A DNA stretch of 64,000 nucleotides, from assembly GCF_963921235.1 (NCBI RefSeq), contig NC_086097.1:104038001-104102000 (forward strand). The letters run 5' to 3'. The position numbers were made by a program, and so were the translations under genes. Positions within the stretch are counted from its first letter, which is position 1. Each line of letters starts with the position of its first letter. Shown one piece after another: positions 1 to 64,000 of the stretch. The DNA is from Mobula hypostoma. Taxonomy: Eukaryota. The notes under the pieces are model-generated. The model made no database searches. It was not told where the DNA came from and saw only the letters and a list, made by a program, of their open reading frames with translations.

Positions 1-400
1 AATGATAACATTGCATTTGCCTTCCTTATAACTGACTCAAACTGCAATTAAACTTTTAAGGAATCCTGCACAAGGTCTCTCAAGTCCATTTGCACCTCTG
101 ATTTCTGAATTTGCTTCCCATTTAGAAAATAATCTATGTCTTTATTCCTTCTACCAAACTGCATGACCAACAATCCCTGCACTATATTCCATCTGCCACT
201 TCTTTACTCATTCTCCTAATCTGTCTAAATCCTTCTGCAGACTGCTTGCTTCCTCAACACTGCCTGCCCCTCCACCTATCTTTGTATCATCTGCAAACTT
301 GGCCACAAAACCAGCTATTCCATCATCCAAATCATTGACATAAAACATGAAAAGAAGCAGTCCAAGCACCAACTCCTGTGGAATGCCACTCGTCATGGGC
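1..400 (-). mobile_element. CR1-type LINE ORF2 (reverse transcriptase) fragment, degenerate
   Basis: The minus ORF reads TSGIPQ..VLG.LLF..YVNDLDDG...[10 protein letters not shown], the CR1 RT core. It matches the other CR1 copies in the window. Confidence 0.9.
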
Positions 401-779
401 AGCATCCTAATCTGCAGAGAGGGTGGAGGAAGGGGCTGACCTGGAATAGGCTGATAATAAAGTCATTTGGTCAGTAAGTTGAATGGGAGGAATTAAAGAA
501 GTTTCACTCATTAATATCAAACAGCGTGGTATCATAATGATCCTAATGGCTAAATATACAAATACTGTAGGAAGCAATACAAAAATATTTGCACTTCTAA
601 ATTTAACAAGTCTAAAAATGAAAGACCAGGCTGAAGGTATCTCTGGCATGCCAATGCTCACAAGAGAAGCTGAGATGTGGGCCAGGCAAGCTAGAGTCAA
701 CCCAGCTCTCTTTGGGTCTTCTTGTACAAATCAGAGCAGAAACAAAAACCATAGTCCAAACCCTGAAGGATAATTGTGA

Positions 780-935
780 GTGGTACAAGCAGGTACAACT
801 ACAATGTTTGAAAGACATTTTAGACAGAAACATGGAGAGGAAAGGTTTGGAGGGAAATGCAGGCAAGTGGGGCTAGCTCAGGTCAGCACAGATGAATTGG
901 GCTGAAGGGCCTGCTTCTGGGCTGCATGGCCCTTG
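780..935 (+). mobile_element. Degenerate CR1 3' end
   Basis: Resembles the 3' ends of the CR1 copies at 49000-49200 and 61700-61905 (…GGGCTGAAGGGCCTGCTTCT…). Confidence 0.6.
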
Positions 936-994
936 TAGGTCCTTGACATTGACCTTATGGCAACATTCTTGTGTTTGGAGGTAAGAGTTGATAA

Positions 995-1657
995 TTAGAT
1001 TAGATTAGATTAGATTATGAGGACACACAGTCCTCTTTTATTGTCATTTAGTAATGCATGCATTAAGAAATGATACAATATTTTTCCAGAATGATATCAC
1101 AGAAACACATGACAAACTGACTTAAAAACTGACAAAAAGCACATAATTATAATGTAGTTACAACAGTGCAAAGCAATACCATAATTTGATTAAGAACAGA
1201 CCATGGCACAGTAAAAGTCTCAAAGTCTCTCGAAAGTCCCATCATCTCACGCAGACGGTGAGCCTCCAGCGCCGCAAACTTGCCGATGCAGCATCCTGGA
1301 AGCATCCAACCACAGTCCAACTCCGAGTCCGTCCAAAAACTCCGAGCCTCCGACCAGCTCTCCAACACCGAGCACCGAGCACCAAGCACCATCTCTGCCG
1401 AGTGCTTCGACCCCGCCCCGGCTACAGGCAGTAGGCAAAGCCGAGGATTTGGGGCCTTCCCCTCCGGAGATTCTCGATCGCACAGTAGCAGCGGCAGCGA
1501 AGCAGGCATTTCAGAAGTTTCTCCAGGTGTTCCTCCGCTCTTCTCACAGCTGTCTCCATCAAATCAGGATTGTGCACGGCACCCCGAGTTAACACATATC
1601 GATATCAATTCGGAACGGCCGCGTGCGCTGTGTCGCACCACCATCTTCTCCTCCCTC
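995..1657 (-). mobile_element. Non-autonomous SINE-like retroelement with Rex/L2-type ends and a (TCTAA)n tail
   Basis: A (TTAGA)n run at ~995-1017 is the minus-strand tail. A terminal hairpin GAGGAC-acaca-GTCCTC lies at 1019-1035, with TGACAATAAA just 5' of it on the minus strand. The body is CpG-rich, the 5' end has an AAGATGG motif, and there is no RT ORF. Confidence 0.55.
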
Positions 1658-1689
1658 CTATTTCTACTCTAATAGAATGGAGTAGGCGT

Positions 1690-2340
1690 CACCAGGAACA
1701 GGTGACGTACATAGCTTTATGGTTCCTCACGTGGATGATGGGTGATAACATTTAATAAAGGCCACTTCTTGAACTGGGATGTTGTCTTGACATCTAGTCT
1801 CTCAGGAAAAAAAACAGGATTTTCATAACAAGGCCATACTTTGAGCATGTTGTCACTGATAAAATCTCTTCCTTTGCCAACCATGCCTTGCCAGAAAGTT
1901 TAGTATCTTCTTGCCTTGGCATTGAAGGGGTCTAGGAAGATCACCTTGTCTCCCATTGGGACACACACTAGTGCCTTGCTCAAGAGAGGAACAGAAGACC
2001 TCCTCATCTCATTCAAAGCTTTTGGGGTTGGGGTGTGTGTACTGGTTATGTATTAAAGCTTCATAAGACGTTCTTTAATTCTGCAGAGGAGATCACTGAG
2101 AGGCAGGCTACTCACATATTGGGTAGATGCACTTTAGGAAAGGGTGCAACTATTACCTTTACGCTAGCTACCTCCAGTATCTCTCAGTGTGATGACATCA
2201 ACATCAAAGCACTGGAGTTTGCAAGTTAGGGTAGTAGAATGATATTTAGATTTGGCACTGCTGGGATTGTCCATGAGGGCTCCAATGTTGCAGATCCTGA
2301 ACTTTATACTGTGAAGTGGGAGTTGCTTGTGTTTGGTTTC
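1690..2340 (-). mobile_element. Old RTE-clade LINE endonuclease fragment (pseudogenised)
   Basis: The minus translation KFRICNIGALMDNPS…FDVDVITLRDT resembles the RTE APE N-terminus (TWNVRTL…DIDIAALSET). Further degenerate APE motifs extend toward 1750. Confidence 0.6.
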
Positions 2341-2390
2341 ATTAGCATGAAGTACATGTTGCAGACCAGGCTCTGCTATATGGTACCAAC

Positions 2391-2856
2391 TTCTTCTTCT
2401 TCTTCTTGCGCCCTTAACTCCTGGTGGAGTCGTCGGGGGTGTCGTCATGACGAGCTTTGCACCAGTTTGGTGTGCTCATCATGTGGTGTGTCTTGCGCAT
2501 CTGAAACTTGGTGGAGTCCATCCCTCTCCAGGTTTGATCACAGCCGGTTTCCTCCAACTAGGTGGCTCGCCTTGGTCGTGAACACGTGGCCGTTATAGTT
2601 CATCTGAGAACCTTTCCATCCCGGCCGGTGACTTCATCATGGAAGTCATTCACCCAGTGGTGCCGTGTTAACACCACCCCCTCACGTGGTTTAGCCCACC
2701 AGATGATGCGGTTTACCGGGGGTATGGCGCTTGGAGCCAACACGTGAGAGATTTAGGAGATGGATAAGGACCAGTGATGCCCGTCCACCCTGTCTGGTAG
2801 GGAGCAGCATGCCAGACATCAAAGGTACCACCTCTATCCAGAGCCCCCGATATCCC
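2391..2856 (-). mobile_element. 466-bp non-autonomous RTE-type retroelement (ribozyme head, RTE-like 3' end, (GAA)n tail)
   Basis: An 11-bp TSD ATGGTACCAAC is present at 2380-2390 and 2857-2867. (TTC)n at 2391-2408 is the (GAA)n tail. The element is CpG-rich and has no long ORF. Confidence 0.85.
2679..2856 (-). ncRNA. HDV-like self-cleaving ribozyme (predicted)
   Basis: Manual fold gives P1 GGGAUAU/AUACCCC, P2 CUCUCACGUGUU/ACCACGUGAGGG, P3 GGC/GCC, L3 UCCAAGC, P1.1 CC/GG, P4 CCGC/GUGG and J4/2 GCUAA with the catalytic-position C at 2694. All elements are in canonical order. Confidence 0.75.
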
Positions 2857-3159
2857 ATGGTACCAACAGTCACACATTAATGGGCATGTGCTGCTGCTCC
2901 TGGGTACATACACTCTACACTCTGTCTCTGAGACATACACACATATGGACTCAGGCACAGGGCCCCCTGCTCACTGCCCCCTCCTGGCTTGACCATATAA
3001 TAGTCTTGTCCCAGGCACAGAGCAAACTGTGTTCCTGGTACCCAGCTCCAGCCCTTTGACAACACTCTCTTCATGTTTTCCAAGTGCATGCGAAGAGGAT
3101 GAACAGGAACACAGATGCTACTTCTATGGGAGCAGATGGAATTCCTCTGGCCCTTCACT

Positions 3160-3900
3160 TTGTTATGGACTATCTGGACAACAGGAACAAATATTATAAA
3201 TCAGGCTGTAGTTTATCACCTACAACTTGGCGTGCAACACAGTCATCCCATGCAAACTGATCATCAAGCTCTGAACCTCCCTCTGCAATTGTATTCTTGA
3301 CTTCCTCATTGGCAGACCTCAACCAGTAACGTTTGGGAACAACAGCTTCTCCTCCCTGAACACCATCACTGGAGTACCTCCAACACTGTGTGCTTAGCCC
3401 CTTGTTTTACTCTTGATAGACACAATAATGTGAATGAGAACAGCTCCAAGGCTTCAGGAATGGGAAAGAGGGTTAACATACACCAATCAGCAGCAGCAGC
3501 TATGAAAACCTGAGTGTTAATAAAATCGAATGAACAGTCCTGAACACTGCACATAGATGCAATCACAGGAAAGGTGTTCCAACATCTTTAGTTTCTTCGG
3601 AGATATGAGAAGGTTCGACATGACACCGAACACTCTAATAAACTTCTTGAGGCGTGCTGCTGACAGTATACTGACTGATTTCATCATGGTCTGGCGTGAC
3701 CAAAGAAACTGCAGAGAGTAGTGACTCAGACCAATACATCACAGGCTCACGAAAGCAGCATCTATCATCAAAGATTCCCATCATCCAGGTCCTGCCATCT
3801 TGTAGTTAACACAAGGTAAGATGCACTGAAGCATGAAGTCCCATACGGCCAGGTTCAAGGACAACTACTTGCTTCCAACCAGCACATCCCTAATCACTAC
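3160..3900 (+). mobile_element. Degenerate Rex-Babar LINE RT/3' fragment
   Basis: 3270-3400 translates as SLCN.ILDFLIGRPQ.V..GNN.FSSLN..TG.P..CVLSP, which is Rex1/Babar-like RT. Confidence 0.7.
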
Positions 3901-3917
3901 ATCTGAGAAACAGTGTG

Positions 3918-4953
3918 ATAATAGACGATAGGCAATAGGTGCAGGAGTAGGCCATTCGGCCCTTCGAGCCAGCACCACCATTCACTGTGATCATGGCTGA
4001 TCATCCACAACCAGTACCCTGTTCCTGCCTTCTCCCCATATCCTTTGACTCTGTTAACTTTAAGAGCTCTTTCTTGAGACAATCCAGAGAATTGGCCTCC
4101 ACTGCCTTCTGAGGCAGAGCATTCCACAGATCCACAACCCTCTGTGTGAAAAAGTTTTTCCTCAACTGCGTTCTAAATGGTCTACTCCTTATTCTTAAAC
4201 TGTGGCTTCTGGTTCCAGACTCCCCCAACATCGGGAACATGTTTCCTGCCTCTAGCGTGTCCAATCCCTTAATAATCTTATATGTTTTAATCAGATCCCC
4301 TCTCATCCTTCTAAATTCCAGTGTTATCAAGCCCAGTCGCTCCAATCTTTCAACATATGACATTCCCGCCATCCCTGGAATTAACCCAGTGAACCTACGC
4401 TGCACTCCCTCCATAGCAAGAATGTCCTTCCTCAAATTTGGAGACCAAAACTGCACACAGTACTCCAGGTGGGGTCTCACCAGGGCCTTGTACAACTGCA
4501 GAAGGACCTCTTTGCTCCTAGACTCAACTCCCCTTGTTATGAAGGCCAGCATACCATTAGCTTTCTTCACTGCATGCTTACTCTCAGTGACTGATGAACA
4601 AGGACACCTAGATCTCGTTGTACTTCCCCTTTTTCTAACTTGACACCATTCAGATAGTCATCTGCCTTCCTGTTCTTGCCACCAAAGTGGACAACTTCAC
4701 ATTTATCCACATTAAACTGCATCTGCCATGTATCTGCCCATTCACCCAATCTGTCCAAGTCACCCTGCATTCTCATAACATCCTCCTCACATTTCACACT
4801 GCCACCCAGCTCTGTGTCATCTGCAAATTTGCTAATGTTACTTTTAATCCCTTCATCTAAATCATTAATGTATGTTGTAAATAGCTGCGGTCCCAGCACC
4901 GAGCCTTGCGGTACCCCACTAGTCACTGCCTGCCATTCCGAAAAGGTCCTGTT
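3918..4953 (-). mobile_element. 5'-truncated CR1 LINE (RT C-terminus and 3' UTR)
   Basis: ORFs 4567..4926 ([15 protein letters not shown]…FADDT) and 4001..4570 (LYKALVRPHLEYCVQFWSP…RRMRGDLI…FFTQRVV). A short-repeat tail lies at ~3918-3940. Confidence 0.95.
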
Positions 4954-5019
4954 ACGGTGTCGCAGGGTGTAGGGGGGCTGTAAATGGTGTTGCAGGGTGC
5001 AGGGGAAATGTGACTGGTG
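4954..5019 (+). repeat. About two diverged orphan units of the 30-bp satellite
   Basis: ACGGTGTCGCAGGGTGTAGGGGGGCTGTAAATGGTGTTGCAGGGTGCAGGGGAAATGTGACTGGTG. Confidence 0.9.
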
Positions 5020-5193
5020 CCCCGTATTGCCTTTTTAGTTATCTTCTGTTGCTCCTTAAAAGTCAACCAATCCTCTGGCTTCTCGCTCATCCTTGCGATG
5101 TTATATTTCCCCTCTTTTATTTTTATACTATCCTTGAATTCCCTTGTCATCCACAGTCGCACCTTACTCCCCTTAGAACCTTTCTGCCTCTTT
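5020..5193 (-). mobile_element. Internal CR1 ORF2 fragment embedded in the satellite edge
   Basis: WMTREFKDSIKIKE…KPEDWLTFKEQQKITKKAIR matches PWLTREIRDSINSKE…PKDWEKFRVQQRRTKGLIR of the CR1 at 56940-57080. Confidence 0.9.
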
Positions 5194-8100
5194 GAAATGT
5201 GACTGGTGTGGCAGGGTGTAGGGGAAATGTGACTGGTGTGGCAGGGTGTAGGGGTGATGTGACTGGTGTGGCAGGGTGTAGGGGAGATGTGACTGGTGTG
5301 GCAGGGTGTAGGGGTGATGTGACTGGTGTGGCAGGGTGTGGGGGTGATGTGACTGGTGTGGCAGGGTGTAGGGGTGATGTGACTGGTGTGGCAGGGTGTA
5401 GGGGAGATGTGACTGGTGTGGCAGGGTGTAGGGGTGATGTGACTGGTGTGGCAGGGTGTAGGGGTGATGTGACTGGTGTGGCAGGGTGTAGGGGAGATGT
5501 GACTGGTGTGGTAGGGTGTAGGGGAAATGTGACTGGTGTGGCAGGGTGTAGGGGTGATGTGACTGGTGTGGCAGGGTGTGGGGGTGATGTGACTGGTGTG
5601 GCAGGGTGTAGGGGTGATGTGACTGGTGTGGCAGGGTGTGGGGGTGATGTGACTGGTGTGGCAGGGTGAAGGGGTGATGTGACTGGTGTGGTAGGGTGTA
5701 GGGGAGGTGTAAACGGTATGGCAGGGTGTAGAGGAGGTATAAATGCTGTGGCAGGGTGTAGGGGAAGTGTAAACAGTGTGGCAGGGTGTAGGAGAGGTGT
5801 AAACATTGTGGCAGAGTGTATGGTGGGTGTAAACATTCTGGCAGGGCGTAGGAGAGGTGTAAATGGTGCGGCAGGGTGTGGGGGAGACGTGACAGGTGTA
5901 GCAGGGTGCAGGGGAAGTGTAAACAGTGTGTCAGCATGCAGGGGAGGTGTAAACAGTGTGTCAGCATGTAGGGGAGGTGTAAACAGTGTGGCAGGGTGTA
6001 GGGGAAGTGTAAACAGTGTGTCAGCATGTAGGGGAGGTGTAAATGGTGTGGCAGGGTGTAGGGGAGGTGGGGACTGGTGTGGCAGGGTGTAAATTAAGTG
6101 TAAACATTGTGGCAGGGTGTAGGGGAAGTGCAAATGGTGTGGCAGGATGTAGGGGAGTTGTAAAGTGTGTGGCAGGGTGTAGGGGAAATGTGACTGGTGT
6201 GGCAGGGTGTAGGGAAAGTGTAAACGGAGATTCAAGGTGTAGGGGACGTGAAATGGTGTGGCAGGGTGCAGGGGAGGTGCAAACAGTGTGTCAGCATGTA
6301 GGGGAGGTGTACACTGTGTTGCGGGTTTAGGGGAAATGTAAACAGTGCAGCAGTGTGTAAAGGAGGTGGGGACTGGTGTGGCAGGGTGTTGGGGAGGTTT
6401 AAACATTGTGGAAGGGTGCAGGGGAGGTGTGACTGGTGTGGCAGGGTGTCGGGGAAGTGTAAACAGTGTGGCAGGGTGTAGGGGAGGTATAAACTGTGTG
6501 GCAGGGTGTAGGAGAGTTGTAAACTGTGTGGCAAGGGTAGGTGAGGTGGGACTGGTGTGGCAGGGTGTAGGGGATGTGTAAACGGAGTGGCAGGGTGTAG
6601 GGGAGGTGTAAATGTTGTGACAGGGTGCAGGGGAATTCTAAACGGTGTGGCAGGGTGTAGGAGAGTTGTAAACGGTGTGGGAGCATGTAAGGGAGGTGTG
6701 ACTTTCGTGGCAGGGTGCAGTGGAGGTGTAAACAGTGTAGCAGGGTGCAGGGGAGATGTGACTGGTGTGGCAGGGTGTAGGGGAGGTGTGACTGGTGTGG
6801 CAGGGTGCATAGGAGGTGTAATTGGTGTGGCAAGGTGTAGTGGAAGTGTAAACGGTGTGGCAGGGTGTGGTGGAGGTGTAAACATTGTTGAACTGTGTAG
6901 GGGATGTGTGACTTGTGTGGCAGGGTGTAGGTGAGGTATAAACGGTGTGGCAGGGTGCAGGGGAAATGTAAACATTGTGGCAGGGTGTAGGGGAAGTGTA
7001 AACGTTGTGGCAGGGTGTAGCGGATGTGTAAATGTTGTGGCAGGGTGTAGGGGAAGTGTAAACATTGTGGCAGGGTGTAGGGGGGGTGTAAACGTTGTGG
7101 CAGGGTGCAGGGGATGTGTAAATGGTGTGGCAGAGTGCAGAGGAGGTGTAAACGGTGTGGCAGGGTGTAGGGGAGGTGTAAACATTGTGGCAGAGTGTAG
7201 GGGAGGTGTAAACTGTGTGGCAGGGTGTAGGGGAGGTGTAAACGTCGTGGCAGGGTGTAGGGGAAGTGTAAACGTTGTGGCAAGGTGTAGGGGAAGTGTA
7301 AACGTTGTGGCAGGGTGTAGGGGATGTGTAAACGGTGTGGCAGGGTGTAGGGGAAGTTTAAATGGTCTGGCAGGGTGTAGGGGAGGTGTAAATGGTGTGG
7401 CAGGTTTAGGGGAAGTGTAAACGTTGTGGCAGGGTGTAGGGGAGGTGTAAACGTCGTGGCAGGGTGTAGGGGAGGTGTAAATGGTCTGGCAGGGTGTAGG
7501 GGATGTGTGAACGGTGTGGCAGGGAGTAGGGGACGTGTAAACGTTGTGGCAGGGAGTAGGGGACGTGTAAACGTTGTGGCAGGGTGTATGGGAAGTGTAA
7601 ACATTGTGGCAGGGTGTAGGGGATGTGTAAACGGACTGGCAGGGTGTAGGGGAAGTGTAAACGTTGTGGCAGGGTGTAGGGGAAGTGTAAACGGTGTGGC
7701 AGGGTGTTGGGGAGGTGTAAACGTTGTGGCAGGGTGTAGGGGATGTGTAAACGTTGTGGCAGGGTGTAGGGGATGTGTAAATGTTGTGGCAGGGTGTAGG
7801 GGAGGTGTAAATGGTGTGGCAGGGTGCAGCGGAAGTGTAAATGTTGTGGTAGGGTGTAGGGGAGGTGTAAACATTGTGGCAGGGTGTAGGGGATGTGTAA
7901 ATGTTGTGGCAGGGTGTAGGGGACGTGTAAACGGTGTGGCAGGGTGTAGGGGAAGTGTAAACGGTGTGGCCGGGTGTAGGGGAAGTGTAAACGTTGTGGC
8001 AGGGTGTAGGGGATGCGTAAATGGTCTGGCAGGGTGTAGGGGAAGTGTAAACGGTGTGGCAGGGTGTAGGGGAAGTGTAAACGTTGTGGCAGGGTGTAGG

Positions 8101-11100
8101 GGATGCGTAAATGGTCTGGCAGGGTGTAGGGGAAGTGTAAACGTTGTGGCAGGGTGTAGGGGAAGTGTAAACGTTGTGACAGGGTGTAGGGGACGTGTAA
8201 ATTTTGTGGCAGGGTGTAGGGGAAGTGTAAACGTTGTGGCAGGGTGTAGGGGATGTGTAAACGGTGTGGCAGGGTGTAGGGGAATTGTAAATGTTGTGGC
8301 AGGGTGTAGGGGACGTGTAAACGGTGTGGCAGGGTGTAGGGGACGTGTAAACGGTGTGGCAGGGTGTAGGGGAAGTGTAAACATTGTGGCAGGGTGTAGG
8401 GGATGTGTAAACGGTCTGGCAGGGTGTAGGGGAAGGGTAAACGTTGTGGCAGGGTGTAGGGGACGTGTAAATGTTGTGGCAGGGTGTAGGGGAAGTGTAA
8501 ACGTTGTGGCAGGGTGTTGGGGACGTGTAAACATTGTGGCAGGGTGTAGGGGATGTGTAAACGGTGTGGCAGGGTGTAGGGGAAGTGTAAACGTTGTGGC
8601 AGGGTGTAGGGGAAGTGTAAACATTGTGGCAGGGTGTAGGGGACGTGTAAACGGTGTGGCAGGGTGTAGGGGAAGTGTAAACGTTGTGGCAGGGTGTAGG
8701 GGAAGTGTAAACAGTGTGGCAGGGTGTAGGGGATGTGTAAACGTTGTGGCAGGGTGTAGGGGAAGTGTAAACATTGTGGCAGGGTGTAGGGGATGTGTAA
8801 GTGGTCTGGCAGGGTGTAGGGGAAGTGTAAACGTTGTGGCAGGGTGTAGGGGACGTGTAAATGTTGTGGCAGGGTGTAGGGGAAGTGTAAACGTTGTGGC
8901 AGGGTGTTGGGGACGTGTAAACGTCGTGGCAGGGTGTTGGGGACGTGTAAACGGTGTGGCAGGGTGTAGGGGAGGTGTAAACATTGTGGCATAGTGTAGG
9001 GGAAGTGTAAACGGTGTGGCAGGGTGCAGGGGAAACTGTAAACAGTGTGGCAGGGTGTAGGGGAAGTGCAAATGGTGTAGCAGCGTGAAGGGGGAAGTGC
9101 AAACGGTGTGGCAGGGTGTAGGGGAAGTGGGGACTGGTGCGATGGGGTGTAGGGGAGGTGGGGACTGGTGTGGCACGGTGTAGGGGAGGTGGGGACTGGT
9201 GTGGCAGGGAGTAGGGGAGGTGTAAACTTTGTGGCATTGTTTAGGGTAAGTGTGAATTGTGTGGCAGAGTGTAAGGAAGGAGCAAATGGTGTGGCAGGGT
9301 GTAGGGGAAGCGAAATCCGTGTGGCGGTGTGTAGTGGAGGTGTAAACAGTGTGGCAGGGGATAGGGAAAATGTGATTGGTGTGGCGGTGTGTAGTGGAGG
9401 TGTAAACGGTGTGGCAGGTTATAGGGGAAATGTGACTGGTGTGGCAGGGTGTAGGGGAAGTGTAAACAGTGTGGCAGGGTGTAGGGGAGGTATAAACTGT
9501 GTGGCAGGGTGTAGGAGAGGTGTAAACTGTGTGGCAAGGGTAGGTGAGGTGGGACTGGTGTGGCAGGGTGTAGGGGAAGTGTAAATGGAGTGGCAGGGTG
9601 TAGGGGAGGTGTAAATGTTGTGACAGGGTGCAGGGGAATTCTAAACGGTGTGGCAGGGTGTAGGAGAGTTGTAAACGGTGTGGGAGCGTGTAAGGGAGGT
9701 GCGACTTTCGTGGCAGGGTGCAGTGGAGGTGTAAACAGTGTAACAGGGTGCAGGGGAGATGTGACTGGTGTGGCAGGGTGTAGGGGAGGTGTGACTGGTG
9801 TGGCAGGGTGTAGTGGAAGTGTAAACGGTGTGGCAGGGTGTGGTGGAGGTGTAAACATTGTTGAACTGTGTAGGGGATGTGTGACTTGTGTGGCAGGGTG
9901 TAGGGGATGTGTAAACGGTGTGGCAGGGTGTAGGGGAAGTGTAAACGTTGTGGCAGGGTGTAGGGGAAGTGTAAACATTGTGGCAGGGTGTAGGGGACGT
10001 GTAAACGGTGTGGCAGGGTGTAGGGGAAGTGTAAACGTTGTGGCAGGGTGTAGGGGAAGTGTAAACAGTGTGGCAGGGTGTAGGGGATGTGTAAACGTTG
10101 TGGCAGGGTGTAGGGGAAGTGTAAACATTGTGGCAGGGTGTAGGGGATGTGTAAGTGGTCTGGCAGGGTGTAGGGGAAGTGTAAACGTTGTGGCAGGGTG
10201 TAGGGGACGTGTAAATGTTGTGGCAGGGTGTAGGGGAAGTGTAAACGTTGTGGCAGGGTGTTGGGGACGTGTAAACGTCGTGGCAGGGTGTTGGGGACGT
10301 GTAAACGGTGTGGCAGGGTGTAGGGGAGGTGTAAACATTGTGGCATGGTGTAGGGGAAGTGTAAACGGTGTGGCAGGGTGCAGGGGAAACTGTAAACAGT
10401 GTGGCAGGGTGTAGGGGAAGTGCAAATGGTGTAGCAGCGTGAAGGGGGAAGTGCAAACGGTGTGGCAGGGTGTAGGGGAAGTGGGGACTGGTGCGATGGG
10501 GTGTAGGGGAGGTGGGGACTGGTGTGGCACGGTGTAGGGGAGGTGGGGACTGGTGTGGCAGGGAGTAGGGGAGGTGTAAACTTTGTGGCATTGTTTAGGG
10601 TAAGTGTGAATTGTGTGGCAGAGTGTAAGGAAGGAGCAAATGGTGTGGCAGGGTGTAGGGGAAGCGAAATCCGTGTGGCGGTGTGTAGTGGAGGTGTAAA
10701 CAGTGTGGCAGGGGATAGGGAAAATGTGATTGGTGTGGCGGTGTGTAGTGGAGGTGTAAACGGTGTGGCAGGTTATAGGGGAAATGTGACTGGTGTGGCA
10801 GGGTGTAGGGGAAGTGTAAACAGTGTGGCAGGGTGTAGGGGAGGTATAAACTGTGTGGCAGGGTGTAGGAGAGTTGTAAACTGTGTGGCAAGGGTAGGTG
10901 AGGTGGGACTGGTGTGGCAGGGTGTAGGGGAAGTGTAAATGGAGTGGCAGGGTGTAGGGGAGGTGTAAATGTTGTGACAGGGTGCAGGGGAATTCTAAAC
11001 GGTGTGGCAGGGTGTAGGAGAGTTGTAAACGGTGTGGGAGGGTGTATGGGAGGTGGGACTTTTGTGGCAGGGTGCAGGGGAGGTGTAAACAGTGTAACAG

Positions 11101-14100
11101 GGTGCAGGGGAGATGTGACTGGTGTGGCAGGGTGTAGGGGAGGTGTGACTGGTGTGGCAGGGTGTAGTGGAAGTGTAAACGGTGTGGCAGGGTGTGGTGG
11201 AGGTGTAAACATTGTTGAACTGTGTAGGGGATGTGTGACTTGTGTGGCAGGGTGTAGGGGAGGTGTGACTTGTGTGACAGGGTGTAGGGGAGGTGTAAAC
11301 GTTGTGGCAGGGTGCAGGGGAAATGTAAACATTGTGGCAGGGTGTAGGGGAAGTGTAAACGTTGTGGCAGGGTGCAGGGGATGTGTAAACGGTGTGGCAG
11401 GGTGTAGGGGATGTGTAAATGTTGTGGCAGGGTGTAGGGGATGTGTAAACGGTCTGGCAGGGTGTAGGGGAAGTGTAAACATTGTGGCAGGGTGTAGGGG
11501 ATGTGTAAACGGTGTGGCAGGGTGTAGGGGAAGTGTAAACGTTGTGGCAGGGTGTAGGGGATGTGTAAATGTTGTGGCAGGGTGTAGGGGAAGTGTAAAC
11601 ATTGTGGCAGGGTGTAGGGGATGTGTAAACGGTGTGGCAGGGTGTAGGGGAAGTGTAAACGTTGTGGCAGGGTGTAGGGGATGCGTAAATGGTCTGGCAG
11701 GGTGTAGGGGAAGTGTAAACGGTGTGGCAGGGTGTAGGGGAAGTGTAAACGTTGTGGCAGGGTGTAGGGGATGCGTAAATGGTCTGGCAGGGTGTAGGGG
11801 AAGTGTAAACGTTGTGGCAGGGTGTAGGGGAAGTGTAAACGTTGTGACAGGGTGTAGGGGACGTGTAAATTTTGTGGCAGGGTGTAGGGGAAGTGTAAAC
11901 GTTGTGGCAGGGTGTAGGGGATGTGTAAACGGTCTGGCAGGGTGTAGGGGAATTGTAAATGTTGTGGCAGGGTGTAGGGGACGTGTAAACGGTGTGGCAG
12001 GGTGTAGGGGACGTGTAAACGGTGTGGCAGGGTGTAGGGGAAGTGTAAACATTGTGGCAGGGTGTAGGGGATGTGTAAACGGTCTGGCAGGGTGTAGGGG
12101 AAGGGTAAACGTTGTGGCAGGGTGTAGGGGACGTGTAAATGTTGTGGCAGGGTGTAGGGGAAGTGTAAACGTTGTGGCAGGGTGTTGGGGACGTGTAAAC
12201 ATTGTGGCAGGGTGTAGGGGATGTGTAAACGGTGTGGCAGGGTGTAGGGGAAGTGTAAACGTTGTGGCAGGGTGTAGGGGAAGTGTAAACATTGTGGCAG
12301 GGTGTAGGGGACGTGTAAACGGTGTGGCAGGGTGTAGGGGAAGTGTAAACGTTGTGGCAGGGTGTAGGGGAAGTGTAAACAGTGTGGCAGGGTGTAGGGG
12401 ATGTGTAAACGTTGTGGCAGGGTGTAGGGGAAGTGTAAACATTGTGGCAGGGTGTAGGGGATGTGTAAGTGGTCTGGCAGGGTGTAGGGGAAGTGTAAAC
12501 GTTGTGGCAGGGTGTAGGGGACGTGTAAATGTTGTGGCAGGGTGTAGGGGAAGTGTAAACGTTGTGGCAGGGTGTTGGGGACGTGTAAACGTCGTGGCAG
12601 GGTGTTGGGGACGTGTAAACGGTGTGGCAGGGTGTAGGGGAGGTGTAAACATTGTGGCATAGTGTAGGGGAAGTGTAAACGGTGTGGCAGGGTGCAGGGG
12701 AAACTGTAAACAGTGTGGCAGGGTGTAGGGGAAGTGCAAATGGTGTAGCAGCGTGAAGGGGGAAGTGCAAACGGTGTGGCAGGGTGTAGGGGAAGTGGGG
12801 ACTGGTGCGATGGGGTGTAGGGGAGGTGGGGACTGGTGTGGCACGGTGTAGGGGAGGTGGGGACTGGTGTGGCAGGGAGTAGGGGAGGTGTAAACTTTGT
12901 GGCATTGTTTAGGGTAAGTGTGAATTGTGTGGCAGAGTGTAAGGAAGGAGCAAATGGTGTGGCAGGGTGTAGGGGAAGCGAAATCCGTGTGGCGGTGTGT
13001 AGTGGAGGTGTAAACAGTGTGGCAGGGGATAGGGAAAATGTGATTGGTGTGGCGGTGTGTAGTGGAGGTGTAAACGGTGTGGCAGGTTATAGGGGAAATG
13101 TGACTGGTGTGGCAGGGTGTAGGGGAAGTGTAAACAGTGTGGCAGGGTGTAGGGGAGGTATAAACTGTGTGGCAGGGTGTAGGAGAGTTGTAAACTGTGT
13201 GGCAAGGGTAGGTGAGGTGGGACTGGTGTGGCAGGGTGTAGGGGAAGTGTAAATGGAGTGGCAGGGTGTAGGGGAGGTGTAAATGTTGTGACAGGGTGCA
13301 GGGGAATTCTAAACGGTGTGGCAGGGTGTAGGAGAGTTGTAAACGGTGTGGGAGCGTGTAAGGGAGGTGCGACTTTCGTGGCAGGGTGCAGTGGAGGTGT
13401 AAACAGTGTAACAGGGTGCAGGGGAGATGTGACTGGTGTGGCAGGGTGTAGGGGAGGTGTGACTGGTGTGGCAGGGTGTAGTGGAAGTGTAAACGGTGTG
13501 GCAGGGTGTGGTGGAGGTGTAAACATTGTTGAACTGTGTAGGGGATGTGTGACTTGTGTGGCAGGGTGTAGGGGAGGTGTGACTTGTGTGACAGGGTGTA
13601 GGGGAGGTGTAAACGTTGTGGCAGGGTGCAGGGGAAATGTAAACATTGTGGCAGGGTGTAGGGGAAGTGTAAACGTTGTGGCAGGGTGCAGGGGATGTGT
13701 AAACGGTGTGGCAGGGTGTAGGGGATGTGTAAATGTTGTGGCAGGGTGTAGGGGATGTGTAAACGGTCTGGCAGGGTGTAGGGGAAGTGTAAACATTGTG
13801 GCAGGGTGTAGGGGATGTGTAAACGGTGTGGCAGGGTGTAGGGGAAGTGTAAACGTTGTGGCAGGGTGTAGGGGATGTGTAAATGTTGTGGCAGGGTGTA
13901 GGGGAAGTGTAAACGTTGTGGCAGGGTGTAGGGGATGTGTAAATGGTGTGGCAGAGTGTAGAGGAGGTGTAAACGGTGTGGCAGGGTGTAGGGGAGGTGT
14001 AAACATTGTGGCAGAGTGTAGGGGAGGTGTAAACGTCGTGGCAGGGTGTAGGGGAAGTGTAAACGTCGTGGCAGGGTGTAGGGGAAGTGTAAACGTTGTG

Positions 14101-17100
14101 GCAGGGTGTAGGGGAGGTGTAAACGGTGTGGCAGGGTGTAGGGGAAGTTTAAATGGTCTGGCAGGGTGTAGGGGAAGTGTAAATGTTGTGGTAGGGTGTA
14201 GGGGAGGTGTAAACGTCGTGGCAGGGTGTAGGGGAGGTGTAAATGGTCTGGCAGGGTGTAGGGGAGGTGTAAATGGTGTGGCAGGGTGTAGGGGATGTGT
14301 GAACGGTGTGGCAGGGTGTAGGGGATGTGTAAACAGTGTGGCAGGGTGTAGGCGAAGTGTAAACATTGTGGCAGGGTGTAGGGGAAGTGTAAACGGTGTG
14401 GCAGGGTGTAGGGGAAGTGTAAACATTGTGGCAGGGTGTAGGGGATGTGTAAACGGTCTGGCAGGGTGTAGGGGAAGTGTAAACGTTGTGGCAGGGTGTA
14501 GGGGACGTGTAAATGTTGTGGCAGGGTGTAGGGGAAGTGTAACCGTTGTGGCAGGGTGTTGGGGAAGTGTAAACGTTGTGGCAGGGTGCAGGGGATGTGT
14601 AAATGTTGTGGCAGGGTGTAGGGGAAGTGTAAACGTTGTGGCAGGGTGTAGGGGAGGTGTAAACATTGTGGCAGAGTGTAGGGGAGGTGTAAACGTCGTG
14701 GCAGGGTGTAGGGGAAGTGTAAACGTCGTGGCAGGGTGTAGGGGAAGTGTAAACGTTGTGGCAGGGTGTAGGGGAGGTGTAAACGGTGTGGCAGGGTGTA
14801 GGGAAAGTTTAAATGGTCTGGCAGGGTGCAGGGGAAGTGTAAATGTTGTGGTAGGGTGTAGGGGAGGTGTAAACGTCGTGGCAGGGTGTAGGGGAGGTGT
14901 AAATGGTCTGGCAGGGTGTAGGGGAGGTGTAAATCGTGTGGCAGGGTGTAGGGGATGTGTGAACGGTGTGGCAGGGTGTAGGGGATGTGTAAACAGTGTG
15001 GCAGGGTGTAGGCGAAGTGTAAACATTGTGGCAGGGTGTAGGGGAAGTGTAAACGGTGTGGCAGGGTGCAGGGGAAGTGTAAACATTGTGGCAGGGTGTA
15101 GGGGATGTGTAAATGGTGTGGCAGGGTGTAGGGGAAGTGTAAACGTTGTGGCAGGGTGTAGGGGACGTGTAAATGTTGTGGCAGGGTGTAGGGGAAGTGT
15201 AAACGTTGTGGCAGGGTGTTGGGGAGGTGTAAACGTTGTGGCAGGGTGTAGTGGATGTGTAAACGTTGTGGCAGGGTGTAGGGGAGGTGTAAATGGTGTG
15301 GCACGGTGCAGCGGAAGTGTAAATGTTGTGGTAGGGTGTAGGGGAGGTGTAAACATTGTGGCAGGGTGTAGGGGATGTGTAAATGTTGTGGCAGGGTGTA
15401 GGGGAAGTGTAAAGGGTGTGGCAGGGTGTAGGGGATGTGTAAACGTTGTGGCAGGGTGTAGGGGACGTGTAAACGTTGTGGCAGGGTGTAGGGGAAGTGT
15501 AAACGGTGTGGCAGGGTGTAGGGGAAGTGTAAACATTGTGGCAGGGTGTAGGGGATGCGTAAATGGTCTGGCAGGGTGTAGGGGAAGTGTAAACGTTGTG
15601 GCAGGGTGTAGGGGAAGTGTAAACGTTGTGGCAGGGTGTAGGGGACGTGTAAATTTTGTGGCAGGGTGTAGGGGAAGTGTAAACGTTGTGGCAGGGTGTA
15701 GGGGATGTGTAAACGGACTGGCAGGGTGTAGGGGAAGTGTAAATGTTGTGGCAGGGGGTAGGGGACGTGTAAACGGTGTGGCAGGGTGTAGGGGACGTGT
15801 AAACGTTGTGGCAGGGTGTAGGGGACGTGTAAACTGTGTGGCAGGGTGTAGGGGAAGTGTAAACATTGTGGCAGGGTGTAGGGGATGTGTAAACGGTCTG
15901 GCAGGGTGTAGGGGAAGTGTAAACGTTGTGGCAGGGTGTAGGGGACATGTAAATGTTGTGGCAGGGTGTAGGGGAAGTGTAAACGTTCTGGTAGGGTGCA
16001 GGGGAAGTGTAAACGTTGTGGCAGGGTGTAGGGGAAGTGTAAACATTGTAGCAGGGTGTAGGGGACGTGTAAACGTTGTGGCAGGGTGTAGGGGAAGTGT
16101 AAACAGTGTGGCAGGGTGTAGGGGATGTGTAAACGTTGTGGCAGGGTGTAGGGGAAGTGTAAACATTGTGGCAGGGTGTAGGGGATGTGTAAATGGTCTG
16201 GCAGGGTGTAGGGGAAGTGTAAACGTTGTGGCAGGGTGTAGGGGACGTGTAAATGTTGTGGCAGGGTGTAGGGGAAGTGTAAACGTTGTGGCAGGGTGTT
16301 GGGGACGTGTAAACGTCGTGGCAGGGTGTTGGGGACGTGTAGACGGTGTGGCAGGGTGTAGGGGAAGTGTAAACGTTGTGGCAGGGTGTAGGGGACGTGT
16401 AAATGTTGTGGCAGGGTGTAGGGGAAGTGTAAACGTTGTGGCAGGGTGTAGGGCAGGTGTAAACATTGTGGCAGGGTGTAGGGAATGTGTAAATGGTGTG
16501 GCAGGGTGTAGGGGAAGTGTAAACATTGTGTCAGGGTGTAGGGAATGTGTAAACGTTGTGTCAGGGTGTAGGGGAAGTGTAAACGTTGTGGCAGGTTGTA
16601 GGGGCGGTGTAAACATTGTGGCATAGTGTAGGGGAAGTGTAAACGTTGTGGCAGGGTGTAGGGGATGTGTAAACGGTGTGGCAGGGTGTAGGGGAAGTGT
16701 AAACGTTGTGGCAGGGTGTAGGGGAAGTGTAAACATTGTGGCAGGGTGTAGGGGATGTGTAAATGGTCTGGCAGGGTGTAGGGGAAGTGTAAACGTTGTG
16801 GCAGGGTGTAGGGGACGTGTAAATGTTGTGGCAGGGTGTAGGGGAAGTGTAAACGTTGTGGCAGGGTGTTGGGGACGTGTAAACGTTGTGGCAGGGTGTA
16901 GGGAATGTGTAAATGGTGTGGCAGGGTGTAGGGGAAGTGTAAACATTGTGTCAGGGTGTAGGGAATGTGTAAACGTTGAGGGTGTAGGGAATGTGTAAAC
17001 GTTGTGTCAGGGTGTAGGGGAAGTGTAAACGTTGTGGCAGGTTGTAGGGGAGGTGTAAACATTGTGGCATAGTGTAGGGGAAGTGTAAACGTTGTGGCAG

Positions 17101-20100
17101 GGTGTAGGGGATGTGTAAACGGTGTGGCAGGGTGTAGGGGAAGTGTAAACGTTGTGGCAGGGTGTAGGGGAAGTGTAAACATTGTGGCAGGGTGTAGGGG
17201 ATGTGTAAATGGTCTGGCAGGGTGTAGGGGAAGTGTAAACGTTGTGGCAGGGTGTAGGGGACGTGTAAATGTTGTGGCAGGGTGTAGGGGAAGTGTAAAC
17301 GTTGTGGCAGGGTGTTGGGGACGTGTAAACGTTGTGGCAGGGTGTTGGGGACGTGTAAACGGTGTGGCAGGGTGTAGGGGAGGTGTAAACATTGTGGCAT
17401 AGTGTAGGGGAAGTGTAAACGTTGTGGCAGGGTGTAGGGGAGGTGTAAACATTGTGGCAGGGTGTAGGGAATGTGTAAATGGTGTGGCAGGGTGTAGGGG
17501 AAGTGTAAACATTGTGTCAGGGTGTAGGGAATGTGTAAACGTTGTGTTAGGGTGTAGGGGAAGTGTAAACGTTGTGGCAGGGTCTAGGGGAAGTGTAAAC
17601 GTTGTGGCAGGTTGTAGGGGAGGTGTAAACATTGTGGCATAGTGTAGGGGAAGTGTAAACGGTGTGGCAGGGTGTAGGGGAAGTGTAAAAGTTGTGGCAG
17701 GGTGTAGGGGACGTGTAAATGTTGTGGCAGGGTGTAGGGGAAGTGTAAACGTTGTGGCAGGGTGTAGGGGAGGTGTAAACATTGTGGCAGGGTGTAGGGA
17801 ATGTGTAAATGGTGTGGCAGGGTGTAGGGGAAGTGTAAACATTGTGTCAGGGTGTAGGGAATGTGTAAACGGTGTGGCAGGGTGTAGGGGAAGTGTAAAC
17901 GTTGTGGCAGGGTGTAGGGGATGTGTAAATGGTTTGGCAGGGTGTAGGGGAAGTGTAAACGTTGTGGCAGGGTGTAGGGGATGTGTAAACGGTGTGGCAG
18001 GGTGTTGGGGACGTGTAAACGGTGTGGCAGGGTGTTGGGGACGTGTAAACGGTGTGGCAGGGTGTAGAGGAGGTGTAAACTGTGTGGCAGGGTGTAGGGG
18101 AGGTGTAAACATTGTGGCAGAGTGTAGGGGAGGTGTAAACGGTGTGGCAGGGTGTAGGGGAGGTGTAAACATTGTGGCATAGTGTAGGGGAAGTGTAAAC
18201 GTTGTGGCAGGGTGTAGGGGAGGTGTAAACATTGTAGCAGGGTGTAGGGAATGTGTAAATGGTGTGGCAGGGTGTAGGGGAAGTGTAAACATTGTGTCAG
18301 GGTGTAGGGAATGTGTAAACGTTGTGTTAGGGTGTAGGGGAAGTGTAAACGTTGTGGCAGGGTGTAGGGGAAGTGTAAACGTTGTGGCAGGTTGTAGGGG
18401 AGGTGTAAACATTGTGGCATAGTGTAGGGGAAGTGTAAACGGTGTGGCAGGGTGTAGGGGAAGTGTAAACGTTGTGGCAGGGTGTAGGGGACGTGTAAAT
18501 GTTGTGGCAGGGTGTAGGGGAAGTGTAAACGTTGTGGCAGGGTGTAGGGGAGGTGTAAACATTGTGGCAGGGTGTAGGGAATGTGTAAATGGTGTGGCAG
18601 GGTGTAGGGGAAGTGTAAACATTGTATCAGGGTGTAGGGAATGTGTAAACGGTGTGGCAGGGTGTAGGGGAAGTGTAAACGTTGTGGCAGGGTGTAGGGG
18701 ATGTGTAAATGGTTTGGCAGGGTGTAGGGGAAGTGTAAACGTTGTGGCAGGGTGTAGGGGATGTGTAAACGGTGTGGCAGGGTGTTGGGGACGTGTAAAC
18801 GGTGTGGCAGGGTGTTGGGGACGTGTAAACGGTGTGGCAGGGTGTAGAGGAGGTGTAAACTGTGTGGCAGGGTGTAGGGGAGGTGTAAACATTGTGGCAG
18901 AGTGTAGGGGAGGTGTAAACGGTGTGGCAGGGTGTAGGGGAGGTGTAAACGTCGTGGCAGGGTGTAGGGGAAGTGTAAACGTCGTGGCAGGGTGTAGGGG
19001 AAGTATAAATGGTGTGGCAGGCTGTAGGGGATGTGTGAACGGTGTGGCAGGGTGTAGGGGATGTGTAAACAGTGTGGCAGGGTGTAGGGGATGTGTTAAT
19101 GGTGTGGCAGGGTGTAGGGAATGTGTAAACGTTGTGGCAGGGTGTAGGGGAGGTGTAAACGGTCTGGCAGGGTGTAGGGGATGTGTAAACGTTGTGGCAG
19201 GGTGTAGGGGAGGTTTAAACGGTCTGGCAGGGTGTAGGGGATGTGTAAAGGTTGTGGCAGGGTGTAGGGGAGGTGTAAACGGTCTGGCAGGGTGTAGGGG
19301 ATGTGTAAACGTTGTGGCAGGGTGTAGGGGACGTGTAGACGGTGTGGCAGGGTGTAGGGGAAGTGTAAACGGTGTGGCAGGGTGTAGGGGATGTGTAAAC
19401 GTTGTGGCAGGGTGTAGGGGATGCGTAAATGGTCTGGCAGGGTGTAGGGGAAGTGTAAACGTTGTGGCAGGGTGTAGGGGATGTGTAAATGTTGTGGAAG
19501 GGTGTAGGGGAAGTGTAAACGTTGTGGCAGGGTGTAAGGGAAGTGTAAACTTTGTGGCAGGGTGTAGGGGATGTGTAAACGGTGTGGCAGGGTGCAGGGG
19601 AAGTGTAAACGTTGTGGCAGGGTGTAGGGAGAGTGTAAACATTGTGGCAGGGTGTAGGGGATGTGTAAACGGTCTGGCAGGGTGTAGGGGAAGTGTAAAC
19701 GTTGTGGCAGGGTGTAGGGGAGGTGTAAATGGTGTGGCAGGGTGTAGGGGAAGTGTAAACGTTGTGGCAGGGTGTAGGGGAAGTGTAAACATTGTGGCAG
19801 GGTGTAGGGAACGTGTAAATGGTCTGGCAGGGTGTAGGGGAAGTGTAAACGTTGTGGCAGGGTGTAGGGGACGTGTAAATGTTGTGGCAGGGTGTAGGGG
19901 AAGTGTAAACGTTGTGGCAGGGTGTTGGGGACGTGTAAACGTCGTGGGAGGGTGCTGGGGACGTGTAAACGGTGTGGCAGTGTGTAGGGGAAGTGTAAAC
20001 GTTGTGGCAGGGTGTAGGGAATGTGTAAATGGTGTGGCAGGGTGTAGGGGAAGTGTAAACATTGTGTCAGGGTGTAGGGGATGTGTAAACGTTGTGTCAG

Positions 20101-23100
20101 GGTGTAGGGGAAGTGTAAACGTTGTGGCAGGGTGTAGGGAAAGTGTAAACGTTGTGGTAGGTTGTAGGGGAGGTGTAAACATTGTGGCATAGTGTAGGGG
20201 AAGTGTAAACGGTGTGGCAGGGTGTAGGGGAAGTGTAAACATTGTGGCAGGGTGTAGGGGACGTGTAAATGTTGTGGCAGGGTGTAGGGGAAGTGTAAAC
20301 GGTGTGGCAGGGTGTAGGGGAAGTGTAAACGTTGTGGCAGGGTGTAGGGGAGGTGTAAACATTGTGGCAGGGTGTAGGGAATGTGTGAATGGTGTGGCAG
20401 GGTGTAGGGGAAGTGTAAACATTGTGTCAGGGTGTAGGGAATGTGTAAACGTTGTGTCAGGGTGCAGGGGAAGTGTAAACGTTGTGGCAGGGTGTCGGGG
20501 ATGTGTAAATGTTGTGGCAGGGTGTAGGGGAAGTGTAAACGTTGTGGCAGGGTGTAGGGGACGTGTAAATTTTGTGGCAGGGTGAGGGGATGTGTAAACG
20601 GTCTGGCAGGGTGTAGGGGAAGTGTAAACGTTGTGGCAGGGTGTAGGGGAGGTGTAAACGGTGTGGCAGGGTGTAGGGAAAGTTTAAATGGTCTGGCAGG
20701 GTGCAGGGGAAGTGTAAATGTTGTGGTAGGGTGTAGGGGAGGTGTAAACGTCGTGGCAGGGTGTAGGGGAGGTGTAAATGGTCTGGCAGGGTGTAGGGGA
20801 GGTGTAAATCGTGTGGCAGGGTGTAGGGGATGTGTAAACGTCGTGGCAGGGTGTAGGGGAGGTGTAAATGGTCTGGCAGGGTGTAGGGGAGGTGTAAATC
20901 GTGTGGCAGGGTGTAGGGGATGTGTGAACGGTGTGGCAGGGTGTAGGGGATGTGTAAACAGTGTGGCAGGGTGTAGGCGAAGTGTAAACATTGTGGCAGG
21001 GTGTAGGGGAAGTGTAAACGGTGTGGCAGGGTGCAGGGGAAGTGTAAACATTGTGGCAGGGTGTAGGGGATGTGTAAATGGTGTGGCAGGGTGTAGGGGA
21101 AGTGTAAACGTTGTGGCAGGGTGTAGGGGACGTGTAAATGTTGTGGCAGGGTGTAGGGGAAGTGTAAACGTTGTGGCAGGGTGTTGGGGAGGTGTAAACN
21201 NNNNNNNNNNNNNNNNNNNNNNNNNNNNNNNNNNNNNNNNNNNNNNNNNNNNNNNNNNNNNNNNNNNNNNNNNNNNNNNNNNNNNNNNNNNNNNNNNNNN
21301 NNNNNNNNNNNNNNNNNNNNNNNNNNNNNNNNNNNNNNNNNNNNNNNNNNNNNNNNNNNNNNNNNNNNNNNNNNNNNNNNNNNNNNNNNNNNNNNNNNNG
21401 TGTGGCAGGGTGTAGGGGAGGTGTAAACATTGTGGCAGGGTGTAGGGAATGTGTAAATGGTGTGGCAGGGTGTAGGGGAAGTGTAAACATTGTGTCAGGG
21501 TGTAGGGAATGTGTAAACGTTGTGGCAGGGTGTAGGGGAAGTGTAAACGTTGTGGCAGGGTGTAGGGGAAGTGTAAACGTTGTGGCAGGGTGTAGGGGAA
21601 GTGTAAACATTGTGGCAGGGTGTAGGGGAAGTGTAAACGGTGTGGCAGGGTGTAGGGGAAGTGTAAACGTTGTGGCAGGGTGTAGGGGAAGTGTAAATGT
21701 TGTGGCAGGGTGTAGGGGAAGTGTAAACGTTGTGGCAGGGTGTAGGGGATGTGTAAACATTGTGGCAGGGTGTAGGGGAAGTGTAAACGTTGTGGCAGGG
21801 TGTAGGGGAAGTGTAAACATTGTGGCAGGGTGTAGGGAATGTGTAAACGTTGTGTCAGGGTGTAGGGGAAGTGTAAACGTTGTGGCAGGGTGTAGGGGAA
21901 GTGTAAACGTTGTGGCAGGGTGTAGGGGAGGTGTAAACATTGTGGCAGGGTGTAGGGGAAGTGTAAACGGTGTGGCAGGGTGTAGGGGAAGTGTAAACGT
22001 TGTGGCAGGGTGTAGGGGAAGTGTAAACGTTGTGGCAGGGTGTAGGGGATGTGTAAACATTGTGGCAGGGTGTAGGGAATGTGTAAATGGTGTGGCAGGG
22101 TGTAGGGGAAGTGTAAACATTGTGTCAGGGTGTAGGGAATGTGTAAACGTTGTGTCAGGGTGTGGGGGAAGTGTAAACGTTGTGGCAGGGTGTAGGGGAA
22201 GTGTAAACGTTGTGGCAGGTTGTAGGGGAGGTGTAAACATTGTGGCATAGTGTAGGGGAAGTGTAAACGGTGTGGCAGGGTGTAGGGGAAGTGTAAACGT
22301 TGCGGCAGGGTGTAGGGGAGGTGTAAACATTGTGGCAGGGTGTAGGGAATGTGTAAATGGTGTGGCAGGGTGTAGGGGAAGTGTAAACATTGTGTCAGGG
22401 TGTAGGGAATGTGTAAACGTTGTGTCAGGGTGCAGGGGAAGTGTAAACGTTGTGGCAGGGTGTAGGGGATGTGTAAATGTTGTGGCAGGGTGTAGGGGAA
22501 GTGTAAACGTTGTGGCAGGGTGTAGGGGATGTGTAAATGGTGTGGCAGGGTGTAGGGGAAGTGTAAACGTTGTGGCAGGGTGTAGGGGAAGTGTAAATGT
22601 TGTGGCAGGGTGTAGGGGACGTGTAAACGTTGTGGCAGGGTGTAGGGGAAGTGTAAACATTGTGGCAGGGTGTAGGGGAAGTGTAAACGTTGTGGCAGGG
22701 TGTAGGGGAGGTGTAAACGGTGTGGCAGGGTGTAGGGGAAGTGTAAACGGTGTGGCAGGGTGTAGGGGAAGTGTAAACGGTCTGGCAGGGTGTAGGGGAA
22801 GTGTAAACGTTGTGGCAGGGTGTAGGGGACGTGTAAATGTTGTGGCAGGGTGTAGGGGAAGTGTAAACGTTGTGGCAGGGTGTAGGGGACGTGTAAATGT
22901 TGTGGCAGGGTGTAGGGGAAGTGTAAACAGTGTGGCAGGGTGTAGGGGACGTGTAAATGTTGTGGCAGGGTGTAGGGGAAGTGTAAACGTTGTGGCAGGG
23001 TGAAGGGGAATTGTAAACATTGTGGCAGGGTGTAGGGGATGTGTAAATGGTCTGGCAGGGTGTAGGGGAAGTGTAAACGTTGTGGCAGGGTGTAGGGGAC

Positions 23101-26100
23101 GTGTAAATGTTGTGGCAGGGTGTAGGGGAAGTGTAAACGTTGTGGCAGGGTGTAGGGGACGTGTAAACGTTGTGGCAGGGTGTTGGGGACGTGTAAACGG
23201 TGTGGCAGGGTGTAGGGGAGGTGTAAACATTGTGGCAGGGTGTAGGGGAAGTGTAAACGGTGTGGCAGGGTGTAGGGGAAGTGTAAACGTTGTGGCAGGG
23301 TGTAGGGGAAGTGTAAACGGTGTGGCAGGGTGTAGGGGAGGTGTAAACTTTGTGGCAGGGTGTAGGGGAAGTGTAAACGTTGTGGCAGGGTGTAGGGGAT
23401 GTGTAAACGGTGTGGCAGGGTGTAGGGGAAGTGTAAACGTTGTGGCAGGGTGTAGGGGAAGTGTAAACGGTGTGGCAGGGTGTAGGGGACGTGTAAATGT
23501 TGTGGCAGGGTGTAGGGGAAGTGTAAACGTTGTGGCAGGGTGTAGGGGAGGTGTAAACATTGTGGCAGGGTGTAGGGAATGTGTAAATGGTGTGGCAGGG
23601 TGTAGGGGAAGTGTAAACGTTGTGTCAGGGTGTAGGGAATGTGTAAACGTTGTGTCAGGGTGTAGGGGAAGTGTAAACGTTGTGGCAGGGTGTAGGGGAT
23701 GTGTAAATGGTGTGGCAGGGTGTAGGGGAAGTGTAAATGGTGTGGCAGGGTGTAGGGGATGTGTAAATGGTGTGGCAGGGTGTAGGGAATGTGTAAATGG
23801 TGTGGCAGGGTGTAGGGGAAGTGTAAACGTTGTGGCAGGGTGTAGAGAATGTGTAAATGTTGTGGCAGGGTGTAGGGGAAGTGTAAACGGTGTGGCAGGG
23901 TGTAGGGAATGTGTAAAAGTTGTGGCAGGGTGTAGGGGAAGTGTAAACGGTGTGGCAGGGTGTAGGGAATGTGTAAACATTGTGGCAGGGTGTAGGGGAA
24001 GTGTAAACGTTGTGGCAGGGTGTAGGGGAAGTGTAAACATTGTGGCAGGGTGTAGGGGAAGTGTAAACGTTGTGGCAGGGTGTAGGGGATGTGTAAATGG
24101 TGTGGCAGGGTGTAGGGGAAGTGTAAACGGTGTGGCAGGGTGTAGGGGATGTGTAAACGTTGTGGCAGGGTGTAGGGGAAGTGTAAACGTTGTGGCAGGG
24201 TGTAGGGGAGGTGTAAACGTTGTGGCAGGGTGTAGGGGATGTGTAAACGGTGTGGCAGGGTGTAGGGGAAGTGTAAACGTTGTGGCAGGGTGTAGGGGAT
24301 GTGTAAATGGTGTGGCAGGGTGTAGGGGAAGTGTAAACATTGTGGCAGGGTGTAGAGGATGTGTAAATGGTGTGACAGGGTGTAGGGGAAGTGTAAACGT
24401 TGTGGCAGGGTGTAGGGGATGTGTAAATGTTGTGGCAGGGTGTAGGGGAAGTGTAAACGTTGTGGCAGGGTGTAGGGGACGTGTAAATTTTGTGGCAGGG
24501 TGTAGGGGAAGTGTAAACGTTGTGGCAGGGTGTAGGGGATGTGTAAACGGTCTGGCAGGGTGTAGGGGAAGTGTAAATGTTGTGGCAGGGTGTAGGGGAC
24601 GTGTAAACGGTGTGGCAGGGTGTAGGGGACGTGTAAACGTTGTGGCAGGGTGTAGGGGACGTGTAAACTGTGTGGCAGGGTGTAGGGGAAGTGTAAACAT
24701 TGTGGCAGGGTGTAGGGGATGTGTAAACGGTCTGGCAGGGTGTAGGGGAAGTGTAAACGTTGTGGCAGGGTGTAGGAGACGTGTAAATGTTGTGGCAGGG
24801 TGTAGGGGAAGTGTAAACGTTGTGGCAGGGTGTAGGGGAAGTGTAAACATTGTGGCAGGGTGTAGGGGAAGTGTAAACGTTGTGGCAGGGTGTAGGGGAA
24901 GTGTAAACGTTGTGGCAGGGTGTAGGGGATGTGTAAACGGTGTGGCAGGGTGTAGGGGAAGTGTAAACGTTGTGGCAGGGTGTTGGGGACGTGTAAACGT
25001 CGTGGCAGGGTGTTGGGGACGTGTAAACGGTGTGGCAGGGTGTAGGGGAAGTGTAAACGTTGTGGCAGGGTGTAGGGGACGTGTAAACGTTGTGGCAGGG
25101 TGTAGGGGAGGTGTAAACGGTGTGGCAGGGTGTAGGGGAGGTGTAAACGTCGTGGCAGGGTGTAGGGGAAGTGTAAACGTCGTGGCAGGGTGTAGGGGAA
25201 GTATAAATTGTGTGGGAGGCTGTAGGGGATGTGTGAACGGTGTGGCAGGGTGTAGGGGATGTGTAAACAGTGTGGCAGGGTGTAGGGGATGTGTAAACAT
25301 TGTGGCAGGGTGTAGGGGATGTGTTAATGGTGTGGCAGGGTGTAGGGAATGTGTAAACGTTGTGGCAGGGTGTAGGGGAGGTGTAAACGGTGTGGCAGGG
25401 TGTAGGGGATGTGTAAACGTTGTGGCAGGGTGTAGGGGAGGTGTAAACAGTCTGGCAGGGTGTAGGGGATGTGTAAACGTTGTGGCAGGGTGTAGGGGAG
25501 GTGTAAACGGTCTGGCAGGGTGTAGGGGATGTGTAAACGTTGTGGCAGGGTGTAGGGGACGTGTAGACGGTGTGGCAGGGTGTAGGGGAAGTGTAAACGG
25601 TGTGGCAGGGTGTAGGGGATGTGTAAACGTTGTGGCAGGGTGTAGGGGATGCGTAAATGGTCTGGCAGGGTGTAGGGGAAGTGTAAACGTTGTGGCAGGG
25701 TGTAGGGGATGTGTAAATGTTGTGGCAGGGTGTAGGGGAAGTGTAAACTTTGTGGCAGGGTGTAGGGGACGTGTAAATTTTGTGGCAGGCTGTAGGGGAG
25801 GTGTAAACATTGTGGCAGAGTGTAGGGGAGGTGTAAACGTCGTGGCAGGGTGTAGGGGAAGTGTAAACGTCGTGGCAGGGTGTAGGGGAAGTATAAATGG
25901 TGTGGCAGGGTGTAGGGGATGTGTAAACGTTGTGGCAGGGTGTAGGGGAGGTGTAAACGGTCTGGCAGGGTGTAGGGGATGTGTAAACGTTGTGGCAGGG
26001 TGTAGGGGATGTGTAAACGTTGTGGCAGGGTGTAGGGGACGTGTAGACGGTGTGGCAGGGTGTAGGGGAAGTGTAAACGGTGTGGCAGGGGGTAGGGGAT

Positions 26101-29100
26101 GTGTAAACGTTGTGGCAGGGTGTAGGGGATGCGTAAATGGTCTGGCAGGGTGCAGGGGAAGTGTAAACGTTGTGGCAGGGTGTAGGGGATGTGTAAATGT
26201 TGTGGCAGGGTGTAGGGGAAGTGTAAACGTTGTGGCAGGGTGTAGGGGACGTGTAAATTTTGTGGCAGGCTGTAGGGGAAGTGTAAACGTTGTGGCAGGC
26301 TGTAGGGAAAGTGTAAACGTTGTGGCAGGGTGTAAGGGAAGTGTAAACGTTGTGGCAGGGTGTAGGGGATGTGTAAACGGTGTGGCAGGGTGTAGGGGAA
26401 GTGTAAACGTTGTGGCAGGGTGTAGGGGAAGTGTAAACATTGTGGCAGGGTGTAGGGGATGTGTAAACGGTCTGGCAGGGTGTAGGGGAAGTGTAAACGT
26501 TGTGGCAGGGTGTAGGGGAGGTGTAAATGGTGTGGCAGGGTGTAGGGGAAGTGTAAACGTTGTGGCAGGGTGTAGGGGAAGTGTAAACATTGTGGCAGGG
26601 TGTAGGGAATGTGTAAATGGTGTGGCAGGGTGTAGGGGAAGTGTAAACATTGTGTCAGGGTGTAGGGAATGTGTAAACGTTGTGTCAGGGTGTAGGGGAA
26701 GTGTAAACGTTGTGGCAGGGTGTAGGGGAAGTGTAAACGTTGTGGCAGGTTGTAGGGGAGGTGTAAACATTGTGGCATAGTGTAGGGGAAGTGTAAACGG
26801 TGTGGCAGGGTGTAGGGGAAGTGTAAACGTTGTGGCAGGGTGTAGGGGACGTGTAAATGTTGTGGCAGGGTGTAGGGGAAGTGTAAACGGTGTGGCAGGG
26901 TGTAGGGGAAGTGTAAACGTTGTGGCAGGGTGTAGGGGAGGTGTAAACATTGTGGCAGGGTGTAGGGAATGTGTAAATGGTGTGGCAGGGTGTAGGGGAA
27001 GTGTAAACATTGTGTCAGGGTGTAGGGAATGTGTAAACGTTGTGTCAGGGTGCAGGGGAAGTGTAAACGTTGTGGCAGGGTGTAGGGGATGTGTAAATGT
27101 TGTGGCAGGGTGTAGGGGAAGTGTAAACGTTGTGGCAGGGTGTAGGGGACGTGTAAATTTTGTGGCAGGGTGTAGGGGATGTGTAAACGGTCTGGCAGGG
27201 TGTAGGGGAAGTGTAAATGTTGTGGCAGGGTGTAGGGGACGTGTAAACGGTGTGGCAGGGTGTAGGGGAAGTGTAAACGTTGTGGCAGGGTGTAGGGGAA
27301 GTGTAAACATTGTGGCAGGGTGTAGGGGAAGTGTAAACGTTGTGGCAGGGTGTAGGGGAGGTGTAAACGGTGTGGCAGGGTGTAGGGGAAGTGTAAACGG
27401 TGTGGCAGGGTGTAGGGGAAGTGTAAACGGTCTGGCAGGGTGTAGGGGAAGTGTAAACGTTGTGGCAGGGTGTAGTGGACGTGTAAATGTTGTGGCAGGG
27501 TGTAGGGGAAGTGTAAACGTTGTGGCAGGGTGTAGGGGACGTGTAAATGTTGTGGCAGGGTGTAGGGGAAGTGTAAACAGTGTGGCAGGGTGTAGGGGAC
27601 GTGTAAATGTTGTGGCAGGGTGTAGGGGAAGTGTAAACGTTGTGGCAGGGTGTAGGGGAAGTGTAAACAGTGTGGCAGGGTGTAGGGGATGTGTAAACGG
27701 TCTGGCAGGGTGTAGGGGAAGTGTAAACGTTGTGGCAGGGTGTAGGGGACGTGTAAATGTTGTGGCAGGGTGTAGGGGAAGTGTAAACGTTGTGGCAGGG
27801 TGTTGGGGACGTGTAAACGTTGTGGCAGGGTGTTGGGGACGTGTAAACGGTGTGGCAGGGTGTAGGGGAGGTGTAAACATTGTGGCATAGTGTAGGGGAA
27901 GTGTAAACGGTGTGGCAGGGTGTAGGGGAAGTGTAAACGTTGTGGCAGGGTGTAGGGGAAGTGTAAACGGTGTGGCAGGGTGTAGGGGAGGTGTAAACAT
28001 TGTGGCATAGTGTAGGGGAAGTGTAAACGTTGTGGCAGGGTGTAGGGGATGTGTAAACGGTGTGGCAGGGTGTAGGGGAAGTGTAAACGTTGTGGCAGGG
28101 TGTAGGGGAAGTGTAAACGGTGTGGCAGGGTGTAGGGGACGTGTAAATGTTGTGGCAGGGTGTAGGGGAAGTGTAAACGTTGTGGCAGGGTGTAGGGGAG
28201 GTGTAAACATTGTGGCAGGGTGTAGGGAATGTGTAAATGGTGTGGCAGGGTGTAGGGGAAGTGTAAACGTTGTGTCAGGGTGTAGGGAATGTGTAAACGT
28301 TGTGTCAGGGTGTAGGGGAAGTGTAAACGTTGTGGCAGGGTGTAGGGGATGTGTAAATGGTGTGGCAGGGTGTAGGGGAAGTGTAAATGGTGTGGCAGGG
28401 TGTAGGGGATGTGTAAATGGTGTGGCAGGGTGTAGGGAAAGTGTAAATGGTGTGGCAGGGTGTAGGGGAAGTGTAAACGTTGTGGCAGGGTGTAGAGAAT
28501 GTGTAAATGTTGTGGCAGGGTGTAGGGGAAGTGTAAACGGTGTGGCAGGGTGTAGGGGAAGTGTAAACATTGTGGCAGGGTGTAGGGGATGTGTAAACGG
28601 TCTGGCAGGGTGTAGGGGAAGTGTAAACGTTGTGGCAGGGTGTAGGGGAGGTGTAAATGGTGTGGCAGGGTGTAGGGGAAGTGTAAACGTTGTGGCAGGG
28701 TGTAGGGGAAGTGTAAACATTGTGGCAGGGTGTAGGGGACGTGTAAATGGTCTGGCAGGGTGTATGGGAAGTGTAAACGTTGTGGCAGGGTGTAGGGGAC
28801 GTTTAAATGTTGTGGCAGGGTGTAGGGGAAGTGTAAACGTTGTGGCAGGGTGTTGGGGACGTGTAAACGTCGTGGCAGGGTGTTGGGGACGTGTAAACGG
28901 TGTGGCAGGGTGTAGGGAAAGTGTAAACGTTGTGGCAGGGTGTAGGGGACGTTTAAATGTTGTGGCAGGGTGTAGGGGAAGTGTAAACGTTGTGGCAGGG
29001 TGTAGGGGATGTGTAAACATTGTGGCAGGGTGTAGGGAATGTGTAAATGGTGTGGCAGGGTGTAGGGGAAGTGTAAACATTGTGTCAGGGTGTAGGGAAT

Positions 29101-32100
29101 GTGTAAACGTTGTGTCAGGGTGTAGGGGAAGTGTAAACGTTGTGGCAGGGTGTAGGGGAAGTGTAAACGTTGTGGCAGGTTGTAGGGGAGGTGTAAACAT
29201 TGTGGCATAGTGTAGGGGAAGTGTAAACGGTGTGGCAGGGTGTAGGGGAAGTGTAAACGTTGTGGCAGGGTGTAGGGGACGTGTAAATGTTGTGGCAGGG
29301 TGTAGGGGAAGTGTAAACGGTGTGGCAGGGTGTAGGGGAGGTGTAAACATTGTGGCAGGGTGTAGGGAATGTGTAAATGGTGTGGCAGGGTGTAGGGGAC
29401 GTGTAAATTTTGTGGCAGGGTGTAGGGGATGTGTAAACGGTCTGGCAGGGTGTAGGGGAAGTGTAAATGTTGTGGCAGGGTGTAGGGGACGTGTAAACGG
29501 TGTGGCAGGGTGTTGGGGAAGTGTAAACGTTGTGGCAGGGTGTAGGGGAAGTGTAAACATTGTGGCAGGGTGTAGGGGAAGTGTAAACATTGTGGCAGGG
29601 TGTAGGGGAGGTGTAAACGGTGTGGCAGGGTGTAGGGGAAGTGTAAACGGTGTGGCAGGGTGTAGGGGAAGTGTAAACGGTCTGGCAGGGTGTAGGGGAA
29701 GTGTAAACGTTGTGGCAGGGTGTAGGGGAAGTGTAAACGTTGTGGCAGGGTGTAGGGGACGTGTAAATGTTGTGGCAGGGTGTAGGGGAAGTGTAAACAG
29801 TGTGGCAGGGTGTAGGGGACGTGTAAATGTTGTGGCAGGGTGTAGGGGAAGTGTAAACGTTGTGGCAGGGTGTAGGGGAAGTGTAAACAGTGTGGCAGGG
29901 TCCAGGGGATGTGTAAACGGTGTGGCAGGGTTTAGGGGAAGTGTAAACGTTGTGGCAGGGTGTAGGGGAATTGTAAACATTGTGGCAGGGTGTAGGGGAT
30001 GTGTAAATGATCTGGCAGGGCGTAGGGGAAGTGTAAACGTTGTGGCAGGGTGTAGGGGACGTGTAAATGTTGTGGCAGGGTGTAGGGGAAGTGTAAACGT
30101 TGTGGCAGGGTGTTGGGGACGTGTAAACGTTGTGGCAGGGTGTTGAGGACGTGTAAACGGTGTGGCAGGGTGTAGGGGAGGTGTAAACATTGTGGCATAG
30201 TGTAGGGGAAGTGTAAACGGTGTGGCAGGGTGTAGGGGAAGTGTAAACGTTGTGGCAGGGTGTAGGGGAAGTGTAAACGGTGTGGCAGGGTGTAGGGGAG
30301 GTGTAAACATTGTGGCATAGTGTAGGGGAAGTGTAAACGTTGTGGCAGGGTGTAGGGGATGTGTAAACGGTGTGGCAGGGTGTAGGGGAAGTGTAAACGT
30401 TGTGGCAGGTTGTAGGGGAAGTGTAAACGGTGTGGCAGGGTGTAGGGGACGTGTAAATGTTGTGGCAGGGTGTAGGGGAAGTGTAAACGGTGTGGCAGGG
30501 TGTAGGGGACGTGTAAATGTTGTGGCAGGGTGTAGGGGAAGTGTAAACGTTGTGGCAGGGTGTAGGGGAGGTGTAAACATTGTGGCAGGGTGTAGGGAAT
30601 GTGTAAATGGTGTGGCAGGGTGTAGGGGAAGTGTAAACGTTGTGTCAGGGTGTAGGGAATGTGTAAACGTTGTGTCAGGGTGTAGGGGAAGTGTAAACGT
30701 TGTGGCAGGGTGTAGGGGATGTGTAAATGGTGTGGCAGGGTGTAGGGGAAGTGTAAATGGTGTGGCAGGGTGTAGGGGATGTGTAAATGGTGTGGCAGGG
30801 TGTAGGGAATGTGTAAATGGTGTGGCAGGGTGTAGGGGAAGTGTAAACGTTGTGGCAGGGTGTAGAGAATGTGTAAATGTTGTGGCAGGGTGTAGGGGAA
30901 GTGTAAACGGTGTGGCAGGGTGTAGGGAATGTGTAAATGTTGTGGCAGGGTGTAGGAGAAGTGTAAACGGTGTGGCAGGGTGTAGGGAATGTGTAAACAT
31001 TGTGGCAGGGTGTAGGGGAAGTGTAAACGTTGTGGCAGGGTGTCGGGGATGTGTTAATGGTGTGGCAGGGTGTAGGGAATTTGTAAACGGTGTGGCAGGG
31101 TATAGGGGATGTGTAAACGTTGTGGCAGGGTGTAGGGGAAGTGTAAACATTGTGGCAGGGTGTAGGGGAGGTGTAAACGTTGTGGCAGGGTGTAGGGGAT
31201 GTGTAAACGGTGTGGCAGGGTGTAGGGGAAGTGTAAACGTTGTGGCAGGGTGTAGGGGATGTGTAAATGGTGTGACAGGGTGTAGGGGAAGTGTAAACAT
31301 TGTGGCAGGGTGTAGAGGATGTGTAAATGGTGTGACAGGGTGTAGGGGAAGTGTAAACGGTGTGGCAGGGTGTAGGGGACGTGTAAATTTTGTGGCAGGC
31401 TGTAGGGGAAGTGTAAACGTTGTGGCAGGCTGTAGGGTAAGTGTAAACATTGTGGCAGGGTGTAAGGGAAGTGTAAACGTTGTGGCAGGGTGTAGGGGAT
31501 GTGTAAACGGTGTGGCAGGGTGTAGGGAAAGTGTAAACGTTGTGGCAGGGTGTAGGGGAAGTGTAAACATTGTGGCAGGGTGTAGGGGATGTGTAAACGG
31601 TCTGGCAGGGTGTAGGGGAAGTGTAAACTTTGTGGCAGGGTGTAGGGGAGGTGTAAATGGTGTGGCAGGGTGTAGGGGAAGTGTAAACGTTGTGGCAGGG
31701 TGTAGGGGAAGTGTAAACATTGTGGCAGGGTGTAGGGAATGTGTAAATGGTGTGGCAGGGTGTAGGGGAAGTGTAAACATTGTGTCAGGGTGTAGGGAAT
31801 GTGTAAACGTTGTGTCAGGGTGTAGGGGAAGTGTAAACGTTGTGGCAGGGTGTAGGGGAAGTGTAAACGTTGTGGCAGGTTGTAGGGGAGGTGTAAACAT
31901 TGTGGCATAGTGTAGGGGAAGTGTAAACGGTGTGGCAGGGTGTAGGGGAAGTGTAAACGTTGTGGCAGGGTGTAGGGGACGTGTAAATGTTGTGGCAGGG
32001 TGTAGGGGAAGTGTAAACGGTGTGGCAGGGTGTAGGGGAAGTGTAAACGTTGTGGCAGGGCGTAGGGGAGGTGTAAACATTGTGGCAGGGTGTAGGGAAT

Positions 32101-35100
32101 GTGTAAATGGTGTGGCAGGGTGTAGGGGAAGTGTAAACATTGTGTCAGGGTGTAGGGAATGTGTAAACGTTGTGTCAGGGTGCAGGGGAAGCGTAAATGT
32201 TGTGGCAGGGTGTAGGGGATGTGTAAATGTTGTGGCAGGGTGTAGGGGAAGTGTAAACGTTGTGGCATGGTGTAGGGGACGTGTAAATTTTGTGGCAGGG
32301 TGTAGGGGATGTGTAAACGGTCTGGCAGGGTGTAGGGGAAGTGTAAATGTTGTGGCAGGGTGTAGGGGACGTGTAAACGGTGTGGCAGGGTGTAGGGGAA
32401 GTGTAAACGTTGTGGCAGGGTGTAGGGGAAGTGTAAACATTGTGGCAGGGTGTAGGGGAAGTGTAAACGTTGTGGCAGGGTGTAGGGGAGGTGTAAACGG
32501 TGTGGCAGGGTGTAGGGGAAGTGTAAACGGTCTGGCAGGGTGTAGGGGAAGTGTAAACGTTGTGGCAGGGTGTAGTGGACGTGTAAATGTTGTGGCAGGG
32601 TGTAGGGGAAGTGTAAACGTTGTGGCAGGGTGTAGCGGACGTGTAAATGTTGTGGCAGGGTGTAGGGGAAGTGTAAACAGTGTGGCAGGGTGTAGGGGAC
32701 GTGTAAATGTTGTGGCAGTGTGTAGGGGAAGTGTAAACGTTGTGGCAGGGTGTAGGGGAAGTGTAAACGTTGTGGCAGGGTGTTCGGGACGTGTAAACGT
32801 TGTGGCAGGGTGTTGGTGACGTGTAAACGGTGTGGCAGGGTGTAGGGGAGGTGTAAACATTGTGGCATAGTGTAGGAGAAGTGTAAACGGTGTGGCAGGG
32901 TGTAGGGGAAGTGTAAACGTTGTGGCAGGGTGTAGGGGAAGTGTAAACGGTGTGGCAGGGTGCAGGGGAGGTGTAAACATTGTGGCATAGTGTAGGGGAA
33001 GTGTAAACGTTGTGGCAGGGTGTAGGGGATGTGTAAACGGTGTGGCAGGGTGTAGGGGAAGTGTAAACGTTGTGGCAGGGTGTAGGGGAAGTGTAAACGG
33101 TGTGGCAGGGTGTAGGGGACGTGTAAATGTTGTGGCAGGGTGTAGGGGAAGTGTAAACGTTGTGGCAGGGTGTAGGGGAAGTGTAAACGTTGTGGCAGGG
33201 TGTAGGGGAGGTGTAAACGGTGTGGCAGGGTGTAGGGGAGGTGTAAACGGTGTGGCAGGGTGTAGGGGAAGTGTAAACGGTCTGGCAGGGTGTAGGGGAA
33301 GTGTAAACGTTGTGGCAGGGTGTAGTGGACGTGTAAATGTTGTGGCAGGGTGTAGGGGAAGTGTAAACGTTGTGGCAGGGTGTAGGGGACGTGTAAATGT
33401 TGTGGCAGGGTGTAGGGGAAGTGTAAACAGTGTGGCAGGGTGTAGGGGACGTGTAAATGTTGTGGCAGTGTGTAGGGGAAGTGTAAACGTTGTGGCAGGG
33501 TGTAGGGGAAGTGTAAACAGTGTGGCAGGGTGTAGGGGATGTGTAAACGGTGTGGCAGGGTTTAGGGGAAGTGTAAACGTTGTGGCAGGGTGTAGGGGAA
33601 TTGTAAACATTGTGGCAGGGTGTACGGGATGTGTAAATGGTCTGGCAGGGTGTAGGGGAAGTGTAAACGTTGTGGCAGGGTGTAGGGGAAGTGTAAACGT
33701 TGTGGCAGGGTGTTCGGGACGTGTAAACGTTGTGGCAGGGTGTTGGTGACGTGTAAACGGTGTGGCAGGGTGTAGGGGAGGTGTAAACATTGTGGCATAG
33801 TGTAGGAGAAGTGTAAACGGTGTGGCAGGGTGTAGGGGAAGTGTAAACGTTGTGGCAGGGTGTAGGGGAAGTGTAAACGGTGTGGCAGGGTGCAGGGGAG
33901 GTGTAAACATTGTGGCATAGTGTAGGGGAAGTGTAAACGTTGTGGCAGGGTGTAGGGGATGTGTAAACGGTGTGGCAGGGTGTAGGGGAAGTGTAAACGT
34001 TGTGGCAGGGTGTAGGGGAAGTGTAAACGGTGTGGCAGGGTGTAGGGGACGTGTAAATGTTGTGGCAGGGTGTAGGGGAAGTGTAAACGTTGTGGCAGGG
34101 TGTAGGGGAGGTGTAAACATTGTGGCAGGGTGTAGGGAATGTGTAAATGGTGTGGCAGGGTGTCGGGGAAGTGTAAACGTTGTGTCAGGGTGTAGGGAAT
34201 GTGTAAACGTTGTGTCAGGGTGTAGGGGAAGTGTAAACGTTGTGGCAGGGTGTAGGGGATGTGTAAATGGTGTGGCAGGTTGTAGGGGAAGTGTAAATGG
34301 TGTGGCAGGGTGTAGGGGATGTGTAAATGGTGTGGCAGGGTGTAGGGAAAGTGTAAATGGTGTGGCAGGGTGTAGGGGAAGTGTAAACGTTGTGGCAGGG
34401 TGTAGAGAATGTGTAAATGTTGTGGCAGGGTGTAGGGGAAGTGTAAACGGTGTGGCAGGGTGTAGGGGAAGTGTAAACATTGTGGCAGGGTGTAGGGGAT
34501 GTGTAAACGGTCTGGCAGGGTGTAGGGGAAGTGTAAACGGTGTGGCAGGGTGTAGGGGAGGTGTAAACATTGTGGCATAGTGTAGGGGAAGTGTAAACGT
34601 TGTGGCAGGGTGTAGGGGATGTGTAAACGGTGTGGCAGGGTGTAGGGGAAGTGTAAACGTTGTGGCAGGTTGTAGGGGAAGTGTAAACGGTGTGGCAGGG
34701 TGTAGGGGACGTGTAAATGTTGTGGCAGGGTGTAGGGGAAGTGTAAACGTTGTGGCAGGGTGTAGGGGAGGTGTAAACATTGTGGCAGGGTGTAGGGAAT
34801 GTGTAAATGGTGTGGCAGGGTGTAGGGGAAGTGTAAACGTTGTGTCAGGGTGTAGGGAATGTGTAAACGTTGTGTCAGGGTGTAGGGGAAGTGTAAACGT
34901 TGTGGCAGGGTGTAGGGGATGTGTAAATGGTGTGGCAGGGTGTAGGGGAAGTGTAAATGGTGTGGCAGGGTGTAGGGGATGTGTAAATGGTGTGGCAGGG
35001 TGTAGGGAATGTGTAAATGGTGTGGCAGGGTGTAGGGGAAGTGTAAACGTTGTGGCAGGGTGTAGAGAATGTGTAAATGTTGTGGCAGGGTGTAGGGGAA

Positions 35101-38100
35101 GTGTAAACGGTGTGGCAGGGTGTAGGGAATGTGTAAACATTGTGGCAGGGTGTAGGGGAAGTGTAAACGTTGTGGCAGGGTGTCGGGGATGTGTTAATGG
35201 TGTGGCAGGGTGTAGGGAATTTGTAAACGGTGTGGCAGGGTATAGGGGATGTGTAAACGTTGTGGCAGGGTGTAGGGGAAGTGTAAACATTGTGGCAGGG
35301 TGTAGGGGAGGTGTAAACGTTGTGGCAGGGTGTAGGGGATGTGTAAACGGTGTGGCAGGGTGTAGGGGAAGTGTAAACGTTGTGGCAGGGTGTAGGGGAT
35401 GTGTAAATGGTGTGACAGGGTGTAGGGGAAGTGTAAACATTGTGGCAGGGTGTAGAGGATGTGTAAATGGTGTGACAGGGTGTAGGGGAAGTGTAAACGG
35501 TGTGGCAGGGTGTAGGGGACGTGTAAATTTTGTGGCAGGCTGTAGGGGAAGTGTAAACGTTGTGGCAGGCTGTAGGGAAAGTGTAAACATTGTGGCAGGG
35601 TGTAAGGGAAGTGTAAACGTTGTGGCAGGGTGTAGGGGATGTGTAAACGGTGTGGCAGGGTGTAGGGGAAGTGTAAACGTTGTGGCAGGGTGTAGGGGAA
35701 GTGTAAACATTGTGGCAGGGTGTAGGGGATGTGTAAACGGTCTGGCAGGGTGTAGGGGAAGTGTAAACGTTGTGGCAGGGTGTAGGGGAGGTGTAAATGG
35801 TGTGGCAGGGTGTAGGGGAAGTGTAAACGTTGTGGCAGGGTGTAGGGGAAGTGTAAACATTGTGGCAGGGTGTAGGGAATGTGTAAATGGTGTGGCAGGG
35901 TGTAGGGGAAGTGTAAACATTGTGTCAGGGTGTAGGGAATGTGTAAACGTTGTGTCAGGGTGTAGGGGAAGTGTAAACTTTGTGGCAGGGTGTAGGGGAA
36001 GTGTAAACGGTCTGGCAGGGTGAAGGGGAGGTGTAAACATTGTGGCATAGTGTAGGAGAAGTGTAAACGGTGTGGCAGGGTGTAGGGGAAGTGTAAACGT
36101 TGTGGCAGGGTGTAGGGGACGTGTAAATTTTGTGGCAGGCTGTAGGGGAAGTGTAAACGTTGTGGCAGGCTGTAGGGAAAGTGTAAACATTGTGGCAGGG
36201 TGTAAGGGAAGTCTAAACGTTGTGGCAGGGTGTAGGGGATGTGTAAACGGTGTGGCAGGGTGTATGGGAAGTGTAAACGTTGTGGCAGGGTGTAGGGGAC
36301 GTTTAAATGTTGTGGCAGGGTGTAGGGGAAGTGTAAACGTTGTGGCAGGGTGTTGGGGACGTGTAAACGTCGTGGCAGGGTGTTGGGGACGTGTAAACGG
36401 TGTGGCAGGGTGTAGGGAAAGTGTAAACGTTGTGGCAGGGTGTAGGGGACGTTTAAATGTTGTGGCCGGGTGTAGGGGAAGTGTAAACGTTGTGGCAGGG
36501 TGTCGGGGATGTGTAAACATTGTGGCAGGGTGTAGGGAATGTGTAAATGGTGTGGCAGGGTGTAGGGGAAGTGTAAACATTGTGTCAGGGTGTAGGGAAT
36601 GTGTAAACGTTGTGTCAGGGTGTAGGGGAAGTGTAAACGTTGTGGCAGGGTGTAGGGGAAGTGTAAACGTTGTGGCAGGTTGTAGGGGAGGTGTAAACAT
36701 TGTGACATAGTGTAGGGGAAGTGTAAACGGTGTGGCAGGGTGTAGGGGAAGTGTAAACGTTGTGGCAGGGTGTAGGGGACGTGTAAATGTTGTGGCAGGG
36801 TGTAGGGGAAGTGTAAACGGTGTGGCAGGGTGTAGGGGAAGTGTAAACGTTGTGGCAGGGTGTAGGGGAGGTGTAAACATTGTGGCAGGGTGTAGGGAAT
36901 GTGTAAATGGTGTGGCAGGGTGTAGGGGACGTGTAAATTTTGTGGCAGGGTGTAGGGGATGTGTAAACGGTCTGGCAGGGTGTAGGGGAAGTGTAAATGT
37001 TGTGGCAGGGTGTATGGGACGTGTAAACGGTGTGGCAGGGTGTTGGGGAAGTGTAAACGTTGTGGCAGGGTGTAGGGGAAGTGTAAACATTGTGGCAGGG
37101 TGTAGGGGAAGTGTAAACGTTGTGGCAGGGTGTAGGGGAGGTGTAAACGGTGTGGCAGGGTGTGGGGGAAGTGTAAACGGTGTGGCAGGGTGTAGGGGAA
37201 GTGTAAACGGTCTGGCAGGGTGTAGGGGAAGTGTAAACGTTGTGGCAGGGTGTAGGGGAAGTGTAAACGTTGTGGCAGGGTGTAGGGGACGTGTAAATGT
37301 TGTGGCAGGGTGTAGGGGAAGTGTAAACAGTGTGGCAGGGTGTAGGGGACGTGTAAATGTTGTGGCAGGGTGTAGGGGAAGTGTAAACGTTGTGGCAGGG
37401 TGTAGGGGAAGTGTAAACAGTGTGGCAGGGTCTAGGGGATGTGTAAACGGTGTGGCAGGGTTTAGGGGAAGTGTAAACGTTGTGGCAGGGTGTAGGGGAA
37501 TTGTAAACATTGTGGCAGGGTGTAGGGGATGTGTAAATGATCTGGCAGGGCGTAGGGGAAGTGTAAACGTTGTGGCAGGGTGTAGGGGACGTGTAAATGT
37601 TGTGGCAGGGTGTAGGGGAAGTGTAAACGTTGTGGCAGGGTGTTGGGGACGTGTAAACGTTGTGGCAGGGTGTTGAGGACGTGTAAACGGTGTGGCAGGG
37701 TGTAGGGGAGGTGTAAACATTGTGGCATAGTGTAGGGGAAGTGTAAACGGTGTGGCAGGGTGTAGGGGAAGTGTAAACGTTGTGGCAGGGTGTAGGGGAA
37801 GTGTAAACGGTGTGGCAGGGTGTAGGGGAGGTGTAAACATTGTGGCATAGTGTAGGGGAAGTGTAAACGTTGTGGCAGGGTGTAGGGGATGTGTAAACGG
37901 TGTGGCAGGGTGTAGGGGAAGTGTAAACGTTGTGGCAGGTTGTAGGGGAAGTGTAAACGGTGTGGCAGGGTGTAGGGGACGTGTAAATGTTGTGGCAGGG
38001 TGTAGGGGAAGTGTAAACGTTGTGGCAGGGTGTAGGGGAGGTGTAAACATTGTGGCAGGGTGTAGGGAATGTGTAAATGGTGTGGCAGGGTGTAGGGGAA

Positions 38101-41100
38101 GTGTAAACGTTGTGTCAGGGTGTAGGGAATGTGTAAACGTTGTGTCAGGGTGTAGGGGAAGTGTAAACGTTGTGGCAGGGTGTAGGGGATGTGTAAATGG
38201 TGTGGCAGGGTGTAGGGGAAGTGTAAATGGTGTGGCAGGGTGTAGGGGATGTGTAAATGGTGTGGCAGGGTGTAGGGAATGTGTAAATGGTGTGGCAGGG
38301 TGTAGGGGAAGTGTAAACGTTGTGGCAGGGTGTAGAGAATGTGTAAATGTTGTGGCAGGGTGTAGGGGAAGTGTAAACGGTGTGGCAGGGTGTAGGGAAT
38401 GTGTAAATGTTGTGGCAGGGTGTAGGGGAAGTGTAAACGGTGTGGCAGGGTGTAGGGAATGTGTAAACATTGTGGCAGGGTGTAGGGGAAGTGTAAACGT
38501 TGTGGCAGGGTGTCGGGGATGTGTTAATGGTGTGGCAGGGTGTAGGGAATTTGTAAACGGTGTGGCAGGGTATAGGGGATGTGTAAACGTTGTGGCAGGG
38601 TGTAGGGGAAGTGTAAACATTGTGGCAGGGTGTAGGGGAGGTGTAAACGTTGTGGCAGGGTGTAGGGAATGTGTAAACGTTGTGTCAGGGTGTAGGGGAA
38701 GTGTAAACGTTGTGGCAGGGTGTAGGGGATGTGTAAATGGTGTGGCAGGGTGTAGGGGAAGTGTAAACGTTGTGGCAGGGTGTAGGGGAGGTGTAAACGG
38801 TGTGGCAGGGTGTAGGGGAAGTGTAAACGGTGTGGCAGGGTGTAGGGGAAGTGTAAACGGTCTGGCAGGGTGTAGGGGAAGTGTAAACGTTGTGGCAGGG
38901 TGTAGGGGACGTGTAAATGTTGTGGCAGGGTGTAGGGGAAGTGTAAACGTTGTGGCAGGGTGTAGGGGACGTGTAAATGTTGCGGCAGGGTGTAGGGGAA
39001 GTGTAAACAGTGTGGCAGGGTGTAGGGGACGTGTAAATGTTGTGGCAGGGTGTAGGGGAAGTGTAAACGTTGTGGCAGGGTGTAGGGGAAGTGTAAACAG
39101 TGTGGCAGGGTGTAGGGGATGTGTAAACGGTGTGGCAGGGTTTAGGGGAAGTGTAAACGTTGTGGCAGGGTGTAGGGGAATTGTAAACATTGTGGCAGGG
39201 TGTAGGGGATGTGTAAATGATCTGGCAGGGCGTAGGGGAAGTGTAAACGTTGTGGCAGGGTGTAGGGTACGTGTAAATGTTGTGGCAGGGTGTAGGGGAA
39301 GTGTAAACGTTGTGGCAGGGTGTTGGGGACGTGTAAACGTTGTGGCAGGGTGTTGAGGACGTGTAAACGGTGTGGCAGGGTGTAGGGGAGGTGTAAACAT
39401 TGTGGCATAGTTTAGGGGAAGTGTAAACGGTGTGGCAGGGTGTAGGGGAAGTGTAAACGTTGTGGCAGGGTGTAGGGGAAGTGTAAACGGTGTGGCAGGG
39501 TGTAGGGGAGGTGTAAACATTGTGGCATAGTGTAGGGGAAGTGTAAACGTTGTGGCAGGGTGTAGGGGATGTGTAAACGGTGTGGCAGGGTGTAGGGGAA
39601 GTGTAAACGTTGTGGCAGGGTGTAGGGGAAGTGTAAACGGTGTGGCAGGGTGTAGGGGACGTGTAAATGTTGTGGCAGGCTGTAGGGGAAGTGTAAACGT
39701 TGTGGCAGGGTGTAGGGGAGGTGTAAACATTGTGGCAGGGTGTAGGGAATGTGTAAATGGTGTGGCAGGGTGTCGGGGAAGTGTAAACGTTGTGTCAGGG
39801 TGTAGGGAATGTGTAAACGTTGTGTCAGGGTGTAGGGGAAGTGTAAATGGTGTGGCAGGGTGTAGGGGATGTGTAAATGGTGTGGCAGGGTGTAGGGAAT
39901 GTGTAAATGGTGTGGCAGGGTGTAGGGGAAGTGTAAACTTTGTGGTAGGGTGTAGAGAATGTGTAAATGTTGTGGCAGGGTGTAGGGGAAGTGTAAACGG
40001 TGTGGCAGGGTGTAGGGAATGTGTAAATGTTGTGGCAGGGTGTAGGGGAAGTGTAAACGGTGTGGCAGGGTGTAGGGAATGTGTAAACATTGTGGCAGGG
40101 CGTAGGGGAAGTGTAAACGTTGTGGCAGGGTGTAGGGGAAGTGTAAACATTGTGGCAGGGTGTAGGGGAAGTGTAAACGTTGTGGCAGGGTGTAGGGGAT
40201 GTGTTAATGGTGTGGCAGGGTGTAGGGAATGTGTAAACGGTGTGGCAGGGTATAGGGGATGTGTAAACGTTGTGGCAGGGTGTAGGGGAAGTGTAAACGT
40301 TGTGGCAGGGTGTAGGGGAGGTGTAAACATTGTGGCAGGGTGTAGGGGATGTGTAAACGGTGTGGCAGGGTGTAGGGGAAGTGTAAACGTTGTGGCAGGG
40401 TGTAGGGGATGTGTAAATGGTGTGACAGGGTGTAGGGGAAGTGTAAACATTGTGGCAGGGTGTAGAGGATGTGTAAATGGTGTGACAGGGTGTAGGGGAA
40501 GTGTAAACGTTGTGGCAGAGTGTAGAGGATGTGTAAATGGTGTGGCAGGGTGTCGGGGAAGTGTAAACGTTGTGGCAGGGTGTAGGGAATGTGTAAACGT
40601 TGTGTCAGGGTGTAGGGGAAGTGTAAACGTTGTGGCAGGGTGTAGGGGATGTGTAAATGGTGTGGCAGGGTGTAGGGGAAGTGTAAATGGTGTGGCAGGG
40701 TGTAGGGGATGTGTAAATGGTGTGGCAGGGTGTAGGGAATGTGTAAATGGTGTGGCAGGGTGTAGGGGAAGTGTAAACGTTGTGGCAGGGTGTAGAGAAT
40801 GTGTAAATGTTGTGGCAGGGTGTAGGGGAAGTGTAAACGGTGTGGCAGGGTGTAGGGAATGTGTAAATGTTGTGGCAGGGTGTAGGGGAAGTGTAAACGG
40901 TGTGGCAGGGTGTAGGGAATGTGTAAACATTGTGGCAGGGCGTAGGGGAAGTGTAAACGTTGTGGCAGGGTGTAGGGGAAGTGTAAACATTGTGGCAGGG
41001 TGTAGGGGAAGTGTAAACGTTGTGGCAGGGTGTAGGGGATGTGTTAATGGTGTGGCAGGGTGTAGGGAATGTGTAAACGGTGTGGCAGGGTATAGGGGAT

Positions 41101-41483
41101 GTGTAAACGTTGTGGCAGGGTGTAGGGGAAGTGTAAACGTTGTGGCAGGGTGTAGGGGAGGTGTAAACGTTGTGGCAGTGTGTAGGGGAGGTGTAAACGG
41201 TGTGGCAGGGTGTAGGGGAAGTGTAAACGTTGTGGCAGGGTGTAGGGGATGTGTAAATGGTGTGACAGGGTGTAGGGGAAGTGTAAACATTGTGGCAGGG
41301 TGTAGAGGATGTGTAAATGGTGTGACAGGGTGTAGGGGAAGTGTAAACGTTGTGGCAGAGTGTAGAGGATGTGTAAATGGTGTGGCAGGGTGTAGGGGAA
41401 GTGTAAACGTTGTGGCAGGGTGTAGGGGATGTGTAAATGGCGTGACAGGGTGTAGGGGAAGTGTAAATGGTGTGGCAGGGTGT
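5194..41483 (+). repeat. G-rich 30-bp tandem repeat (minisatellite/satellite), roughly 1,200 units
   Basis: 30-bp periodicity is directly visible, with consensus GTGGCAGGGTGTAGGGGAAGTGTAAACGTT. The left edge is diverged; the right part is homogeneous. Confidence 0.99.
21200..21399. other. Assembly gap (200 N) inside the satellite; true array length is unknown
   Basis: Run of exactly 200 N. Confidence 1.
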
Positions 41484-41560
41484 TTTGTTCAAGAACCTGA
41501 GGAGGATTAACTGTTCTTGAACACTGGCGGTGGAGTTCTGAGGCACTTGTACCTTCTGAT
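41483..41560 (-). mobile_element. Rex-Babar 3'-region fragment (first half; the second half is at 47508-47758 on +)
   Basis: The reverse complement AGAAGGTACAAGTGCCTCAGAACTCCACCGCCAGTGTTCAAGAACAGTT…TTGAACAAAA resembles CCAGGTTCAAGGACAACTAC of the Rex copy at ~3850. Confidence 0.7.
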
Positions 41561-41990
41561 CTCTAATCCCATTAACCCTGTGTCAATTTGCATATAGCTC
41601 AGATAATAATCCAGGGATTAATTCCTGTTAGTTTCTGCATTTTAGTTTAGCCCCGAGTTACTCAACAGAACCTCCTTCCTTGTTTTTCCTTTGTCATTGT
41701 CCCCACATGGAGCACAACAACTGGATCTTTCCCCTCCCACTCCAAATTCCTCTACAAATCCAATGAAATGTCCTGAACCTGGGCATCAAGCAGACAACAC
41801 AGCCTTCAGGACTCTTGATCCTTGTAACAGAGAATTGTGTCTATTCTCCTGATTATACTATCCCCAATTACAACTATGTTTCTCTCCTCCCCCCCCCCAC
41901 CCCGTAAATGGCTCCCAGAACCACAGTGCCATGATTCAGTTGATCATCCGTTCTATGGCCCCTTCTTACAGGAAGATACAGATTTGACCA
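41561..41990 (-). mobile_element. CR1 ORF1 SGNH/GDSL-esterase fragment, degenerate
   Basis: The minus translation NIVVIGDSIIRRI…IPGLLSELYAN*HRVNGIR aligns to VVIGDSIVRG…ILGLLPVLRDSESRNTMR in ORF 54896..55858. Confidence 0.85.
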
Positions 41991-42049
41991 GTTGTTGGCA
42001 AATGATTTGCCTAAAATCACAAGAAATTTCAGAAAATTGTGAAGGTAGT

Positions 42050-42325
42050 CCAGCCTATCATCCAAACCAACTTCTCCTCCACTGACTATCTATACTTGCA
42101 GCTGCTTGGAAAAACAGCCAACATAATCAAGGACATTTTGTTAAGCATATAAAATGACTCTAGCATTTTTTATTTACAAAATCCTCCAAAAGTATATTCT
42201 GCATTTTGTTAATGTTGTTTCCTTTGTACAGCAATGTATTATATCTGAGGTGACCTGTCTGGATGGTATGTTTAAAAAAAAGGCTTTTCACTCAATGTGA
42301 CAATAATAAACCAACTACCAATTAA
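42050..42325 (+). mobile_element. Rex-Babar-like 3' end
   Basis: CAGCCAACATAATCAAGGAC…TGTGACAATAATAAACCAACTACCAATT tail. Confidence 0.55.
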
Positions 42326-42329
42326 TCAT

Positions 42330-43600
42330 GGAAAATAGCAAAAGCTGCATTCTGAACGATGTCACAACAAACAATTGGCATCAGTGCTTGACATCCTGTC
42401 ATGCCCAATTATGATAGTTAAGCAGTTAATGGAAATAGGAGATAGCAAGAACATCTGTGTCCAAAATGATGGTGAAGACCAGCATGTAAACCCCAAAGAA
42501 AGATGACACATCAGAGAGAATATCCAGCCAGAAATGTTGATTAGATAACATGATTCAATTCACTGCAAGAAATATCTGAGAGCACCAGACTGGTAAAAGA
42601 CTCGACAATCCCAACTATAATACCAAAGACCTGCTGTTCAGAACTGGAAATAAGTTGCACTCAGCTGTTCCGGTACATTTACAACACTGGAATCTGCTTG
42701 ATAAACTGGGAAATTGTTTAGACAAGGGCTCCCCAACCTTTTTCATGCCATGGACCAATACCAATAACCAAGGGGTCTGTGGACCGCAGGTTGAGAACCC
42801 CCCGGTTCAGATGATCTGTTCATGACAAAGGACAAATTAGCTATAGACTATCTGCTTTCAATCACAAGGAAGTGTGCTGTCAGGTGGCACATAAACACAG
42901 CAGCCTGCTCATCAGTGCTGGCTTCAAACCTCAAACCTAAATCCAAAGATGAGCTGAACAGCTGAATTCCAAGAAGGAAGCAAAACTGACTGCCCTTGAT
43001 GTAAATGCAGCATTTGGCCAAGGAACCCTGGCATCAAGTTGAAAACACTTCCATAAATGAAAATAGTTGTGCTTGCTGGAAATCAATTTATCCAGCTCCT
43101 GCATATTGCTGGAGGATCTTCATCAGTAACATTCCTTCCATTGTAAGTTCAGCAGTGGTGGTGTTCTCTGAGGATTGTACAATGTTCAATTCCATTCGCA
43201 GTCATTCAGCAAATTAATATTCCATGCCTATATGCAACAAACTTTAACTTTGAGGTTAGATTACATTTATGCCACCAACCTCCAACAAGAGAGAATCCAA
43301 CCACCTACCTTTGACAAGTACCTGGTAGCTTTCTCCCACCCAGTCACCCCTGACCAGAAACTAAATTGGATAAGTACTATGGCTACAACAGCAGGTCAGA
43401 GGCTGGGGTTCTGCTGAGGAGTGACTCGCCTTCTGCCACTTCAAATCTTTCTACAGTCTTTGAGGCACAAGCCAGGAGTTTGATGAAGCATGCTGCGTTT
43501 GCCTGGTTGAGCGCAGGTCTGGCAATTCAAGTTCAAGAGCAAAGTAGCCCTCTTGACAGTCTAACAACCACCCTACACATTAATACTACCAAACTGTCTG
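42330..43600 (+). mobile_element. Highly degenerate CR1/L2-group LINE ORF2
   Basis: The segment at 42600-42720 reads roughly DNP.II.KTCCSEL…QLFRYIYNTGI….WEI, the pre-RT region of LINE ORF2. It contains many stops and frameshifts. Confidence 0.55.
42724..42804. mobile_element. hAT-Charlie-type MITE (~80 bp)
   Basis: Imperfect TIRs AAGGGCTCCCCAACCT / AGGTTGAGAACCCCCCG. The 8-bp TSD-like flanks GTTTAGAC / GTTCAGAT resemble NTCTAGAN. Confidence 0.75.
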
Positions 43601-44164
43601 CAACGCAGGCGACACGAGTCCCAGGTCATCATTGACCCATGTAGGTTGTGATTTGTAGGCTCAGAAATCAGTCATTGTCACCATATGCATAATCTTAGGG
43701 ATCATTGATGTTGAGCTAAATTGTTTAGAAGTCTGATTTATAAATAGATATGAGAACACCATCCTCAAAAAATAATTTTATCGCTGATTTGATTCTAAAT
43801 TCATCTACATATTTTAGAAGATAAATCATTGAAACTTCTCAAAGGAGCACAGCAAACAATTTCTAAACTCAGTTTAGATACCACGTTATATTTTACGTGA
43901 ACCAATTCTTTCCTAATCTAACCCCTGAGTAACAGATTCCAACACAGGCCTTTTCCCAGACAACTGGTCTCCAAAGCCAGTAGATAAGCGCACACTGAAA
44001 GAATCTAGTCTGATTAACACCTCCATAGAGTTTCTGGCCTCTACACTTTGAAATATAAAATAAATTGACAGAGCTTGCCAAACAGTTCCACAATGTATTA
44101 AAACTGTCAGCAAAGACTCTGGTCTCAGCTCTCCTCCCAAGCTTACCAGTTCCCACGACCCTTT

Positions 44165-47100
44165 ATGCCACACTATACCTAATCGCCTCCCTGACACCCT
44201 GCCACACTAGTCACACCACCCCTACACACTACCACACCGTTTACAGCTCCCTTACACCCTGCCACACAGTTTACACCTCCCCTACACCCTGCCACACTAT
44301 TTACACCTCCCCTACACACTACCACACCGTTTACAGCTCCCTTACACCCTGCCACACTATTTACACCTCCCCTACACCCTGCCACACCATTTACACTTCC
44401 CCTACACACTACCACACCATTTACACCTCCCCTACACACTACCACACCATTTACATCTCCCCTACCCTTGCCACACCATTTACACCTCCCCTACACCCTG
44501 CCACACCGTTTACACCTCCCCTACACCCTGCCACACTGTTTACACATCCCCTACACCCTGCCACGTTTACACATCCCCTACACCCTGCCACAACATTTAC
44601 ACTTCCCCTACACCCTACCACAATGTTTACACTTCTCCTAACCCTGCCAAAATGTTTACAATTCCGCTGCACCCTGCCACACTGTTTACATCTCCCCTAC
44701 ACCCTGCCACACTGTTTACATCTCCCCTACATGCTGCCAGTCCGTTTACACCTCCCCTAAACCCTGCCACACCATTTCCACCTTCCCTAAACCCTGCCAC
44801 ACCAGTCACACGTCCCCTACACCCTGCCACACTGTTTATACTTCCCCTACCCCCTGCCACACCGCTTACACCTCCACGACACCCCACCACACCAGTCACA
44901 CGTCCCCTACACCCTGCCGCACCATTTACACGTCCCCTACACCCTGCGGCACCGTTTATACTTCCCCTACACCCTGCCACAATGTTTACACCTCCCCTAC
45001 ACCCTGCCACAACGTTTACACTTCCCCTACACCCTGCCACAATGTTTACACCTCCCCTACACCCTGCCACACCATTTACACTTCCCCTACACCCTGCCAC
45101 AATGTTTACACCTCCCCTACACCCTGCCACACCGTTTACACCTCCCCTACACCCTGCCACGTTTACACATCCCCTACACCCTGCCACAACATTTACACTT
45201 CCCCTACACCCTGCCACAACGTTTACACCTCCCCTACACCCTGCCACACCGTTTACACCTCCCCTACACCCTGCCACAACGTTTACACTTCCCCTACACC
45301 CTACCACAATGTTTACACTTCTCCTAACCCTGCCAAAATGTTTACAATTCCGCTGCACCCTGCCACACCGTTTACACATCCCCTACACCCTGCCACATTG
45401 TTTACATCTCCCCTACACCCTGCCACACTGTTTACACCTCCCCTACACCCTGCCACACCATTTACACTTCCCCTACACCCTGCCACACCGTTTACACCTC
45501 CCCTACACACTGCCACACCGTTTACACTTCCCCTACACCGTGCCACACAGTTTGTATCTCCCCTACACCCTGCCACACCAATCACACCTCCCCTTCACGC
45601 TGCAACACCGTTTACACTTCCCCTACACCCTGCCACACCTGTCACATCTCCGCTACACCCTGCCACACCTGTCACGTCTCCCCTACGCCCTGCCATACCA
45701 TTTACACCTGCCCTACACCCTGCCACAACGTTTACACTTCCCCTACACCCTGCCACAACATTTACACTTCCCCTACACCCTGCCACAACGTTTACACCTG
45801 CCCTACACCCTGCCACAACATTTACACTTCCCCTACACCCTGCCACACCTGTCACGTCTCCCCTACACCCTGCCATACCATTTACACCTGCCCTACACCC
45901 TGCCACACCGTTTACACTTCCCCTACACCCTACCACAATGTTTACACTTCTCCTAACCCTGCCAAAATGTTTACAATTCCGCTGCACCCTGCCACACTGT
46001 TTACACCTCCCCTACACCCTGCCACGCCTGTCACATCTCCCCTGAACCCTGCCACACCATTTACACCTCCCCTACACACTACCACACCATTTACTTCTCC
46101 CCTACACCCTGCCACACAGTTTACACCTCTCCTACACCCTGAAACACCATTTACACCTCCCCTACACACTACAGGACCGTTTACACTTCCCCTATCCCCT
46201 GCCACACCATTTACACTTCCTCTAAACCCTGCCACACAGTTTATACCTCCTCTACACCCTGCCACACCAATCACACCTCCCCTTCACGCTGCAACACCGT
46301 TTACACTTCCCCTACACCATGCCACAGCGTTTACACTTCCACTACACCTTGTCACAGCATTTACACTTCCCCTACACCCTGCCATGCCTGTCACATCTCC
46401 CCTTCGCCCTGCCACACCTGTCACGTCTCCCCCACGCCCTGCCACACCGTTTACACCTCCCCTACACCCTGCCACACCGTTTACACCTCCCCTACACCCT
46501 GCCACACCAGTCCAACCTCACCTACGCCTGCCATACCGTTTACAACTCCCCTACACCCTGCCACACTATTTCTACCTCCCCTACACCCTGCCATACTGTT
46601 TACACCTCCCCTACACCCTACCACACCGTTTACACCTCCCCTGCACCCTGCTACACCGTTTGCACCTCCCCTTCACCCTGCCACACCGTTTACACCTCCC
46701 CTACACCCTGCCACACCGTTTACACTTCCCCTACACCCTGCCACACCGTTTACACTTCCCCTTCACCCTGCCACACCGTTTACACTTCCCCTACACCCTG
46801 CCACACCGTTTACACCTCCCCTACACCCTGCCACACCGTTTACACTTCCCCTTCACCCTGCCACACAGTTTACACTTCCCCTACACCCTGCCACACAGTT
46901 TACACTTCCCCTACATCCTGCCACAATGTTTACACTTCCCCTACACCCTGCCACACCGTTTACACCTCCCCTACACCCTGCCACACCGTTTACACTTCCC
47001 CTACACCCTGCCACACCGTTTACACCTCCCCTACACCCTGCCACACCGTTTACACTTCCCCTTCACCCTGCCACACAGTTTACACTTCCCCTACACCCTG

Positions 47101-47507
47101 CCACAATGTTTACACCTCCCCTACACCCTGCCACACCGTTTACACTTCCCCTACATCCTGCCACAATGCTTACACTTCCCCTAACTCTGCCACCCCATTT
47201 ACACCTCCCCTACACCCTGCCACACTGTTTACGCTTCCCCTACATCCTGCCACACCTGTCACATCTCCCCTACACGCTGCACCCCCTTTACACCTCCACT
47301 ACACCCTGCCACAACATTTACACATCCCCTGCACCCTGCCACACCATTTACACATCCCCTACACCCTGCCACACCATTTACACATCCCCTACACCCTGCC
47401 ACAGCACTTACACTTCCCCTACACCCTGCCACTCCGTTTACAATTCCCCTTCACCCCGCCACTCTGTTTACACCTCCCCTACACCCTGCCACACTGTTTA
47501 CAGTTCC
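44165..47507 (-). repeat. Same 30-bp satellite in inverted orientation (C-rich on +), more diverged
   Basis: Units CCACACCGTTTACACTTCCCCTACACCCTG are the reverse complement of the main array unit. Confidence 0.98.
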
Positions 47508-47758
47508 ACACATCTGTTGAGATGTTCCTACAAGCAATGATCTCACTTTAAGGACTCTTTATCTTGTTGTTTCATTCTCTTGTTAGTTATTTATCTTTGC
47601 ATTTCAACAGTTTGTTGTCTTCCATGCTCTTGCTCCCTCATTGATCCTGTTTACAGTTACTGTTCTATAGATTTGTTGAGTAAGCCCACAGGAGAAATAA
47701 TCTCAGGGTTGTATGTGGTGATATGTACATACTCTGATAAGTTTCTTCTGAAATTTGA
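47508..47758 (+). mobile_element. Rex-Babar 3' UTR and tail
   Basis: …AATCTCAGGGTTGTATGTGGTGATATGTACATACTCTGATAA…TGAAATTTGAAA tail. Family assignment is from my recognition of chondrichthyan Rex ends. Confidence 0.7.
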
Positions 47759-49205
47759 AATGCATGGTCAAAAATTGGTGTGGGAGAAGTGGTTTTGAAT
47801 TCACGAAACATTGGCACCAGTATTGGGAAGGAGGGATCTGTTCCAAAGACAATAAATTTAAAGAAAAAATAAAAATCTAGGAAGGGACAAAAATTTAACT
47901 TCCAGTAACATGGAGACAAAACTGAAAATGGTGATAATACAGGGCTGAAGATGTCATATTTGAATGAACTCAGTATACAGAACAAGGTAGATGATCTTGT
48001 AGTGCAGTTACAAATTGGCAGGTATGACATTGTGGGCATCACTGAGTCTTGGCTGGAAGAAGAGCACAGTTGGGAGCTTAACATCCAAAGATACACATTG
48101 TAACTGAAGGACAGACAGGTGGGTAGAGGGGTTGGGGTGGCTCTGTTGGTAAAATATGAAAATAAATACTTAGAAACGGACAAAGATCAGAAGGTGTAGA
48201 GTCCTTGAGGGTAGAATTAAGAAGAAACTACAAGGGCAAAAAGAACCTGATGTGAATTATATACATATGTATGAACAGTAGCCAGGATGTGGGATACAAA
48301 TTACATGAGACAGAAAAGACATATAAAAACAGAAATATTATGATTGTTATGGAAGATTTCAATATGCAGGTAGATTGGGAAAACCAGGTTGGTGCTGGAT
48401 TCCAAGAGAAGGAATTTGTAAATGTCTACGAGATAGGTTTTTAGAGAAACTTGTAGTGAGCCCACTGGGGAAAAGTCACTTCTGGATTAGGTGTTTTGTA
48501 ATGAACCAGATTTGATTAGAGTAAGATAAAGGAACCTTTATGAGGTTCTGCTATTATGAAAGAAAAGGTGCTTGGGAAACTGAAAAGTCTGTACGTAGAT
48601 ATGTCACCTGAACCAGGTGATGGTATACACTCGAGGGAAAAAATTGTGAAGCCATTTGTAGTGATCTTCAAAAATCACTAGATTCTGGAAAGGGCTGGAA
48701 TATTGCAAATGTCAATCCACTCTTTAAGGGAGGGAGACAAAAGACAGGAAATTATAGGCCGTTACCTGATTTGAGTAGTTGGCGAGATGTTGGAGTCCTT
48801 TATAAGGATGAGGTAATGGGGTATTTGGAGCCACATGATAAAATAGGCCAAAGTTAGCTTTGTTTCCTTAAGGGGCAATCTTGTCTGACAAATCTATAGG
48901 AATTCTTTGAGAAAATATCAGGCAGGATAGAAGAATGAGGGGGATCTCATTGAAACCTGTTGAATCTTGAAGGCCTAAAAAGAGTGGACGTGGAAAGTAT
49001 GTTTTCTATAGCTGTGGAGGCCAAGTCATTGGGTCTATTTAAAGTGGAGGTTGATAGATTCTTTTTAAAGGGAGTTAATGAATATGGGGAGAAGGCAGGA
49101 GAATGGGGATCGGAGGAATAATAAATCATCCATGATATAATGGCGGTATAGACTTGAAATGCTGAATGGCCCAAGTCTGTTCCTAGAGCTTATGGTCTTA
49201 TATAA
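47759..49205 (+). mobile_element. Degenerate, internally deleted CR1 (end of ORF1, endonuclease, part of RT, 3' end)
   Basis: NAW../WCGRSGFEFTKHWHQYW (ORF1), then YDIVGITESWL, DFN, a KGQSCLTNL-like motif and a CR1 3' UTR. Confidence 0.85.
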
Positions 49206-49229
49206 AGCTGATTTGCATCCAAATAAGAG

Positions 49230-49470
49230 TAAAAATTATTGAGGGTCAACAGGGACATGCTGAATTTCCTTCAACTTCTGAACCAATTGTTGGTGTCTAC
49301 GCCACTGGGTTATGCTTACACCTAGGAATTTGAACTCACAACCATTTTCACCTGATGATATCAAAGAAATGTGCATTCTAATCTGTTTCCTGAAGTCAAT
49401 AACCATTTCTTCTGTTTTGCTGACATTGAAGGAGATATCGTTGTCTTGACACGATGCCAATAGGCTTTCA
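49230..49470 (-). mobile_element. Rex-Babar RT C-terminal fragment
   Basis: CQDNDISFNVSKTEEMVIDFRK…FKFLGVSIT. Confidence 0.8.
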
Positions 49471-49679
49471 GTCTCTGCTCCGCCAGTTTGGACTACATTA
49501 AAAGGTACTGATGGCAGTCCAGCATGCCCTTCAACAGTCATTGCCGCAGGGTTGGTACCCAGATTAGATAGAAGTGGTAGAATGAGGGAAATACAGGGCT
49601 GTTAAGTCACAGATTGTGGTAGATGACCATTCTACTGCTACCAATGATCGTCCGCAGTGCCTTGTGAATGCCCAATATT

Positions 49680-51391
49680 TAAACTTATATGGCAGGGGGA
49701 TGGGAACCAGTGTGATAAAGCTGAGGATGAGCCAGCAGGTTTACAAGCAGATGATGTAATATCTCATATGAATGTAAGGAAGGACAAGCCAATGATTAGG
49801 TACAACTGCAGGCAGAGCGAAGAGTCAAGTTGTACCACAGAGGCAAAATTCATAAGGGCAAAGAATGCAGGACTTGAAGGTGCTGTATTTAAATGCACGT
49901 AGCATTCAGAATAAGGTGGAGGAACTCATGGCGCAATTAGAGATTGGTTGGTCTGATATGGCCATCACTGAGTCGTGGCTGAGAGAAGGTCATAGTTGGG
50001 AGTTTAACATCAAAGGATATACTTTGTATCATAAGGACAGGCAGGAAGGCAGTGGTGTGGCTTTGTTGGTAAGAGATGGAATTACATCTTTAGAAAGAGG
50101 TGCCATAAGGTCAGAGAATGTTGCATTTTTGTGGGTGGAGTTAAGAAACTGCAAAAAATCCATTATGGGAATTATATAAAGGCCTTCAAATAGTATCCAA
50201 GATGTAGGGTTGAGATTGCAAAGAGAGCTGGAAAGGGCATGTAATAAGGTAATGTCACAATTGTAATGGGGGACTTCACTATGTAAGGGGGATTGGGAAA
50301 ATCAGATTGGTGTTCTGAGGATAAGTCCTTCAGTAGTTTATCCGGTTGTAGCTCCATGGAAGCTTGTATGGCCTGACATAGACTGGCATTTGTTAGAGGT
50401 AAAAAGGAAAGAAAGATATAAAACAGATTTGGTAAATGCATTTAACTGTCATGTGATGGAAAAGTATAGTGATTATACCCACATTTATACGGATGGTGCG
50501 AAGGAACCTGAAACAGGAGTGACAGGGTTTGGGGTGGTAATACCAGCAAAAGAAATTGGAATCAGCAGAAGAACATCTAATAAGTTAGGGGTGTTTACAG
50601 TGGAGATGCTGGCAGTGTTGGTTGCGTTACAATGGGTGCAGAAAGCCAGACAAGCCAAAGCATTGATATGTTCAGATTCATCCTCAGTTCTAGCAAGTTT
50701 AAGGTCTTTTCACACAAACAGTTGGCAAGATGTACTTTATGAAGTCCTTCAGTTAGTTACAAGAATTGCAAATCAGGGAGGTCAGGTAAAACTTCTATGG
50801 GTTCCAGCACATGTAGGGGTGAAGGGGAATGAGAGGGTGGATAGTTGGCAAAGAGGGCGTTAAAGAAAGAAAATGTGGAAATGCACATTAGTATCAGTAA
50901 AGCAGAGGTTAAGTGTGTAATCTGGGAAAAAGTCAACCGAATGTGGCAAGAAAGATGGGACAGGGAGGGGAAAGGGAGGCATTTATATCAAATACAAAAG
51001 AGTGTTGCAGTTACTAGGGAAGGTAATGGAAACAGAAGAGAGGAAATTGTGCGGACTAGGTTAAGGCTGGGGCATTGTGCATTAAACAAAACATTGAAAA
51101 TGATAGGGAAACACCAGACAGGATTGTGTGAGGAATGTCAGGAAGAGGAGTCAGTAGAACATGTAGTTCTGAGTTGCAGGAAGTATGGGATACAGAGAGA
51201 GTTGATGAGAAATAAATTAAGGGAGTTGGGGATGCAGGAATTCACATTAAAAGGGTTGCTGGGCATGGGTGAGAGAGCACAAGTCCGAGTATTTTTAGCA
51301 TTTTTAAGGGGTACAGGGGTTTTTTATAGAATATGACGAATAAACAGGAATAGGATACTAGGATGGTTAAAGATGGGAGGGTGAAGTGTAG

Positions 51392-51434
<43 letters not shown>

Positions 51435-51730
51435 AAGGGATTTAGAATGTATGTCTAGTGCACATCCTGGAGCAGAGGGTGGCGGTAATGCACCATTAAG
51501 CTGGATGCCAACCGCTGTAAAACAAGATACAGACAGATTGGTGTTGAGGGAATTTGTTGAATGCCCATGAGATGGCTTTTTAGAGCAAGGTGTGCTTGAG
51601 TCTACTAGGGGAAAGGCCATCTTAGATTGGTTGTTGTGTAATAACCCTGATCTTATTAGGAAGGTTAATATAAGGGAACCCTTAGGATGCAGTGATCATA
51701 ATATGATTGAATTCACACTTCAATTTGAGA
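49680..51730 (+). mobile_element. CR1 endonuclease region, split by the Nimb/I insertion at 50315-51533
   Basis: LKVLYLNARSIQNK…ITESWL…MGDF before the insertion; EFVEC..DGFLEQ…AILD…PLG.SDHNMIEF after it. Confidence 0.85.
50315..51533 (+). mobile_element. 5'-truncated Nimb/I-group LINE with RNase H and CCHC zinc knuckle
   Basis: IYTDGAK…EMLAV…CSDSSS…WVPAHVGVKGNERVD (RNase H) and RLRLGH…CEEC…ESVEHVVLSC. The 3' UTR has (GT)n and GGTGGCGGTAATGCACC. A 12-bp TSD CAGATTGGTGTT is at 50303-50314 and 51534-51545. One frameshift near 50845. Confidence 0.9.
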
Positions 51731-51734
51731 GGGC

Positions 51735-53888
51735 CTCAGGTTTGCTAGAGCTGTTGGGGAGGGATTAAACTAGTTTGGCAGCGGGGTGGGAATCAGAATG
51801 TGAGTGCAGAGATTCGGGTAGAAGGACAAGGGCATGATGCTGTGTGTTCTGAGTTGGTGAGGAAAGACAGGCAGGGGACAAAACATAAATGTAGCCAGCT
51901 AGAGGGGTTTCAGCACTAGGAGTATTAGGAATAAAGGGGATGAACTTGGAGCATGGTTCAGTACAGTACATGGAACTACGATGTTGTGGCCGTTACTGAA
52001 ACTTGGCTGGAGGAAGAGCAGGATTGGCTGATGCAGGTACTGGGGTTTAGGTGTTTTAAAAGGAATAGGATGGGAGGTAGAAAGTGTGGGGGGGGGTAGA
52101 GTAGCATTACTGGTCAGGGATAGTGTCACGGCTATAGAAAGGGAGGACACTGCAGAGGGAGTGTCCACTGAGTCGGGGTGGGTGGAAATCAGAAATAGGA
52201 AGGGATCAATCACTGTGATGGGAGTAGTCTATAGGCCCCCAAGTAGCCCTCGGGACACCGAGGAGCAGATAAGCAGGCAGATTTTAGAATGGTGCAGGAA
52301 ATATAGGGTTGTAGTTATGGGTGATTTCAACTTCCCTCATATGACTGGCATCTCCTGACTGCAAGGGGGATAGATGGGGCTGAATTTGTCAGGTGTGTTC
52401 AAGAAGGATTCCTGACACAGTATGTGGACTGGCCGACAAGAGGAGAGGCCATACTGGATCTAGTTCTGGGTAATGAACCTGGTCAGGTGGCAGACCTCTT
52501 GGTGGGGGAGCATTTAGGTGACAGTGACCACAACTCCCTTAGCTTCAGCATAGCTATGGAAAAGGATAAAAACAGACAAAATGGGAAAGTGCTTAACTGG
52601 GGAAGGGCTATGAAGGGATGAGGCAGGAACTAGTGAGAGTAAATTGGAAACAGATGTTCAAGGGTGAAAGCACAGAAGTAATGTGGAGGAAGTTTAGGGA
52701 CAACTTGTGCTGGGTTCAGGATAGGTTTGTCCCATTGAGACAAGGAAAAAATGGTAGGAAAAGGGAACCATGGCTGACGAAACACGTGAGGCAACTTGTC
52801 AAGATGAAGGAAATATATGTTAGATATAAGAAGCAGGAAGCAGGAAGCAGGAGAGGCTCATGACAAATATAGGGTAGCCAGGAAGGAGCTTAAGAAAGGA
52901 CTTAGGAGAGCTTGAAAGGGGCATGAGAAGGCCTTGCATGTAGGATTAAGGAGAACCCCAAGGCGTTCTCTATGTATCTGAAGAACAGAAGGATGACAAG
53001 AATGAAGGCCAAAGGATGAAGAAGGCAACATGTACCTGGAGGGTGGGGAGGTCCTAAATGAATACTTTGCTTCAGTATTAACAAGTGAAAAGGACCTTGA
53101 TCAGGGTGAGGTCGAAATAGAACAGGCCTGTGTGCTGGACAATGTGGAGATTAAGGAATAAGTAGTGCTGGATCTTCTTAAAAAACATCAAGATTGATAA
53201 GTCCCCAGGGCAGGATGTGATATACCCCAGGTTGCTGTGGGAAGTGAGGGAAGAGATTGCTGGAACAGTAGCTATGATCTTTGAATCCTCTTTGGCTGCA
53301 GGGGAGGTGCCGGAGGATTGGAGAATGGCAAATATAGTTCCCTTGTTTAAAAAAGGTGATAGGGAGAATCTTGGGAACTATAGATCAATGAGTCTTACGT
53401 CAGTGGTCTGCAAACTATTGGAAAGGATTCTTAAGGATAGGATCTACGAGCATTTGGAGAAGTACAGTCTACTCAAGGATAGTCAACATGGCTTTGTGAA
53501 GGATAGGTCGTGCCTTACGAGCCTAATTGAGTTTTTTGAAGAGGTAACAAAAGAAATTGATGAGGGTAGGGCGGTAGATGTGGTCTATGTGGATTTTCGC
53601 AAGGCATTTGACAAGGTCCCGCTTGAGAGACTCATCCAGAAAGTCATGAGGCATGGGATCAGTGGAACCTTGGCTGTCTGGATAAAAAATTGGGTTACAG
53701 GAAGAAAGCAGAGGGTAGTAGTGGAAGGAAAGTATTCTGCCTGGAGGTCGGTGACTAGTGGAGTGCCGCAAGGATCTGTCCTGGGACCCCTGCTCTTTGT
53801 GATTTTTATAGATGACCTGGATGAAGAGGCAGAAGGATGGATGAGTAAGTTTGCAGACGACACGAAGATTGGAGGAGTTGTGGATAGA
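51735..53888 (+). mobile_element. CR1 LINE (ORF1 end, endonuclease, RT), 3'-truncated
   Basis: [40 protein letters not shown] and FADDTKIGG motifs, with frameshifts. Confidence 0.95.
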
Positions 53889-54779
53889 TTGCAGTGTTTG
53901 TTTTCCATAGAGTGTGATTAATTTGGTAGTTAGTAGTTTTGTTTGCTGCAGGTCGTTGCTATGCTTCACCAACGCCATCTTAAACCGAAAGCTGGTACTC
54001 TGCAATAAATTTGATGCCTTTTAATGTACTTTGCATTAGCATTACATTATTCATCCAGATATTCTCCTTAATTATGTCAATGAGAGGTGAGTGTAAAACC
54101 TGTGATCCACTGGAGGCCAAATCAGAAGGGCAGAGTCGAACCACACAGTAGAGGTGATAATTGGCCATGAATTAGGATATTGAATGTGGAAACAAATGTA
54201 ATGCCCTGTTTATGATTTCTACTGCTATGCTGTGAGGTATTTTTATTTTCAGCAGCTTTCTACAACCGCAGTGTGTCCTAAGTAGTGAGCTTGATAGATT
54301 AGTGTTTTGACTTCAGCTGAAGATAAAATGGCATTTAGCAATTTGCCAAATTAGGACTGTTATGTCAGCCAATCAGGTTTGTCTTGGTAATGTGTTGTAA
54401 CACTTTGCCCAGTGGGATGCTGTGAAAGATTCGAGAGAGCTGGAGCTGGGCAGGATCAGATTTCTGAAGGATGGCAGTCTGGCTTAGGGTCTTTTGGAAG
54501 GAGCTGTGGAGTGAGCACAAGGGAAGATGATTGAAGGGAAGACCCATTGTGAGAAGTGCTTTGTGCAGATGAATGGTCCCAAAAAGGAAGTGTCAATACT
54601 CCCGAGTTAGCCAGCTAACTGTGGCTGGTATTTGTATTTATTTCTTACATCCAAGGGAGTAAAATTTTTTATGTTGTGTCTCCATTGCAATGTACAAGTA
54701 ATAAAGAGGGGAAATGTGGGAAGATATTGCCCAGACACTAAGATTGTATACATTATTGTTTTGTATATGTGTACAGTCA

Positions 54780-54870
54780 GATATGCAACCAGATCAATGT
54801 GTTTCTGACCGCCTGGTGAAAGAAACTGTTCCGGAGCTTGTTGGTCCTGGTCTTAGGCGGAAACGGGCGA
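54780..54870 (-). mobile_element. Short Rex-Babar ORF C-terminal fragment
   Basis: KTRTNKLRNSFFHQAVR. Confidence 0.55.
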
Positions 54871-54879
54871 GGCGGGAAG

Positions 54880-57800
54880 GTTTGGTATTCATTTTTTGTT
54901 GTTATTTGAGGATAGGGGCAGTATGAGTGTGAGGGCAGTTTGTTGTTCTCGGTGCCGGATGTGGGAGGCCCTGGAGTCTCCAAGCCTCCCGGACGTCCAC
55001 ATCTGCACCAGGTGCGCCGAGATGCAGCTCCTAAGGGACTGCGTTAGGGAACTGGAGCTGCAGCTCGATGACCTTCGTCTGGTCAGGGAGAGTGAGGAGT
55101 TGATAGAGAGGAGTTATAGGCAGGTGGTGACACCGGGGCCACGGGAGGCAGACAAGTGGGTCACGGTTAGGAGGGGGAAAGGGAAGAGTCAGGAAATAGA
55201 GAGTACCCCGGTGGCTGTACCCCTTAACAATAGGTACTCCTGTTTGAGTACTATTGGGTGGGAGAGCACACCTGGGGGAAGCAACAGTGGCCGTGCCTCT
55301 GGCACAGAGTCTGGCCCTGTAGCTCAGAAGGGTAGGGAAAGGACGAGGAGGGCAGTTGTAATAGGGGACTCGATAGTAAGGGGGTCAGATAGGCGATTCT
55401 GTGGACGCAGTCCAGAGACCCGGATGGTAGTTTGCCTCCCTGGTGCCAGGGTCCGGGATATTTCTGATCGTGTCCAAGATATCCTGAAGTGGGAGGATGA
55501 GGAGACAGAGGTCATGGTACATATAGGTACCAATGACATAGGTAGGAAAAGGGAAGAGGTCCTGAAAGGAGAATATAGGGAGTTAGGAAGGGAGTTGAGA
55601 AAAAGGACTGCAAAGGTAGTAATCTTGGGATTACTGCCTGTGCTACGCGACAGTGAGAGTAGGAATACAATGAGGTGGAGGATAAATGTGTGGCTGAGGG
55701 ATTGGAGCAGGGGGCAGGGATTCAAGTTTTTGGATCATTGGGACCTCTTTTGGCGCAGGTGTGACCTGTACAAAAAGGATGGGTTACACTTGAATCTTAG
55801 GGGGACCAATATCCTGGCGGGGAGATTTGCGAGGGCTACTGAGGTGACTTTAAACTAGAATGGTTGGGGGGTGGGAATCAAATTAAAGAGACTAGGAGAG
55901 AGGAGGTTAGTTCACAACAGGGGAATGGGAACCAGTGCAGAGAGACAGAGGGGTGTAAAATGAGGGTAGAAGCAAAAAGTAGTAAGGTGAAAAGTAAAAG
56001 TGGCAGGCCGGCAAATCCAGGGCAAAAATCAAAAAGGGCCACTTTTCAACATAATTGTATAAGGGCTAAGAGTGTTGTAAAAGCAAGCCTGAAGGCTTTG
56101 TGTGTCAATGCAAGGAGCATTCGTAACAAGGTGGAGGAATTAAAAGTGCAGATTGTTATTAATGAATATGATATAGTTGGGATCACAGGGACATGGCTCC
56201 AGGGTGACAGAGGATGGGAGCTCAGCATTCAGGGATATTCAATATTCAGGAGGGATAGACATGAAAGAAAAGGAGGTGGGGTAGCATTGCTGGTTAGAGG
56301 GGAGATTAATGCAATAGAAAGGAAGGACATTAGCCAGGAGGATGTGGAATCGATATGGGTAGAGCTGCATAACACTAAGGGGCAGAAAATGCTGGTGGGA
56401 GTTGTGTACAGGCCACCTAACAGAGGTAGTGAGGTTGGGGATGGTATTAAACAGGAAATTAGAAATGTGTGCAATAAAGGAACAGCAGTTATAATGGGTG
56501 ACTTCAATCTACATATAGATTGGGTGAACCAAATTGGTAAGGGTGCTGAGGAAGAGGATTTCTTGGAATGTATGCGGGATGGATTTTTGAACCAACATGT
56601 CGAGGAACCAACTAGAGAGCAGGCTATTCTAGACTGGGTATTGAGCAATGAGGAAGGGTTAATTAGCAATCTTGTCATGAGAGGCCCCTTGGGTAAGAGT
56701 GACCATAATATGGTGGAATTCTTCATTAAGATGGAGAGTGACATAGTTAATTCAGAAACAAAGGTTCTAAACTTAAAGAAGGGTAACTTTGAAGGTATGA
56801 GACGTGAATTAGCTAAGATAGACTGGCAAATGACACTTAGATGGTGGATATGCAATGGCAAGCTTTTAAAGATTGCATGGATGAACTACAACAATTGTTC
56901 ATCCCAGTTTGGCAAAAGAATAAATCAAGGAAGGTAGTGCACCCATGGCTGACAAGAGAAATTAGGGATAGTATCAATTCCAAAGAAGAAGCATACAAAT
57001 TAGCCAGAAAAAGTGGCTCACCTAAGGACTGGGAGAAATTCAGAGTCCAGCAGAGGAGGACAAAGGGCTTAATTAGGAAGGGGAAAAAAATTATGAGAGA
57101 AAACTGGCAGGGAACATAAAAACTGACTGTAAAAGCTTTTATAGATATGTGAAAAGAAAAAGACTGGTTAAGACAAATGTAGGTCCCATATAGACAGAAA
57201 CAGGTGAATTGATTATGGGGAGCAAGAACATGGCAGACCAATTGAATAACTACTTTGGTTCTGTCTTCACTAAGGAGGACATAAATAATCTTCCGGAAAT
57301 AGTAGGGGACAGAGGGAAATACATGTTAGTAGGGAAGTGGTGTCAGGTAAATTGAAGGGATTAAAGGCAGATAAATCCCCAGGGCCAGATGGTCTGAATC
57401 CCAGAGTGCTTAAGGAAGTAGCCCAAGAAATAGTGGATGCATTAGTGATAATTTTTCAAAACTCTTTAGATTCTGGACTAGTTCCTGAGGATTGGAGGGT
57501 GGCTAATGTAACCCCACTTTTTAAAAAAAGGAGGGAGAGAGAAACCGGGGAATTATAGACCGGTTAGCCTAACATCGATGCTGGGCAAAATGCTAGAGTC
57601 AGTTATCAAAGATGTGATAACAGCACATTTGGAAAGCGGTGAAATCATCGGACAAAGTCAGCATGGATTTGTGAAAGGAAAATCATGTCTGACGAATCTC
57701 ATAGAATTTTTTGAGGATGTAACTAGTAGAGTGGATAGGGGAGAACCAGTGTGTGCGGTATATTTGGATTTTCAAAAGGCTTTTGACAAGGTCCCACACA

Positions 57801-58430
57801 GATTAGTGTGCAAACTTAAAGCACACGGTATTGGGGGTAAGGTATTGATGTGGATAGAGAATTGGTTGGCAGACAGGGAGCAAAGAGTGGGAATAAACGG
57901 GACCTTTTCAGAATGGCAGGCAGTGACTAGTGGGGTACCGCAAGGGTCGGTGCTAGGACCCCAGTTGTTTACAATATATATTAATGACTTAGATGAGGGA
58001 ATTAAATGCAGCATCTCCAAGTTTGTGGATGACACAAAGCTGGGCAGCAGTGTTAGCTGTGAGGGGGATGCTAAGAGGATGCAGGGTTACTTGAATAGGT
58101 TAGGTGAGTGGGCAAATTCATGGCAGATGCAATTTAATGTGGATAAATGTGAGGTTATCCACTTTGGTGGCAAAAACAGGAAAACAGATGATCTGAATGT
58201 GGCCGATTAGGAAAAGGGGAGGTGCAACGAGACCTGGGTGTCATTATACACCAGTCATTGAAAGCGGGCATGCAGGTACAGCAGGCGGTGAAAAAGGCGA
58301 ATGGTATGCTGGCATTTATAGCAAGAGGATTTGAGTACAGGAGCAGGGAGGAACTACTGCAGTTGTACAAGGCCTTGGTGAGACCACACCTGGAGTATTG
58401 TGTGCAGTTTTGGTCCCCTAATCTGAGGAA
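54880..58430 (+). mobile_element. Near-full-length CR1 LINE: open ORF1 plus frameshifted ORF2, 3'-truncated
   Basis: ORF1 at 54896..55858. ORF2 APE domain at 55864..56937; RT pieces run to 58430 (LVRPHLEYCVQFWSP). Confidence 0.97.
54923..55858 (+). CDS. CR1 ORF1p (zinc finger, coiled coil, SGNH/GDSL esterase), element-encoded
   Basis: The ATG at 54923 starts MSVRAVCCSRC…CTRC, followed by a heptad region, GDS, HIGTND and DGLHLN. The frame is uninterrupted. Confidence 0.85.
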   Translation: MSVRAVCCSRCRMWEALESPSLPDVHICTRCAEMQLLRDCVRELELQLDDLRLVRESEELIERSYRQVVTPGPREADKWVTVRRGKGKSQEIESTPVAVPLNNRYSCLSTIGWESTPGGSNSGRASGTESGPVAQKGRERTRRAVVIGDSIVRGSDRRFCGRSPETRMVVCLPGARVRDISDRVQDILKWEDEETEVMVHIGTNDIGRKREEVLKGEYRELGRELRKRTAKVVILGLLPVLRDSESRNTMRWRINVWLRDWSRGQGFKFLDHWDLFWRRCDLYKKDGLHLNLRGTNILAGRFARATEVTLN

Positions 58431-58830
58431 AAGTTTCTGATGATAAACCTCTAAGAAAATAGAAGTGCTGCCCTGCCTTCTTCGTAATGGCACTTATGTG
58501 CTGGCCCTAGGACACATCCTCTTGTGTGCAACAGAGGGGTACATGATAATGTGAGAGTGCAAAACTGGATGCTTGATGGTCAGTAGGTACTCAGTGGCCA
58601 AAGGGCCTGTTTCTGTGGTGTATCTCTGCATGATTTCACAAAGGAGTAGGGTTTCTCCACCTATGGCTTGGTAGCATGCACCCTGTGAAACCAGACATTC
58701 TACGCAGGCGTTGACTTACTAGAAGTTCTGCAAACATTTTACCTTATTTTCTGCCACTGAGCCAATTTTAGATTCAACTTGTCACTTTCACTTGGATCCT
58801 ATTTGTATTTTACTTGTTTTGACATTTTAG

Positions 58831-60376
58831 TGTGACGGGATCCTGAATTACCCCTATAAACTGGGCTGAATTACCCTTATGAACTGTGCTTTTGAAAAGA
58901 GAGTTATTTAACATCGATACCTTGTTTTGGAGAGACAGAGAGAGACGAAGACTAACTGTTGGACTGTCACTTTAAGGCACTGGAAGTAACTTTTGGATTT
59001 CTGCTGAGTTGGTGAGAGAGATGGCACCGAGCAGCTCGTAAGTTGCTATGGTAACCGAGGGCAGTTATTTGATGGATAATCGATGTTATGATTTTTCAGC
59101 AGCGTGTTGATACTTCCCAAGGACATGGCATGCTTGTACATTTCTTGCACAGACAAAGGAAGGAGCAGTTATTTGAGTGACAGTTGATGCTCAGCATGGG
59201 AAAATAAAATAAAGGTCAGATGACAGACCTCAGACATGTTTTGGACACTGAATGAGCTTTGTTGTGCCCGCAGAAAAAGTGGGCTTTTGGCGGATCGATC
59301 AGTGGCTTTTGCAGTGGAAAGGAAAGAGGTTGACTGGTGGGGAGTTGTCCATGTGTCCACCCTCGCCTGGGTGATAGCTCCACCACAGAAAACTGGTCCT
59401 CTTTGTTGGGGTCACAGTCAGTGACTTTTAAAGGATTTTGGAGGACAATGGGAAGATCCATGGCGTCAGCTCACCTGAAGACTCAAATCTCTCCCTCTCT
59501 CCATCACTATTCAACTCAATACCACAAACTGAACTGAACTGAACTTTACTCATTATCGTAAGAAACCATAGAAAAACTACAGCACAGAAATAGGCCTTTT
59601 GGCCCTTCTTGGCTGTGCTGAACCATTTTCTGCCTAGTCCCACTGACCTGCACACAGACCATATCCCTCCATACACCTCCCATCCATGTATCTATCCAAT
59701 TTATTCTTAAATGTTAAAAAAGAACCCACATTTACCTGGCAGCTCATTCCATACTCCCACCGCTCTCTGTGTGAAGAAGCCCCCCCCCAATGTTCCCTTT
59801 AAACTTTTCCCCCCTCACCCTTAACCCATGTCCTCTGGTTTTTTTCTCCCCTTGCCTCAGTGGAAAAAGCCTGCTTGCCTTCACTCTATCTATACCCATC
59901 ATAATTTTATATACCTCTATCAAATCTCCCCTCATTCTTCTACGCTCCAGGGAATAAAGTCCTAATCTATTCAACCTTTCTCTGTAACTGAGTTTCTCAA
60001 GTCCCGGCAACATCCTTGTAAACCTTCTCTGCACTCTTTCAACCTTATTTATATCCTTCCTGTAATTTGGTGACCAAAACTGAATACTCCAGATTCGGCC
60101 TCACTAATGCCTTATACAACCTCATCATAACTCTAGGGGTAAAAAGACTGTATCTTTTTACCCCTAGACTTAAAGAAGCTTGGTTTTTCACATATATTTC
60201 CACACTTACTGATTTACTTACTTATATATAATCATTGCTAACCTGTTTGATTTATGTACATTTATATTACTGTATTGCATAGCTACTAATAAATATCATT
60301 AGTTAATAGCAATACTGGACTCCAAAGTGTTTTCTATTTCTGTTGGTTCTTTATTCCCGTCACAGGGTACGTGACA
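58831..60376 (+). mobile_element. Solo LTR (probably Gypsy-type) interrupted by a CR1 3' end
   Basis: TGT…ACA termini. TGTGACGGGA (58831) is inverted at TCCCGTCACA (60355). The 4-bp flanks are TTAG/CTAG, AATAAA lies near 60288, and there is no internal ORF. Confidence 0.7.
59562..60131 (-). mobile_element. CR1 3' end inserted in the solo LTR
   Basis: QRRFTRMLPGL…RRMRGDLIEVYK…TRGH, plus a CR1 3' UTR and tail. Confidence 0.92.
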
Positions 60377-60554
60377 CTAGATTCCTAAAAAAATCAATAC
60401 AAATACAAATTTTTCTCTTGGAGGACAAGCCTTAAATTAGCTAACTATGCTTAAAGTAATATTGTGGTTTTGTTGCTCCATCACAGAATGCAGAACAAAA
60501 AAATATTTTAGTCAGTAAGAAAAATAAGAGAAGCATGTTGACCAGCGATATTAG

Positions 60555-60645
60555 ACATCACAAAATGCTGGAGGAACTCAGCAGGCCAGGCAGCATCTAG
60601 GAAAAGAGTACAGTCAACGTTTCCGGCTGAGACCCTTCAGCAGGA
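60555..60645 (-). mobile_element. Penelope-like terminal fragment with degenerate minimal hammerhead core
   Basis: The minus strand reads CTGCTGA-AGGGTCTCAGCCG-GAAAC, versus the hammerhead core CUGANGA…GAAA. Confidence 0.6.
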
Positions 60646-61307
60646 AGTTCATGATTTGACATCCAGAGCTCAGGGACACTAATAATCTGAAAATCATTAT
60701 CATCAGGTGCCATGCCCAGTTTGAGCTTTGACTGCCATGGCCCACACACTCCTGTTTCGGGTCAAGTGGATCAATTCATTGGTATTCATTTCCAGTTCTC
60801 TGGCTGCTGTCTCCATCATCATTTGTCTTTGTCTTCCTCTTGCTTTTTTCCCTTCAATCTTTCCCATAATTACCGTGCATTCCAACTCCTCTTTCCTAAT
60901 CACATGTCCAATGATATCACGTTGCCTTTATTTCTCTTTTTGTGTTTGCTCTGTTCATGACATCCTTATTTGATATCCATTTCATCCATGATATTCTTTG
61001 TATCCTCCTCAAAAAACCACATCCCTACTGCTTCAATTCATTTCCTCATGTTACTTGATATTGTCCAACATTCTGAGCCATATAACATAACTGGATAAAC
61101 CTAACATTTCGGTACTCTGAGGTGGGTTGTCATGCCTAGCTTAGTGTTGGTCAGTATACTCTTCATTCTCGTAAAGGTGTCTTTTGCCATCCTTATTCTT
61201 CTCTTGATGTCCATGTTGCACCTGCCATCTGATATCACCCAACTTCCTCACCATATATTCTGGAATAATACCAGAAGAATGAAAAAATTCAGTATTTATC
61301 ACTCTTC

Positions 61308-61906
61308 CTGAGTATAGGAGTTGGGATGTAATGTTAAAATTGTACAAGGCATTGGTGAGGCCAAATTTGGAGTATTGTGTACAGTTCTGGTCACCGAATT
61401 ATAGGAAAGATGTCAACAAAATAGAGAGTGCAGAGGAGATTTACAAGAATGTTACCCAGGTTTCAGCACCTAAATTACAGAGAAAGGTTGAACAAGTTAG
61501 GTCTTTATTCTTTGTAGAAGGTTGAGGGGGGACTTGATAGAGGTATTTAAAATTATTAGGGGGATAGATAGAGTTGACGTGGATAGGCTTTTTCCATTGA
61601 GAGTAGGGGAGATTCAAACAAGAGGACATGAGTTGAGAGTTAAGGGGCAAAAGTTTAGGGGGTAAAACGAGGGGGAACTTCTTTACTTAGAGTAGTAAAT
61701 TCCACTGTGTGGAATGAGCTTCCAGTAGAAGTGGTAGAGGCAGGTTCGATTTTGTCATTTAAAAAAAAATTGGATAGGTATATGGACAGGAAAGGAATGG
61801 AGGGTTACAGGCTGAGTGCAGATAGATGGGACTAGGTGAGAGTAAGCGTTCGGCACGGACGAGAAGGGCCGAGATGGCCTGCTTCCTTGCTGTAATTGTT
61901 ATATGG
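61308..61906 (+). mobile_element. CR1 3' end nested in the RTE
   Basis: LYKALVRPNLEYCVQFWSP through the 3' UTR. It interrupts the RTE frame between FITLP and KPGAIEC. Confidence 0.92.
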
Positions 61907-62489
61907 AAACCTGGAGCAATAGAATGTGAACTACATAGGACCATAAGTTTAATGAGTCATATCACTAAGATACTTCTAAGAGTTTTGATGACAAGAGCTA
62001 AAAGTAAGGTACAAACTGAAATAGGTAAAGAACAATGTGGTTTTGTGAAAGACAAAGGTACAAGAAACGCGATATTGATGTTAAGGATACTATCAGAACG
62101 AGCTATTCAAGTGCAAAAATATTTGTTTCTTTTATTGACTACACAAAAGCATTTGATAAAAGTGAAGCACAATAAGTTATTCCAAATATTACAGGAAACT
62201 CTAGACCTGGATTCAAAAGACCTCCGCCTAATCAGTAGTCTGTACTGGGAACAAACCACCGCTGTAAGAATAGATGGAGAAGTGTCAGTTTACGAAAATC
62301 AAGAGAGGCGTTAGACAAGGGTGTGTTTTCTCCCCTGATTTATTTAATGCGTACAGTGAAACAATATTACAAAATATAAGAGACATCTTGGGAATCAAAG
62401 TTGGCGGTGAAAACATCAATAACTTTAGATATGCGGATGATACTGTGTTAATTGCAAGTACGGAGGAAGAACTACAAAACTTAATTGAT

Positions 62490-62548
62490 ATAGAACATAG
62501 AATAGTACAGCACATTACAGGCCCTTCGGCCCACAATGTTGTGCCGAC
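62490..62548 (-). mobile_element. ~60-bp CR1/SINE 3' tail nested in the RTE RT
   Basis: ATAGAACATAGAATAGTACAGCAC…GGCCCTTCGGCCC splits the RTE reading [13 protein letters not shown]. Confidence 0.75.
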
Positions 62549-62749
62549 GATGTTGTTGAAGAAAGTGCAAAAATGGGTCTATCTATCAACTGCAAAAAGA
62601 TAGAATGTATGATGATATCCAAAAAGGACAATCCTAATCTGCAGGCTGAGAATCTGAAAATACGGCTTTGAAAGGTCCTCCAAGTAATCTTAAGAGAACG
62701 GTTACTTGGGAGAAGCACTAATTGCAGGCTTTGTATGAAAACATCGAAG

Positions 62750-63750
62750 AAAACCGTAAGTAAGCCTTTTCACCTCAAACCCACGTCTCTCGACCTCACC
62801 TGTCCAAATCCTTCGTCCGCGAACCGGAAGAGTTCATGCGCATGCGCAGTAGAGGCGGCGCAGGCGGTCAGGCGAATTTCCCAACGTGGTGACCTCACCA
62901 GCCGCCAGAGTGCGTGCGTGTGGGCGCGCGATATTGGGTTTGACAGACGCTGCCACTTCTCCAGTAAGCAACAGCTATGGCGACGACGCTTTTGTCCGGT
63001 AGACCAACCGCAACACGACAGAGACAGGAGGCGGGATGCATCGGGTTGGTTTTCGCCCCGCCCTCTTCCACCTCTCCCTTCTCATCCCCTCCCCCGGCAC
63101 ACCAACGGAGAGGGCGCTTGGTGCGCACGGGCAGGTGAGGCAGGGCTGCGTGTTGGAGCCGCTGACTCAGCCACGTCTTTGGGGCTGAATTAGATTTCAA
63201 TTAGTTTCGTATTCCCGTTCCGCTGGTGACGGTGGGTTACCGCGCTGAGAAGTGCCCAGTCGGTCGGGCGGCCGGTCACTGAGGTAAGGTGTTCGCTCGG
63301 CGCCCCTGCACCCTCTCCCCACCCTTGTTTATTCAACGGCCGAGGCGCGGTCTGGAGGTCCGGGAGCGCGCCCGAAGCCCGGCGGCGCGTCGCCGATTGC
63401 ACTGGTCCTGCCCCCATTTAAAGTTGGTGGAGGTCGATGCCTCGCACCTGCCCTTGTCGGGTTACCCTTTGCCCCGGGTCTGTGGACTGTGGGACCGACC
63501 CTGCCGCCGCTAACTGGGCGCTCGTTCGACTACTCTTCCTGCTGTGTAATGGATGCTCGGGGGCTGCTCCAGGTCCTGGTCTCCCTGCCAGCCCAAAGCA
63601 GTTGGGTTGGTGGATACCTGAAAACACGCTTGCAGTAGTGATTCACTCGACAGTCATCGGGCGTTTCGTGCCTCACATTGATATCCTTCAGTAATTAAGC
63701 AGTCGATAAACCTTGCACAGGCTGTGACTAGTCGCAGGTATCGGTGTTTC
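62750..63750. promoter_or_regulatory. CpG-island promoter (gene unidentified, possibly bidirectional)
   Basis: Abrupt CpG enrichment in non-repeat sequence. Perfect NRF1 palindrome TGCGCATGCGCA at 62837-62848, ETS site CCGGAAG at 62824-62830, and strong splice donors on both strands. Confidence 0.8.
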
Positions 63751-63894
63751 GGGCCCAGCTATTCACCACATTCATCACTTGAAGCGACGCAATGCATAAT
63801 TCTTAAGTTTACTCCTGACAGCTAAACAAGTGGGAATAATGACAGGATGGAGAGTGTAAAGGGGTTTCAGGAAGATTTAGGGTAAATGTAGAGC

Positions 63895-64000
63895 CAAGAA
63901 ACTGCAGATGTTGGAATCTAGAACAAAAAGAAATCTGCTGGAGAAACTTGGTGCATCCAGTTGCATGGGTGGAGAGAGAAAGAAATCGCTGACTTTTTGG
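63895..64000 (-). mobile_element. Degenerate Penelope-like terminal fragment
   Basis: CTGCAGATGTTGGAATCT…TCTGCTGGAGAAACT resembles the 60555 fragment. Confidence 0.5.

What the first reader, a model, noticed from the sequence alone, without database searches (positions are those of the whole stretch)
2380..2867. HDV-like ribozyme-headed non-autonomous retroelement (a 'ribozyme SINE')
Seen: a 466-bp non-coding insert on the minus strand with an 11-bp TSD (ATGGTACCAAC) and a (GAA)n tail. Its first 178 nt fold into a full HDV-like nested double pseudoknot in canonical order: P1 5' GGGAUAU (2856-2850); a ~100-nt structured J1/2 (UGGAUAGAGG/CCUUAUCCA and UGUCUGG/CCAGACA stems); P2 5' CUCUCACGUGUU (2750-2739); P3 GGC-UCCAAGC-GCC (2738-2726); P1 3' AUACCCC (2725-2719); P1.1 GG (2717-2716); P4 CCGC/GUGG; J4/2 GCUAA with C at 2694; P2 3' ACCACGUGAGGG (2690-2679). 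The predicted cleavage site (5' of G1) coincides exactly with the element/TSD boundary. Known: HDV-like ribozymes process the 5' ends of R2 and RTE retrotransposons, and internally deleted R2 derivatives keep them. Inference: this is a SINE-like family with no tRNA/5S/7SL head, released from host transcripts by self-cleavage and mobilised by an RTE. I do not know of one described in cartilaginous fishes but could not search. This copy has one P1 mismatch, one P2 mismatch and one extra C before P1.1, so it may be impaired.
Basis: partly seen in the sequence, partly recalled or inferred. Interest (0 to 1): 0.85.

Follow-up and report, generated by a model that had tools for sequence, protein, structure and literature searches.

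The report
Ribozyme-headed short RTE-derived retroelement copy
This is a decayed copy of a short non-coding jumping element made from the two ends of a larger LINE found in the same genome, and its first 178 bases fold like the self-cutting hepatitis-delta ribozyme, a known way for such elements to trim their own RNA.

Summary
Window 2391-2856 (minus strand) is one 466-bp insertion with an 11-bp target-site duplication and an (AAG)n tail. One contig of run X7 carries the empty site.

It belongs to a family whose copies mostly begin at the same G. The family consensus repairs this copy's defects and gives a canonical HDV-like fold: 7-bp P1, 10-bp P2, 3-bp P3 with L3 UCCAAGC, GG for P1.1, short P4 and J4/2 GCUAA.

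I found the parent. It is a 3.35-3.4 kb endonuclease plus reverse-transcriptase LINE of RTE-like build. It shares its first ~390 nt, ribozyme included, and its last ~60 nt with the short element. The element is therefore an internally deleted derivative, like the R2 'SIDEs', rather than a classical SINE.

Two other LINE-head families in this genome carry a homologous ribozyme with compensatory changes in P1, P2, P4 and the J1/2 domain, although their reverse transcriptases are only 29% identical.

Cleavage itself is untested: no RNA ends were available and Rfam gives no match. This window copy is probably inactive.

The scan had already noted a sister ribozyme with an extra L3 hairpin elsewhere in this genome (e1-7813318). 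Verdict: new member of a known kind.

The parts
2857..2867 (-). Target-site duplication, copy at the element's 5' side (GTTGGTACCAT on the minus strand)
   Evidence: The empty-site contig in run X7 has 11 letters shared by both sides.
2380..2390 (-). Target-site duplication, copy at the element's 3' side
2391..2856 (-). Whole element: one copy of a ~458-466 bp internally deleted, non-coding derivative of a ~3.4 kb LINE
   Evidence: 40 of 40 scored matches in the own genome at 90-93% identity. Alignment and consensus. Both ends shared with L124 and L125.
2679..2856 (-). HDV-like ribozyme (consensus nt 1-177); predicted cut 5' of the G at 2856
2850..2856 (-). P1 5' strand. GGGAUAU here, GGGGUAU in the consensus, so this copy has a G-to-A change at pair 4.
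   Evidence: P1 pair counts.
2751..2849 (-). Structured J1/2 insert of ~100 nt. Closing helices are GGGGG/UCUCC, UGGAU/AUCCA, GAGG/CCUC, ACC/GGU and UGAUG/CAUCA.
   Evidence: MFE folds. Helices 1-4 have changes on both sides in 4, 4, 0 and 2 pairs across families.
2739..2750 (-). P2 5' strand (CUCUCACGUGUU; 10 contiguous pairs plus one after a mismatch)
   Evidence: helix 5: 97.4% of cells paired; pair 161/242 is CG in 23 rows and GC in 8.
2726..2738 (-). P3 (GGC/GCC) closing the 7-nt loop L3 UCCAAGC
   Evidence: helix 6: 96.8% paired.
2718..2725 (-). P1 3' strand AUACCCC (2725-2719) plus a private extra C at 2718
   Evidence: The extra C is left out in a share of the contig depth in all four laid runs, from 36% (X7) to 70% (X1) (table 4, place 2718).
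2716..2717 (-). GG that pairs with the CC of L3 (P1.1)
   Evidence: helix 7: CG in 31 of 31 rows and in 25 of 31 rows.
2696..2711 (-). P4 hairpin. CCGCA...GGUGG here, weakened; CCGCU/GGCGG in the consensus.
   Evidence: helix 8: 3 pairs with changes on both sides; pair 218/231 is CG in 15 rows and GC in 9.
2691..2695 (-). J4/2 GCUAA with the candidate catalytic C at 2694
   Evidence: G161 to A166, which include the candidate catalytic C, are listed invariant in the 11 family-A copies. The CUAAACC stretch is shared by families A, B and C apart from scattered single-copy changes.
2679..2690 (-). P2 3' strand (ACCACGUGAGGG)
2501..2678 (-). Rest of the parent LINE's 5' untranslated leader
   Evidence: Element nt 1-390 match L124 and L125 at 96-97% identity.
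2466..2500 (-). Remnant of the parent ORF's start (ATG at 2500-2498, about 12 codons), ending at the deletion junction near 2466/2465
   Evidence: The L124 and L125 frames read MPKTR.MMSTPK... into the endonuclease domain. The same junction is present in 40 exact-word places of the genome.
2408..2465 (-). 3' module: the last ~13 codons, stop codon and 3' UTR of the parent LINE, the presumed recognition site for its reverse transcriptase
   Evidence: Element nt ~390-450 match the 3' ends of L124 and L125 at 94-98% identity.
2391..2407 (-). (AAG)n microsatellite tail. The two parent LINE copies carry (GCAAG)n after the same ...GGGCGCAAG end.
   Evidence: GCAAG-type tails appear as loose ends at 2405 in runs X6, X7 and X10.

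Best explanation
The stretch is one decayed insertion of a short, ORF-less derivative of a ~3.4 kb endonuclease/reverse-transcriptase LINE of RTE-like build.

A single internal deletion joined the LINE's first ~390 nt to its last ~60 nt. The first part holds the ribozyme, the 5' leader and 12 codons. The resulting element then spread in trans.

Proposed mechanism, with each step marked:
1. The element has no pol III head and is probably transcribed as part of longer host or read-through transcripts (inferred).
2. Its first 178 nt fold into an HDV-like nested double pseudoknot and cut the RNA immediately 5' of G1. The released RNA therefore starts at the element's first base. The fold is supported by sequence and covariation; cleavage is inferred.
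3. The LINE's protein recognises the shared 3' module and its microsatellite tail, nicks a target and reverse-transcribes the RNA. This gives the 10-13 bp target-site duplications and the occasional 5' truncations (footprints shown; recognition in trans inferred).
4. Because the cut lies upstream of the ribozyme, every full-length copy carries the ribozyme on (follows from the fold).

The window copy has a P1 mismatch, an extra C between P1 and P1.1, and a weakened P4. It is probably inactive.
For: Insertion. TSD and tail; empty site in one X7 contig, which skips 2380-2856 with 11 shared letters.

Family and precise 5' end. 40 of 40 scored hits at 90-93% identity. 27 of 40 copies start GGGGTA at the same base and none extends upstream.

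Canonical fold in the consensus. P1 is GGGGUAU/AUACCCC. P2 is CUCUCACGUG/CACGUGAGGG. P3 is GGC/GCC. L3 is UCCAAGC, keeping the U and G that a passage of PMC3774820 calls highly conserved. GG lies directly after P1, followed by P4 and GCUAA.

Homology and covariation. A covariance model built from this family alone finds the heads of two other families (B, C) over its full length, in 21 fetched copies at E 2e-14 to 8e-21 and in the two decayed seed loci L041 and L040 at 4.5e-09 and 1.7e-06. On that alignment 92.7% of 1280 cells pair, against 85.7% in shuffles (0 of 500 reach it) and 32-52% when partners are slid. 15 of 42 pairs change on both sides, against 3-6 when slid. P1 pair 6 is A-U in 8 rows and G-C in 8 rows.

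Selective conservation. The 49-nt core is 76-88% identical between families, while the downstream reverse transcriptases are 29% identical.

Parent LINE. L124 and L125 share nt 1-390 (96-97%) and the last ~60 nt (94-98%), have 11-bp TSDs, and carry RVT_1 at E 1.5e-35. Relatives are 1010-1060 aa endonuclease plus RT proteins.

Single origin. One deletion junction, in two close variants, occurs at 40 exact-word places.

Literature. A J1/2 of ~100 nt lies inside the known range of 23 to >700 nt. HDV-like ribozymes at RTE 5' ends are cited in passages of PMC3774820.
Against: No direct evidence of cleavage. All laid runs were contigs, and none can show RNA starts.

Rfam has no match: gathering threshold on the whole window and E<=10 on the region.

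The nested MFE is not unusual for the composition, with z-scores of -1.25 and -0.73.

The compensatory changes come from only three related families, so they represent few independent events. Alignment A3 was fitted to the model, which leans towards the structure.

The first P1 pair is G-C in all families. I recall a G-U wobble at that position in HDV itself; this comes from no call.

A subfamily starting GGGGUAC loses P1 pair 7 without compensation (L002, L013, L022).

The 80 metagenome loci encoding relatives of the LINE's protein gave no ribozyme with either model, nor with my descriptor beyond background. Rfam found none in the 19 of them scanned. Many of those contigs may lack 5' ends.

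An internal promoter that starts at nt 1 would give the same uniform 5' ends.
Confidence: 0.8

Rival explanations
1. The conserved, pseudoknotted 5' structure is real but does not cleave. It would serve another role for the LINE, such as binding the element's protein or starting translation. The uniform 5' end would then come from an internal promoter or from full-length reverse transcription of a defined transcript.
For: The J1/2 domain, which passages of PMC3414825 say has little effect on cleavage in other HDV-like ribozymes, is nevertheless kept by compensatory changes across families (helices 1, 2 and 4). A passage of PMC6765202 says the R2 protein binds a pseudoknot within the extended R2 ribozyme. 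An earlier scan note (e1-7808980, unchecked) reads RTE leaders of this genome as translation elements. No cleavage data exist.
Against: The core matches the catalytic layout position by position: L3 UCC...G, GG after P1, C in J4/2, and P1 starting at nt 1. That layout is not needed for mere protein binding. The short derivative has no ORF to translate yet keeps the whole fold, and it amplified. The two roles are not exclusive.
Confidence: 0.13
2. The HDV-like fold is a chance resemblance in a GC-rich LINE leader.
For: No Rfam match. The MFE z-scores are not significant. Loose HDV descriptors give many chance hits.
Against: The tightened descriptor hits 5 times in 590,928 nt, whereas here it falls exactly on the element's first base. 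The same fold recurs in three families with compensatory changes, and slid controls drop to 32-52% paired. The core is conserved at 76-88% while the RTs are only 29% identical.
Confidence: 0.03
3. The short copies are independent internal deletions of LINE insertions made during or after integration. On this view they are not a family that propagates on its own.
For: LINE integration is known to produce deleted copies. One place shows a still shorter head-to-tail spacing of 199 nt (C2:127068687/127068886).
Against: All copies examined share one junction, with 40 exact-word places in two close variants. They have their own target-site duplications at different loci. They also carry a tail type, (AAG)n, that differs from the (GCAAG)n of the two LINE copies.
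Confidence: 0.04

Closest known systems
R2 SIDEs (Short Internally Deleted Elements) of Drosophila (Eickbush and Eickbush 2012, PMC3414825; passages read)
   Same: A non-autonomous, ORF-less element with no pol III head. It consists of the parent LINE's 5' HDV-like ribozyme joined to the parent's 3' end and is thought to be copied by the parent's machinery. The ribozyme defines the 5' end.
   Different: [quoted passage not shown] This element is dispersed genome-wide, has variable 10-13 bp target-site duplications and an (AAG)n tail. Its parent is an endonuclease/RT LINE of RTE-like build in a vertebrate. [quoted passage not shown]
[quoted passage not shown] 2011, not held; seen only as cited in passages of PMC3774820 and PMC6765202)
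   Same: A ribozyme at nt 1 of a promoter-less non-LTR element, with cleavage at the element's precise 5' junction.
   Different: Those cases are from insects, trypanosomes and other invertebrates, as listed in passages of PMC8256844. I could not compare sequences. No Rfam HDV-like model matches this one.
NARTc, the truncated non-autonomous partner of L1Tc in Trypanosoma cruzi (PMC3383444 and PMC3185411; search listing and abstract starts only)
   Same: A non-autonomous derivative that keeps the parent LINE's 5' HDV-like ribozyme.
   Different: There the 77-nt ribozyme doubles as an internal promoter, in a protist L1-type element. No promoter function was tested here.
Sister ribozyme families B and C of the same genome (earlier scan note e1-7813318; loci L059-L118 here)
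   Same: Homologous core and J1/2 architecture, the same position at nt 1, and heads of LINEs and of short derivatives.
   Different: B and C carry a ~21-nt hairpin inside L3, a repeated P1 strand, and ...GAGAGACAACCA-type tails. This family has the canonical 7-nt L3.
Twister-headed RTE elements (Perere-3) of Schistosoma mansoni (PMC8501958; abstract start only)
   Same: A self-cleaving ribozyme serving non-LTR retrotransposition.
   Different: A different ribozyme class.

Membership tests
HDV-like self-cleaving ribozyme | Nested double pseudoknot in the order P1-J1/2-P2-P3-L3-P3'-P1'-P1.1-P4-J4/2-P2' | tested here: met
   All strands are present in order in the window and in the consensus. 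92.7% of cells pair, against 32-52% in slid controls. P1 is 92.4% paired.
HDV-like self-cleaving ribozyme | Conserved core letters: a C in J4/2, and a U and G in L3 that form a reverse wobble (passages of PMC3774820) | tested here: met
   J4/2 is GCUAA and L3 is UCCAAGC. G161 to A166, which include the candidate catalytic C, are listed invariant in the 11 aligned family-A copies, and L3 is kept apart from a few single-copy changes. The CUAAACC stretch is shared by families B and C apart from scattered single-copy changes.
HDV-like self-cleaving ribozyme | Helices supported by compensatory change | tested here: met
   Changes on both sides occur in P1 (1 pair), P2 (1), P4 (3), P1.1 (1, in one row only) and the J1/2 helices (10). 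Caveats: only three related families, and the alignment was fitted to the model.
HDV-like self-cleaving ribozyme | Self-cleavage 5' of P1 that depends on the J4/2 C | not testable with these tools
   No raw RNA reads were available; only contigs were laid.
HDV-like self-cleaving ribozyme | Match to a curated Rfam HDV-type model | tested here: not met
   0 matches at gathering score. At E<=10 the only hits were two unrelated chance matches, sR15 and Glutamine-II. The ~100-nt J1/2 insert probably defeats those models; that explanation is inference.
Internally deleted non-autonomous LINE derivative (SIDE type) | 5' and 3' ends identical to an autonomous LINE of the same genome, with the ORF missing | tested here: met
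   Nt 1-390 match at 96-97% and the last ~60 nt at 94-98% to L124 and L125. The short element keeps only ~12 first and ~13 last codons.
Internally deleted non-autonomous LINE derivative (SIDE type) | Propagated as a family: one shared junction, separate insertions with their own TSDs | tested here: met
   40 exact-word places share the junction. TSDs lie at different loci. An empty site exists for this copy.
RTE clade of non-LTR retrotransposons (the parent) | Single ORF of ~1000 aa with an N-terminal AP-type endonuclease and an RT, element ~3.2-3.5 kb, short UTRs, microsatellite-like tail (features recalled, not from a call) | tested here: inconclusive
   Length is 3.35-3.4 kb. RVT_1 scores E 1.5e-35. 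Exo_endo_phos_2 reaches only E 0.0025, below the Pfam cut-off. Relatives are 1010-1060 aa with PF03372, PF14529 and PF00078. No source or tool names the clade. Both fetched copies have broken frames.
Classical SINE | Head derived from tRNA, 5S or 7SL RNA with a pol III promoter | tested here: not met
   No such Rfam match at E<=10. ARAGORN found 0 genes. The head is the LINE's own 5' end.

The most novel reading that the evidence does not exclude
Several deeply diverged LINE lineages of a cartilaginous fish (reverse transcriptases 29% identical) may all depend on one inherited HDV-like ribozyme. On this reading its ~100-nt J1/2 domain, kept by compensatory change, is a second functional module, for protein binding or translation start, rather than a spacer. 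The module would be swappable: present with or without an L3 hairpin, on LINEs and on their ORF-less parasites. The ribozyme head would then be the general route by which promoter-less RTE-type elements and their short derivatives spread in vertebrate genomes. The parent's closest protein relatives (66-68% identity) include tube-worm records, which leaves room for horizontal arrival.
Probability: 0.3. Interest if true: 0.6.

Novelty: new member of a known kind. Interest (0 to 1): 0.45.

Why it matters
It adds a vertebrate, genome-wide example to a mechanism so far documented mainly in insects and protists: a promoter-less LINE and its ORF-less parasite that define their own RNA 5' end with an HDV-like ribozyme.

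The parent/derivative pair is complete here. Both ends, the deletion junction, the empty site and the sister families are all in hand. The system is therefore directly testable by a cleavage assay and by mapping 5'-OH ends.

It also supplies a seed alignment for a ribozyme type that current Rfam models miss.

For genome annotation, these repeats should be filed as LINE-derived deletion elements and not as SINEs of unknown origin.

Tried and rejected
1. RNA evidence. The look-up of sequencing runs listed no holder on record as RNA. The four runs laid were contigs, and no place where molecules begin or end was reported. Nothing can be said about expression or cleavage.

2. Looking for the parent with the 3' 121 nt. 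All 17 new places were copies of the short element: 9 near full length and 8 truncated at the 5' end.

3. Junction-exclusion patterns. BBBD+CTGGAGAGGG... gave 2 places. GGCTGTGGTCAAAC+NNNNNNBHHH gave 15 places, of which 7 formed a recurrent class. The one I fetched (L121) is an unrelated LINE 3' end that shares only the 14-mer. The parent was finally found by comparing the coordinates of exact head and tail words.

4. Places of earlier notes on this contig (L040, L122, L123). My coordinate conversion did not land on recognisable elements, except for the heads in L040 and L041.

5. Cross-species covariation from 80 metagenome loci encoding relatives of the LINE protein.
   - Model R1: 0 of 80.
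   - Model R2: 0 of 80.
   - Rfam at gathering threshold: 0 hits in 19 of those loci plus L124.
   - My descriptor: 3 plus-strand and 2 minus-strand hits, which is background.
   - The descriptor also missed 4 of the 7 control loci scanned: the C-family copy L096, the parent copy L124 and the decayed heads in L041 and L040.

6. MAFFT alignment of the three families (A1) put P2/P3 of family A and the 5' strand of family C out of register. It was used only for P1 of families A and B.

7. Naming the clade. Neither the protein search nor the Atlas gave a clade name.

8. Ruminski et al. 2011 is not held.

9. The idea that the element is the ZFTRAF1-carrying family of earlier notes. The stop-to-stop frames of the element were only listed and none was searched against a protein library. 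The question became moot once the whole body was shown to be LINE sequence.

Full report
**1. The observation**

On the minus strand the window reads ...GTTGGTACCAT|GGGATATCGGGGGCTC ... AAGGGCGCAAG(AAG)n|GTTGGTACCAT. The element occupies 2856-2391 and the 11-bp duplication lies at 2867-2857 and 2390-2380.

It is an insertion. In run X7 one contig joins 2379 to 2857, skipping 477 bases, with 11 letters that fit either side. That is the empty site with one copy of the target (table 5). Contigs of X6 and X10 run from a flank into the element, so the site is filled there. The organism labels are coded, so I cannot say whether this is a polymorphism or a difference between species.

**2. A family with a fixed 5' end**

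The window's own genome (3.48 Gb, 200 contigs) gave 40 of 40 scored matches at 90-93% identity. The first look produced 1146 loose candidates.

Of 40 copies (39 fetched plus the window):
- 27 start GGGGTA at the same aligned base;
- 7 are within one base or one substitution;
- 6 lack 3-16 nt;
- none shares upstream sequence.

A strict script found exact target-site duplications of 8-13 bp in 15 of 40 copies. Eight could not be anchored, and imperfect duplications were not counted.

Exact-word counts give a more sober size than the first-look figure:

| Word | Exact matches in the genome |
|---|---|
| Head 17-mer | 102 |
| Tail 17-mer | 427 |
| Junction specific to the short element | 40 |

By my rough estimate, the short element therefore has on the order of one to a few hundred copies. 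The tail is shared by many more, truncated or longer, elements.

**3. The fold**

The consensus removes this copy's defects:
- P1 GGGGUAU/AUACCCC, 7 of 7 pairs;
- P2 CUCUCACGUG/CACGUGAGGG;
- P3 GGC/GCC closing L3 UCCAAGC;
- GG directly after P1;
- P4 CCGCU/GGCGG;
- J4/2 GCUAA.

L3 keeps the U and the G that a passage of PMC3774820 describes as a highly conserved reverse-wobble pair. The same paper reports P1 and P1' separated by 23 to more than 700 nt in R2 ribozymes, so a ~100-nt J1/2 is ordinary.

The evidence against should be stated as fully:
- Rfam finds nothing.
- The nested MFE is no better than shuffles, with z-scores of -1.25 and -0.73.
- The first P1 pair is G-C, where I recall G-U in HDV. 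That recollection comes from no call.

**4. Relatives in the same genome and covariation**

Earlier scan notes led me to two LINE-head families, B (seed L040:8094) and C (seed L041:2606). An RVT_1 ORF lies downstream in L041.

They align with this family over the ribozyme. They differ by a ~21-nt hairpin inside L3 and a repeated P1 strand, which is the build described in note e1-7813318. Their tails are of the ...GAGAGACAACCA type.

A covariance model built from 11 copies of this family alone finds B and C heads over its full length. It scores E 2e-14 to 8e-21 in 21 fetched copies, and 4.5e-09 and 1.7e-06 in the decayed seed loci L041 and L040.

On that alignment (31 rows), one search gives:

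| Measure | Observed | Shuffled | Partners slid |
|---|---|---|---|
| Cells forming a standard pair | 92.7% | 85.7% (0 of 500 reach it) | 32-52% |
| Pairs changed on both sides | 15 of 42 | 11.3 (3 of 500 reach it) | 3-6 |

Clear family-level swaps are:
- P2 pair 8: G-C in 8 rows, C-G in 23;
- P4 pair 2: C-G in 15 rows, G-C in 9;
- several pairs in the J1/2 closing helices.

P1 pair 6 is A-U in 8 rows and G-C in 8 rows (families A and B only, because family C's 5' strand was out of register in that alignment).

Caveats: there are only three related families, so independent events are few, and the alignment is fitted to the model. In addition, a subfamily starting GGGGUAC loses P1 pair 7 without compensation.

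The 49-nt core is 76-88% identical between families, while the reverse transcriptases downstream are 29% identical. This argues for selection on the core.

**5. The parent**

I compared the coordinate lists of the head word and the tail word. This showed five places where they lie 2.9-3.4 kb apart on one strand.

Two of these were fetched (L124, L125). Both are 3.35-3.4 kb elements with 11-bp target-site duplications and (GCAAG)n tails. They match the short element's nt 1-390 at 96-97% and its last ~60 nt at 94-98%.

Their protein-coding content is as follows:
- Their frames, which are broken, carry RVT_1 (E 1.5e-35) and a weak endonuclease match (E 0.0025, below the Pfam cut-off).
- 269 database relatives were found. 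The best reach 68% identity and are 1010-1060-aa endonuclease plus RT proteins on 3.2-3.9 kb contigs.

That architecture is RTE-like, but no tool named the clade.

The ORF begins MPKTR.MMSTPK at element nt 354. The short element keeps about 12 first codons and then jumps to the last ~13 codons, the stop and the 3' UTR. One junction, in two close variants, is shared by all 40 exact-word places. This points to a single deletion followed by amplification.

Both tail types repeat the last letters of the common ...GGGCGCAAG end. This fits slippage by one enzyme (inference). The abstract of PMC6007223 links RTE tails and target choice.

**6. What it is and how it works**

It is an ORF-less, internally deleted derivative of a ribozyme-headed LINE. 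The closest described thing is the R2 SIDE (PMC3414825, passages). Those authors avoid the word SINE for elements that are not pol III transcripts, and they call non-LTR SIDEs rare.

- Shown here: the insertion footprints, the shared ends, the fold with covariation, and the coincidence of the predicted cut site with nt 1.
- Inferred: co-transcription, self-cleavage and mobilisation in trans.
- This window copy is probably dead. It has a G-to-A change in P1 pair 4, an extra C before P1.1 and three changes in P4.

**7. Novelty**

HDV-like ribozymes at RTE 5' ends and ribozyme-keeping non-autonomous derivatives are in print (passages of PMC3774820, PMC6765202, PMC3414825 and PMC8256844; abstract starts of PMC3383444 and PMC3185411).

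One full-text search combined ribozyme, retrotransposon and four cartilaginous-fish terms, requiring any 3 of the 6. None of the 15 listed papers holds the word ribozyme. Dfam and Repbase could not be searched.

The scan itself had already noted the sister family on other DNA of this genome (e1-7813318).

Verdict: a new member of a known kind. It is well documented and testable, and of moderate interest.

Noticed in passing
L051, L053, L054 and L119: Four 5'-truncated copies of the short element all begin at the same place, element nt ~322-326 (CTGGAGAGGG...). Their upstream flanks are unrelated and short target-site duplications are visible by eye. This could be a preferred reverse-transcriptase stop at the base of a hairpin, or a ~140-nt mini-element.
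   Followed up: partly
L124, L125 versus proteins P0040 and P0049: The parent LINE's RT region is 66-68% identical to records annotated in the tube worm Lamellibrachia satsuma and to many 3.2-3.9 kb metagenome contigs. That is unusually close for a ray and an annelid, and it hints at horizontal spread of this LINE lineage among marine animals.
   Followed up: no
L089-L118: Family C heads carry the P1 strand twice (GGGTGCAT GGGGTGCAT). Copies start either at the first or at the second repeat, so there are two alternative 5' ends. Family B has a similar second G-run.
   Followed up: partly
L063:1497-1694 and L063:2085-2281: Two ribozyme heads of different subtypes lie about 590 nt apart on the same strand in one locus. 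This may be a tandem or nested insertion.
   Followed up: no
G000:C2:127068687-127068902: The head word and the tail word lie only 199 nt apart, with the family junction present. This is a still shorter deletion derivative of the element.
   Followed up: no
L034 (C135) and L035 (C111): Two small contigs carry the same copy with identical flanks. They are probably duplicate or haplotype contigs in the assembly.
   Followed up: no
L121:400-560: An unrelated LINE 3' end shares the 14-mer GGCTGTGGTCAAAC with the element by chance and recurs at 7 or more places.
   Followed up: partly
window: The window holds 200 N. No second copy or diverged relative of the element was found elsewhere in its 64 kb.
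   Followed up: yes
window 2405 and 2848 in runs X6, X7, X10 (table 7): In the other organisms' contigs most copies read GGGGUGUA at the 5' end, which gives G-U or G-C at P1 pair 6. Many carry (GCAAG)n rather than (AAG)n tails.
   Followed up: no
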